A stretch of DNA of 64,000 bases. Source: Heterodontus francisci. Its lineage: Eukaryota. The stretch covers positions 27,302,149 through 27,366,148 of the forward strand of contig NC_090404.1 of NCBI RefSeq assembly GCF_036365525.1, read 5' to 3'. The position numbers and the translations under genes were made by a program. The notes below the pieces were generated by a model. It was not told the DNA's origin. It worked only from the letters and a program-made list of their open reading frames with translations, and made no database searches. Of this stretch, positions 1 to 64,000 are shown piece by piece (positions within the stretch are counted from its first letter, which is position 1; every line of letters begins with the position of its first letter).

Positions 1-150
1 CGATTCTGAGTCATCAGAGTGAAATATTTCAACATCTATCTGTGATCTACCTGTCCAGCCTGGTTTCTAAAACCGGTCTAATTGTCTGCCTCTTGTAGAA
101 ATGGTGAGATGTGAGGGTTTGTCATTTATCTCTTAATCCGTATCACTTAA

Positions 151-320
151 AAAGAAAACAGATTATCTGGTCATTATCACTTTGCTGTTTGTGGCATCTT
201 GTTGTGCACAAATTGGCTGCCACGTTTCTTATTTTACAACAGTCACTACATTCAAAAGTATTTCATTTGCTATAAAACACCTTAGGAAGTCATGATAGGC
301 GCTATATAAATGCAAGTCTC
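151..320 (+). mobile_element. Deu-domain SINE (SacSINE/AmnSINE-like), 3' part
   Basis: Contains ACAGATTATCTGGTCATTATCAC...AAATTGGCTGCC...GGCGCTATATAAATGCAAGTCT, the typical 3' tail of this family. A second copy lies at about 41030-41210. Confidence 0.7.
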
Positions 321-1919
321 TCTATATATGTATCGTGCCTCTGCCATCTCCTACCCTGCACCATCGAGTGCCGAGATCTTATCTTCTCTGGTTTATTGAA
401 TTGTCAAACAACTCTCTCATTTTATCCTCAATACCTTCACTTTTTTTGTTTATCTCATCTTCTAACATCAGTTCCACCCTGTTAATGTCCCTGGTAAATA
501 TGGAGGTCAATTAATTATTCAATATTGTGATCATTTTGCTGTCATTACCTGTGAGTTTATCCTGTACATGCCTGAGTGTCCTTATCACTGTCCTGACTTT
601 TCCTCTATTGTTCCAGTGTGTGTGGAGTATTTTATTATTTCTAGTTATCCCTCCTTGTTCAGAACTCTGCAATCAGATAGTTTCACTCTATCACACCAAT
701 CAATGCACTAAATCTTAAATGCCTCGGTGATATCACCTTGAAGCCTCTATACTAAAAGACTGAGCCCTTGCAGTTTCATTGAGAAACTTTTAGACTCCCT
801 GAAGCCATGAGAAAAGGTTCCTGAAAGTTGTGGTGAAGGCCGATGTGTGTGGAAACGGCTGACGTTTCAGGAGTGCAGGAGAAAATCTGTGTGTGAGAAG
901 AGCACAGAAAAGTTGTCGAGCTGTGCCCTTAAGGCAATTTAAAAAAAACTGTTATTGTGGAAGCATAGAATTAAAGACAGGCAGTGCTGTCCTGAAAACA
1001 TTCTACAAACTCATCCTATAGACCACTCCTGCCAATTTCCTTGTCCCAGTCTAAATGAAGATTAAAGTCCCCCACAATTATTACAGTGACTTTGTTACAT
1101 ACTTCAACAATTTCTTGTTTAATGCTCTGTCCAACAGTATAACTACTGTTAGGGGGCCTATAAACAACTCACACCAGTGTTTTACGATTCTTGCTATCCT
1201 TAATTGCCACGCATGCTGATTCGACTACATGATCTTTTGAGGCCAGATTCTTTCTCACTAATGTCCTTAAGTCATCATTTATTAGCAGGGCTACACATCC
1301 TCCTTGTTCATTCTGTCTGTCTTTCTGAAATATTGTGTACCCTGGAATACTTATTTACCAACCTTGATCAGCATGTAACCATGTCTCTGTAATGTTGATT
1401 AGATCTAAATCATTTACCTCTATTTGCGCCACTAGCTCAGCTATCTTATTGCTGATGCCTATTGCATTCAGATGAAAAATGTTTTTTTTTTTACTTCCAT
1501 TACCTGCAATGACCTTCTTTACTGATGTACTTTTTTTTAAAACTCTCTGTCCCTTCCTTTCCCATTCTGCTTGTCTTTACCCACGATGCTATACTGGTCC
1601 GGTGCCAGATATGTGGCTGGAAGCTCATCTTGAGGTTACACAGGCACCATGGTTGCAAAACATTTGGTTTAATCGCAGGGACAGGGATGAAGCCGGATGC
1701 TAGGGAATGGATTGTGGAGTGGAGACAGAACACAATGCCTTCAGCCTGCTGAAATTAAATTGGAGGAACTTTCTGCTCATCCTCCACCATGTAAGTAGGT
1801 TTGGGTAGCTGGATTTTAGCTTAACTTACCATTTTCACACTGTCTCCTCTGCAATAACTTGACAAGGTCAGGTACGCCATCTTATTACTAATACATGAGC
1901 AAAGAATTCATTTTTGTGT

Positions 1920-2280
1920 GGGCGGCACAGTGGCGCAGTGGTTAGCATCACAGCCTCACAGCTCCAGTGACCCGGGTTCATTTTTGGGTGCTGCCTGTGT
2001 GGAGTTTGCAAGTTCTCCCTGTGTCTGCGTGGGTTTTCGCTGGGTCCTCCAGTTTCCTCCCACCACCAAAGACCTGCAGGTTGATAGGTAAATTGGCCAT
2101 TATAAATTGCCCCTAGTATAGGTAGGTGGTAGGGGAATGTAGCGACAGGTGGGGATATGGTAGGAATATGGGATTGGTGTAGCATTAGTATAAATGGGTG
2201 GTTGATGGTCGGCACAGACTCGGTGGGCCGACGGGCCTGTTTCAGTGCTGTATCTCTCAATAAAAAAAAAAATAAACAAA
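1920..2280 (+). mobile_element. HE1-type tRNA-derived V-SINE, full length
   Basis: Head GGGCGGCACAGTGGCGCAGTGGTTAGC, central GTGTCTGCGTGGGTTT...GTTTCCTCCCAC, LINE-derived tail GGCACAGACTCGGTGGGCCG...GTGCTGTATCTCT, then an A-rich end. Confidence 0.9.
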
Positions 2281-2492
2281 TAGCGTGGGTAGCAACTGAC
2301 ATCACAGGATCTGGATGAACCATTAGGCAAACTGCAAGGTGGTTTCGTGCCCAATAAGGGTTCAAAAGAACAGCTATGTAACATAAGAAGCAGCACGAAA
2401 AATCCACAGGACAGAAGAAGAGAATCTTCAGTCAACAGAGCACAGCAAGAGAAAGACAGACCGTGCCAGTCCCTCGGAGGGCTACTGCTATG

Positions 2493-2665
2493 TTTTTTTT
2501 AAATAGAGATACAGCACTGAAACAGGCCCTTCGGCCCACCGAGTCTGTGCCAACCGACAACCACCCATTTATACTAACCCTACAGTAATCCCATATTCCC
2601 TATCACCTCCCTACACTAGGGGCAATTTACAACAGCCAATTTACCTATCACCTGCAAGTCTTTGG
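2493..2665 (-). mobile_element. HE1-type SINE, 3' half
   Basis: Reverse complement of the tail seen at 2100-2260 (AGAGATACAGCACTGAAACAGGCCCTTCGGCCCACCGAGTCTGTGCC). Confidence 0.85.
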
Positions 2666-2853
2666 TCTGAGGAACAAACTGTGACTATTGTCTTTTTTAA
2701 GTGTTACTTCTTTGCACTGAACATAGGTTACTTAATAGATCTGCTACACTTATAGCAAACGTATACCTGCACCCATAGTGGTTTGCTGTAGTCACAAATA
2801 AATCTCCCTAGTTGGATTTAATTGAATCCTGAAACTTGCTGCAAACCTATAAT

Positions 2854-2868
2854 TGGCGACCCAGATGG
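2854..2868 (+). other. Putative LTR-element primer binding site (tRNA-Arg)
   Basis: TGGCGACCCAGATGG is complementary to the 3' end of vertebrate tRNA-Arg(CCG) (...CCATCTGGGTCGCCA). AATAAA lies about 55 nt upstream, and the CR1 tail begins immediately after. Confidence 0.5.
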
Positions 2869-5800
2869 TCATAAGAACTAGGAGCAGAAATAGGCAATTC
2901 AGCCCCTTGAGCCTGCTCCGCAATTCAATACGATCATGGCTGATCTCATCTCGGCCTCAACTCCACTTTCCTGCCCGTTCTCCTTAACCCTTCAATCCTT
3001 TACTAATTAAAAATCTGTCTATCTCCTCCTTAAACATACTCAATGTCCCGGCATCCACCGCACTCTGGGGTAGTGAATTTCATCGACTCTCGACCCTTTG
3101 AGAGAAGTAATTTCTCCTCATTTCTGTTTTAAATTTGATACCCCTTATCCTAAAACTATGACCTCTCGTTCTAGATTTCCCCACAAGAGGAAACATCCTC
3201 TCTACGTCTACTTTGCCAATCCCCTTGATCATCTTATATACCTCAATTAGATCTCCTCTAATTCTTCTAAATTCTAGAGAGTAAAGGCCTAATGTGCTCA
3301 ATCTCTCTTCATAAAACAAATCCCTCATCCCTAGAATCAATCTAGTGAACCTTCTCTGAACTGTCTCCAATGCAACCAAATCCCTCCTCAAGTAAGGGGA
3401 CCAAAACTGTACGCAATACTCCAGGTGCGGTCTCACTAATGCCTTGTACAGTTGCAGCCACACTTCCCTACTTTTATATTTTATTCCTTTAGCAATAAAT
3501 GCCAAAATTCCATTTGTCTTCATTATTACCTGCTATATCTGCATACTAGCTTTCTGTGATTCATGCACGAGGACACCCAGATCCATCAGCACAGAAGCAT
3601 TCTGAAATTTCTCTCCATTTAGATAAAAATTTGCCTTTCTATTCTTCCGACTAAAGTGGATAACCTCACACTTATCCACGTTAAACTCCATCTGCTAAAT
3701 TTTGGTCCATTCACCTAACCTATCCATATCCATTTGTAAACTTTTATTTCTTTATTGCAACTTACTATCCCTCCTATTTTAGTGTCATCTGCAAATTTTG
3801 CTATAGTACCTTCTATCCCTGAATCCACGTCATTAATATATATTGTAAATAGTTGGGGCCCAAGGACCGAAGCATGTGGCATCCCACTGGTTACATCTTA
3901 CCAACCAGAAAAAGACCCATTTATCCCGATTCTCTGTTTTCTGTTGGTTAGCCAATCTTCTATCCAAGCTAATAAATTGCCCCTAACCCCATGTGATCTT
4001 ATCTTGTGTATTAACCTTTTGTGCAGCACCTTATCAAATGCCTTCTGGAAGTCCAGATATACTACATCTACAGGATCCCCATTATTCACTTTGCTTGTTA
4101 CAACTTCGATGAACTCTAGCAAATTAGTCAAACACGATTTACCCTTCATAAAACCATGCTGACTCTGATGGATTGCGTTTTGACTTTCTAAATTTCCTGT
4201 TATTACTTCCTTAATAATGGATTCTAACAATTTCCCAAAAACAGATGTTAAACTAACTGGTCTGTAGTTTCCTACTTTCTGCCTCCCTCCTTTTTTGAAT
4301 AACGGTGTTATATCAGCATTTTTCCAATCCATTGGAACCTTTCCCGCATCCAGAGTACTTTGGAATATTATAACCAATGGATTCACTATCTCCACTGCCA
4401 CTTCCTTTGGGACGCTAGGATGTAGGCCATCAGGCCCTGGGGACTTGTCTGCCTTCAATCCCAATCGTTTGCTCAGTACTTTTTCCGAGTGATGATGATT
4501 TAACTAAGTTCTTTTCTTTCTATGATCTCTGCATTTCCTTTTACTATTGGGATGGTGCTAGTGTCATCCGCTGTAAAAACTGAGGCAAAATACTGATTTA
4601 GTGTCTCCACAATTTCCGTGTTCCCCTCTATTAACTCCCCAGTCTCAACTTCCAAAGGACCAACATTCATTTTAGCTACTCGCTTACCTTTTATATACTT
4701 AAAGATGGTTTTTTCTATCCGTTTTTATATTTTGCGCTAGTTTTCTTTCATAATTTACCTTTGCTCTTTTTATTACCTTTTTAATAACCCTTTGTTGATC
4801 TTTAAAATTTTCCCAATCTTCCAGCCTGACACTGGCCTTTGTAATACAGTATGCCTTAGTTTTTGTCTTTATGTTATCCTTAACTTCCTTGCTTAGCCAT
4901 GGATGATTTTCCCCCTCTTAGAATCTTTCTTCCTCTCTGGAATATATTTTAGTTGGGAGGAATTGAATATCACCTTAAAAATCGGCCACTGCTCATCAAC
5001 TGTTCTACCTTTTAGTTTTCCTGCTCAGTACACTAGGGCCAAATCTGTCCTCATGCCTAAACCTTTGTTTAACTCCAGAACGCTCATGTGGGACTCCAGT
5101 TTCTCCCCCTCAAGGTGATTTTGAAATTTTAGCATGCTATGATCACTCTTTCCTAGAGGATCCTTAACTATGAGACCATTAATTAATCCCACCTCATTAA
5201 ACAATACCAAATCTAGAATAGCCTGCTTCCTGGTTGGTTCCACAACATATTGCTCCAAGAACAATCTCTAATACCTTCAATGAACTCTCTCTCGAGGCTA
5301 CCCTTGTCAATTTGATTAATCCAGTCTATATGCATAATAAAATCACCCATGATTATTGCAGTACCTTTCTTACAAGCCCCCAGTATTTCCTGGTTAATAC
5401 TGTGCCCCACTGCAGAACTACTGTTTGGGGACCTATAGATTACTACAACCAGGGACTTCTTTCCCTTGCTATTTTTTATTTCTACCCAGACTGATTCTAC
5501 GCCTTGATCTCCAGTGCCTAGATCGTTTCTCACCAAAGCACTGAGTTCGTCCTTTACTAACAAAGCTACACCACCTCCTTTTCCTTCCTGCCTATCCTTC
5601 CGAAATAGTGAGTACCCTTGAATATTCAATTCCCAAACTTGGTTTCCCTGCAGCCACTTCAGATACAAAGCCTTTAAGTTTGTTCTATTATCAAATTTCC
5701 CAACTCTTGTATGATTCCTTTGTGCAATATGACGTTCACACGTTCTATCCCGTCCTTTTATTTTCTGGTAACAATCAGCCTCATCGCTAACCTGCACTCC

Positions 5801-6650
5801 GACCTTCTCCTTTAACTTTGACTTCCTAATTTTCCATGTAACCGAACCCTCCTCCCCACCCACCACCCCCCCCACCCACCCCCCGCCCACTCCACTATTT
5901 AGTTTAAAGCCTTATCTACGGCCCTAGTGATGCGATTCACCAGGACTCTGGTCCCAGCATTATTCAGGTGGAGCCCGTCCCATCGGAACTGCTCTCTCCT
6001 TCCCCAGTACTGGTGCCAATGTCCCACGAATACCAACCCAATTCTCCCAATCCAATCTTTGAGCCACGCATTTACCTCTTTAATCTTATTGACTCTGTGC
6101 CAATTAGCTCGTGGCTCAGGTAGTAATCCGGAGATAATTACCTTTTTGGTTCTGCTTTTTAATTTAGCCCCAGCTACTCATATTCCCTCAGCAGAACCTC
6201 TATCCTAGTTCTACCTATTTCCTTGGTACCCACGTGGACCAAGACAACTGGATCTTTCCCCTCCCACTCCAAGTTTCTCTGCAGCCCACAAGAGATATCC
6301 TGAACCTTGGCACCAGGCAGGCAACACAGCCTTCGGGACTCTCGATCTTGGCCACAGAGAACAGTGTCTATGCCCCTAAATATGCTATCCCTGAATACGA
6401 CTACATTGCTCTTTTCTCCCCCCATTTGATTGGCTCCCAGTACCACGGTGCGATAGTCAGTTTGCTCATCCTCCCTACAGTCCCTGCTCTCGTTCACACA
6501 AAGAGCAAGAATCTCGAAGCTGTTGGACAAGGACAAGGGCTGAGGCTCCTGCAACACTACCTCCTGGATCCCTCTACCTGCCTCATTCATAGTCACACCC
6601 TTTTGTCCCTGACCACTGGCCGAATTCAAGGTATTCTGACATTCGGAGGA
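2869..6650 (-). mobile_element. CR1 LINE, near full length but frameshifted: ORF1 esterase plus ORF2 endonuclease/RT
   Basis: ORF 6174-6722 resembles the SGNH esterase of CR1 ORF1 (VVVFRDSIFRG...VLVHVGT). ORFs 5213-5890 and 5025-5264 are endonuclease (IIMGDF, LDLVL). ORF 3898-4464 is RT (KSPGPDG, NYRPVSLTS, YLDFQKAFDKV). ORF 3080-3523 is the C-terminus (LVRPHLEYCVQFWSP). The 3' tail is at about 2869-3000. Confidence 0.92.
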
Positions 6651-6755
6651 AACATATGACAGCACATGAAATCTGCCCAGAGACAAGCCAGATGTCTTTG
6701 TTACCATGAGAACAAGGAACACAGATTAAAGGCCCTTTTGAAAGCAGGGTGCAAC

Positions 6756-7544
6756 GTTGCAACTCCTAAAAGACAGTGTGTTTTTCTCTCCCAGGTTTCC
6801 AGGGACTCTACAATGCAGTTTTGAGTTGCACTTTGTCACATTTGGAAACAAAGGAAGGACCAGGCGATTTTGTTATGATCAGACATATCGTCTGTGAGAA
6901 TTGTCAAAGGCAAATAACCATTGACTTTTATCCAGATTAATTCACCAGGCTTTCCTAGGTCTGAAATTGAAAGTAAGACCAGCAGTCTGATGCTCAATCT
7001 AAACAGAAAGAAAGAGAGAGAGAGAGAGAGAGAGACCAGTGGGCTGTTTTCTGGAGAACCAGCTGCTCTCAACTCATTGATACAACAAAAGGTTGCTTAG
7101 ATTTGAATCCAGTGTGAATGTTCGAGGATTTCAGAGGAAAAAAGACCACCAGAGATTGCCTTATACGGAAGTCCAGTAGAATGTGCTTGGAAGAAGTAAG
7201 CAAAGAGGACTTTGGCTTTGAGAAGGACACTGGGAGATCTAGCCCACTGCAACTGGGAGGAGTTTGGGACTTTTAAGTGCAAATATACCTTTTCACTGAG
7301 AACACTGTGCAATGTACAAATGTAGTGTGGGGTTTTCGAACGTGTTAATAAGTTAATGGGAAATATATTTGTCTGTAATTTAAGGCATTAGCTACCCATT
7401 AAATGTAATTTGCTTATCTTTTTTTTAGTTTAGTTGTTATATTAAAAGTCATAAAACGTTAAACCTTGTCGTGTAATTCTTTAATTCGTCGGGGAAGTTT
7501 ATATCTTTTGTTTTAAAGTTAGCAGCCTCGACTGAAGTTGCAAC
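6756..7544. mobile_element. Possible solo LTR, about 790 bp
   Basis: 9-bp terminal inverted repeat GTTGCAACT...AGTTGCAAC, internal (GA)n and ATTAAA near the end. No clear target-site duplication. Confidence 0.35.
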
Positions 7545-7599
7545 CCTATGCACTCGAATTGGAAGCAAGCAACTAGTGGTGGCCACAGGAATATGTTCA

Positions 7600-8495
7600 C
7601 AGGCCTCAACTTCTCACGATATTTGTTAATAACTTTGATACCACAATTGAAAGACATGTATGCGTTATGCAAATGATACTAAGATTGTTGGCATTTTTAG
7701 TAGTATAGACAGGAGCATAAAATTGTAAAGAGACTTTGACTGAGTGAGTGGGCAAAACTGTGATAACTGAGGTACGTGTGAGGTTTTCCATTTTGGGCCA
7801 CAAATGGATAGATCTGAATATTGCTTAAATGGTGAAAAGCGAGGAACAGTGAAAGTTCGAAGAGATTTAGAGCTCTGTGTATACTGATCAGTAAAATGTA
7901 GCAGTCGTTTACTAAAATAATCAACATGGTTAATGGTTTATTATCAGACAGATAGAATATAAAGGTTTCGCGTTAGCTATATAAAGCCTTCGTTTCACCA
8001 CATCTGCAGCACTGTGTACAGTTCTGGCTTCTACACCTTAGAAATAATTTATTGGCTTTGGAAGGATTCTCCAGAATGTTAGCAGGCTTGTTAGTTGGCT
8101 GTTATTCGATTGAACATGAAAAGTTAATTGGTGATTTAATCGAGTTTCTTAGGAATTTGAAAGGAATTGATTGGGTCAGTGGAGGAAACGTTTTCTGCTG
8201 ATATGGGAGTCTTGCATAAAAGGATATCATCGTAAAATTAGGGCCAAATCATACAGGAGAGGTTAGGAAACAGTTTCATACAAAGGATGGTAGAAGTGTG
8301 AATCGGCCACTCACAGAAATCAGTGGATGTTAGCTCAATTAATCTGAGATCAATAGAGGTTTCCTGGATAAGGACAGGGAAACCGAGTCAAGACAAGTGC
8401 AAAGAGTTAGGATATAGATCGGCTAAGATCATGCTGAATGGCAGAACAGAGTTCATGGGCTGAAGGAACTATTTGTTTTCCTCTATTCCTATATT
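7600..8495 (+). mobile_element. Old CR1 LINE 3' fragment
   Basis: Degenerate RT/C-terminal sequence (GATGATACTAAG, CAGTTCTGG) and a CR1-type 3' UTR ending GAATGGCAGAACAG...CTATTCCTAT. Confidence 0.65.
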
Positions 8496-8537
8496 GCATT
8501 TGCCGTGCTGCCTTCCATTTAATCCAGAGTCCGACAA

Positions 8538-9170
8538 GACTGACCCTTTAACCCATGAAATGACCTTACACCCACAACACTGACCCTATAACGCATTTAC
8601 ATGCCTTATACCACAATAATGACCCTATAATACATATTGACCTTACAACTGCAATGCCGACCCTATAACACATATACAGGCCCTTTCCTGCAATACTGAC
8701 CCTATAAAACACATTCTAACATGATAATTACAATACTGATCCTATAACCCATATAATGACCTTATACCCACAATCCTACCCCATACTGCAAGTTCTCCCT
8801 GTGTCTGCGTGGGTTTTCGCCGGGTGCTCCGGTTTCCTCCCACATCCAAAGACTTGCAGGTGATAGGTAAATTGGCCGGTATAAAATTGCCCCTAGTGTC
8901 GGGAGGTGATAGGGAATATGGGATTACTGTAGGGTTAGTATAAATGGGTGGTTGTTGGTCGGCACAGACTCGGTGGGCCGAAGGGCCTGTTTCAGTGCTG
9001 TATCTCTAAATAAAAAAATAAAATAACACAAATACTGACATTATACACACAAACGGACTCTATAACCCATATACAGAATTTATGCCCATATTATTCACCG
9101 TATAGCCCAAAATTGGCCATACAGTATCCCAACATTGATCCTACACAAATCATAGATTGAGTTTATAGCA
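8538..9170 (+). repeat. Degenerate 20-21-bp tandem array (ACTGACCCTATAACCCACAAT-like), interrupted by a SINE
   Basis: TGACCCTATA/TGACCTTATA recurs about every 20-21 nt at 8540-8785 and 9030-9150. Confidence 0.75.
8787..9025 (+). mobile_element. HE1-type SINE, 5'-truncated
   Basis: Matches 2008-2270. Confidence 0.88.
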
Positions 9171-9892
9171 TTACAAAACTGGCTTATAATTTCCATAAAC
9201 TTTCATCATTACAAAACTAAACTGATCCTGTTGCCAGCCAAAAGCAGAGCTGGAGTGGAACTGCTTCACCTCGCAAGCTCTTGCAACAGTAATTGATGGT
9301 CTGGAAATATAATCAATTTGCAGCCAATGGGTGACCTGTGATGCTTCCAAAAGATAAGAATTCTCGGGTAAAGTTACAATCAAGTAGAAATAAACAAAGA
9401 GTTGGAAAGGGAGGAAAAGGTAGAGAAATAAAAGAAAAGGAGGAAGTAAGGGAGAGAGGTAAAGTGTTAGAGGGACCCCATCATATGGGACTGGAGTCAT
9501 ATGTGGACCCGGGCCGGGTCGGGTGGAAAGTTCCATTCCTAAATGATGTTACTGAAGCAGTTGGGTGCATGTCAAACTCCAGCGGCTTTTCACGAGCATC
9601 TTCTGCTGCCAACTAAAAATTAACCAGAATTTAATTTAATTTAATTTCCCAACTCCTAACCGTGTTATTGGAACTCTTGGTTGTCATCTCAGTACCATAT
9701 CCATTCGGCTACTGTACCCGCATTTCAGGGACATCTCACGTTATGCATATTATAGCCGAAACTAGAATGTAAATAGCCAGTTCAGACACTGTTCTAATAT
9801 TGAATAACCTTTCAGTTCCTCTTTACTGTAACTGAAAACTGAGACAGTAATACAGCAACAAATTATTCAGCCGTTTTCACTGTTTATGCCAT

Positions 9893-10788
9893 TTAGGAAT
9901 TATATTGAAGGAGTATTTTTACCGCATCCTTCAGCTCCTTTCTGAATTTAGTCTGTGACCCTGCATAAATACACGTGTTGGTACAGGAACTAAAGAGTTG
10001 AAGCATGTATCCACTTTCCTGCAGAATAAACTTTGGGTCATTGGAATTTGAACCTGTAGAATAGTTATTGTCTGTAATTTGCACAAATAGGAAATTTACA
10101 ACATACGTCAACCACAACAGAAGGAAACTGCCCGAGATGAGGAAGAGTAAAACAATGGACTTTTTCCGGCTTTCCATCTCTGGGTCACTCTGTTTCTTTC
10201 CATTGCTGTGGACTCGGAGACTCCTGCGAGCTCTACTGGCCACTAGGATGTGTCTGACTGTCAGAGCATTGAGCAGCAAAATCAGGATGAACGGGAGACA
10301 TGGAGTTAGAATACAGTCCAGCCAGTCAAACACTCTCCATGGAAGTGAAACATAATAGCTTTCTTTGATGTTGCAGTACCAGGGTACATTATTAATTATA
10401 TAGATAGCATCATACATGAAGTAGAAAGGGATATTTTTGAAACAGCAAAGCACGCCGACCATTCCTACAACCACAGCCGCCGTTTTCTCAGTGCAGTATC
10501 TCATTTTCAGCTCCGGGCAACAAATGGCTATAAAGCGATCGAATGCAAATGCGACTGTTAACCAAACGGAACTGTCTGTGGAAGCGTAGCTTAGGACACT
10601 AACGAGGCTACAGCCCGGAGTGGAGGAAAGGAAACTGAATGGGAAATAAATAGCACAAAGACGACTTAATATCACAGCGGTGATAATAACCAGTAGATCT
10701 GTCACTGCCATGGATATCAGGTACCGAGTGATACATCCTGAGAGACCACACCTTCCTCGGGACAGAATCATAACTGTCACCAAGTTAG
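9893..10788 (-). CDS. GPR139/GPR142-like class A GPCR, exon 2 (second half of TM1 to C-terminus)
   Basis: Open 296-aa frame with multiple TM helices, MAVTDLLV (TM2), AFDRFIAIC (DRY-type), TPCLPF (TM5) and SSCTNTCIY (NPxxY variant). A phase-1 acceptor with a pyrimidine tract (…CCCCCAACAG|CTAAC) is at 10789/10788. Confidence 0.9.
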
Positions 10789-11819
10789 CTGTTGGGGGTG
10801 GGGAGGGAGGAAGAGACAGAGAAGGAGAGAATCAATGATCAGACTCACACGTACAACATCAGATTGGTGGGAGACTGCTTTAAAATTTACAACACTGATA
10901 CTTGATTTAATGATTGAAGCTGATTGGTTTACCGACGGATAACTTATGTGTACTAAAAATGATCGTCCCATATAAAACTGGGACCAGAAATATAAAATAA
11001 TATCTAAGATTTATTTTTATCTTCATGCAAAATTGATATATTATAGAAGTAGAAGGAACACTGCCATATTAAAGTGTTCGGTAGACAAAATTGTTGCACT
11101 TATCATTGTCCCAGAAGGACCAAAGGCATGTTTTAACCTGAGGATCAGCACTTTGCAAGCATGGGGAATGGTGAGGAGGTGGGAATCCACGACCTACCAA
11201 AGCCACTCAGCACTCTGCAAGCGTGGAGCAAGGCGAGGAGACAGGCCTCCATGAACTATTACAGCCAGCCAGCACTCTGCAAGCGCGGGGTAAGGCGAGA
11301 AGATAGGCCTCTATGAACTACCACAGCCGGTATAGGGGTTGAACCCACGCTGTTGGCATTTTTATGCATTATGTTCTAGCCTTCTAGCCAACTGACCTAA
11401 CCAACCCCCAAACACATAAAATTGAATGCCAAAATGACTCTTGTAATTAATAACGAAATATTCTGAATTCATATTTAAACATGGTAAATAATGACAATAA
11501 GTAATTAGCATGAAGTATAATGATACTAAAATCAAGTGAATGGTAGGAAGTAAAACACGTGTAATAACAACTTTAAAATAAATATCAGAAGCTATTAAGA
11601 AATGACAACACCTTAAATGAACGACATTGATACAGTGCAGGTTTGGCTCCTGTGGAAACAGGTCAAGGAACATCAGCAGTTCTTTTACAGTGCAGCGACT
11701 CCTGTAATGGAGGGAGATGTAGCGGCCAGTGAGGTCCTACAAACAGTAGTGAGAACATTGACAAATTCCTCTGCACTTACTTCCGGTGGTGTTTGGGGGA
11801 GGAATGCTGTTTTTGGGAC

Positions 11820-12015
11820 AAGGAGTAAGTAGTGCCCTTCCTCTAATCGTGTGATGGGATGCTTTACTCGTCGAAGCAGTTTACATCTCCTCCGAAGAAG
11901 GACAGATCAGACAGTGCTGCTCTCCCTCAGAAATTCACTGGGAGGGCACGGAGCTAGGTCATGGACTCAGGGCCTGGAGCATGGCTTGAATCCACGACCT
12001 TCAGAATGAAAACTG
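11820..12015 (-). mobile_element. Deu-domain SINE fragment in the GPCR intron
   Basis: Reverse complement reads GAAGGTCGTGGATTCAAG...CTGAGGGAGAGCAGCACTGTC. Confidence 0.55.
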
Positions 12016-12873
12016 AGTTCACAATATAATTCACCAGATAAAGTGGTTGAGTATGGGTGCAGTGAACTTCGGTTCTGGAGGATCTCACATGGCGTAGACA
12101 ATAAAATGTGTTTATTAGGAGAACGGACTGCACCAGTTAACGGTAACAGCGGACAGAAGGACTTATAGATAGTCTTCATAGCCGATCATAGTTGATAATG
12201 GTTTGGTAAAATCACTCAGTGCACAATGAACAACAACAAATATATGCAGTGTCAACAGAAAATGCTGGAAATACTTAGCAGGTCAATGGCAACATCTATG
12301 GAAACAGAAGCAGAAAATACATATAAACGGGTTCCAGTCTTTGCAATCTAGTTTCACATCCCTAGTCACAAAGTTCATTACAATGTCAAAGATATTATTA
12401 TATAATTTTAAACATTTCATTTTGCAATGATGTCCTCCAGAACTGCCTGAACCTTTTACATTTTTGGACAGCGGGCACTGGAAGAAAATCAACCTGGTTG
12501 TCAAAGTAGGTGGGAGATCCATGGAACTGTGAGGGGTAAACAAGTTATGAAAACTGATTCCAGAGCTGTGCGTAGACATAGATACATTTTAATAATATTT
12601 GGAAATTAAAGAACATTTTATAGAATAAACTTTCCTTACAATAATCCAGAAGAGAGCGCTATTGTAAAAGGCTTCTCTGTGTTATTAACTCAATGAGCTT
12701 CATATTTCAATCGACATAACAATGAACACACAGTGGAGAGCTGAGCTACTGCGTTGATTGAACTGAAAACTCAGAAGGTGATTGAGAGGGAAACAGGGCC
12801 AATATGATGATTGGCAGCGACTCAACAATGGCACATTGTTGTGTCCAGTTTCTCATTTACTGCAAAACTTTAC

Positions 12874-12943
12874 CTGGAACACCGAAAGCTGCAAGAACAG
12901 AGTAATAAATGGAAAATACCAGTCCATTTCCTGGTGCATGCAT
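12874..12943 (-). CDS. GPR139-like GPCR, exon 1 (MHAPGNGLVFSIYYSVLAAFGVP)
   Basis: ATG at 12943 and donor CCAG|GTAAAG in phase 1. Splicing across the 2085-nt intron gives ...FGVP-ANLVTVMIL..., which restores TM1 and a 321-aa protein. Confidence 0.85.
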
Positions 12944-12989
12944 TTTCTGTGCTGGTATACTTTGCCCTCTGAAATAAGCTCTTAACACA

Positions 12990-13075
12990 TTCACTTATAT
13001 CTGATATTCACCTCCAGAGAGTCAATTAGGTTGGATCATCAGAGCTGTTAGTTACAGTCACCTGAACAAACAAAT
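12990..13075 (-). promoter_or_regulatory. Putative core promoter of the GPCR gene
   Basis: The minus strand reads TGTTTGTTCAGGTGACTGTAACTAACA...CTAATTG...ATCAGATATAAG, with the TATA-like element about 50 nt upstream of the ATG. The block is conserved at 44098-44176. Confidence 0.6.
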
Positions 13076-13199
13076 TAATGTTAACGTGATAGAAAGTAAT
13101 TGAACTGAAAACTCACTAGTTTAGAATGCAATCCATTTGAAGTGATAAAACACGGTTTTAAGATGCAACAGATGCATTTTCGTGATGAGAAATGGTTTT

Positions 13200-13910
13200 A
13201 AGACACAAGTAGAGAGGTTTAGTGAGGTAGGTGTGCCTGATACTGTGTATATCGATTTCCAAAACGCATTCAATAAAGCACCATAAAATGGACGTGCTGC
13301 AAATTTAAAGCCCTTGGAATTAAAGAGACTGTAGAAGTATGGCTATAAAATTGGTCAACGGACAGATAGCACAAAGTGGATATGAATGTTTGTTTTTCAA
13401 ACTAGAACAAAGTTCACAGTGATCTTCTCTATGTGTTAGTATTGGAACCACTGCTCTCTTTCATGCATGTTAATGACATGGAAAGGCCATAATTTGAAAT
13501 GTTTATACAAAACTAGGAAATTTAGTGTCTGATGAGGAATACAGTAACATACTTTAGGTGAACATAGGCAGACTGGTGAAATGGTCAGACACATGGCAGA
13601 TTAAAGTTAGCACAGATAAATCCGAAATGGCATATTTTGCTAGGAAGAATGAGGAGACACATATAAAATAAACTGAATAATTTTAAAACGGAACTGAGAC
13701 ATCTGCAGTTCATGTATGCAAATCATTCAAGTTGAGCAGGACAAGTTGAGAAGAATGTCTAAAATCCGCAGCATCCTTACCTTTTTAAAAGGATGTTATA
13801 CTAAACAGTTATGAAATACTCTTTAGCATCATTTGGAATATTATGCTGAATTCTGGACATCACACTTTAAGAGACATGTCAAAGCCTTAGACAGCGTGTA
13901 GTTTGAGCCA
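13200..13910 (+). mobile_element. Old CR1 LINE RT fragment
   Basis: GATTTCCAAAACGCATTCAATAAAG (DFQNAFNK) and further degenerate RT sequence. Confidence 0.65.
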
Positions 13911-14469
13911 AATATGTTAACACTTTGGTTGCAACCTATTGTATTGAATCCATGTCTGATCACATCAAATTCATTAAATTATGTCTTATGCATGCGTTTA
14001 ATCCTTTCAAATACATTATATTGCATGCAAAAAATGTGCCTTAACCCACCAAATACCTTATATTGTGTATTAAAGGTGTCTCTGATCACTTCAAATAGTT
14101 TGAATTGCATTGCCAACCACGTATTATCATGTAAATAACTCGTGGCTGAATCTTTGAAATACATTCGCATGTATCTCGCACCCGTGCCTTATCACTTCAA
14201 AAATATGACATTGTAACTTAGACTAGCTCATGTCACTTAAATGCGCTCTATGGCATCAGAAACCCATATCAAAGTTTTGCAAACACATTATATCGTCACC
14301 GTATTATAGTTCTGCAAACGCATTCTATCGTCACTTAAATCCATGCTATGTCACTTCAAATGTATTCTAGCCATATGATATGGGTCTCAGGTAGAATATA
14401 ATGCACTTGAAATGATAAGATACGAATTTAAGATACAGTGTAATGCATTGGAATGATAAGATCTCACTT

Positions 14470-16450
14470 CAGCCTCCGTCCAAACATGGATCAAAGACCG
14501 GAATTCCAGTTGTGAGATGAGAGTAATTGCCTTTGACTGAGTGTGGCATCAACGATCCCTAGTAAAATTGAAGTCAATGGGAATCAGGGGAAAACTTTTC
14601 ATTGGCTGAATTCCTATCTAACGTAAAGGAAGATGGCTGGTCGTAGTCATTGGAGACCAGTCATCTCAGCCCCAGAACATCACTGTAGGAATTTCTCAGG
14701 ACTGTATCCTAGGCCAAATTAACTTCAGCTGATTCGTCGCTAACCCTCCCTCCATCGTAAGGTCAAAAGTATGGATGTTGCTGATGAGTGTGCAGTGTTT
14801 AGTTCCACAGTTCCTGAAATGTGGGTAGAGGCAGAAACACATATCGCATTTTTTATTAACTATTTGTATATACACTTGGCGTGCTGTAACCTACAGGGTT
14901 ACAGACCAATAGCTGGAACGTGGGATAAGGCTGGATATCTTTTTTTTTCGGCTGGAACAGACACAATGGATCGAATGGACTCCCTCTGTGCCATAAATTA
15001 TCTATGCTAGTATGGTTAAATTCCAATTCCCCAGATGATGAAAGAGTCCATGTCCACATGCAGTAAGATCTTGTCACGCTCAGAAATTATGAACTATATC
15101 ATGAACTTATGAAACAAATCCAAGCAGACTGGAGGCATGCAAAAGCAGCCTTCATTCAAACTGATTAATAAGGCGGTGCGTGAGTGAAGTGCAGCACATT
15201 CTGCAACAATTGGAGTGGAATCCGTTTTGGTTTTCATTCAGTTATTAGTTCAAAAGTGAGAATTCCATCTATTCCAGTGCAGAGGAAGGACCCCGCCTAA
15301 GATCACCATCTTTAAACTGCAGGTAGGTAGAGACCGGAGTTGGCCTTGAACTCCCTAACTAAGCAATCAAACAAGGCTTTCGCCATTGAATTGTGTCGAG
15401 GATATGACAGGAGATATCTGCTTTTATGCATACGTCCATCTGAACTTTTTGAGTTTCTTTTTTTTTTCTTCAGTGAACCAGAAAGAGAAAGAAAAACAGG
15501 CCTGCATCACTTCAAGTCTTCACTCTGGGGGTGGGGGAGGGGGGGGGGAAGCAAGTTTTACAGTGAATTATTTCCAAACTATCAGACATAAACGCATGTT
15601 ATCTTTTAATCACTATCTTTTCTTCTGTGAGTGCGTGTGTGAATGCGTGCCTGTGAGAGTGGGTGAAGTTGCGCATATTTTCAGATGTTGTATAATAAAC
15701 ATGTATCTTTCCTTTAAATTTACGAGAAAACCTGACGTTTGTCTATCTTTTGACACTGAAAACGCTCAGGGGTTAAAACAATTTTTTAAAAACACACTGC
15801 CTTCAGTAAGTTGAGAGGTGAAAAAGGGGTAAACATCCCTCCCATCCCTCACCAGTATGTAACAACCTGGATAACATCTACGCATTTGCTGATAAGTGGA
15901 AAGCAGCATTCGCACCACGCTAATGTGCCAGATATTGGCGTCTCCGACAGAAAGACTTGTACCGCCTCCTCATGACATTCAATGACATTGTCATCATCGA
16001 TTAGCCCGTCAACAACATCCTGGAATTCGCAAATCGACCAGAAACACAACTGGATCAGGAACACAAACACTGTGGCTACAATAGATGGTCAGAGGCTGGG
16101 GATTCTGCAATGCGTGATTCACCTTCTGAATCCCCCAAGTCTGCCCACCATCGAGAAGGCACGAATCAGGAGGGTGATGGAATGCCTCCACTCACCTGCA
16201 TGGGTGCACCTCCAAGAACCGTCAAGAAGCTTGACAACTTCTTACACAAAGCAGCCAGATTGATTGAACATCCACCAACTTAAACAGCCAACGGTGCAAT
16301 GTGGCTGCAGTGTGCACCATCTACAGATGCACAACAACAACTTTAACAGCATTTCCAAACCCGTGACCTCTACCATCTGGAAGGACAAGGGCAGTAGTTG
16401 GATGGGAACACCATCAATTCCAAGTTTCCCTCCAGGTCACATATCCTATT
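14470..16450 (+). mobile_element. CR1/Crack-like LINE fragment split by a solo LTR
   Basis: Homologous to 48550-50016 (TTTGACTGAGTGTGGCATCAA, GCTGATGA RT motif). The sequence resumes after 15864. Confidence 0.65.
15072..15864 (+). mobile_element. Solo LTR, 793 bp
   Basis: Termini TGTCAC...GTAACA, near-matching 4-bp target-site duplication (ATCT/ACCT), AATAAA at 15694-15699. It cleanly interrupts the LINE motif CATGCAGcAAGACCTGGAcAACATC. Confidence 0.7.
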
Positions 16451-16454
16451 CTAC

Positions 16455-17680
16455 ATTTAACTTGACCTTCTAGCCATAATGTATATCCTACACCACTCAT
16501 AGACTGGTTTTAGACAAACAGAATTCTTAGCCTATACCACTCAAGCACTCATTGTATACAACAACAATATTGATCCTATCCAACACATAAGCTGATCTTA
16601 TACAATCACAATACCGTCCACATATCCAGAAACTAGCCATAAAATGAAAATGCTGAACCCGTGTCACTCATAAATTGACATACCATCAGAATATCTATAG
16701 ACTATCAATCATAAACTGATCTTATATAATTACAATACTGATCATATAAGCACCCATAAAAAAGACCAGGGCTGATCGCATGCCAGCACAAATTGGTCTA
16801 ATGGATGACAGTACTGAGCCAAAGTCAACTTGGGACGGCACCGTAGCACAGTGTTTAGCACCACAGCCTCACAGCTCCAGTGACCCGGGTTCAGTTCTGG
16901 GTACTGCCTGTGCAGAGTTTGCAAGTTCTCCCTGTGACTGCGTGGGTTTTCGCCAGGTGCTACGGTTTCCTCCCACAGCCAAAGACTTGCAGGTTGATAG
17001 GTAAATTGGCCATTATAAATTGCCCCTAGTGTAGGTAGGGGAATTGAGGAAAGGTGGGGATGTGAGAGGGTAATAGGCTTAGTATAAATGGGTGGTTGAT
17101 GGTCGGCACAGACTCGGTGGGCCGAAGGGCCTGTTTCAGTGCTGTATCTCTAAATAAAATATTAAATGAACAGATCATCACATCAGAATACTGATCCTAT
17201 GCCAACAGTACATTAATCGTATACAACCACAATACTGATCGCTTACAACTCATAAACTAACTCACACCCACAATAGAAATCCGATATCACGCATGTACTG
17301 TCCTTAGATAAGCACAGTTCTTATGATATACCAGTCAAATATTGTTTGGATGCAAAAATAGTATTGATCTGATACAACCCATACAATGACTTGATATAAT
17401 TACAATACAGATCCTACACAGTGCATAAAATGCAACACAAACAGAAAATGCTAGAAATACTCAGCAAGTCAGGCAACATCTGTAGAGAGAAAAACAACTA
17501 ATATTACAGATCTGTGATCTTTCATTGGTGCATATACTGACTTTATACCGTCACAATGCTGAGACTATACCAGCATGCCCGAAATACTGAAACCATACCA
17601 CCCAAAAAATTGAACAGGTATCTACATTACTGATCCTGTACCACCCATAAACTGATCTGAGACAACAACAATAATCATTG
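16455..17680 (+). repeat. Second degenerate 20-21-bp tandem array (ACTGATCCTATA-like), interrupted by a SINE
   Basis: CTGATCCTAT/CTGATCTTAT...CACAATA recurs; same family as 8538-9170. Confidence 0.6.
16831..17160 (+). mobile_element. HE1-type SINE, full length
   Basis: Matches 1920-2270. Confidence 0.9.
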
Positions 17681-17860
17681 TTGCCAATCAAATAATAATG
17701 GCCAATGGTTCCCAAGAAATAATAGTCAACACTGAGGTTGGGATGTAGTTATTAATCTGTGCCTTTGATTTGGTTGTTCACTTTGTTTGGCTGTCCCACC
17801 CTTTCCAACACTGCACCTATCAGCTGCTAGGATATGCTCGGTAGATTAAACTGAGAGTTG

Positions 17861-17913
17861 TGATTTGCATGTTTCATTTTCATGTAAAGGCAAATGCGGT
17901 AGTTTGATATAAT
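17861..17913 (+). promoter_or_regulatory. Putative V1 promoter: octamer/decamer plus TATA
   Basis: TGATTTGCAT at 17861-17870 and TATAAT at 17908-17913, upstream of the candidate leader ATG at 17981. Confidence 0.5.
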
Positions 17914-17980
17914 TAAATTCTTGCATTGCAGTGCATACTTCCGTAGAGGAAAGAACTTGCACACAGAATAAAACACGAAC

Positions 17981-18062
17981 ATGGCTTCTGATTCCCAGTG
18001 TACCTTATGGACCACAACAGCACCCATCAAAGCGTTACTTTTCCTCACAACTGTTCTAACAA
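17981..18062 (+). CDS. Candidate leader exon of V1 (MASDSQCTLWTTTAPIKALLFLTTVLT)
   Basis: Hydrophobic C-terminal stretch and phase-1 donor AA|GTAGGT that matches the phase-1 acceptor at 18539. Confidence 0.55.
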
Positions 18063-18539
18063 GTAGGTAATTCATGAGATCGTAATAATTTGTTGGCTTA
18101 TTAATTTTATTGATATTTTCTTCTAATAATTTTTCTCTGTATTAATGACTTGCTGTTCTTCGGGCATTGCTCAGCAGTCAGTGACTGTCCGTAGACTATT
18201 TCAAACAGACTGACCACTGTCAATTCAGGAGATCCGGAGAGGAGCATTTTCCCACGAGAACGCAAGCCTGGGCTGATGGACACACACTTATTCTCACGCT
18301 CAGAGACAAATTACACCGTCCACAGCCTGGCATCAGCTGACTGAGGGGCCAAAGCTTTAACTTTGCCATTCTGTTTTACATTGGCAGTGCAGTTAATTGC
18401 TGAAATAGAGGGAACTATGTGTATATGAGTGTATGTGTCTGTGTTTGTATTTTGCAAATATCTGTTTCGCGGAAAGTATGAAAAAAAAACCTTTATTCCT
18501 AAATTTTCTGTTGAAACCTTCGTGTTACTTTGTTTCCAG

Positions 18540-18847
18540 ACCCCAGCCGGCAGGATGAACTTTCTCAAGTGCCCTCAGTAGTAACAGTGAGTGAAGGAGA
18601 TACTGTAGTGCTGTCCTGTAACTACCCCGCCACTTACACAGCCGCTAACCTATTCTGGTATGTACAGTACTCTGGAAAAGGCCTTCAGTATATGCTGGTC
18701 AGACATACTGCTGGGAATGAAGCGAACGCACCAGCCTTTACAGAGCGGTTTTCTGCTGTACAGGACAGAACGAACACAAATATCCCTTTAAACATTACAC
18801 ACACCCAGCTGTCTGACTCAGCCATGTATTACTGCGCCGCTATGTAG
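18540..18847 (+). CDS. TCR alpha/delta-type V segment exon (V1)
   Basis: Acceptor TTTCCAG|. V-set hallmarks: VVLSC, LFWYVQYSGKGLQY, RFS, LNIT, DSAMYYCA. Followed by a 23-RSS. Confidence 0.92.
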
Positions 18848-18886
18848 CACCACGTTCGAGGAACCCTTGACAGTGGTACAAAAACT
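18848..18886 (+). other. 23-RSS of V1
   Basis: CACCACG, 23-nt spacer, ACAAAAACT. Confidence 0.85.
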
Positions 18887-20504
18887 ACCAGTTCCAGATG
18901 CTGCTAGTTTTGTGACTTCTCTGCTTCAACAATTCACCACACATAAAGCCGATACAGTGGGCGGAGTTCACCGACTAATTGATGCAATGTGTTGTCAACA
19001 TTGGGACATCCTGAAATCACTAGAAAGGCACGATATAAACAAAACACCTTTCTTCATTTCAGTGTAGTTACTCTATAAGAAGTCATAATATTAAGGGAGC
19101 TCTTTTAAATCACCCCTTAATCTTTTTTGTTCCAGTTCCCTGGTCTGTCCACATATGTCCCTCATCCCTTGTATCATGCTTTGTCCCAATTGGCTACATA
19201 CCGTGAGTTCTGCACTGTGTGGGAGTGGACTCCTGTAACTCATTTGATGGACCACAAGCTTGAGGTCATTGTCCATCTCTGGGACTGTGCTGCTGGCGAT
19301 TGGGTTAACGACGGTGGTTGCACATAATGAAAGCCCTCGGATCACTATTCTGTATATAAATATTGATTTGTCAGTTAATAGCTCAAGTTGAAATTAAATA
19401 GTGTTTATACATAGTTATCTTCATCATTAATACAGAACTGAACGTCCTCTGGTGATCAGGATAACGAATAATAGTCGGCATTTCTTCAACAGGAGTTGAT
19501 ACCTCAGGTTAAGATTATTCAAATCGCTACTGTAAATTTGTATTAGAATTACTGATATAATTGACGTGCTGAGGGACATTCTGGTTCTCAGACTGGATCC
19601 CACTAAAGACCTGGTAAGAGCTACCTGTTGCAGACCTCACCACACCAATTGTCATCCTGGGGAAATGGTCTGCACAAATACTCCCTGATATCCATAAGTA
19701 ACCGTAATGTACACCAGAATATGCATTCAAACTCACAGTTCACTGTACCACCACAAACAGCGCTTTCCAATTCAACTACAATTAAAGTCCAGGGTTCATA
19801 AATAACACCAGGAAAGGACTTCTTTGTAACAGCTTAACTTTTGTGCCTCCACCTACTGGAGGGCATTTGGAACAAAGGGAATGTGCCGCCACTCTACACA
19901 GACTGAGAGATGGTCGGGACAAGAAAGAAAATTATTTCTGCCATAAATCTGATGCGTTATGATGAAAGGCCATCGATCTGAAACGTTAACTGCTTCTCTC
20001 CCCTCAGATCCTGCCGGAGCTGCGGAGTAGTTCTTGCACTTTTTTCCCCTCCTGCCATATACCAGCCTCACGGTGGCACCAAACCGCTTCATATTCCAAA
20101 TGCAGTGACTGCAGTATTTTGACTTCCTTGTTCAGTGTTTATCTTAAAAATATAGAAACATCTGTTGAATATCAGAGCTGCGACATGGGAAAATAGCAGC
20201 ACAAAGCAGTTTTACATCATCATTTCACATTAAGAACGGGTTTGTATAATGTTACAGCTTTGTCCTAACCATTTAAGGAACTTCGTCATTAGGGGTTATA
20301 GTGCTCTGGACAAAGTCTTGGCCTTCCTACACACGGGATGAATGTAATTGGTCAGTTTCACTTTGATCCATTGCAGTTCTTGCCTGCTTGGCTACCAAAG
20401 GAAAGCATAACACAGGAACATGGGAATAGAAGGAGGTCATTCATCCTCTCAAGCCTTTTCTGCCATTTAGTGAAAACCTGGAAGATCTGCATCCTTACTA
20501 CATA

Positions 20505-20590
20505 TAAAATGGGTGGTTGATGGTCGGCACAGACTCGGTGGGCCGAAGGGCCTGTTTCAGTGCTGTATCTCTAAACTAAACTAAACTAAA
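20505..20590 (+). mobile_element. HE1-type SINE 3' tail
   Basis: ATGGGTGGTTGATGGTCGGCACAGACTCGG...TATCTC followed by (TAAAC)n. Confidence 0.85.
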
Positions 20591-21579
20591 CACCCGGCCT
20601 GTCTCCATCCCCTGAAGAGCATTGACGAGCAAAACTCTATCGATCTCAGATTTGAAGTGATTCATTCAAGTCGTACCTGCTGCTTTTTGTGGGACTGAAT
20701 TCACATTTGTAGCTTCCACTGCGTGAAGAAATGTTTCGTATCTCCTGAAATAAAAAGGCTTTGTTTTCAAAATTATGTCCCCTTGTCGGAGACACCCTCA
20801 CCAGCGAAAAATATTTATTTTTAGTTAACTTATCAATTTCTTTCAAAATCTTACTACCACAAATAAAATTATATCTTAACTTTTTAAATATATATTCTAT
20901 CACATTCAAGCAGAGTTTATGCAACGTCTTGTCATAATTTAGCCTTGCGGCACTGTTAACATTCTGGCCTCTCTTTGCTGCGCTCCTCCCAAATTCAAAC
21001 TATTCTACCTAAGATGTGGTGCCCAGAACTATAAACAGTACACCAGATGTGGTGTAAGCAGGACTCTGTATGTCTTTGAAAAAAAACCTTGCTCTCCTTT
21101 ATAAAGAAGGAGAAGATAGACGTGCATTATGTAGCGCCTTTCACAACCTTGGTGTTTCTCTAAAGCACTTTACAGAAGCATAAACACTGTTGTAATGTAG
21201 GATATTGTCATAATATTCTAACCTTCTCGATAGAAATACTAAAACGTCATTAGTGGGTTTTTGTTTTTTAATTACGTTTTTTTAACTGCCCACTTTATTT
21301 TTAAAAAATATTTTTACGTACATGAACCTCCACATGTCTTTGGGTCTCCACTGTTCCTAGCTGTTCACCATTTACAACTACTCGAATCTATCCATTTTTC
21401 TCAAACATTGATGGACCCAAACATACCTGCTTTGAAATCGATTCCCCCAAATAATTAATCTATCACTGTCCCTTGGTAATGTTATGCTCATGTCTATATT
21501 ACTCACTGTGGCAGCAATGTTTGTCATCGGGAAACCTGGACAGCTGACTCTCTATTGTGTTATTTAAGTCATTTTTATT

Positions 21580-23005
21580 TTTCGTTCATGGGATGTGAAC
21601 GTCGCTGGTAAGGGCCATCGCTAAATGCCCTTGAAAGGTTGTGTAGTGAGCTCCCTTATTGAACCACCTTAGTCCATGTGGTGTGGGTGCACCCACAGTG
21701 CTGTTATGAAGGGAGTTCCAGGTATTTGACCCAGTGACAATGAAGGAATGGCGATATAGTTCAAGTCAGGATGATGTATGGCTTGGAGGGAAACTTGCTG
21801 ATCATGGCATTCCCATGCATCTGCTGACTTTGTCCTTTTGGGTGGTAGAGATCGCAGGTTTTGATGGTTCTGTCGAAAGACCGTTGGTGAGTTGCTGCAG
21901 TGCATCTTGTAGATTGTACACACTGCTGCCATTGTGCGTCGGTGGTGAAGGGAGTGAAGGTTGAAGGTGGTGAATGGGGTGCCAGTGAAGCGGGCTGCTT
22001 TGTCCTAGATTGTGTCGAGCTTCTTGAGTGTTGTTGGAGCTGCACCCATCCAGGCAAGTGGAGAGTATTCCATCACACTCCTGACCTGTGGCTTGTAGTT
22101 GTGGGCAGGATTTGGGGTGGCAGGAAATAAGTGACTCGCTGCAAAATTCTCAGCCTCTGGCCTGCTCTTGTAGCCACGGTATTTATATGGCTGGTCTAGT
22201 TAAACCTCTGGTCAGTGGTAACTCCAGGATGTTGTTGATGGTGGGAAATTTAGGAATTGGAATGCCATTGAACATCAAGAGGAGATGTTTATATTCAGTT
22301 TTGTTGGAGATGGTCATTGCCTGGCTCTTGTATGGCATGAATCTTACTTGCGACATATGAGCCCAAGCCTGAATGTTGTCCAGGCCTGCATGCAGGCACG
22401 ATTGCTTCAGTATTTGAGGAGTTGCGAATGTTACTGAACACTGTGCAATCATCAGCAAAAGTCTCCACGTTTGACCTTATGGTGGAGGGATGGTCATTGA
22501 TGAAGCAGCTGAAGACAGTTGGGTCGAAGAAGCTACCCTGAGGAAATCTGCAGCGATGTCCTGGGGATGAGTAGATTGGCCTCTAACACTACAACCATCT
22601 TCCTTTATGCGAGATATAACTCCAACCAATGCAGAGTTTTCCTCTGATTCCCATTGACTTCAATCCTGCTAGGGAACCTTAATGCCGCATTTGGTGAAAT
22701 AGTGCCTTGATGTCAACGATAGTAACTTATATCTCAACTCTGCAATTCATCTCCTTTTCCCATGTTTTGAACAAGGCTGTAATGAGGTCTGGAGCCGAGT
22801 GCCTCTGGTCGAACCCAAACTGAGCATCGGTGAGCAGATTATGGCTGAGCAAATGCATGATCTCACTGACAATGACACCATCTATAAACTTGCTGAGAAT
22901 AGACTGATGGGACGGAATTGGAAAGATCGTATTTGCCTCGCTTTTTGAGGGCAGGGCATACCTGGAGATTTTTTCCACATTGTCGTGTAGATGCCAGTAT
23001 TCAAG
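21580..23005 (-). mobile_element. CR1/Crack-like LINE 3' portion
   Basis: ORF fragments HLLSHNLLTDAQFGF, LDNIQAW, KSQAMTISNK. Same family as 48550-50016. Confidence 0.75.
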
Positions 23006-25547
23006 CTTTATTCATAAATATAGTGAATAGTTGAGGCTTCAGAACATATTAAATACCCATTTTCCCACCCTCTGTTTTCTAATCCCCTATCTCCTAGCCA
23101 GGTTTATAATTATATGTTTTCAATCCCACGAGCTTTAATTTCACCTAACAATCTCTACTGTGGAAAGCTATCGAATAAATAAATATAAATAAATATAAAC
23201 TATGCACACAGATATTCCCCAGTCTGCTACTTTAGTTATGCCCTTAGAAAAGGTTAATTAAGTTCACTAGACATGACTGACCCCTTACAATCCAAATTAG
23301 CTCCACATACACAGCACACATCTCGCTCTGTACTTAATCCCTCCATACTTAGATTTCAATATCTTCCGCATAACAGATGTTACATTAACATTTCTATAAT
23401 TTTCTGGTTTCTCTCTCATATTTTTACATAATATAGTTACATCTCCGATTTTACAATCTAAAGCAACAATTCTGAACCAAGAAAGATTGAAAAGTCATGG
23501 CTAAAGCATGTGCAATTGCTTCACCTACTTCCATTAAACCAATGTGTTGGAAATGATCAGATCTTGGTGATTTGCCAGTCTTTCGTATCATTATTTTTCG
23601 AATATTATTTTCATGCTTACGGTAACTTTAGTGAGTTTGAATCCTTGATGCAATACTAATTTCCCGAGAATGTTGGTTATTTTATCCTCTTCCTCAGTTA
23701 TGAAGACTGACACAAATTAATTTTTTAACAAGTTTTCCATTTCCGCATTTGTGACATTAACTGTATCTGCTTTTAAACGTCCCACAATAACCTGACTACA
23801 CTTTTTTCTTCTATTACAATTGTAAAATGTTTTGTATTTTCGTGTTCCCTTTTTGCAGCTGTTCCTACGTTTTGCCTCTTTCTATTGCAGTTGTTTTATA
23901 TTTCTGCAGTCGCTTGGATCTACATTATTCTTCACACTTTTGTTTGCTCTTTCCTTTAGTTTTATGTTATCCGTCATCTCTTTTGTCAATCATTGCTGTT
24001 TTATTTGATAAGTGGAGCTTTTGACCCTTTGGGATATATACTGGCCCTATGATAAGGTGAAGTTTTGAACTCCTCCCACAGTTCACCTTTAGTTTTACCC
24101 CATAATAGTTTTACCCCATATAGTTTTGACCAGTTTGCTGTCATCAGTCTCTGTCTTATCCCGTTAATTTAGTCTCAGCAATATCTAAAATCTTGCTAAC
24201 TGTGTTAAGTTTCTCCTTTTCAAACATTGAATTCTTCGAATTATGAATGTATTCTTCGTGTTAGAATAATAACTAAATCTGGTCCATTACTCCTTACTAA
24301 ATTTAATATGGCCTGCCCTTTTGTTGATTGCAGAATACATTGCTCCAAAAAGCACTTAAGAAATTCATTACCTTTCTAACTTCAGCGACTGTACTCTTTC
24401 CAATCTGTATGAACATTAAGGTCAGGCCATTAAGACAATTCTGCTTTTACTGCATACCCAATCTGTGAATTTATACATTCTGCAACTTAATTGCTGCTGT
24501 GAGGTCTAGAGACAACTCTCATTACTGTTTTACTCCAGTCTTATTCTTCAATTCTAACCACACAGACTATGCTGATCGCTTTCCTCCACCTATATGCTCT
24601 CTTACAGATGTTATAATAGTATCTTTAATCAAAATAGGCTAATAGGAGGTCATTCCCTAACATAAAAATCCAGTGAACTAAAGCAAATAGCTGTGATACC
24701 TACACTTGGAGATGCATTGATACAGCTTCTGCATTGCATCTTAGAGCCGCAGAGGTTTGCAGAGCTGAAGTCGGTCATTTCGCCATCAGAACTGAAAGAG
24801 ACCACTTGGCCCAGTATGTTTTCACCAGGCTTTTGCTGCAATAATCTAAATTAAGTCAAACCAATCTACTCTCTCCTTGTACCTGTATTCTCTGGTCAAA
24901 AGGTTACAGATTTGAAAAAAAGAGAAAGAGTCCCTTTATGACAGAGGTGCCCATCTTTTAGTAACTTTCTGCATCAAGAAATCTCTTTAATAATTATCTG
25001 TATACATATAACTCTAACAACTATTCGCATTAATATATTTTCCCAACATTCTATCTCCGAATTCTTAGTCACAATTTTAAATGAAGCACTGCTTGTCAGT
25101 AAATCTATTAAAGAAAAAGCAAATGATTCTGTGTTCCTGACAGGAAAACTTTCACAGTTGTAATACCTGTCAGTTAAAGGACTTTATCCTATTCCACCAC
25201 TATGTGTTATTGCCCCAATATCTGAAGATATAATGACAAAAGTTTAAAACATCCCTGAGATTCCTGGACCAGCTAAAATAATTCCTGGATACTGGGGGTG
25301 AGACTCTCTAGATTTTCAGACCTATTTTTCAGTGACGAGTGCGTGATTAGCAGGTTCTGGTCTCATTGTGTGGACATAAGATGTTAACATGAAAAGAAAA
25401 CTTACAACAAATGAAGATTTCATCTGATCCCCCGGTCTAATGGTCCACTATGAAGTTTTAACTGAAATCCTGTTCCAACAGTTGTATTTTAATTGTTACA
25501 TTGCACTAACTGTGATTCTGCCTGAGAGTGGCCTTACAAACGATAGT

Positions 25548-25711
25548 AGCTTTAACAGTGACTTTATAACTGATGGCAGCTTTAACAGTGACTTTATAAC
25601 TGATAGCAGCTTTAACAGTGACTTTATAACTGATGGCAGCTTTGACAGCGACTTTATAACTGATGGCAGCTTTTACAGTGACCGTGTAACTGATAGCCGG
25701 CTCTGACAGTG
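25548..25711. repeat. 30-bp minisatellite, about 5.5 copies
   Basis: Unit AGCTTTAACAGTGACTTTATAACTGATGGC. Confidence 0.95.
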
Positions 25712-28313
25712 CCAATTGATCCCCAATTAGATTTCTGGAGCTGTTTTACAAATTTGTAATCCCTGGTAAACATGAAAACCTTCGTGCCAAGCCGTTGACA
25801 GATGCACACAATGAGCGGTCATTACCAAGCTGACAGGTGTCGTGCCAGCAGCAGGCAAGATCTTTTCATATTGGGTATAAGGACACAGGCACTGTAATCG
25901 ATTGACTGCTGGTTCTGTTGTGCAATGATATGCAGTTGAATATTAGTTTTCACTATTGTGTTAATTTATTCTGAGTTATGAATAGAAAACAGACATCACA
26001 CCGTCGGTTGCTGCTTTTCAGTTTCACATAGAAAACGTAGGTTTTCACACTCCTCCTCCTTAACTACAATACCTGCATCATCCCCCTCTTTTGTAATTTA
26101 AGATGGGTAAATGAAGTTAAGATGCAACTCAACCATGATCTAACTGACTGACGGAACAGGTTTGTCAATCTGAATAACCTTCTCCTGTTCCTATGTTCCT
26201 TTTCCTCGTATTTGAGCGTTCTGCTGCTAAGTATGAGTAATTGTCACCCAAAACCTCTGTAGATTAGAACGGCCCATGCACGATGTGCAGCAGGTTAAGT
26301 TCCTTAATTTTGGCTAAAAACGTGATACTTGTGAGCGGATCATTATTCCACAGTGAATCAAAAGCAATCTCTGAACGGTAACCATAGAGGAACACCTTTT
26401 CTCCCAAGCTACTGGGCCGCTGCAAAATGTAATCTGGAAGCATTGAATCTCGTCCTATTTCACTCTGTCCTACAATATATCCTGTTGTTTTGAACTCACC
26501 ATTAACGTTGCCCCTTGTGATAGTTTATTCCACATTCCAAGCAGACTTCGCCTAATGTAAAATTGTATCTCACCTTCATGCACCCGATACTAACTCTAAT
26601 GTTATATTCGCTTGTTATTGATGACACAAGAACTTCAGTGATGTATAGTAATGTTATTATTTAAGAGAAAACGTTGTTCTATTTACTTATACATCACACA
26701 TGTCTCCTGGACTTCCATATGGTGATTCAAAATCAAATAGTCCGTATCTCCTTTAGCAACATAAATTATTGTCCTTTTTTATAAACGTTATCATTTTTTC
26801 TTTCACTTCCACCGCTCAACGTTGGCAATATGTCGGCAATATCTTCATTTTATTAAACAATGATAATAAAAGTTCACATTTCCGTTCAACACCCTTAACA
26901 TTCACTTTTGTCCCCGAGTCATCTAACACTGCAACACACGCAAGTGGTTCCCTCACAACAGCTACAATTTTAAAGATGTCTACCAAGACTTCGTTGCCCT
27001 GATAATTTTGCTACATACCCTCTGAAAGTTCCTCTTAATATCTAACATTAGATTTAATTAATTGTGTTCGTAAAAAGTAGCCTTAACTTTTGATATTTCT
27101 CATCAAAACTCTAATTCCGTGCCTGTTTCAATTTTAATTAATGCACTTTACATTTTTATTTCTATGACTTTAATTTTTTCTTATTAGGCCACTAAAAATT
27201 AACTCAGCCCTTGAAATGTGGCGATGCCAGTGGTATGCAGATTCTGCATTATTGGCATCATCATCTCCATTATCGAATTGCTCTGTTTTCCATTCAGTCC
27301 CATTTCTGTCTCTAGTCGGTTGGAGATTAGAAGCTGCCGTTGGAACCGGAAGTGCACCTGTATCGTGCTGACATACCTTGGACCACAACTGTCACCCACT
27401 GTTTGCAGCAGCAGCAAGCAGCTCCACTCACAAGATGGTTTCAACATAACCTCAACGGTTAAAGAAAATGTTAACGGTGTATATTTTCTCAAAAAAAAGG
27501 TTATCTCGTTGAAAGTGATAAAGTGAGCATTTCACTCATTGTGGAAATGATTGAGAAGATAACTGCCACAGAGAGGAAGTGGCATACAAAGATTCTTCCT
27601 GATAAACACGTGGCAACTGAATGCATAAGAGAATTATCCACGGGGGAATCCCGTTACTGAGATGCCCCTTCTTTATTCTCTGACCATCCAGGACCTTAAA
27701 AATTCTGGTGCTTCCCATGGACATAACACCAAGAAGGCAATAAAAACAAAAAGTGTTGGAAAATTTTCAACAGGTCTGGCAAAATCTGTGGAGAGAGAAG
27801 CAAAGTTAACATGTCAGGTCAGTGACCTTTCATATTTTGCTTTTATATTACCCAGAAGGAAATGTTCAATATTTACATAATATTTCCTCCAAGTTACTAC
27901 TTTCTGATGCATTCAATGTTTTTTTTATACAGAAAACATTAGTGAACCTTGATGTCCTATTTGAAATAAGCCAATCGTATTTTTCTTCCGTGTTAGTAAT
28001 TTCAGCAGGTTCATGCCTACACCTAGAGTGAACCACGATATTGTACATTGATGCTATGACATTAATTCTCTTTCCTTTGCAACACAACAGCTGTCCTGTT
28101 TGGACTTAAATGGTTGTGATTTGTGCGGTTGGAATATTGACTTTGTCCTTGGCTGGAGACTGGCGGCCGTGCTCCACCCCAAAGAATGAACATTACAGGA
28201 CATGCACGGGGACACTGAAAGGACATACCAACCCTCAATGCGGGTTCTTTCGGCGGCCAATTCATGTTCGTTCCCAAAGGTTATAAAGTGAATATACACA
28301 CGATGGAGCAACA

Positions 28314-28749
28314 ATCCGGTTTATTGGAATCTGTGCTCTGTTGTGAGCACTTATTCGAGGTAATTATTCTGGGACATGATTTTGGATCAAATGTGAATAG
28401 TTCTGAATTTTAGTATTTGACTTTGGTTTCCATTTATTGCAAGCCTGAGTCAGGAAATCTCTGTTGTACAGCAGCTTCCGACAGCGATTGTGATGAAAAG
28501 AAACATTATAACTTTAGACTGCTTCTATTTCAGGACCAAGAGTTCCTACAGCTTACTGTGGGTCCGGCAATATCCCGGCACAGAACCAGAGATTCTACTT
28601 CGCAAGTTTTCAGGATTGTACCAAAATAAACCTAATTTTACTGGAAGCCGTTTCTCCTCTTCCCTGGATTCCTTGAATCCCATATTCACCTTAACAGGGT
28701 CCAAACTGCGTCCCACTGATGCAGCCATGTATTACTGTGCGCTGACTCG
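28314..28749 (+). pseudogene. TCR alpha/delta-type V pseudogene (V2) with a disabled leader but an open V frame
   Basis: Leader [ATC]RFIGICALL*ALIR with donor G|GTAATT at 28360. The expected acceptor reads TTGCAA|GC. The V frame is LSQEISVVQQ...TLDC...LLWVRQYPGTEPE...RFSS...DAAMYYCALT. TATAAA is at 28282-28287. Confidence 0.85.
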
Positions 28750-28788
28750 CACAGCAGGAGGAACCAGTTAGACCCTCGTACAATAACT
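28750..28788 (+). other. 23-RSS of V2
   Basis: CACAGCA, 23-nt spacer, ACAATAACT. Confidence 0.85.
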
Positions 28789-31700
28789 AGCTGGGCCTTT
28801 GTGCTCTGGAGATGATCCGTATTTGGAGCTGTGCATGCTGGCAGTGAGGGGGATCATCATATGGTGTGATGTGAGGGTCACTGGAAAACAAGCATAGTAT
28901 ACAGCGATTTAGAAACATTTTGACTGCAAATAGCCATAAAATCCCCATCGACCCAACCATGGTAGGTGACTTGTGGAAAGGATTGAGTTTGATTTCCTTT
29001 CCAATTAGTGATACAAACGTGGAATTAATATTTCTCGTGTCATATTGCTGACGAAATCATAAAAATATATTAAAGCAAAGAAGCGGTTCATCTTATATTA
29101 AATACTTTTCTAAAATTAAATTTTAGCTATTGTCTATTTGTGACTTTTTGTGAGCAACGTGCAGCCGGTTTAAATTTAAGGTAATTCCGGGCAGACACTG
29201 TCTTTACTGATAAAGAAGTTCATCAGAACCAAAATCAGATTTTCTTCGTTGGATGGCTGCTTCATGCATCATCGATCTTTTAGTAACTAGCTCCCTGACG
29301 TCTCCATAGACATGCGTTGGCCTGCAGGTCAATAAGATATAACTTCAGATAGTGCCTCCTCCGAGGCCAGCTGTATATGTTGGGCGTTGCTTATCTCTGT
29401 AACTGCCTCCAGTTAAATGAGTTGATTGGCAGTTGTCAGTGTGAAAGCTTGGGAGTGATCCTTGTTAAAATAATGTTTTTTTAACCAATTGGGTCGAAGT
29501 AATGCCATGGAACATGCTGTATGCAGCAGGATGGAAATACATTTTTGAAGAGTAGGTGTTAGGACATGTAGTTTCAGAGTCAAAGAAGCCGGATCATCCA
29601 AAAGGCAGACTCCAGAATAATCAGAATCCGGATCAAGCAGAAGCTAGATCAGTCAGAAGCTGGATCAGTAATACCCTCCAACTCGAGACCTGTAACGGGT
29701 GAATTCCCCAGTAACTCATAATATCCTAAAGCAATCTCTTAAATACAGGGTATTCATCAAGTCCTTGTGCAACTTTAAACTTTGAAAACTTTGGAATGAC
29801 ACGCGATGGAGGGAAGCTGTAAACAGTGCATGAACGCATAATTTAAAACGTGTTTTCATGTTAATGCTATGTTACTGTTCATGAAATCACTCCGCAGCAA
29901 CTGGGGAATGTTTTCAACGAGTTGGAAAATCGGATTGTACGATGCATCACCAAGATTATGGTGATTTTGAAGCCCATAAATTTAAAATCTATTGTGTTAA
30001 AACATCATGAATTATGCCTTCATGCACATTTTACAGTTTGCTTATGTCATATCTATATCAAAACTTATTACAGATTTGATTTTCGCCACATCTTTATAAC
30101 CGCCTTGTATTTGTGTAATTGTTATTATTAATCATTATCTATGTATGCTTAATAACTATCATTGCCAATAAATGCCTTTGAGTCTTATAAACTTGTGCAA
30201 CAATGAATAAACCCATAAGTAAGTAAACCCCATTCGCTCACATTGCAATATATCAATAAAATAAAAAATCTGGCATGATCGCAATGTCCACAAAAAGCAC
30301 CAAGAGGGAGCATCTCCCATACATCATTGGTTCACTTCTACGCTAGGCAAAGGAAAAGGGAATTCAGGTCGATATGTCTACCCACTGAGAGCAGAACCGT
30401 TCATGTCCTTACAACCACGTTAATGGCAAGAAAACCTGGACATGGGCAGTCATTATGGGAGTGTAATAAATAAACACCCAGGCGATGATTTTCCCTCCAG
30501 GTGCTAATTACGAAAATTTAATTTGCTTTCCAACGCCTCTGGAACTACAGAATAAAACACGTACTTTAACTCTTAATTATTTTTGTCCAGTAAGAAAAGA
30601 AAATAGGTTCACAAATCGGGTTAAAGACAATTGTTTAGAATTTTAAATTGAGCAATAATGTAACTTCAAAGATTGGGAAGATTATGTGGATGGAATCTCA
30701 TTGATCCATATAGAAACCAGCTACAGAGCAGGCACGATAATGTTCCAGATACACCACTTCGCTGAACGAATTATTTCACAGAGCACAGTTTGAGGGACGT
30801 TCTCTCCAATTGTTGATAGAACTAATTTCTTGGATACAAATCCATCCCGAATTGACCAGATGAAAGACGACTTTACCAATGAGCATCGTTTTATAGAATC
30901 CTCCCCAATTCAGCACAATCTCACACAGACGACCGTTACTTTCACAAATGAAGAAACATAAACCTAAAGTTTTTTTCTTTGAAATTCAGAGAATGATACG
31001 CCAGAGAAGGGAGTCTATTGGCGTTGTATTATCTATTTTGGTCGAGCTGAGCGATTAATCCTACTCTACTGATCTTTCCCCATAGTCTTCTAAATTCTTC
31101 CCTCCAAATGTTTATCAAATTCCCTTTTAAATGTTGTTATTTAATTTAGTTCTACCACCCGTTCCAGCAGTCCATTCCAGATCACAACAACTCGCTGTGT
31201 AAGAAAAGGCTTCTTCATGTTGCCGCTGACAATTTTGACACTCATTTTAAATTTGTACTGTCTGCTTATTGATCATTCTGCCACGGGAAGCAGTTTCTCC
31301 TTATTTACTCTGTCAAAACCATTCATGACTTTGAACAGCACTATCAGATCTCCTGTCGACCTTCTGTGCTCTAAGGAGAACAGTCCTAGCTTCTTCAGTC
31401 CCTTTACAAAAACTTCAAGTCTACTATTCATGTTAAAGTTCTTAGTCAATCTAATTTTCACCATCTTCCAGACCTGACATCATTCCTACAGCGTGCTTGC
31501 CAAAACTGAATACAATATTCCAGCTGAAACCTAACCAGTGTTCCATAAAGATTTAGCACAACTTCTTTACTTTCTACCCTATTCATAAAAAAAAACCATA
31601 ATAGATAACAAATAGAAGCAGTATTAGGTCATTCTACCCCTCGTGTCTGCTCCAGCATGCAGTAAGACCATGGCTGAAATTTTGCATCAACTCTACTTTA

Positions 31701-31850
31701 CCGCCCTATGTCTGTATCCCTTGATTCCACCAGTACCCAATAATCTATCGTAGTGTTGATTATTATCAATGAATGAGCATCCACGGCCACGTTGGAGTAC
31801 AGGATTCCAAAGATTCACAACACTCTGAATGTCGACGATTTTCGGCATCA

Positions 31851-32207
31851 TAGTTTAGAGTTTAGTTTAGTTTAGAGATCCAGCACTGAAACAGGCCCTT
31901 CGGCCCACCGAGTCATTTATACTAATTTATACCACCCATTTATACTAATCCTACACTAATCCCATATTCCTACCACATCCCCACCTGTCCCTATATTTCC
32001 CTACCACCTACCTATACTAGGGGCAATTTATAATGTCCAATTTACCTACCAACCTGCAAGTCTTTTGGCTGTGGGAGGAAACCGGAGCACCCGGAGAAAA
32101 CCCACGCAGACACAGGGAGAACTTGTAAACTCCACACAGGCAGTACCCAGAGTTGAACCCGGGTCGCTGGAGCTGTGAGGCTGCGGTGCTAACCACTGCA
32201 CTGCCCC
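31851..32207 (-). mobile_element. HE1-type SINE, full length with a small internal rearrangement
   Basis: Reverse complement of 1920-2270, with a (TTTAG)n tail. Confidence 0.9.
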
Positions 32208-34129
32208 ATTGTCGACCATTTATCCTGTGCATGCTCTATTAATAAAATCAACGACCCCTGATCAGGAGACCTAACCAGTCATTTATCAAAGTTTATCATA
32301 GTCTCCTTGCTCTTATACTCTATTCCTCTATTTATATAGCCCAGGAACCCATACGTTTTTTAGTAGTCATCTCAATCTATTCTGCCACCTTGACAGATTT
32401 GTGTACCTACACCACTGGTCGCCCTGTTTTAAAAACTTCCTTAAAATCGCAACATTTAATTCATATTGCTTTTCCTCATTCTTCAGACCAAAATATTTCA
32501 TTTGGCACTTCTCTGTGATAAATGTCATTTGGTATGTGTCTGCACATATCACCAGGATGTCTGTGGTCTCCAGACGTCTTTACTGTCCATATCATTGTCT
32601 ACTATATTTTAGAGTTTCCTACCATCTGCAAACTTTGAAATCATGTCCTGTGTGCATATTGAAATTATGTCCTATGTGCGCTCCAGGAAATTCTCAGCCT
32701 CCCATATGCCCTGCAATGATTCCAGCCACTCGTCATGTTCAGAAAGCCTGAGTTCACTTTCGGGCAATTGGAAGCAGTTGCTGCCTATGTTTTTATCCAG
32801 GGCACATGAATAGTCCGGGTGTTCCTACACTTTACAGGAATTACTGGAAATGAGCCTCTATCTCTACGTACAGTAACACGGAATACTGGCTAGTCGAATG
32901 TTAGACGTTTTCCTGTTGTATCAAAGCTCGTGCTGCAAAACAGTACGTCTATATTTATAGTGGAAACATTTCTGACTGCAATTCCACCTCCAGACCGTGA
33001 ATGGCGCTGGGGTTTGTGTTTCCCAACTCCTTCATATTGTAGGGAAATTGCTTGCTTGAAAAGAAAAACGTACTATCTTGATTCAAATGCAGTATCTCAA
33101 TTGCTATTACTAATAATAACAATTATTACAATAAAACATGATGCAATTATGCCAAAAAAAACTAGGAGAAAATATATGTCTTGAAATGGGGCCTGAATCA
33201 TGTCTGAGTTCCCTGATCCAACAATCCAACGCCCTTGAACTTGTGTTTGGAAGAATATGCTGGCCTTGACTGTTCTATGGAATATCATGGACGACTCAGC
33301 ATTAATAGATTGGGTATAATGGGCACTTCCTACAACCGTTACACCAACTACCGTAATAGGATCCCAATCACACTCTGGTCATAACACTCAAGTCACGGTG
33401 ACAAATGTCATGAGATGGCTTCTGGAAACCTTAGTAAATATAAATCAGCTAGTCAGGAAACACTACACCCGTGATTTAAAAAGTACGAAAAATAGTTATT
33501 CATATTTCTGCTCCGTGATGCTTATGTTGAAAAAATGTAAAATACAAAGAAGCAGAACGGTTAGGAATCAGACAATTCTTAGTACTTGCTGCTGGAACAT
33601 TAATAGATCTATAAGCAATTTGTTATTAAAACATTCCTTTGCTCATTGGGTCAATGGAAACGTCAGTCCATTAACGTGATGTGGGTAACACTTCCATCAG
33701 GCGATTGTGTTAAACCTGGGCTGTTAATCCGCCAACAATAACCTCTGGCTGCACATGATGACGCCCCTAATTTTTGCACCAATACCTTTCCTTTGCTAAA
33801 TGACGAAATTGAACCACGTGACCAGATCATGGCGATGTCGGATCGGAGTGAGGCTGTGGGTGTGCTTTTCCAGGTATGATGAACCAATGAAACAGGTCAA
33901 CCCTGTGCTATTGTCCCTGTAGCATTTCTTAGTAATTACTGTCACATTCCTCTGGTCGGATTTGTAGAAGCGGTGCACAAGATGAAAGGAAATTTCAGAT
34001 GGGTAGTAATGCTTGTCGTTCCAGTCAGCTTCTTGACATGTAAGTATTCAAATGTGCTAGCTGACAGCGACAAAACGTGTGTCCCTTGAGATGGGTAAAC
34101 ACATTTGTTATGAAATTCATTAATAACTT

Positions 34130-35630
34130 GGATAAGGAACAGAAAATTGCATATCCAAGTTTGTAGATGACATTAAATTAGGAAGGACAGTCAGTCGTGC
34201 AGTTGTAAGGAGGAAATTGAGAAAATAAATCAGTGGGCAAAAATGTGAGAGATTGAGGTTAACCTCGGCAAATATGAAGGTATTCAGCCTGAGGTAGAAA
34301 GAGATAAAAACAAGTAGAGGGGACAAAATGCAATCCAAAAGGCGAGTGGAAGGTTGCTCCTTTTCTCAAGGGGGCTGCAATACAAAGACGTGAAAGTTAA
34401 GCTTTAGTTTCGCAAAGCTCCTGTTCGACTGCACATGCAGTACTACATTCGGTTCTGTGCACCACACCCCAGGAAGGACATATTTGCTTTGAAGCTGTTC
34501 CAACACAGATTCACCAGAACGATGCTGGGGATAGAATATTAAATTATAAGGGCAAGTTGCATAACGTTGTGTTCTATTGCCTTGAATATAGAATATTAAA
34601 GTTTCTGCTGATCGAGGTGCTTTTAATGTTAAAGTATTCGATAGATAGATAGATATGGAGAAAATATTTCGTCTGATCACGGAATCAAGAGCCAGAGTAC
34701 ATAACCTTAAGATTAGAGCCAGGCCATTTACGAGGGAAATCAGGAAACATTTTTTACACAACGGGTAGTGGAAATCTGTAACTCTCTCTTGCAAAAGGCT
34801 ATGGATGCTGGCTCACTCAGAGCTTTAGGTAGAATAACATAGAATGTACAACACTGAAACAGACCATTCAGCCGCTGTTTATGCTCTTCATGCGATTCCT
34901 CCTATCCATCTTCATCCAACCGTTTTAGTAGAAACTTCTATTAATTTCTCCATTATCTGTTAACCAGTTTCCCTCTTAAATGCATCTATGCTAGAAACAT
35001 CACCTCCTACTCCTCGTGGTAGAGAGTTCCACATTCTCAGCACTCTCTTGGTAAAGAAGTTTCCCCTGAATTCTCTATTGGATTTATTAGTGACAATCTT
35101 ACATTTATGACCACTAGTTCCAGTCTTCCGCACAATTGGAGACATCTTCTGTATGTCTATTCTATCAAACCCTTTTGCAATCTTAAATACCTTTATCAGA
35201 TCAAGCCTCAGTCTTCTCTTTATGAGAGAAAAGAAGCATTGCCTGTTCAATCCTTCTGGTCCGTTTAACCTCTCAGTTCTGACGCCATCCTTGTAAAAAT
35301 AAATGCATCAGTATGGAAACCAGAACTGTGCACAGATCTGCAAGTGCGGTCCATCCAAGGTTTATTCAGATGTAACATAATTACATTCTTATTCAGTTAT
35401 TTCCATTCAGAAATGAACCTCAGTACTTTGCTTGCTTTCTGATGGCCTTCTTAACCTGCACCGCTACTTTTACTGATTTGTGTATCTGTATCTCAAGATC
35501 CCTTTATACATTGTCCCAATTGGACTCTCATCTTCCAAGGAGTATGTGGCCTCCTTATTCTTCCAATCAAAATGCATCACCTCACATTTAGCTGTATTGA
35601 AATTAATAAATTACGTGCCACTTCTGCAAT
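34130..35630. mobile_element. Two old CR1 fragments (plus about 34130-34830; minus about 34835-35630)
   Basis: AAGTTTGTAGATGAC RT motif and ORF 34960-35250 (RRLRLDLIKVFKI...FFTKRVLRMWNSLP). Confidence 0.7.
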
Positions 35631-35803
35631 TTTATTAATCTCTTCCTGTATTTTGTTGCTGTCATTTCAAGATGTTAGTTACTTAAGGACAAGAATAAAG
35701 GTATAAGAGCTATGGAGGGTAAATGGATTTGGTTGACAGATCAAATATGAAGCAGGACCGAAAAGTTGAATGGTATACACCTGCTTCCGTATCTCTGCAA
35801 TAC

Positions 35804-36132
35804 ATGTTGGGACTGCTTGGGGGTGTTTGCTTTCCTCCATTAATAACATTGGTTGTTACAGGTAAAGAAGAAGTTGTACAATCATTTCCATCACAGACTC
35901 CTGGTGAATGGAAAACCATATCGATAAACTGCCACACAACCATTCCGTTCTCTGTGATGTACTGGTACGTGCAGTCTCCAAACCAAAGCCCAAAGATGTT
36001 GATAATGGCATCGGAAAACGGTGAACGTAAAGGTCGATTTACAGCCGTCAGTCGAAGTTCAGAGAAGAGCAGCTCCCTGACTATCGTGGCTTTACATCTG
36101 TCGGACACCGCGATCTACTTCTGTGCCATACG
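35804..36132 (+). CDS. TCR alpha-type V segment (V3) with leader and V in one open frame
   Basis: MLGLLGGVCFPPLITLVVTG runs directly into KEEVVQS...ISINC...MYWYVQSPNQSPKMLI...GRFT...SSLTI...DTAIYFCAI. Followed by a 23-RSS. Confidence 0.9.
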
Positions 36133-36171
36133 CACAGTGTTAAAAGGAGTGACAAGGTCCGTACATAAACC
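36133..36171 (+). other. 23-RSS of V3
   Basis: Consensus CACAGTG, 23-nt spacer, ACATAAACC. Confidence 0.93.
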
Positions 36172-36589
36172 TGGGCTACCTTTAGCATCCTATGTTTGAA
36201 AACAAAACAAAAAAAGAACAATGAAGTAGATTTTGACTTTGCAGGATAGTCAAAACTGATGATAGAGATTTGGCAGCCCGTTTTACATCTGTCCAGAAGT
36301 CAATTTGCATTAATAGCTGTAGGAATTAAAGTCGAGGAGATGTAAAACGCTCTGCTGCTTCGCTAATTCGTAACAGCTAGGCTTTTCAGTTGACAGTGAC
36401 AAGTGGCGTCCCGTAGGATCTGTACTGTGGCCTTAGCTTTTCACTGAATTGAAACATGACTTAAACTAAGCAACAGTATATTGTGGAGGTGCTGTAGGAT
36501 TAGAGAATGGCAAATGTGACACCCATATTCAAGAAAGGTTGTAAGAACAGTTCTAGCAACTACAAGCTAGTTAGTTTAACCTGTGAAAC

Positions 36590-36720
36590 GTTCTGATGAA
36601 TGGTCACAGACCTGAAATGTTAACTCTCTTTCTCTCTCCACAGATGTTGCCTGACGTGCTGAGTATTTTCAGCACTTTCCATTTCGATTTCAGATTTCCA
36701 GCATCCACAGTATTTTTCTT
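36590..36720 (+). mobile_element. Penelope-like element end with a minimal hammerhead-like core
   Basis: CTGATGA-AT-GGTC-ACA-GACC-T-GAAA followed by TCTCTCTCCACAGATG..GCCTGAC.TGCTGAGTATTT. Related copies at about 12255, 17440, 19960 and 27750. Confidence 0.55.
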
Positions 36721-36759
36721 TTATGCTATTACTTTATTTATTTATTTGTTTGATTTATT

Positions 36760-38040
36760 TTAATTAAGAATAGCCAGCATGGATTTGTAAAAGGCAGATC
36801 ATGCTTCACTAATCTAAGTGAATCTTTTGTTGAAGTCACAGAGAAGATCGATGAAGGGAATGGGGCAGATGTTGTTTATACGGCTTTCAAGAAAGCATTT
36901 GATAAGGTACCACATAAAAGGCTGGTTAACAAAATTGAGGCTCATGGAATAAGAGGGCCAGTATATAATTGGATAAGAAAAACATTGGCTTAAGACAGAA
37001 AACAGTGATTGGTTAATTTTTAGAATGAAAGATGGCAGACAGTGGCGTTCCCCAAGGGTCAGTGCTGGGACCATCGTTTTTTTTTTGCTATATATAAATG
37101 TCTTGGCTCTTACAATACAGAGTAGAAACCCAACATTTGCTGATAGTGCCAAACTTGGAGGTGGAGCAAATGGTGAAGATTATTGAAGCACTTGCAACGG
37201 GACATAGATAGACTCGTGGAGTGGTCGGAGAGGTGATAGATGGAATTCAATAGTGACAAGTGTGAGATGATGCATTTTGGAAGAACGAATAGGGAGAGGC
37301 AATATATAACAAATAGCATAGTTCGAAAGAGTGTGCAGGATCAGAGGGACCTGGGAGTGCATGTGAATAAATCTTCAAAGGTGGTAGGACATATTGAGAG
37401 AGTGTTAGTAAAGCAAGTGAGAACTTGGGCTTCATAAATAGAGGCATTGAGTACAAAAACAGGACCTTTATAAATCTCGAGTTAAGCTCCAACAGGAATA
37501 TTGTTTCCATTTCTGGTCACCACACTTTTGAAAGTATGCGAGGGTCCTTGAGAGGGTGCAGAGGAGATTTACCAGAATAGTGCCAGGGATGGAGGATCTT
37601 AGTTACGATGTTAGGTTGGAAAAGCTGGGTTTGATCTCCTTAGAACAAAAGAGATTGAAGGGAGATTTAATAGAAGTGTGCAAAATTATGATGGGCTAGA
37701 TAGGTTAGACAAGGAAAAAACTGTTCTCATTATCAAATGGTATAATGACAAGGGGACGCAGATTGGAAGTTTTGGGCAAAAGCTGCAGGAGGATTATGAG
37801 GAAACACGTTTTTCATGCAGCCGTGTTAATAACCTGGAACTCTCTGCTCATAAGGGCAGTGGAAGTGAGACAATCACTGACTTCAAGAGGAAGTTGGATG
37901 CCCACCTGAGAGAAATAGATTTGCAGGGCTAGTGGGATCGAGCCCGGGAGTGGGACTGACTGCATAGCTCTGTAGAGAGCTGGAATGGACTCGATGGGCC
38001 AAATGGCTTACTTCTGGGCCGTAAATGACTCTATTACACT
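36760..38040 (+). mobile_element. CR1 LINE 3' portion
   Basis: HGFVKGRSCFTNL, FKKAFDKVPHKRL and MEFNSDKCEMMHFG, then a 3' tail ATGGGCCAAATGGC...ATGACTCT. Confidence 0.8.
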
Positions 38041-40919
38041 ATATATCCAAGTTGTTAACTAAACTAATTGAAGTGCCGCAGTAAATATTTTAGATGAGAA
38101 CAAAATGCTGCAAAGGGATGTTGTTAGAAAAGATAAGTGTGCACAACTGTGGCAGCTGGAATTTAAGTTGGGAAATGCAGGATTCTTCACTTTGGACTGA
38201 AGAAAAATAGATCGCTGTATTTCCTAAGTGGCGAGAAGCTAAAAACTCGAGGATCAGAGAGACAAAGCTGCTTACATACAGAAATGACAAGAGTTTAATG
38301 CATAGCCATGAAAAATGGCTAATAGAAAGTTGACCTTTTTCTCAAGGTGGGGTGGAATTCAACGGTGTGAAAAATATGTTAATGATATATAAAGTGCCAG
38401 TTAAACTCAGTTTTGAGCCCTGTGTTCAGTTCTGGGCACTACATATCAAGTGGTCTCAGAGGGGGGCAGCGCTGATTCACCAGAATGATACTGTGGCCAC
38501 ATTATGATGAAAGGCTTGTATTCCTTTCAGTACAGAAGATAAGGTTTGATCCAATGATTTAAAAATGACACAGAAGCGAGAGAGCAGCGATTTCCCCTGG
38601 TGGGGAATTTAGAGCAAGGAGTAGAACAAAAGTAGAGCTAGGCTATTGGGCTGTAATATCAGGACGTTCTTCGTCACACAAGGGGAGGTAGAAATCGAAA
38701 CTCCAGCTGTCAAATGCTGTTGATGCCAGTAAAATGAAAGTTTCAATACTAAGACGGAAAAGTTTTTAATTAGGGCAGGGTATCAAAGATCACAGAACAG
38801 AAGCGGGGAAATCAGCCATGGTCAAATTAAATTTTAGAACAGGCTGCAGTGGCTGAATATCCTATTCTGGTTCCTATATTCCCCACTTATTTCCTTTATA
38901 GTTCTTCTCTGCATTTTCTGTGCTCAGTCTGAATCACGTCTATTATGAACCTGTTATGATTTATGAACATTAGGTAATGTGTTGCGAATCTAGTTGACGG
39001 TTGGGTAGCGAGAAATTTAGTAACATGCTGTTCAATATCTCTAGATGTTTTATATAACTTCCAAGAGATGATTATCTGCAAAGATAAAACCTCATAGGAT
39101 TGGAGGTAAACTTGTGACATGGGCTGGCAATTGCTTGGTGTGGTAAAATGAATAGTGTCCCTCGTGGATCTGAACTGGGGCCTGAGCTTTTTACTGCATA
39201 CATGAACAACTTGGATGAAAAGATTTAGATGCAAGTTTGGAGATGGCAGGAAATTAATAACCATCATAAGTTGCATAATTAAGAGCAGTACATTGAAAAG
39301 TAATAGAGATAGTCTAAAATATATGCAAACCGCTGGCACGGGCATTCTATGTGGGGTCGACTTTAGAATTAAGATAGGCAAATCTGAATATTTCCTTAAT
39401 GGTAACTGTAGAAGAAGAAATGAATTGGGTGACTAGTTACGCAAATGATTCAAAACAAGTGCACATGTTCAAAATGTAATCAGAATGTTTTACTCACGTC
39501 ATGGGATGTGGCCACATTTGTTGCCCATCGCTAGTTGCTTTGCAAAGGTGGTGGTGAGCTCCCTTCTTGAACTGCTGCAGTCCATCTGTTGCAGGTACAC
39601 CCTCAGTTAGGGAGGGAGCTCCAGGATGTTGATTGAAAGACAGTGAAGGAAAGGCGATCTATTTCTAATTCAGTATGGTGTGCGGCTTTGTGGGGAGCTT
39701 GCACCTGCTGCCCTTGCCTATCTAGGTGGTAGAGGTCACAGGTTTGCAAGGTGCTGTTGAAGGAGGTGTGGTGAGTTGCTGCAGTGCATCTTCTAAATAG
39801 TACACGTTGCTGCATCGGTGGTGGAGGGAGTGAAGGCTTAAGGTGGTAGATGGAGTGCCAATCAAATGGGCTGCTTTCTCCTGGATGGCGTCGACCTTCC
39901 TGAGTATTGCTGGAACTGCCCTCTTCCAATACACAAGACTACCAGGGTGAAAATGATTAAATTATGAGGTCAGGTTTCATAAACTAAGCTTATACACCCA
40001 TTGAGTTTAGAAAGTTGACGTTTATTCCAATTGAAGCGTTTAAAATAACAAAATATTTTAATAGGGTAGACACAGAGAAACTATTTCTTCTGATGAGGGA
40101 ATTCAGAACAAGGGACACAAATGTAAAGTTTTAGCTAAATCATTCAAGATTAAAATGAAAAAGTAGGCTTTTACAAATCAAGGGTCGTGGATAGGTAGAA
40201 TGATTTAGCCAAAAAAGGCTTTGGTGCTTAGATAATTGACATTTTCAATACAGATATTGTTTCTTTTGTCAGGTAAGGTTATCAATGAAAATGGAGCAAA
40301 GGTGAGAAAATGAAGTAAATATTTGCAACCCAAAACTATTATCCTTAATTTTGAAAATTTCATGTTTCTAGTACCGTGCATGTGGCAAAAGAAAATCCTG
40401 ATTTCCCTCTGAAAAAGACCATTTCTAATTTTGAGGTTATACCCAGTGCATTGTGCAGTCTTGCAGCTGTGGAAATAAGGGGTTCTTGTGATGGAGACGG
40501 TTTGAATTTAGAACCGTAGATGGAGTATGAATAAGGTGTTGAGGTGGTGAAGAGTCTGTTTCTGGCTGACTGCATTTCCAAAGAGATGGATTGAGTCAGT
40601 CACAATGGTACATAGTTGGTGACAGGAAAAGAAGATGATGAATGCGGCATTCACAAAGCTGAGTGGGAGAGTCTCATAGTTGATTCTGAACTAAATGTTG
40701 GGCAAAAGATCTGACTGCAGACAATCTGTGGAACAGTCGACAAAGTGAAGAGATATAAATTAGCATCATCATAAGGCTTGCAGAAGCCAAGCAATACCTA
40801 TGAAACATGTCACAGAAATGCAACAAGTACATGATGAAAAGGAAGAGCTGAAGGATGGATAACTGGAGGACTTTGGAACTGTTGATACAGAACCGGAAAG
40901 AGAAGCCAATCTTCCGATG

Positions 40920-41210
40920 GAGGGTATTAAACTGGGGTCAGACTGCCTTCTCAGGTGGACGTAAAGAAGAAGAAGCAGACGAGTCATTCCCAGTATCCTG
41001 ACCAGTATTTACCCTTCAATTACAATCATTAAAACAGATTATCTTGTCTTGAACACCTTTCTGTTTGTGGCAGTTTGCTGTTCACAAATTAGCTGCTGTG
41101 TTTCCTGCGTTGCAATAGTGACTAAACTTCAAAAACACTTAATTGGCTGTAAAGCGCTTTGGGACATCTGGTGGTCATGGAAACCGCTATAGAAATGCAA
41201 ATCTTTCTTG
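40920..41210 (+). mobile_element. Deu-domain SINE
   Basis: CTCAGGTGGACGTAAA...AAAACAGATTATC...TGGCTGTAAAGCGCTTTGGGAC...GCTATAGAAATGCAA. Confidence 0.7.
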
Positions 41211-44097
41211 TTTGGGGAGTCAAGCAGTGAGCCGTTCGTCAGAGCATTCTTACCCTCTAATCTGCTCTAGTACCCAAAGCTGATTCAGCTGTGTTTATGA
41301 TTACTGGTGATCACCAGGATGGGGATAGTGGGAGACTCTGATGGTAATGACGTGGAATGTCAAAGGGAGGTGGTTAAGTTCTCTCTTGTGTGAGATAGTC
41401 ATCACCTGGCACATGTCTGGCACGAGTGTTACATGAACCCAAGGCTGAATACCTCCCAGTTCCCGGTGCATGTAAACATGGACTGCTTTATGATATAAGA
41501 AATTGTGAATGGAGCTGAACACTACATAAAGAGGAAACAGATCCAATCTGATCTAATGGCAGATACGTGTGAAGATGACTGGGTCTAGGGCACTGCCCTG
41601 AGGAAATCCTGCAGTGATGTCTTGGTCTGAGATAATTGGCCACCAATAACCCCAACTGTCTTCCTTTGTCTTGACTATGACTCCAGCCAGTGGAGAGTTT
41701 TCCTCTGATTCCATTAACTTTTAGTTTACCAGGGCTATTTGCTTTAATAAGGCTTCCTACATTACCACAGTTAATATACTTGGAAAGTACTTAATAGGCT
41801 CTAAAGTGCTTTGGGACGTTCTGAATTCGTGAATGACGCCATACAAATGCATTGGGAAATTGGGGGAGCAAAGAGGTCTCAAAAGTAAGTCGGCTGGAGG
41901 GGGTTACAGAGACAGTGAGAGGCGAGGCCTTAGAGAGATTTGAAAGCAAAGATGAAAATTTTATTACAGAGGTTTTGCTTGACTGGGCGCAAACATAGAT
42001 CAGCAAATGTGCGGGCTGAGCAAGACTTGGTGTGTCATAGAATACAGGTTGAAGAGTCGTGGATGACCTCAAGTTTACAGAAGGTGTGAGTTGGGAGGCT
42101 GGCCAGGCGTGTGCTGGAATAGTCAAGGATGGAGATAGCAACGTCATGGATGAGGATAGCAGCAGCAGATGAGCTAAGGCACGGGAGGAGATGGGGAATG
42201 TTACTGAGGTGGAAGTAGACGGTGTTTGTGATGAAGTGGTGATGTGACCGGGGCTCATGTTGATGTCAAACCGACACGTTACTCTGCACTTCTGCTCTTT
42301 ATTGGATAGATGCAAATGGCAGAAATAAGCCATTCAGCCCCTCGACCTGGTTTAGTTATGGACACACACCTCAGGAAGGGTATATTGGCCTTGGAGAGGG
42401 TGCAGCACAGAATCACCAGAATGATACTGGGACTAAAAAGTTTAAATTAAGGATACTTTGCACCAACTAGTCTTATATTCCCTTCAGTATAGACGAAACA
42501 TTTCATTTGATTAAAGGATTTGATAGACGAGATGTGGATAAGTTATTTCCTGTGACAAGGGAGTTTAGAATAAATGTGCATAATATCTGATATAAAGGTT
42601 GGCCGTTTAAGGGTGAGGTCAGAAAACGCATCTTCAGTTGAAGTATAGTGGAAATCTTGAACTCTGCCCCGCAAAAAGTAGTTTTTAAGTCCAGGTCAAT
42701 TGAAAATTTCTAAACTGAGATTGATAGTTATTTGTTAGTTAAGGGTATGAAGTGGCATGTAAGCAATACAATTAACAAAGAGATAAGCTACGATTTAATT
42801 GAATGGCATTTTCCTGCTCTCACGTTCATTTGCATGTCGTCACATGTTGTAGCTTCAGGAGGCTGGCACATCATTTTCATTTATGCATGATGATGCTCTC
42901 GGAATTCTTTTCTACACACCTCAGTGAACCAGATTTTGTTATCTGAATTGGTAGTAATGGTAGAGTGAGGGATATGCCGGGGCATGAGGTTGGAGATTAT
43001 GGTTGAAGCCTAGCATTGAGCTGTTTTAATCTATCCCGCTAAGTACAATGCTCGTGTCTCACAGAAAAACGATGCATATCCTCAGTGTGAAGATGGGAAT
43101 TGCTCTCCACAAGACCTGTGCAGTGATCACTCCTACCAATTCAGTCATGCACGGTAGTCATAGAAGTAGAATATGCACTTGTATTGATTATCTCACAATC
43201 GGCCGTAGGCCCAGTCTGTAAAATACGTTGTTCAGATCTCGGATAGCTCGCTCAGTAATGATACTACCAAGCCACGTTTAGTGATCGACTTTTAAATCCC
43301 CCTCCCTGAATATATTCCACATCTTTTCTCTCCTCATTGCTTCCTCCAAGTGGTGTTCAACATGGAGGAGTACTGATTCCTCAGCTGAGGGTAGTAATCA
43401 ACAGGAGGAATCCTTTTCCATGTGTAACCTGATGGCATGCAACTTCATGGGGTACGGAGTCAATGGTGAGGACCCCCAGGGCCACTTGCCCCGCCCTGCC
43501 ATGCACCAGCTTGAACAACAACCCTGAATTTATACCACTTTATCTATACCTCTGGTCCCTCTTTCCCACTGTTGGGGCAGGACACACTTAGGAATAGCGA
43601 TGGAGCAGTCAGAAACCTTGTCTGTTGTCCAAGATTCTGTGAACAAGTCTATGTCAGGCTATATCTTGACAAGTCTTTGGGAGTCATCTCCCAACTATGA
43701 CACTAATGTGGCGTTATTAGTGAGAATGACTTTGCAGAATTGACTGATCTGGCTGTGCCTTTGTAGTGTTCTTTTTTGATACATAGGTCACAGCCCAATG
43801 GCCTATCCCATTCTATTATTTTGCTGTTTTCTCACTGTTTGATACAACTGACTTTGTCACTGATTTGGTTTCTTGGCCACTTAAGGGAGAGTCAACCAGG
43901 TTGATGCGGGATTGGAGTCATATAGAAGCCAGAGCGGGTAAGGACAGTAGACTTCCTGAGCAAAAGGTTAGAAAGTTTAATTTAAAACACTGTAACATCC
44001 TCTTTTATTCGCTCTAGTGCATCAGAAATTAACATAAAATCGACTGCATTAGCTTCTTTGGTAAATGATTGGTGATTAATGGTGACGCAGCCTAAGC

Positions 44098-44176
44098 TGT
44101 TTGTTCAGTGATTGTTACTAACATCATTAGTAATGCTATCTAATTGGGTCTCGAGGGGGATAACATCAGGTATAAT
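44098..44176 (+). promoter_or_regulatory. Promoter block paralogous to the GPCR promoter at 12990-13075
   Basis: TGTTTGTTCAGTGATTGTTACTAACA...CTAATTG...ATCAGGTATAAT. Confidence 0.6.
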
Positions 44177-44247
44177 AAGGAATCCCCTGAAAATCAAACA
44201 GAGCGCATGTGAAATCTCGGATAGACATCACTTCTTTTCACAGAAAC

Positions 44248-44308
44248 TGCATGCTCCGCCCACAGTATGCCATTTACTACATTGCCCTTGCAGCTATCGT
44301 TGTTCCAG
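44248..44308 (+). pseudogene. Exon 1 of a second GPR139-like GPCR; exon 2 not seen in the window, so a relic or a long-intron gene
   Basis: CACAGAAACTGCATGCTCCG versus CACAGAAAATGCATGCACCA in gene 1. Peptide YAIYYIALAAIVVP versus FSIYYSVLAAFGVP. Same phase-1 donor context, GTTCCAG|GT. Confidence 0.75.
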
Positions 44309-44849
44309 GTGAAGTGGTGAAAGAAGTTATTCATTATCTAATTGAATGTATATCAAAGATGATTAAATGCAAAGCGGTAGAAGTTCTACTATAGTTTTAT
44401 AAAGCTCTGGGAATCCATGGACTTCAAGAAGACACTTGATAAAGTCCTTCATAAGAAACTGCTAGCAATATTTGAAGTTCATGCAAATTTATTGTCCCAT
44501 TAGGAAACGAGCTGAGTAGAATAGGACAGAAGCCCATATAAATAACACTCATAAACATTCCCCTGCCAATTACTTTAGTCATCTCTTCAAACAAATCGAG
44601 GCAGATTCGCCAGGCATGACATACCCTTTACAAATCCATGCTGGCTCTCTCTGCTGAGCTGAAAATCTCAAGATGTTTAGTCAAACTATCCTCAATTATG
44701 GATTCTATAAATTTCCTCCAATATATGTTGCACTAACAGCTGTATAATATCCTCGTTTTCTTTTTGCACCTTTCTTAAAATGTTTTCAACTCATTTTCAG
44801 CCTCAATGTCTTTTAGAGAGAGAGAGTGAGCGAGAGAGAGAAAGAGTAG

Positions 44850-45860
44850 GGATAATGGACTGGTAATTGAATTGGCAGGATATGACTGGTGGTGTCCCGC
44901 AAGGATCTGTGTAGGGACTTCAAATATTCCCTGTGTTCATGAACGACTTAGATGATGGAATAAATAGCCACATATGCAAAAGTGCTGATGACACATAGAT
45001 AGGTGGCATTGTAAACAGTGTAGATGGAAGCATATCATTACAAAGATTCATTGATAGATTAACTGAATGGACAAACTGGCAAATAGATATCAATCTAGGC
45101 AAATGTAAGGTCATCAACTTTGGACTTAAAAGAATAGGACAGGGCACTGTCTACATAGTGAATAGTTGGAAACAGTGAAGATCCAAAGAGACTTGAAGAT
45201 CCAGGCACATAGATCATTAAAATATTATAAGCTTGTACAGAAAATAATCAAAAGATCTAATGGAACACTGACCTTTATATCAAGAGTACTAAATGCAAAT
45301 AAGGTAACAGTACTGGTTAGAGCACATTTGGAATACCATAAGCAGTTCTGGAAACCACACCTCAGGAAGGATATATTGGCCTTGTAGGGAGGGCAGCTTA
45401 GATTTACCAGAATGATAACTGAAATCTGTGGGTTAAATCAAGGAGAGATTGCACAAAGTAAGGTTCTATTACATGGAATGTAGAAGGTTAAGAGTTGATT
45501 TGAACGCAGTTTTCAAGATATTAAGATTACATATAGAGATAAACTATGTCTGCTGTTTGGGGAGTTCTAGGGCTGGGGGACAGAGTAAAAAAATCGAGCC
45601 AGACCTTTCAGCAGTGAAATTAGGAAACATGGCTACATGCAAAGAATGGTAATTGTGGAACTGCCTTCTGCAAAAGTCAATTGATGCTAGATCATTTGTC
45701 AATATAAAATCTGAGATTGATAGATTTTATTAACCAAAAGTATTGGGGGATATGGGGAAAAGTTGAGCATATGTAGTTGGACCGTAAATTTGTCATGTTG
45801 TTACTGAATGGCAAAACAGGCTCGAGGGACTATATGGTCTACTCCTCTTCTTAATTGAAA
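44850..45860 (+). mobile_element. Old CR1 LINE 3' portion
   Basis: GGTGTCCCGCAAGGATCTGT (GVPQGS) and LVRAHLEY...FWKPHLRKDILAL, then a 3' UTR. Confidence 0.75.
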
Positions 45861-46894
45861 ATATCTAAGGTCAGATTGCTAATTTTTTGTTACGCCTGGA
45901 TATTAAGGTTTCCGGAAAAAAGATAAATAGATGGAGTTAGGATACAAATCAACCATAAGCTAAATGACTGGTGGCCAGACTCTACGGAGCAGATGTCCTA
46001 CCCCTCTTATAATATTCAAAATCTGTACATCGGGTGTGAAACAAATGGCGCACTCCAACAAGCTTAATACTGCATAAAATGCAGGTGCCTCCTCTTCTAC
46101 TCAAAGCCAATCCCACCATTGAAATGTAGACACTCCAGATAATAAAAGTGGAAGAGAAGGATTCTCAGCTTGATCTTCTGAATATCTCAGAATTGAACAT
46201 GTCATGAGAAAATACAGGGACACCAACAGATAAACATGGCTGTAGGAATTGAATAGAATTATGATTTTGAAAATGGAATAGTGTAGGTCAGATGGTTTCA
46301 CAGGTCGGCGCAACATCGAGGGCTGAAGGGCCTGTACTGCGGTGTAATGTTCTATGTAATGTTCTATGATCTATGTTCTATGATTTTTCTTGCATTAAAT
46401 ATTTTTCTTGCTGCCAGATTGAACTACATTTTAAATGGCTTACTAATATTGCAAAATCCCAAATATGAATGTAGCTTGGACGTTTACCTGCCTCAACCCA
46501 CACTGTGACTCTATTTGCCCCTTCCCCAGTGAAGTCAGATGTTGTTTGACGTGCACTGCTATTTAATTACGTGCACTTATTTGCAGTTGTATGCCCTTAG
46601 CTCGGTTAGCAGCACCGGACCCTCAGTTCCAGAGTTATTGGGTTGAAGCTCCTCACAAGGACCATAATACATAGCCCAGGTTAACACAAGAAAATATTGA
46701 GCGTGTGCTGATTGTGGGACCTGTCGTTCTCCCATGACACGTTAAACTGATGCCCCATTAGTTGACTGAATTGGAAGTTAATGACTACTTTAGACTACTG
46801 AAAAGGGGCAGCAGATCTCCTGGTTCTCCAGAGAATATTCTATTCTCGACCAATGTGCCATTCCTGGCCAAACTGGTCAATAGAACAAAGAGGA

Positions 46895-48045
46895 AAAGAA
46901 CAAAGAACAGTACAGCACAGGAACAGGCCATTCGGCCCTCCAAGCCTGCGCCGATCTTGATGCCTGCCTAAACTAACACCTTCTGTACCTCCGGGGCCCA
47001 TATCCCTCTATTCCCTTCCTATTCATATATTTGTCAAGATGTCTCTTAAATGTCGCTATCATATCAGCTTCCACCACCTCCCCTGGCAGCAAGTTCCAGG
47101 CACTCACCACCATCTGTGTGAAAAACTTGCCTCGCACATCCCCTCTAAACTTTTCCCCTCGCACCTTAAACCTACGTCCTCCAGTAACTGACTCTTTCAC
47201 CCTGGGAAAAAGCTTCTGACTATCCACTCTGTCCATGCCGCTCATAACTTTGTAAACCTCTATCATGTCGCCCCTCCACCTCCGTCGTTCCAGTGAAAAC
47301 AATCCGAGTTTTTCCAACCTTTCCTCATAGCTAATGCCCTCCAGACCAGGCAACATCTTGGTAAACCTCTTCTGTACCCTCTCCAAAGCCTCCACGTCCT
47401 TCTGGTAATGTGGCGACCAGAATTGCACACAATATTCTAAGTGAGGCCTAACTAAGGTTCTGTAGAGCTGCAACATGACTTGCCAATTTTTATACTCTAT
47501 ACCCCGACCGATTATGGCAAGCATGCCGTATGCCTTCTTGACTACCTTATCCACCTGCGTTGCCACTTTCAGTGACCTGTGGACCTGGACGCCCAGATCT
47601 CTCTGCCTGTCAATACTCCTAAGGGATCTGCCATTTGCTGTATAACTCCATCCTGCATTAGACCTTCCAAAATGCATGACCTCAGATTTTTCCGGATTAA
47701 ACTCCATCTGCCATTTCTCTGCCCAAGTCTCCAGCCGATTTATATCCTGCTGTATCTCTGACAATCCTCATCATTATCCGCAACTCCACCAACCTTTGTG
47801 TCGCCCACAAACTTACTAATCATACCAGCTACATTTTCCTCCAAATCATTGAAATATATTACAAACAGCAAAGGTCCCAGCACTGATCCCTGCGGAACAC
47901 CACTAGTTACATCCCTCCATTCAGAAAAACACCCATCCACAGATACCCTCTGTCTTCTATGACCAAGCGAGTTCTGTATCCATCTTGCCAGCTCACCTCT
48001 GATCCCGTGTGACTTCACCTTTTGTACCAGTCTGCCATGTGGGAC
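46895..48045 (-). mobile_element. Young 5'-truncated CR1 (HER1-like) LINE
   Basis: ORFs 47740-48096 (SGVPQGSVLGPLLF) and 46973-47764 (near-intact C-terminus). The 3' tail resembles the HE1 SINE tail. Confidence 0.92.
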
Positions 48046-48549
48046 TTTTTTATTTGTTGGGGCTGACTCATGCAGACTGGCTGCTGGATCTGACATGTGA
48101 AGGAGTTCTAATATATTGAGACATTCGTCTGGAGGGGTTACATGAACACAAGGTTCCAGAATCTTTGCTTCATTAGTTGTTACTATTCATTATAAAGTGG
48201 TTTGACTTTTATTGCATTAGTTAGTGTACTTTACGTTTCCTAATTAATTATCTTAGATCTGTATATATTACTTACTAGAATCATAGAATGGTTACAGAGA
48301 AGAAGGAGGCCATTCGACCCTTTGTGGCCTTGCCAGCTCTCTACAAGAGTATTTATCTAGAAGAACTACCCCCGCCATTTCCTCTTGGCCCTCCAAAATT
48401 TCCATTCGGATAGTTATACATTTTCTTTGCAAGCACGATTGAATATCCCTTAAGTAACCCTTCAGGCAGTGAATTACAAATTCTAACCTGTCACTGCCTA
48501 AAAATGTTATTCGTCAGGTCGCCTTTGATCCTTTTGCCAATCTCTTTAA

Positions 48550-50016
48550 CAGTCAAGCTGTTCCAGTACAGCTACAACACTGGCATCTACCCAGCAATGT
48601 GGAAAATTTCCCAAGTACGTCCTGTACACAAAAAAAGGACAAATCCAAAGCGGCTAACTAGTGCCCAATTAGTCTACTCTCAATCATCAGTAAACGGATG
48701 GAAGGTGTCATCAACAGCACATTCAAGCGGCAATTGTTCAGCACTAACCTGCTCACTGACGCTCAGTTTGGGTTCTGCGAGGGCCACCAGTCTCCTTACC
48801 TTATTACAGCCTTGGTTCAAACATAGACTAAGAGCTGAACACAAGAGGTGAGGTGAGAGTGATGGCCCTTGACATCAAGGCAGCATTTGACTGAGTATGG
48901 CATCAAGCAGCCCTAGCAAAATTGGAGCCAAAGGGAATCGGGGGGAAAATCTGCGCTGGTTGGAGTCTACCTAGCACATATGTGGATGTTGGAGGTCAAT
49001 CATCTCTGGTCTAGGACATCACTGCAGGAGTTCCTCAAGGTTCTTCAGCTGCTTCGTCAATGACCTTCCTACAATCATAAAGTCAGAAGTGGGGATGTTC
49101 GCTGATGATGGCACAATGTTCAGCACCATTCACGACTCCTCAGATACTGAAGCTGCCCGTGTAGAAATGTAGCAAGGCCTGGACAATATCCAGGCTTGGG
49201 CTGACAAGTGGCAAGTAACATTCGTGTCACACAAGTGCCAGGCAATGATGATCTCAAAGAAAAGAGAACCTAACCATCTCCCCTTGAAGTTCAATGGCAT
49301 TACGATCGCTGAATCCCCCACCATCAACATTCTGAAGGTGACCATGGACCAAAAACTGAACTGAAGTAGCCATATGAATAATATGGCTACAAGAGCATGT
49401 CAGAGGTGAGGAATCCTGCGGCGAGTGCTGAAAAATGGGGTTAGAATAGAAAGGTGCTTGATGGTCAGCACAGACAAGATGGGCCAAAGGGCCTGCTTCT
49501 GTGCTGTATCACTCTATGACTCCATGAGTAATTCACCTCCTGACTCTCCAAAGCCTGATCATCATCTACGAAGCACAAGTCAGGAGTGTGATGGAGTACT
49601 ATTCATTTGCCTGGATGGTTGCAGCTCCAACAAAACTCAAGAAAATCGACACCATCCAGGACAAAGCAACCTGCTTGACTGGCACCCTATCCTCAAACAT
49701 TCACTCCTTCCAATGCACAATGGCAGCAGTTTGTACTATCTACAAGTAGCAACGCACCAAAACTCATTCGACAGCACCTTTCAAACCCACGACCTCTACC
49801 ACCTAGAAGGACAAGGGAAGCAGTATGCTAACACCACCACCTGCAAGTTCCCCTCCAAGCCACACATCATCCTGCATTGGAACTAGATCGCCGTTCCTTC
49901 ACTTTGGCTGGGTCAAAATCCTGGCACTGCATTCCTAACAGCACTGTCTGTATGCCTACTCCTCAAGGACTGCAGCGGTTCAAGGAGGCAGCTCACCACC
50001 ACCTTCTCAAGGGCAA
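48550..50016 (+). mobile_element. CR1/Crack-like LINE, RT and 3' portion
   Basis: Encodes KLFQYSYNTGIYPAMWK, ALDIKAAFD*VWH and MFADD. Confidence 0.8.
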
Positions 50017-50350
50017 TTTAGTTTAGTTTAGAGATACAGCACTGAAACAGGCCCTTCGGCCCACCGAGTCTGTGCCGACCATCAACCACCCATTTATACT
50101 AATCCTACACTAATCCCATATTCCTACCACATCCCCACCTGTCCCTATATTCCCCTGCCACCTACCTATACTAAGGGCAATTTATAATGGCCAATTAACC
50201 TATCAACCTGCAAGTCTTTGGCATGTGGGAGGAAACCGGAGCACCCGGAGGGAACCCACGCAGACACAGGGAGAACTTGCAAACTCCACACAGGCAGTAC
50301 CCAGAATTGAACCCGGGTCGCTGGAGCTGTGAGGCTGCGGTGCTAACCAA
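50017..50350 (-). mobile_element. HE1-type SINE
   Basis: Reverse complement of 1920-2270, near identical to 31860-32200. Confidence 0.9.
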
Positions 50351-51024
50351 TGCGTGCTGTCCTTGCGGTCCATGTCCACATCCCATGAATGGACTAGCAG
50401 ATTAGGACAGTCCATCCCTTAAGTTTGCTACGCCATTCATTAAAATCATGGCTGAAATTCTGAATCAACTGCACTTTTCCATCCTAACTCTGTATCCCTT
50501 GATTCTCTCAGCATCCAATAATCTCTCTATCGCATACTTGAATATAGTCAGCAACTGAGCATCCATGGCCCACTTGCGGTACAGAATTCCAAAAAATCAC
50601 GACCCTCTGAGTGTTGACAGTTTTTCATCATCTCAGTTCTAGATGGCAGAACACATCTTCTACGTGCTCTATTAATAAAACCAATAATCCCAGAGCAGGA
50701 AGTATAACTAGTATTTGGAAAAGGTTTAGCATATCCTTCGTTCTGTTGTACCCTATTCCTGTATTAATAAAGCCAAGGATCTATATGCCACCTTCAGAGA
50801 TCTGTCCATATACACCCCCAGATCACCCTGTTTTGGCACCCCATTTAAAATTTCACCATTTAATTCAGATTACCTTTCCTCATTCTTCTCACAGAAAAAT
50901 GCATAATTTAACAATTTTCCGTGATGAATTTCAACTGCCATGTATCTGGTCATATCGCCTGGATACCTATGACTTCCGGAAAAATGTTACTATCCAGCTC
51001 ATTGTTTACGGAATCCTTAGGTAA

Positions 51025-51770
51025 TGAAGCAATCCTTGCCCGCGTGCAGCAAAACCTGGACAAAATTCAGGCTTGACCTGCTAATTGGCAAGAAGCATCC
51101 ATGCCACAAGAGTGCCAGCCAATGACGATCTCTAACAAGAGAGAATCTAACCATTTACCCTTGATGTTCAATGGCATTACTATCACTGAATCGCCCACCA
51201 TCAACATCCTGGGGCTTACCATTTACTAGAAATGTAATTAGAGCAGCCATATAAATACTGTAGCGACAACAGCAGGCCAGGGGCTCGGAATTCTATGGCG
51301 AGTAACTCACTTCCTGACTCTCCAAAGCCTGACTACTGTCTACAAGGCACATGTCAGGAGTGTGATGGAATAGGCTCCACTAGCCTGGATGAGTGTAGCT
51401 CCAACAACACTCAAGAATCTTGATGCAATTTTGGAAAGAAGCAGCCCGCTTGATCGGCACCCAATCCACCACCTTAAACTTCCAAGCCCAAAACCTCTAC
51501 CAGCAAGACACATATAAACAGTACCAATTCCAACCAACCCTCTAAGTCACAAACCATACTGACTTGGAAGCATATCGCACCTTCTTCAGTGTCACTGGGT
51601 CAAAATTCTGGAACACCCTCCCTAATATCACAGTGGTGTACCTGCACTGCATGGATTGCGGTGGTTCAAGGTGGTTCTTCACCACCACCTTCTCTCAAGC
51701 AATTAAGGGTGGGTAATAAATGCTGGCCTTTCCAGCGATGCTCAATTCCCATGACTGAATTAAAAGAAAA
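51025..51770 (+). mobile_element. CR1/Crack-like LINE 3' fragment
   Basis: Homologous to 49145-50016. Confidence 0.7.
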
Positions 51771-52145
51771 TGTAGAACCTTGTCAAAAGGTCTTGATAAA
51801 ATCTATGCACACTTCATCAATCATGCTACCCTCATCGACCTTCCTTGATGCATTCCCAAAAAATTCAATAAAGATAGTAAGGCAGGACCTTCTCTTAACA
51901 AATCCATGCCGGCTATCTCAATTGATTCTGACCTTTCTAAATGAGGATTTATGCTGTCCATCAGAAGTGTTTCCAATAATTTTCCTACCGCTGAGGTTTG
52001 GATAACTGGCCTCTAGTTACTCGGTCTATGCCTTCCTCCTTTTTTAAATAATAGTACAAACTTTGCAGTCCTCCAGTCCTCTGTCAGCACAGCTATAGCC
52101 ATGGAGGATTGGAAAATGATGGCCAGAGTCTCTGCTATTTCATCC

Positions 52146-52591
52146 TTGGCCATGTGAGCCGCATGGAAGATGGCAGGATCCCCAAAGACACATTGTACAG
52201 CGAGCTCGCCACTGGTATCAGACCCACCGGCCGTCCATGTCTCCGTTATAAAGACGTCTGCAAACGCGACATGAAATCGTGTGACATTGATCACAAGTCG
52301 TGGGAGTCAGTTGCCAGCATTCGCCAGAGCTGGCGGGCAGCCATAAAGACAGGGCTAAATTGTGGCGAGTCGAAGAGACTTAGTAGTTGGCAGGAAAAAA
52401 GACAGAGGCGCAAGGGGAGAGCCAACTGTGCAACAGCCCCAACAAACAAATTTCTCTGCAGCACCTGTGGAAGAGCCTGTCACTCCAGAATTGGCCTTTA
52501 TAGCCACTCCAGGCGCTGCTTCACAAACCACTGACCACCTCCAGGCACGTATCCATTGTCTCTCGAGATAAGGAGGCCCAAAAGAAAAAAG
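52146..52591 (+). mobile_element. 5'-truncated RTE-clade LINE with a 131-bp target-site duplication
   Basis: Intact RTE C-terminus (LGHVSRMEDGRIPKDTLYSEL...GRP.LRYKD...CSTCGRACHSRIGLYSH) with an AAAG-type tail. 52015-52145 is repeated exactly at 52592-52722. Confidence 0.92.
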
Positions 52592-53419
52592 AGTTACTCG
52601 GTCTATGCCTTCCTCCTTTTTTAAATAATAGTACAAACTTTGCAGTCCTCCAGTCCTCTGTCAGCACAGCTATAGCCATGGAGGATTGGAAAATGATGGC
52701 CAGAGTCTCTGCTATTTCATCCCTTGCTTCTCTTAGCTGCCTGGAACGTAGCAGCATTTCATCCAGACCTGACTATTTATGTGCATTCACATATACCAAA
52801 ACCCTTAATATTTCATCTGTACTATATTTATGCTGCCTGATATTTTATATTGTTCCTCCTTAATGACAATGTCTGCATAGTCCCACTCATTTATGAAGAT
52901 CGATGCCAAGTATTCAGAAAGAACCATACCCATGATTCTTCCTGGCTTTTTAAACTGTGGTATAACGTTATCAGCCCTCCAATTCTCAAGTACCATGCCA
53001 GAAGCCAGAAAAGGATCGAAAAATGATGGTCAGAGCTTCTGCTATATCTTCCCTTGCTTCCCTTTAAAGGAGGGTTAATGGATGGTGTAATCTAAACTTT
53101 GGAGCCACACCTTTCTAGGTCAAGCTAGAAATGCTTCTACAGGCAAAGCTTGGTAGAGGTTTGGAAATCTCCTCCACAAATGGCAATTGATGAACTCTGA
53201 CACATTTTTGTTAACCAAAGTTATTATGGATCTGGGAAAAGGCGGGTATATGGAGTTAGATCGCAGCTCGGCAATGATCTTATTAACTGGCGGAACAGGT
53301 TCAATGGATAAAAAGCCTCCTTCTGTTCTAATGTTCCTATAACTGATCTCCTGAGCTTACATTAACCTGGAAACCACAATTTACCAAATTCTGCTACCTA
53401 CATTTAACACATTTCTGTG

Positions 53420-53735
53420 CCCATCGTGGCAAAAACAAATGTAGCTATATGAACCGGTACGAATGGTGGCAAAAGCTATGCGCAGGAATTCATCACTTTG
53501 TGGTTTCAGAATCTCCAAAGCAGATGAGAGCCCCGCAAACAAAGCATCAGCAGAGATCACCCCACAGCACTGCAGCAAAGGACAACTCCATGTACGGCAG
53601 TTGTGGCAGATGTTGCCATTCCATAATCAGCTTGTTCAGCCATCAACAGTGTGCAGCAGACCATCTCATCTAAGTTCAGATGTTCTGAGGCTGCATTCCC
53701 ATCATCTCTCACATGTTGAAGGATGCCAATCATGA
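53420..53735 (+). mobile_element. Old RTE-clade 3' fragment
   Basis: Degenerate zinc-finger end, SCGRCCHSIISLFSHQ. Confidence 0.55.
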
Positions 53736-54409
53736 GTCAGGTACACTACGACTTTAACTCATTTTCTGTCCTACGTTTTCTGACATTCCTGATGCCCTGC
53801 TCTACAAACCTAGGCTTTCTCTTCGACTTGCAAAACTGAATTCAGTTGCTGAAACACAAAACAACACCCTCCAACACGTCTGTCTGCTTCTCTCAAATTT
53901 AACATTAAAATACATTTTTTTTCAAATATTAGAAGTTAAGTTAGTTGGCAAAACAGAGAAAGAGATGAGCAGAAATTATTTTACACAACGACCTGTATGA
54001 TATGGAAAACACTGCCTCGAAGACTGTTGGAAGCAGATTCGATCGGACCTTTCTGGAGAGAGATGGATATATTCTTAAACAGAAACATTTGGAGGCCAAG
54101 AGGAAAATAATTAGTAGCTATTTTACAGAGCCAGCACAGGTGCGATGGGTTGAATCTCTTCTTTCTGTGATGTATGATTCTTTGATCCTAAGTCTGGAGC
54201 CCTCTCTCATAAAAGTCTGTTGAGCCTGCGGTTCAAATGAAATATTCAAAACAGATTGATGGATTTTGTTAGGCAAGGTTTACAGTGGTATATGGAACGT
54301 AGATGGGAAAGTATAGTTAAGTTACAGATCAGTCATAATCTAATGTAACAATAAGACAGGTTTGTGGTTGCTGGATGACATACACCTGTTCCTAATTTCC
54401 TTTTCCCAG

Positions 54410-56118
54410 TTATAATGAAGCAAGGATTCTTTGTGAGTACTTTGTCTCTGTCTTCACAAAGTAGAGGGATAATGCAGACATTGTAATTAAAGAGGAGTGA
54501 AATATTAGATATGATAAGCATAATGTAAGTAGAAGTACCAGACAGTCTGAAATCCTTGAAAGTGGATCAATCACCAGGACCGGATGGATTGTATCCCAGA
54601 CTGTTAAAGGAAGCCAGAGAGAAAATAACTGAGCATCATTTTCAAATCCTCACTAGATACAGGCGAGGTACCAGAGGATTGGATGTCTGTAAACGTTGTA
54701 CCATAGTTTAAGAAGGGTGCAAGGGATAGTCCAAATCATTATAGTCCAGACAGTCTGACCTCGGTGGTGGGCAACTTATTAGAATCAATTCTGAGAGATA
54801 GGATAAACTGTCTCTTAGAAATGCACGGATTAATCAGGGACTGCCAACATGGATTTGGTAAGGAAAGATGGTACCTTGCGAACTTAATTGAATGCTTTGA
54901 AGAAGTAACAAGGAGGATTGATGAGGGTAGTACAGTGGATGTTATCGACATGGATGTTAGGGTGAGACATTTAACAAGCTCCCACATGGAAGACTAGTCA
55001 GAAAAGTAAAAGCTCACGGGATATAGGGCATCTGGCAGGTTGGATCCAAAATTGACTCAGTGACAGGAAACAAAGGGTCGACGGACGTGTTTGCGAGTGG
55101 AAGGCAGTTTCCAGTGGCATTCCATAGGGCTCAGTGTTGGGTCCCTTCCTGTTGGTGGTATATATTAATGATTTGGAGTTAAATGTGGGAGGCATGATTG
55201 GGAAATTTGCAGATGACACAAAAATAGGCCATGTCGTTGATAGTGAAGAGATAGCTGTAGACTCCAGATCAATGGTTTGGTTGAATTGGAGGGAAAGTGG
55301 CAAATAGAATTCAATCTGGAGAAGTGTGCAGTAATGCATTTGGTGAGGGCCGACAAAGAATGGGAATACAAAATAAACGTGAAGGCATTGAGAGGGGTTA
55401 GGGAGTGAGAGACCTTGGAGTGCTTGTCCACAGGTCCATGAAGGTGGCAGAACAGGTCGATAAGGTGGTGAAGGAGGCATCTTGGATGCTTTCCTTTATT
55501 GGCCGAGGTACAGTATACAAAAGCAGAGATGTAATGCCTGAACCATATACAACGTTGGATATGCCACAGCTGGAGTATATCTGGTCACCACATTATAGGA
55601 AGCACATAACTACTCGGGAGGGAGTACAGAGAAGATTTACAAGAATGTTTCCAGAATTTGAAAATTGCAGCTATGAGTAAAGGTTGGATAAGCTAGGGTT
55701 GTTTTCCTTAGAACAGAGGAGGCTGAGGGGTGACTTACGTGAGGTGTACAAAATGATGAGGGGCCTAGATAGAGTAGACAGGAAGGACATGTTTCCCCTA
55801 GCAGAGAGGTCAATTACTGAGGGGCACAGATTTAAGGTGATTGGTAGAAGGATTAGAGGGCACACTAGGAAAAAATTTGTCACCCAGAGAGTAGTGGATG
55901 TCTGGAATTCACTGTCCGGATTGGTGGTGGAGGAAGAAATCCTCAACTCATTTAAAAGCTCTCTGGACCTGTACCTGAAGTGTTGTAACCTGTAAGGCTA
56001 TGGACCAGATGCTGGAAGGTGGAATTAGAATGAACGGCTTTTTTTTTCAGCTGGTATATACATGAGGGGCTGAGTGGCCTCTTTTTGTGCCGTAATTTTC
56101 TATGGTTCTGTGGTTCTA
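54410..56118 (+). mobile_element. CR1 LINE RT/3' portion, degenerate
   Basis: ORFs 54764-54997, 55405-55680 and 55684-55995 (LGLFSLEQRRLRGDL), then a 3' tail. Confidence 0.85.
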
Positions 56119-57105
56119 GTGATGTTTTGATTAAGAGAAAACCATTGGTCTATTTACCCTTGCATTCGAAATGTCTTCTGAGCTTCCTTATGGTGATTCT
56201 AGATCTAATCGCCCTTTATCTCATTTAGTAGCATGAATTTTTCCACGTTTTATAAACATTAGCTTGGCTTTCTGTTTCATCCTCCATCAGTGGAAACGTG
56301 TCCACGACAAGTTCAATAAGTTCCTTTTATAATACAATTCACAATTTCCTTCAATGCCCAACGTTAACTCTTCTCATCTGGTTTATTGACTTTCGGCCTT
56401 ACTTCGAAGGCACTGAACTGCAGAAGCACGGCCGGATGGAGATTGATGAGCATCCATGGACCTGCCTTTATTACAAAAGGAAAACAGTGAAAAAGCAGCA
56501 GGTTACACTTGGAAACACGTAAATGGCTCACAGAAGCTTCAAAACTTAAAAATGCATCTGGTGTATATGTGTATACATATGTAACTTTGGTTATAATGTG
56601 TGCTTTATCATGCTGTAATACCTGTTCGAAAGAGAGAAAGGGGACAAGGAGGAGTAAAAAAAATACTAAGAGAGACAACTGGAGAAACAGCAAGAGATGT
56701 TGAGAGAGAGAGAGAGAGAGAGGAGGCGGGTGGAGAGAGGCAGAGAGCAACAGAGGCAAACTGTCAGGGAGATAAAAATATGGAAAGAGAGTGAGGGTGA
56801 GAATGATAGAGCTTCAGTAGAAGAGAAAGCTGAACTGACAGATTGACCTTCGACTTCCCATTTCCAATTGTTGGCAAATTCTGTCAGGAACTCAGCATGC
56901 TAGCAGTCAGTGAGTGCAATGGACTTTACCCCATCTGATAGTCGGCTTAAATTTACAGAACAGGGAAACACCGTATCAGAAAAAAAACATTCATTTTCCA
57001 CCTGATATCACTAAGGAGAACACACAAATAAAACAGCAGATAACAGCAGATAATTGAGAGAGGATCAGCCTACAGCTCATGCACTGCAGTCTCAGGGGAT
57101 GGAGA

Positions 57106-57456
57106 CTGGAGGGGGAGATGAAAGGGAAACGGACAAGTAAAGGTGAACAAAGGAGAGGCCTGATGAACCACCAGTAGTCATGTCTGATATAAAGCAGACA
57201 AGGGTGAAAATTTCATGTGTACGTGCCTTGCTAATGACTGGATAGTATAATGTACACCTGCTTAGAATGCAATAGGGTAACCTAGCTATGTACACGCAGC
57301 CGCAATTGGACAGAGAGCAGAGAAAAGACTTTGTAACAGAATGATTGGCAAATGCAAACGAGCTGCTGTTGTAAAATGGTATAAGAAAGTTTTTGGAACT
57401 ATTTGGGGAGTTTGTATGCCATATTGTAAGGGTACGGTCTCCCCGGCATATGCTTG
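57106..57456 (+). mobile_element. Upstream LTR, truncated at both ends
   Basis: Direct-repeat homology to 63075-63425. Confidence 0.85.
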
Positions 57457-59380
57457 TGGCCTAACTAAAGTTCTGTACAGCTGCAGTATGAATTGCCAAT
57501 TTTTATACTCTATGCCCCGACCGATGAAGGCAAGCATGCCATATGCCTTCTTGACTACCTTATCCACCTGCGTTGCCACTTTCAGTGATCTGTGGACCTG
57601 TACGCCCAGATCTCTCTGCCTGTCAATATTTCTAAGGGTTCTGCCATTTACTGTATACCTCCTACCTGCATTAGACCTTCCAAAATGCATTACCTCACAT
57701 TTGTCCGGATTAAACTCCATCTGCAATTTCTCCACCCAAGTCTCCAACTGATCTATATCCTGCTGTATCCTCTGACAATCCTCATCACTATCTGCAACTC
57801 CACCGACCTTTGTGTCATCCGCAAACTTACTAATCATACCAGCTACATTTTCCTCCAAATCATTCATATATACTACAAACAGCAAAGGTCCCAGCACTGA
57901 TCCCTGCGGAACACCACTAGTCACAGCCGTCCATTCAGAAAAGCACCCTTCCACTGCTACCCTCTGTCTTCTTTGACTGAGCCAGTTCTGTATCCATCTT
58001 GCCAGCTCACCTCTGATCCCGTGTGACTTCACCTTTTGTACCAGTCTGCCATGAGAGACCTTGTCAAAGGCTTTACTGAAGTCCATATAGATAGCATCCA
58101 CTGCCCTTCCTTCATCAATCATCTTCGTCACTTCCTCAAAAAACTCAATCAAATTAGTCAATTAATCAATTAATCAAACGACCTCCTCTTCACAAAACCA
58201 TACTGCCTCTCGCTGATAAGTTCGTTTGTTTCCAAATGGGAGTAAATCCTGTCCCGTAGAATCCTCTCTAATAATTTCCCTACCACTGACCTAAGGCTTG
58301 CCGGCCTATAATTTTTTGGATTATCCTTGCTACCCTTCTTAAACAAAGGAACAACATTGGCTATTCTCCAGTCCTCTGGGACCTCACCTGAAGCCAATGA
58401 GGATGCAAAGCGTTCTGTCAAGGCCCCAGCAATTTCTTCCCTTGCCTCCCTTAGTATTCTGGGGTGGATCCCATCAGGCCCTGGGGACTTTTCCACCTTA
58501 ATGCTTTGCAAGACACCCAACACCTCCTCCTTTTTGATAATGAGATGACTGAGACTATCTACACTCCCTTCCCTAGGCTCATCATCCATCAAATCCTTCT
58601 CCTTGGTGAATACTGATGCAAAGTACTCATTTCGTACCTCACCCATTTCCTCTGGCTCCACACATAGATTCCCTTCTCAGTCCTTGAGTGGGCCAACCCT
58701 TTCCCTAGTTACCCTCTTGCTCTTTATATATGTATAAAAAGCCGTGGGATTATCCTTAATCCTGTTTGCCAATGACTTTTCATGACCCCTTTTAGCCCTT
58801 CTGACTCCTTGCTTAAGTTCCTTCCTACTGTCTTTATATTCCTCAAGGGATTCGTCTGTTCCTAGCCTTCCAGCCCTTACGAATGCTTCCTTTTTCTTTT
58901 TGACGAGGCTCACAATATCCCACGTTAACCAAGGTTCTGGAAACTTGCCAAACTTATCCTTCTTCCTCACAGGAACATGCTGGTCCTGGATTCTAATCAA
59001 CTGACATTTGAAGGACTCCCACATGTCAGATGTTGATTTACCCTCAAACAGCTGCCCCCAATCTAAATTCTTCAATTCCTGCCTAATATTGTTACAATTA
59101 GCCTTCCCCCAATTTAGCACCTTCACCCGAGAACTACTCTTATCCTTATCCACAAGTACCTTAAAACTTATGGAATTATGGTCACTGTTCCCGAAATGCT
59201 CCCGTACTGAAACTTCGACCACCTGGCCGGGCTCATTCCCCAATACCAGGTCCAGTACGACCCCATCCCTAGGTGGACTATCTACATATTGTTTCAAGAA
59301 GCCCTCCTGAATGATCCTTACAAATTCTGCCCCATCCAATCCCATTTGCACTAAGTGAGTCCCAGTCAATATAGGGGAAG
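57457..59380 (-). mobile_element. Young CR1 (HER1-like) ORF2 fragment nested in the LTR element, 3' end missing
   Basis: ORFs 58677-59369, 58170-58661 and 57286-58161 (KFADDTK). Near identical to 47445-48045. Confidence 0.92.
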
Positions 59381-60861
59381 TGAAAAAGTAAAGGCGATAT
59401 GCGAAAGATTAAAGTTTGTATAAGAAGCTGGTGTTAAATATTTTGTTGCAAGAATGTTAAATAACTTTTTCTTTACTTTTTGGTTTTATTGCAGTCATTT
59501 GAAAAGGCGCCTGAAGAAAGAATAAGGAAAATGACGTAATTTACCTATCGTTTCAAAAATAAAGCACGTGCTATTCTGTTCTGTGTGTAGTTAATAAATA
59601 TTATGTTAATAAGTCTGAATTAAGTTTATCCTATTAAGGTTAACTAACCTGTTAAGTTGATAAAAACTTTTAAATATTTATTGCCGTGAACTGAAATTTG
59701 GAATCATCTTGGTCTCTAAACAAATCCTTGGATTAGAAACCTCTTATAAAAATGCTAAAAGTTTGGAAACAATGGGAGTTTAATCTAAAATACTGTCTTC
59801 TCTAATGGAGATGGTTTCCTTTGAAGTTGATAATGTTACTAATGATTTTGTTGTTTTAAAAACCGAAGGATACCAATAAAAACAACAGTTTAAAATGGAG
59901 TTCAGTTCTTTTCAGTCGGGAAAAAAAGGGTTACGTAAAGCTACGGAGCTGAGAATGTTTTGCTCTGCTCCTTGAAGACACGCAAAGAAATTAACCTTGC
60001 TGCAGCTATCTTTATCAAGGAGACAAAGTGCTTCAGAAGGAGAGATAGTTGCAAGCTCTTCTGTCCCTAATGTAAAAAAAATGTCACCAAGTCTGGGCAT
60101 AAGAAATTGGAATCGATAAACAAAATTAAATTGATATGAGTGGTTGTTTAAAGCACTGAAAAGAAAATTTATCCGACATTTAAGAGGACCATCAACGTTT
60201 AGAAAACAACAAAACAAAAACAGTCTAGGTGGTTCCTAACTATAAAACACAATGTTTCTTTTGGGGAGATATTAAATGGAACATTAGTAAATCCTGTCCC
60301 TCCAACAACACTGTTATTTGAATTTGGAATAATCTGAGATGTCAAAAGTCCAGTGTAATTTAGCAAGTTACTTTTAAGGAATTAAAATGTCACCTAAGAT
60401 AGAGAAAAAAATACAAACAATATATAGTAATACCTGGAATCAAATGGGAATGTTTGATTTCTGTTTTAAGGAATTATGAATATTGGATTGTAAAGGTTGT
60501 CCAGGGTTCAAAATGAAATAGAATTTTAATTAATGGGAATTGGCAATGAGATAGGGCTGATTCAAGTGCTAATAAAGGGATTCTGGGGATAAACAATGGT
60601 GAAATTAGAATTCAAACAGTTAAATTAATATAGTGTGGAATTTCCAAGAACTTAACAATAATCAGGAAAATTAAAGACATTAGTAATGACGGGAAGGGCG
60701 ATGAGCTTGCCAAGGGATGTTGTCGCAGATAGTGAGGAAACAGGACTCGCAAGAGAAAGGGTTAAAAGATTTTTGAAGGAGATGTGCAGACAGCCGCATG
60801 AGCGGAGGCAGGAGGTTATTTAGAAACAGACTTGGAAGAGAAACAGGCAAATGTGCCTGTT

Positions 60862-61015
60862 GTGGGAGACAAAGTAATGGTCAAAGTTATGCTGAGAAAA
60901 CCAGGATTTGTGCCTATGTGGATAGGACCTTACAGGGTAATCACAACCAGCGACATTGTGCCTGTGTGGACATTGGAGGGAAGGGACGCTGGAAACACTG
61001 GACGCAGCTGAAACA
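60862..61015 (+). pseudogene. Integrase C-terminal (GPY/F) remnant
   Basis: VGDKVMVKVMLRKPGFVPMWIGPYRVI, then after a frameshift CACVDIGGKGRWKHWTQLK. Confidence 0.75.
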
Positions 61016-61095
61016 TGTAACTGACTGATTTTTGTTTGGAAGAATTTAATCACGGCTGACCAGTGACGACTGGAAGGCCCATTATATCTAATAGA

Positions 61096-62864
61096 ATGGT
61101 ATCTACTATACTAATACTCCTGGGACTGGAGATCAGTGAAGGCTTGGGCCATCCAACAGCCATCAGATTATATTCCATAGAGGAATGGACGGGGAACTCG
61201 TAAAACCCTACAGTTGGTTTAACAAGCGAGATATCGACACCAAGGACACAAGTAACGACCCCCCCCCCCACCCCCACCCTGCTCCCTTGTCTGACACTAA
61301 AGCCTGGGCCAGAGAATGGGCTAGTGCTGACAAAAACTAGAAAGGCTTTGCATGATAATGTACACCATGAGCTGGTACCCATTGTCCTAAATATTTCTGA
61401 CATTAAATCATCCCAGTGGTTTCTGGTGGAAACCCAAACAATGTATAAAGCATTACTAAAACAGGTAATAACAGAGGCATCTTGGTTCAGCGCTGGGCGG
61501 TGACCAAGTGGTGCAGTCCCCGCACAGGGGAGGTACCGACGGAAACGTAGCCTATTGAATGATGCCACCACGCTGTTTAACACAGGAACATCAGTTGTAA
61601 ATACTATTGATCTGGCCACAGTGGAACAAAAGGTCCGAACGCTACTTCAGACAGGGACAACAGATCCAGAGTGGACAGCTCAGTATGGACCAAAGCCTGA
61701 TGTGGTACTTAAGAGTCGTGCGCATACCATTAATGAACTAATTGGTGACAGGCACTACATCAAAGTGGATGCGGTTAGGAACTATGTCTGCAGCAGGTAT
61801 GGATCTTGGATTCTTGAGCAGACTCGGGAGTGCTGGAGACAGCTCCACGAGGCTGAAATTCTCCTGTGGATATCAAACACCCACTGATCTAACTTATCTC
61901 GTCACCAGAAACAACCAGGACCTAACTGGTGGCCATCTCAGAGGTTTAACACATGTGTATAAAACTGATGAAAGATGTATTGTCAATAACAGCCTTATGA
62001 TAGGTGTGGTCTTGGCAATTCCAGTAATACCAGAATCAATACACAGTAAAATCCTATACGAAGTAGCGAACATCAGGGTAATAACAGAAGATTATTACAT
62101 AAAATATCAATATACCGCCATATGCCATAGAATTAGAGGGAAAATGATAAGTACTACTTTAGTTAGGTGTAGTATAGGAGCCCCTGCCGTAGTGTGTTTG
62201 CACCCGATATATATAGAACCGGGGAGGCCCAATCTGGGTTTAATGCAGCAGTCAATTTCACAATGGAAGCAATACGGGCAGTGATGGAACCGACCAATGT
62301 GGCATACGTGGGGAAAGGGAGATATTGTCTCACTACAACACAACAACAATATCAGTACGGACACAACCGATCCTGTATAACTAATCGCCTGGTATGTATA
62401 CATCCACAAGTACCAGCAAGAGTGGGAAAGGTAGAACTGGTGGAGATATATAAAAGGGAAAATGTCAGTCTGCAGGTCACAGACAGCATGAAAGAAAACC
62501 TCATGCAGTACTTGAGACAGTTCTCATACTCTATCCCACCATTACCCCCATACCTCACAGCCATCCTTGAGGGGTACATAAGGTGTATTACACCTTACAA
62601 CAACAGACCGAAGAACTGAAAGAAGAGGTCGAGCAGATCAATGACACCACATGGTGGGAGGACTTATGGAATTGGGGTTCAAACATACAGATACCAGCCT
62701 GGGCCAGGATCGCCTCCCACATCTTGGTTATTTCCCAAGTAGTGATGGTCGTGTATTTGACGTGCTTAATCCACAGGGTTAGAATGACACATGCGGTGAG
62801 ACCAGTCATATGGGGGCACGAGCACTCGGGGATTAAAAAGGTAGTTCATGAGCCCTTTCTGTAG
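61096..62864 (+). pseudogene. env: env-like class I fusion glycoprotein, about 590 codons with stops and frameshifts
   Basis: Signal-like MVSTILILLGL, a Pro/Thr stretch, furin site RRKR at 61537-61548, heptad-like VNTIDLATVEQKV, a Cys-containing middle region, YYTLQQQTEELKEEVEQIN, Trp-rich WWEDLWNW and a TM segment (ILVISQVVMVVYLTCLI). Confidence 0.8.
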
Positions 62865-63029
62865 GACCAACCCATATCGACGGTGTAGTCAATTGCCTTT
62901 ACACACCTAAGCTCGATACCTGGCCAGTATCAATGAGTGACAGACAGCAAAGAGAGTTGAGCACATCAATATACAGGTATTTGGCAAACTTGGGGAGGGC
63001 CAAGGGCCAAAAAGGTCGGAGGCGGGGGG

Positions 63030-63501
63030 TGTGACTGAATGGGGAGGCGAAAGGTCGGGGGAGGGGACAGAAGGGTGAGGCAAAAGGGAAAAGGACAAGT
63101 AGCAGTGAACAAAGGAGAAGGCCTGATGAACCACGAGTAGTCATGTCTGACATAAAGAAGACAAGGGTGAAAGTTTCATGTGTACGTGCCTTGCTAATGA
63201 TTGGATAGTATAATGTGCACCTGCTTAGAAGGTAATAGGGTAACCTAGCTATGTACAAGTAGACACAACTGGATAGAGATAATGGAGAGAAGACTGTGTA
63301 ACAGAATGATTGGTAAATGCAAATGAGCTGTTATCTGTAAAATAGTATAAGAATTATATTTTTGGAAATATTCTGAGAGTGCGTACACCATCTTGCATGT
63401 GTACGGTCTCCCCTGCATATGCTTGAAATAAACCGGTAAACAAAGCGCTTGAGTCTCGTGTGATCTATCGCAGAATCAGAGGGTGACTGAACTCCCTTTC
63501 A
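63030..63501 (+). mobile_element. Downstream (3') LTR, 472 bp
   Basis: Preceded by the purine tract GGAGGCGGGGGG. Termini TG...TTTCA. Contains ATTGG, ATGCAAAT, TATAAG and AATAAA (63427-63432). Confidence 0.85.
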
Positions 63502-64000
63502 GAGGCAAACCTTAAAATCGGGCAGAACAGCAAATAACTGAGAGAGGATCAGTCGACAGTCCATTCATTGCATTCCCATGGGATGGAGGCTATCCCTAAA
63601 ATCAAACATAACAACAGATAACTGAGAGAGGATTAGCCAGATGTTCAGCCACTGCAGTGCAGGAGGGTGGAGGTTATCCCCAACGGTGTGGCCTCAGACT
63701 GTGAAGCTTGAGTTCCATATTCTGTGTGCATCATAATTCCAGCTGGAACGGTGTCAGCAGAAATTGGTGTCTTGATTTCATAAAACACGCTGCATGTTCA
63801 TTGTGATAACTTGGTTGACTAAAGATTGAGATTATCACAAAACGTAGAATAGATTGTATACTTTGTAACGAATAATCTCGTTTTGTAAATCACCACCAAC
63901 CCCCCATCCAAGTTTCCACAGCTACAATGAAATAAAATTCCCTCAGCTGATTTCATCAGCTAACCCACACCAGTGCGAATTCAGAATTAATGTAAACTCG

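Follow-up and report, generated by a model that had tools for sequence, protein, structure and literature searches.

A degraded LTR element in the shark Heterodontus francisci with an env pseudogene of a predicted paramyxovirus-F-type family

The window analysed here is a stretch of 64,000 nucleotides of Heterodontus francisci DNA (NCBI RefSeq assembly GCF_036365525.1, contig NC_090404.1, positions 27,302,149 to 27,366,148 of the forward strand), and at 57106..63501 it was originally predicted to hold an LTR element with an early-cleaved, paramyxovirus-F-like envelope. The locus raises the questions of whether this is a retroviral element, whether its Env is of the F type, and whether it belongs to the lokiretroviruses, to another retroviral lineage, or to an element that captured an F-type gene independently. 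The parts of the element, in window coordinates, are as follows:

57102..57106, + strand: left copy of the 5-bp target-site duplication (GAGAC), interrupting a host 84-bp repeat unit
57107..57456, + strand: 5' LTR, starting with TG and truncated at its 3' end by a LINE (from alignment to the 3' LTR)
57457..59386, - strand: CR1-type LINE fragment, non-viral, inserted in the element (RVT_1, E 7.6e-24)
59387..60680, + strand: AT-rich interior, 31% GC
60680..61028, + strand: integrase C-terminal remnant in three frames (motifs read by eye in the translation)
61096..62864, + strand: env pseudogene of about 589 codons, of the predicted F-type family (profile tiling and tblastn)
63050..63066, + strand: polypurine tract, separated from the 3' LTR by two bases
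63069..63501, + strand: 3' LTR of 433 bp, ending in CA at 63501
63502..63506, + strand: right copy of the target-site duplication (GAGGC), on the opposite flank of the element

Both junctions and the 5-bp duplication are clearly delimited because the flanking pentamers, GAGAC and GAGGC (identical at 4 of 5 bases), interrupt an 84-bp host repeat, which the element splits within one unit and whose adjacent units read GGATGGAGGCTATCCC. The 5' LTR aligned to 63069-63425 with 86.3% identity over 350 columns (K2P 0.153), and the 3' LTR contains TATAA at 63346 and AATAAA at 63427. The 5' LTR lacks its final ~76 bp, and the primer-binding site is absent too; a search for this missing segment gave no match exceeding shuffles. 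These data confirm that the element is a real retroviral LTR element, and, with an LTR divergence of 0.15, it is an old copy within a multi-copy family.

A second, similar purine tract lies at 63009-63029. A 3' LTR start at 63030, after this first of the two tracts, was considered and discarded because the left junction and the target duplication fit 63069.

The predicted order of LTR, AT-rich interior, integrase tail, env, purine tract and LTR was recovered, with the parts near the positions first assigned to them; however, 57457-59386 is not viral interior but the CR1-type LINE, of ~1.9 kb, which cuts the 5' LTR and had been overlooked. Its edges were set from loose ends at 57455 and 59386 together with very high depth. 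Diverged copies of the remaining interior (59387..60680) recur elsewhere in the genome, and read depths, which are not copy numbers, suggest many related copies. No gag, pro or RT was recognisable by Pfam in the three forward frames of this interior. The integrase tail was identified by eye from the motifs MTGR, GDKVMV, WIGPY and WxHxxQLK; neither Pfam nor PDB sequence searches confirmed it, and as a query in the word-indexed protein search it returned zero matches. Scans of viral and metagenome contigs, for which the alignment queries had no conserved stretch, found no full element or linked pol. The sole locus that they returned (L001) was rejected as a chance similarity over 19 residues in a contig that looks prokaryotic.

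The env reading frame is disrupted by two in-frame stops (61201 and 61501) and three frameshifts (near 61883-61914, 62206-62212 and 62571-62577), and the present copy is unable to make any of its proteins. Three features can be placed within it:

61096..61150, + strand: signal-peptide-like short hydrophobic start (Kyte-Doolittle 2.29 over 12 residues)
61537..61548, + strand: furin-type cleavage site RRKR, aligned in homologs
62715..62771, + strand: transmembrane anchor, with a Trp-rich stretch and a coiled-coil-like segment upstream of it

RRKR ends codon 151 of 589 and leaves 438 codons downstream, which bears out the predicted cleavage at about residue 150 of about 590 with an anchored subunit of ~440 aa. 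The fusion-peptide-like segment that follows RRKR is weakly hydrophobic (mean KD 0.47). About 45 residues precede the F2-like part in the window Env, and several relatives have 130-180 extra residues there. A profile of natural homologs covered env with four matches in collinear order (E 8e-41, 2e-16, 1e-32 and 8e-21), far above chance, and tblastn of the window env against the relative P0010 gave E values of 7e-12 and 2e-7.

The nearest homologs of the window Env come from H. francisci itself, and the env family is also present in C. punctatum, C. plagiosum and S. torazame. With a phmmer query of which about a third was off-frame, 17 of the 18 named Env relatives were from sharks or skates and one was from a frog; Env of teleosts, lamprey or coelacanth and bird OVEX1 were each absent (0/18) from these named matches. 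In the word-indexed protein search, a single-frame read-through of env gave zero matches, and the same search with an alignment returned P0010 and P0029 only. A tree of one unbroken 122-residue piece left the window unplaced, its nearest rows being P0004 from Heterodontus and P0005 from Heptranchias; 4 of the 19 BLAST matches, covering fewer than 80 columns, were omitted from this tree, and P0001, P0008, P0013 and P0026 were excluded as self or near-duplicates. Among sequencing runs, no RNA run was listed as a holder. In a run presumed to be RNA, env-related contigs were 81-88% alike and represent other copies, uninformative on this one; a DNA contig corresponded to 61369-61967 without gaps and with a single difference, and may derive from the source sample.

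Pfam assigned the env pieces to no family at the curated cut-off, and Fusion_gly, Baculo_F and TLV_coat each failed to identify Env by sequence. Across 24 relatives the sole domain above cut-off was an F-box in a chimeric gene model. A PDB sequence search returned coiled-coil and chance matches only, and one window piece submitted to the ESM Atlas gave no usable match. The late cleavage, short TM subunit, ISD and CX6CC that mark gamma/epsilon-type Env were likewise not found: CX6CC occurs in 0 of 28 relatives, and the one ISD-like match, LQNR in P0003, lies in the N-terminal part. A gamma- or epsilon-type TM had been named at the outset as one result that would overturn the F-type assignment, and the motifs do not point to one.

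The evidence on fold comes from models of two relatives, P0010 and P0028, which are linked to the window Env by sequence. The AlphaFold model of P0010, an intact relative, had a mean pLDDT of 61, with most ten-residue blocks at 70-93 over residues 181-250 and 371-600; pTM was low for the two relatives' models (0.44 and 0.34). All 43 rows listed by Foldseek for P0010 against PDB were paramyxovirus or pneumovirus F (best E 7.9e-12). With VIA-align, the best match of P0010 was NDV F (Z 10.4, rmsd 21.8, 368 aligned), and hMPV F (Z 8.4, rmsd 6.7, 297 aligned) and foamy Env (Z 7.9, rmsd 5.5, 267 aligned) were also matched. For P0028, a closer relative, Foldseek gave 18 matches in BFVD at E<=1e-3, the best of them at 4e-7 and most of them F-type glycoproteins, and entry A0A384ZVF2 ranked 3rd and 4th in the P0010/P0028 BFVD searches; a wide VIA-align search with the P0028 model returned generic coiled coils only (Z<=6.7). 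Identity to viral F proteins is 10-16%. These models support the prediction that the Env family is a paramyxovirus-F-type class I fusion protein, with an F fold of three domains to which both subunits contribute, and the forecast of an F-type, early-cleaved Env in a cartilaginous-fish ERV agrees with the Foldseek matches and with the lack of CX6CC in the 28 relatives. In structure, the relative's model matches paramyxovirus and pneumovirus F best, and their F2/F1 proportions are equal to those of the Env; they differ in sequence (10-15% identity), and the window Env is encoded by an LTR element.

The ESM Atlas neighbours of P0028 were Baculo_F (0.94) and Fusion_gly (0.93), both marked as weak on account of low recognition. 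A Gypsy-type retrotransposon that captured an F gene independently, in the manner of errantiviruses or from a fish paramyxovirus, could account for the nearest Atlas cluster being Baculo_F-type arthropod Env and for one relative that matched Baculo_F at E 0.001, below cut-off; GPY integrase tails are found in Gypsy elements too. The identity to viral F of just 10-16% argues against such a capture, a survey, in its accessible part, reported no vertebrate homologs of invertebrate errantiviruses, and the Env and integrase motifs point toward vertebrate retroviral relatives. We consider this origin highly improbable, and the independent capture from a paramyxovirus that had been put forward is not needed as an explanation.

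The predicted F-type fold is common to foamy Env and, weakly, to models of the walleye epsilonretrovirus Env: the BFVD matches of the P0010 model include feline foamy Env (E 1.3e-7), WEHV1 (E 1.7e-7) and WDSV (E 1.4e-6). Because foamy Env shares the fold, described within a retrovirus in PMC11468914, an F fold is not diagnostic of lokiretroviruses. A foamy-like cartilaginous-fish ERV whose Env has been reduced would share the fold and the long C-terminal subunit and would fit the feline foamy match, and the title of a published paper refers to endogenous foamy viruses of cartilaginous fish. Foamy Env as described in PMC11468914, however, is ~980 aa long and has two furin sites, an RBD insertion and a long leader that is anchored in the membrane, whereas the window Env spans ~589 codons, with a short signal peptide and a single furin site, and Foldseek ranks paramyxovirus and pneumovirus F above foamy Env; a foamy-like origin is very unlikely.

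Lokiretroviruses are defined by an RT clade sister to all other retroviruses, a Tether plus RNase H, a CGIN1-allied integrase and an optional smc, and their Env is F-like with early RxKR cleavage and a similar length (PMC7947760). The loki Env layout of signal peptide, RxKR, fusion peptide, coiled coil and TM is present in the window Env, with the fold seen through its relatives. PGPENGLVL and LFNTGTSVVN had been picked out as loki-like, and they do have counterparts, PGP-x-G-I-V-L and LFS-x-G-x-S-A-x-N, in the published loki consensi; the motifs in common are PGP-x-G-x-VL, F-x-x-G-x-S-x-x-N and G-x-[IV]P. A cartilaginous-fish lokiretrovirus would explain this layout, the length class and these motifs. 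However, the motifs specific to the shark family (Y-x-G-x-G-x-YC, C-x-x-YG and the Trp-rich motif) are missing from the loki consensi, and the hydrophobic fusion peptide of loki Env is longer (PMC7947760, in its accessible part). In the part of the loki supplement that was searched, where line breaks can split motifs, five exact Env-family motifs gave 0 matches and the positive control HYLCP gave 5. These motifs, eight loki Env entries compared by eye, and the 18 named homologs, none of them from a teleost, lamprey or coelacanth, all place the Env outside the loki sequence family. The integrase tail is, by eye, shorter than that of Loki-Bsp. The original loki screen of Wang and Han was positive in 0 of 6 chondrichthyan genomes (PMC7947760, as far as its accessible text reports), and these loki-negative genomes include C. 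punctatum, C. plagiosum and S. torazame, three carriers of this env family. Since the family motifs are absent from the loki supplement and visible in OVEX1 ORF3, and the fold is shared with foamy Env, the suggested loki membership did not hold up, and we regard it as quite unlikely.

The element probably belongs instead to the OVEX1/SnRV-like branch (chicken OVEX1, CrocERV37-39 and snakehead retrovirus); because it has no RT, we infer this placement from sequence motifs. The OVEX1, CrocERV37 and loki comparisons are unscored and were made by eye on sequences in paper supplements. OVEX1 ORF3 and the Env family have a series of motifs in the same order: the cleavage site and, after it, G-x-x-x-x-N-S-x-[DN], a Cys before a G-x-x-P hinge, a paired Cys region, an exact YVGKG-x-x-C, and WW-x-x-x-x-x-W before the TM. 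OVEX1 is a domesticated ERV of chicken and zebra finch whose ORF3 has, in the accessible text of its report, a post-cleavage subunit of ~445 residues with neither ISD nor CX6CC; it differs in being intact, LTR-less and 873 aa long, in its extended N-terminal part and in its lack of a signal peptide (PMC2717909). In that text its authors did not recognise the ORF3 fold, left its envelope identity uncertain in 2009, and regarded the locus as a composite in which ORF3 and gag-pol may stem from different viruses (PMC2717909).

The integrase tail has a spacing like that of CrocERV37 (PMC4299795), sharing WIGP and the D-x-G-x-x-G-x-W-x-H-x-x-QLK spacing, with 8 of 16 positions identical by eye. The RT of OVEX1 falls near SnRV/class III and CrocERV37-39 cluster with OVEX1 (PMC2717909, PMC4299795, in their accessible parts). 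As described in PMC4299795, a 5-bp duplication suits ERV3/ERV4 and CrocERV38 and not typical ERV1, and the duplications given for CrocERV37 and 39 are of 4 bp; an integrase tail of the OVEX1/CrocERV37-39 type with a 4-5-bp duplication is present in the element and is weakly diagnostic. Snakehead retrovirus and clade Huo form a deep retroviral branch that is present in cartilaginous fish (PMC4422223, PMC6001957 and PMC12193657, in part), and the integrase tail of the elephant-shark CmiERV-I resembles that of the window at GD-x-VMV-x-V and F-x-P-x-W-x-GP; CmiERV-I differs in its gamma-type Env (PMC4422223).

CmiERV lineage I is SnRV-like, yet its Env is of the gamma type (with ISD and CX6CC, by eye), so env type does not track pol type in the SnRV branch. 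A recombinant between an epsilon-like or other pol and an F-type env gained by env swapping would be in keeping with the swapping evident in CmiERV lineage I, with the fold matches of the WEHV1 and WDSV Env models (E 1.7e-7 and 1.4e-6), with the epsilon-type ERVs that sharks have, and with the 'TT' after GPY, which recalls class I integrase tails such as that of CrocERV1. The duplication, however, is 5-bp and not 4-bp, and the end of the integrase tail is closer to CrocERV37 than to CrocERV1; such a recombinant is unlikely.

The locus is best explained as a broken, internally deleted provirus, likely in the shark germ line and likely of OVEX1/CrocERV37-39/SnRV-like descent. It likely either integrated by means of helper enzymes when already deleted or suffered the deletion later. 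The ancestral Env would have been synthesised as a precursor with a signal peptide, furin would have cleaved it after residue ~151, and its short front subunit would have stayed in the folded head, like F2. The N-terminus of the ~440-residue anchored subunit would have entered the target membrane, and its two helical repeats would have refolded into a hairpin trimer.

One intact member of the Env family, of 739-754 aa, is common to Heterodontus, Chiloscyllium and Scyliorhinus, which represent three shark orders, and its sequences align without gaps at 85-88% identity; this gene, with the accessions GCC29952.1, XP_072333160.1 and XP_067889054.1, is a candidate domesticated envelope gene. Endogenous env genes of sharks, some of them intact, have been described as chondrichthyan syncytin-like Envs (bioRxiv 10.64898/2026.05.06.723177); that screen, as far as its accessible text states, required ISD and CX6-7C and offered synteny evidence within one genus. 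Because of this requirement, it could not report the F-type shark family.

F-type retroviral envelopes are already in print for lokiretroviruses and foamy viruses. In literature searches whose scope excluded most subscription papers, among them the shark foamy-virus paper, we found no paper on F-type Env in shark ERVs and none calling OVEX1 ORF3 F-like. It is possible, as a tentative proposal that we hold to be more doubtful than the placement itself, that the F-type Env was the ancestral retroviral envelope (retained in loki, foamy, OVEX1/SnRV-like and walleye epsilon viruses) with the gamma/beta type arising later, that the shark family was domesticated before the orders split, and that OVEX1 ORF3 is a second domesticated member. 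The locus itself is a dead fossil, and the interest rests with the Env family. If the three-order gene is domesticated, it would represent a very old envelope capture, invisible to ISD- and syncytin-based screens; if the placement is true, OVEX1 ORF3 would gain a fold, and the F fold would be spread over the base of the retrovirus tree, which would make the question of the ancestral Env testable.

The features of the window, including the decayed provirus and its env pseudogene, are as follows.

9893-10831, minus strand: rhodopsin-family GPCR in a single frame (7tm_1, E 2e-20)
About 18550-18900, plus strand: T-cell-receptor-like V segment, stop after the second cysteine
35850-36171, plus strand: T-cell-receptor-like V segment (V-set, E 4e-11)
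57107-63501: provirus, LTR to LTR
57457-59386, minus strand: CR1-type LINE (RVT_1, E 7.6e-24)
60680-61028: integrase-like tail, recognised from motifs alone
61201 and 61501: in-frame stops in env
62715-62771: env transmembrane (TM) segment
63050-63066: purine tract, then two bases, then the 3' LTR
3' LTR: 433 bp, containing TATAA and AATAAA, with a CA terminus

The V segment near 35963 is followed by a recombination signal with a 23-bp spacer at 36133, and the provirus is possibly situated within or close to an antigen-receptor locus. The original prediction of an LTR element with an integrase tail, env and a purine tract was borne out, but it had missed the LINE inserted in the element. The insertion point lies within a single unit of a host 84-bp repeat, and because the flanks, GAGAC (left) and GAGGC (right), match the GAGGC of neighbouring units, the two junctions are fixed, as is a 5-bp target duplication. 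Three diverged units of this repeat flank the insertion (57029-57107 and 63513-63680). In a pairwise alignment the LTRs are 86.3% identical across 350 columns (28 transitions, 20 transversions, K2P 0.153); with the yearly per-site substitution rates of 2.2e-9 and 2.2e-10 in PMC4422223, the insertion dates to 35-347 million years ago, a spread that leaves only "old" as a safe age. Downstream of the LINE, neither the primer site nor the final ~76 bp of the 5' LTR was found (alignment score 22 against a shuffle mean of 22), and Pfam searches in three frames detected no gag, protease or RT in the interior at 59387-60680 (GC 31%). Contigs related to this AT-rich interior are far more numerous than those for env or the LTRs, and it may be common to a larger non-autonomous family. 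Contigs from sequencing runs containing the window DNA include many diverged relatives of interior, env and LTR, consistent with a multi-copy family. Similar purine tracts stand in tandem 5' of the 3' LTR (63009-63029 and 63050-63066), with TG after the first.

The env gene starts with ATG at 61096, and its furin site, RRKR, ends codon 151 with 438 codons beyond, in agreement with the predicted early cleavage and long anchored subunit. The reading frame is broken by three frameshifts as well as the stops, and a profile built from 21 natural relatives aligns to env as four collinear pieces, which lie in frames 1, 2, 1 and 3 (E 7.7e-41, 1.9e-16, 1e-32 and 7.8e-21, in order). When the window env was compared by phmmer with 1.84 billion representatives, 24 matches were obtained at E<=0.001, 18 of them named to species: 17 elasmobranch (eight species: seven sharks, one skate) and one frog, Pelodytes, with no teleost or lamprey. 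A gamma/epsilon-type TM subunit or a cellular protein, which would have spoken against the prediction, was not indicated; CX6CC occurs in 0 of 28 family proteins. Y-x-G-x-G-x-[YC] is present in 15 of the 28, many of the remaining 13 being fragments. Heterodontus francisci proteins share 44-55% identity with the best-matching piece of the window env. Two database gene models join an env piece to a host gene, Heterodontus fbxo15 isoform X3 (P0014) and a Pristiophorus Niban-1-like gene (P0021); they could reflect exonised env or chimeric annotation.

The fold was assessed on two relatives, P0010 and P0028, rather than on the window's broken protein. The model of P0010 (739 aa, Chiloscyllium punctatum, intact; model mean pLDDT 61, pTM 0.44) has a confident core, and all 43 PDB rows listed by Foldseek belong to F of paramyxo- or pneumoviruses, the best at E 7.9e-12, which favours the F-type envelope originally proposed. 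VIA-align placed NDV F at the top (Z 10.4, rmsd 21.8, 368 aligned). The model of P0028, a closer relative lacking the front subunit (pLDDT 64, pTM 0.34), again matched F-type proteins in Foldseek (best E 4.2e-7), but VIA-align returned generic helices only. Judging from these models, the env family would work like F: as in F-type proteins, furin cleavage would free the long anchored subunit at its N-terminus, which would enter the target membrane, and the subunit would then refold into a hairpin trimer, the short front subunit remaining part of the head. About 45 residues separate the signal peptide from the F2-like start in the window env, and P0010, P0018, P0025 and P0003, all relatives of it, have 130-180 more before that start. 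This N-terminal part is labelled Ig-like by UniRef in P0010, whose model is unconfident there, and gives a weak V-set match in P0025 (E 0.045).

Matches of the P0010 model in BFVD included lispivirus, baculovirus and paramyxovirus F-type proteins. Capture of an F gene by a Gypsy element is highly improbable. Feline foamy Env was also matched (E 1.3e-7), as were predicted structures of walleye epsilonretrovirus Envs with low TM-scores (WEHV1 1.7e-7, WDSV 1.4e-6; Q9WHI8, A4GTG3), and foamy Env scored Z 7.9-8.0 in VIA-align. A foamy-like element is very unlikely. F-like Env has been published for lokiretroviruses (PMC7947760) and foamy viruses (PMC11468914), and because foamy Env has this fold, the fold is no lokiretrovirus marker.

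The lokiretrovirus reading of the original prediction fared less well than its F-type reading. The PGP and post-cleavage motifs it pointed to do have counterparts in published lokiretrovirus Env consensi (PMC7947760), but the family's Trp-rich, C-x-x-YG and Y-x-G-x-G-x-YC motifs are missing from the eight entries compared by eye, and five exact family motifs had no match in the searched part of the supplement, where a control gave five. Furthermore, the named matches include no teleost or lamprey, and none of six chondrichthyan genomes was positive in the original screen (PMC7947760), although three of the six, C. punctatum, C. plagiosum and S. torazame, carry the window's env family. The element is thus probably not a lokiretrovirus, that assignment being quite unlikely.

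Since the element lacks RT and no linked pol was found, its placement is indirect; from sequence likeness, an OVEX1/SnRV-like retrovirus is the fairly likely identity. Chicken OVEX1 ORF3 (PMC2717909 supplement 4), read by eye and unscored, has the family's motifs in order, including YVGKG in exact form with a cysteine after it and a pre-TM stretch that contains WW, and a post-cleavage subunit of ~445 residues against 438 codons here. Zebra finch ORF3 likewise seems, by eye, to belong to the F-type Env family. The OVEX1 authors noted that ORF3 lacks ISD and CX6CC and did not settle what it is; the RT they placed near SnRV and class III (PMC2717909). CrocERV37-39 cluster with OVEX1, and the CrocERV37 integrase tail shares WIGP and 8 of 16 terminal positions with the window's integrase tail, by eye (PMC4299795). 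However, the OVEX1, CrocERV37 and lokiretrovirus comparisons all carry no scores, OVEX1 is also missing from the phmmer matches, and 4-bp duplications are listed for two of three crocodilian groups (PMC4299795). Also against this placement, OVEX1 itself is possibly composite (PMC2717909), and in the SnRV-like CmiERV lineage I the Env, judged by eye, is gamma-type (PMC4422223). An element with a swapped env and another pol is unlikely.

Three intact family proteins, GCC29952.1 (P0010, Orectolobiformes), XP_072333160.1 (P0029, Carcharhiniformes) and XP_067889054.1 (P0030, Heterodontiformes), are 84.8-87.8% identical with zero gaps over 734-754 residues, retain the furin site and TM, and form a supported clade with short branches (98/99). 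Two further intact members from outside the named sharks, P0018 (KAM8960540.1, Pelodytes ibericus, 723 aa) and P0025 (749 aa), group loosely with them (90/95); the remaining relatives are fragments of roughly 20-70% identity. The three orders diverged well over 100 million years ago, and therefore a domesticated F-type envelope gene, still a candidate on protein comparison, is the simplest reading, with recent cross-species infection as the alternative. A 2026 chondrichthyan syncytin screen could not have reported this gene because it demanded ISD and CX6-7C (bioRxiv 2026.05.06.723177). No literature on F-type Env in shark endogenous retroviruses was found in a search mostly outside subscription journals. 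The window copy is no longer functional, and the gene by which it could be placed is gone; its env family has a bearing on which envelope was ancestral in retroviruses and leads to a candidate for an anciently domesticated gene in sharks.
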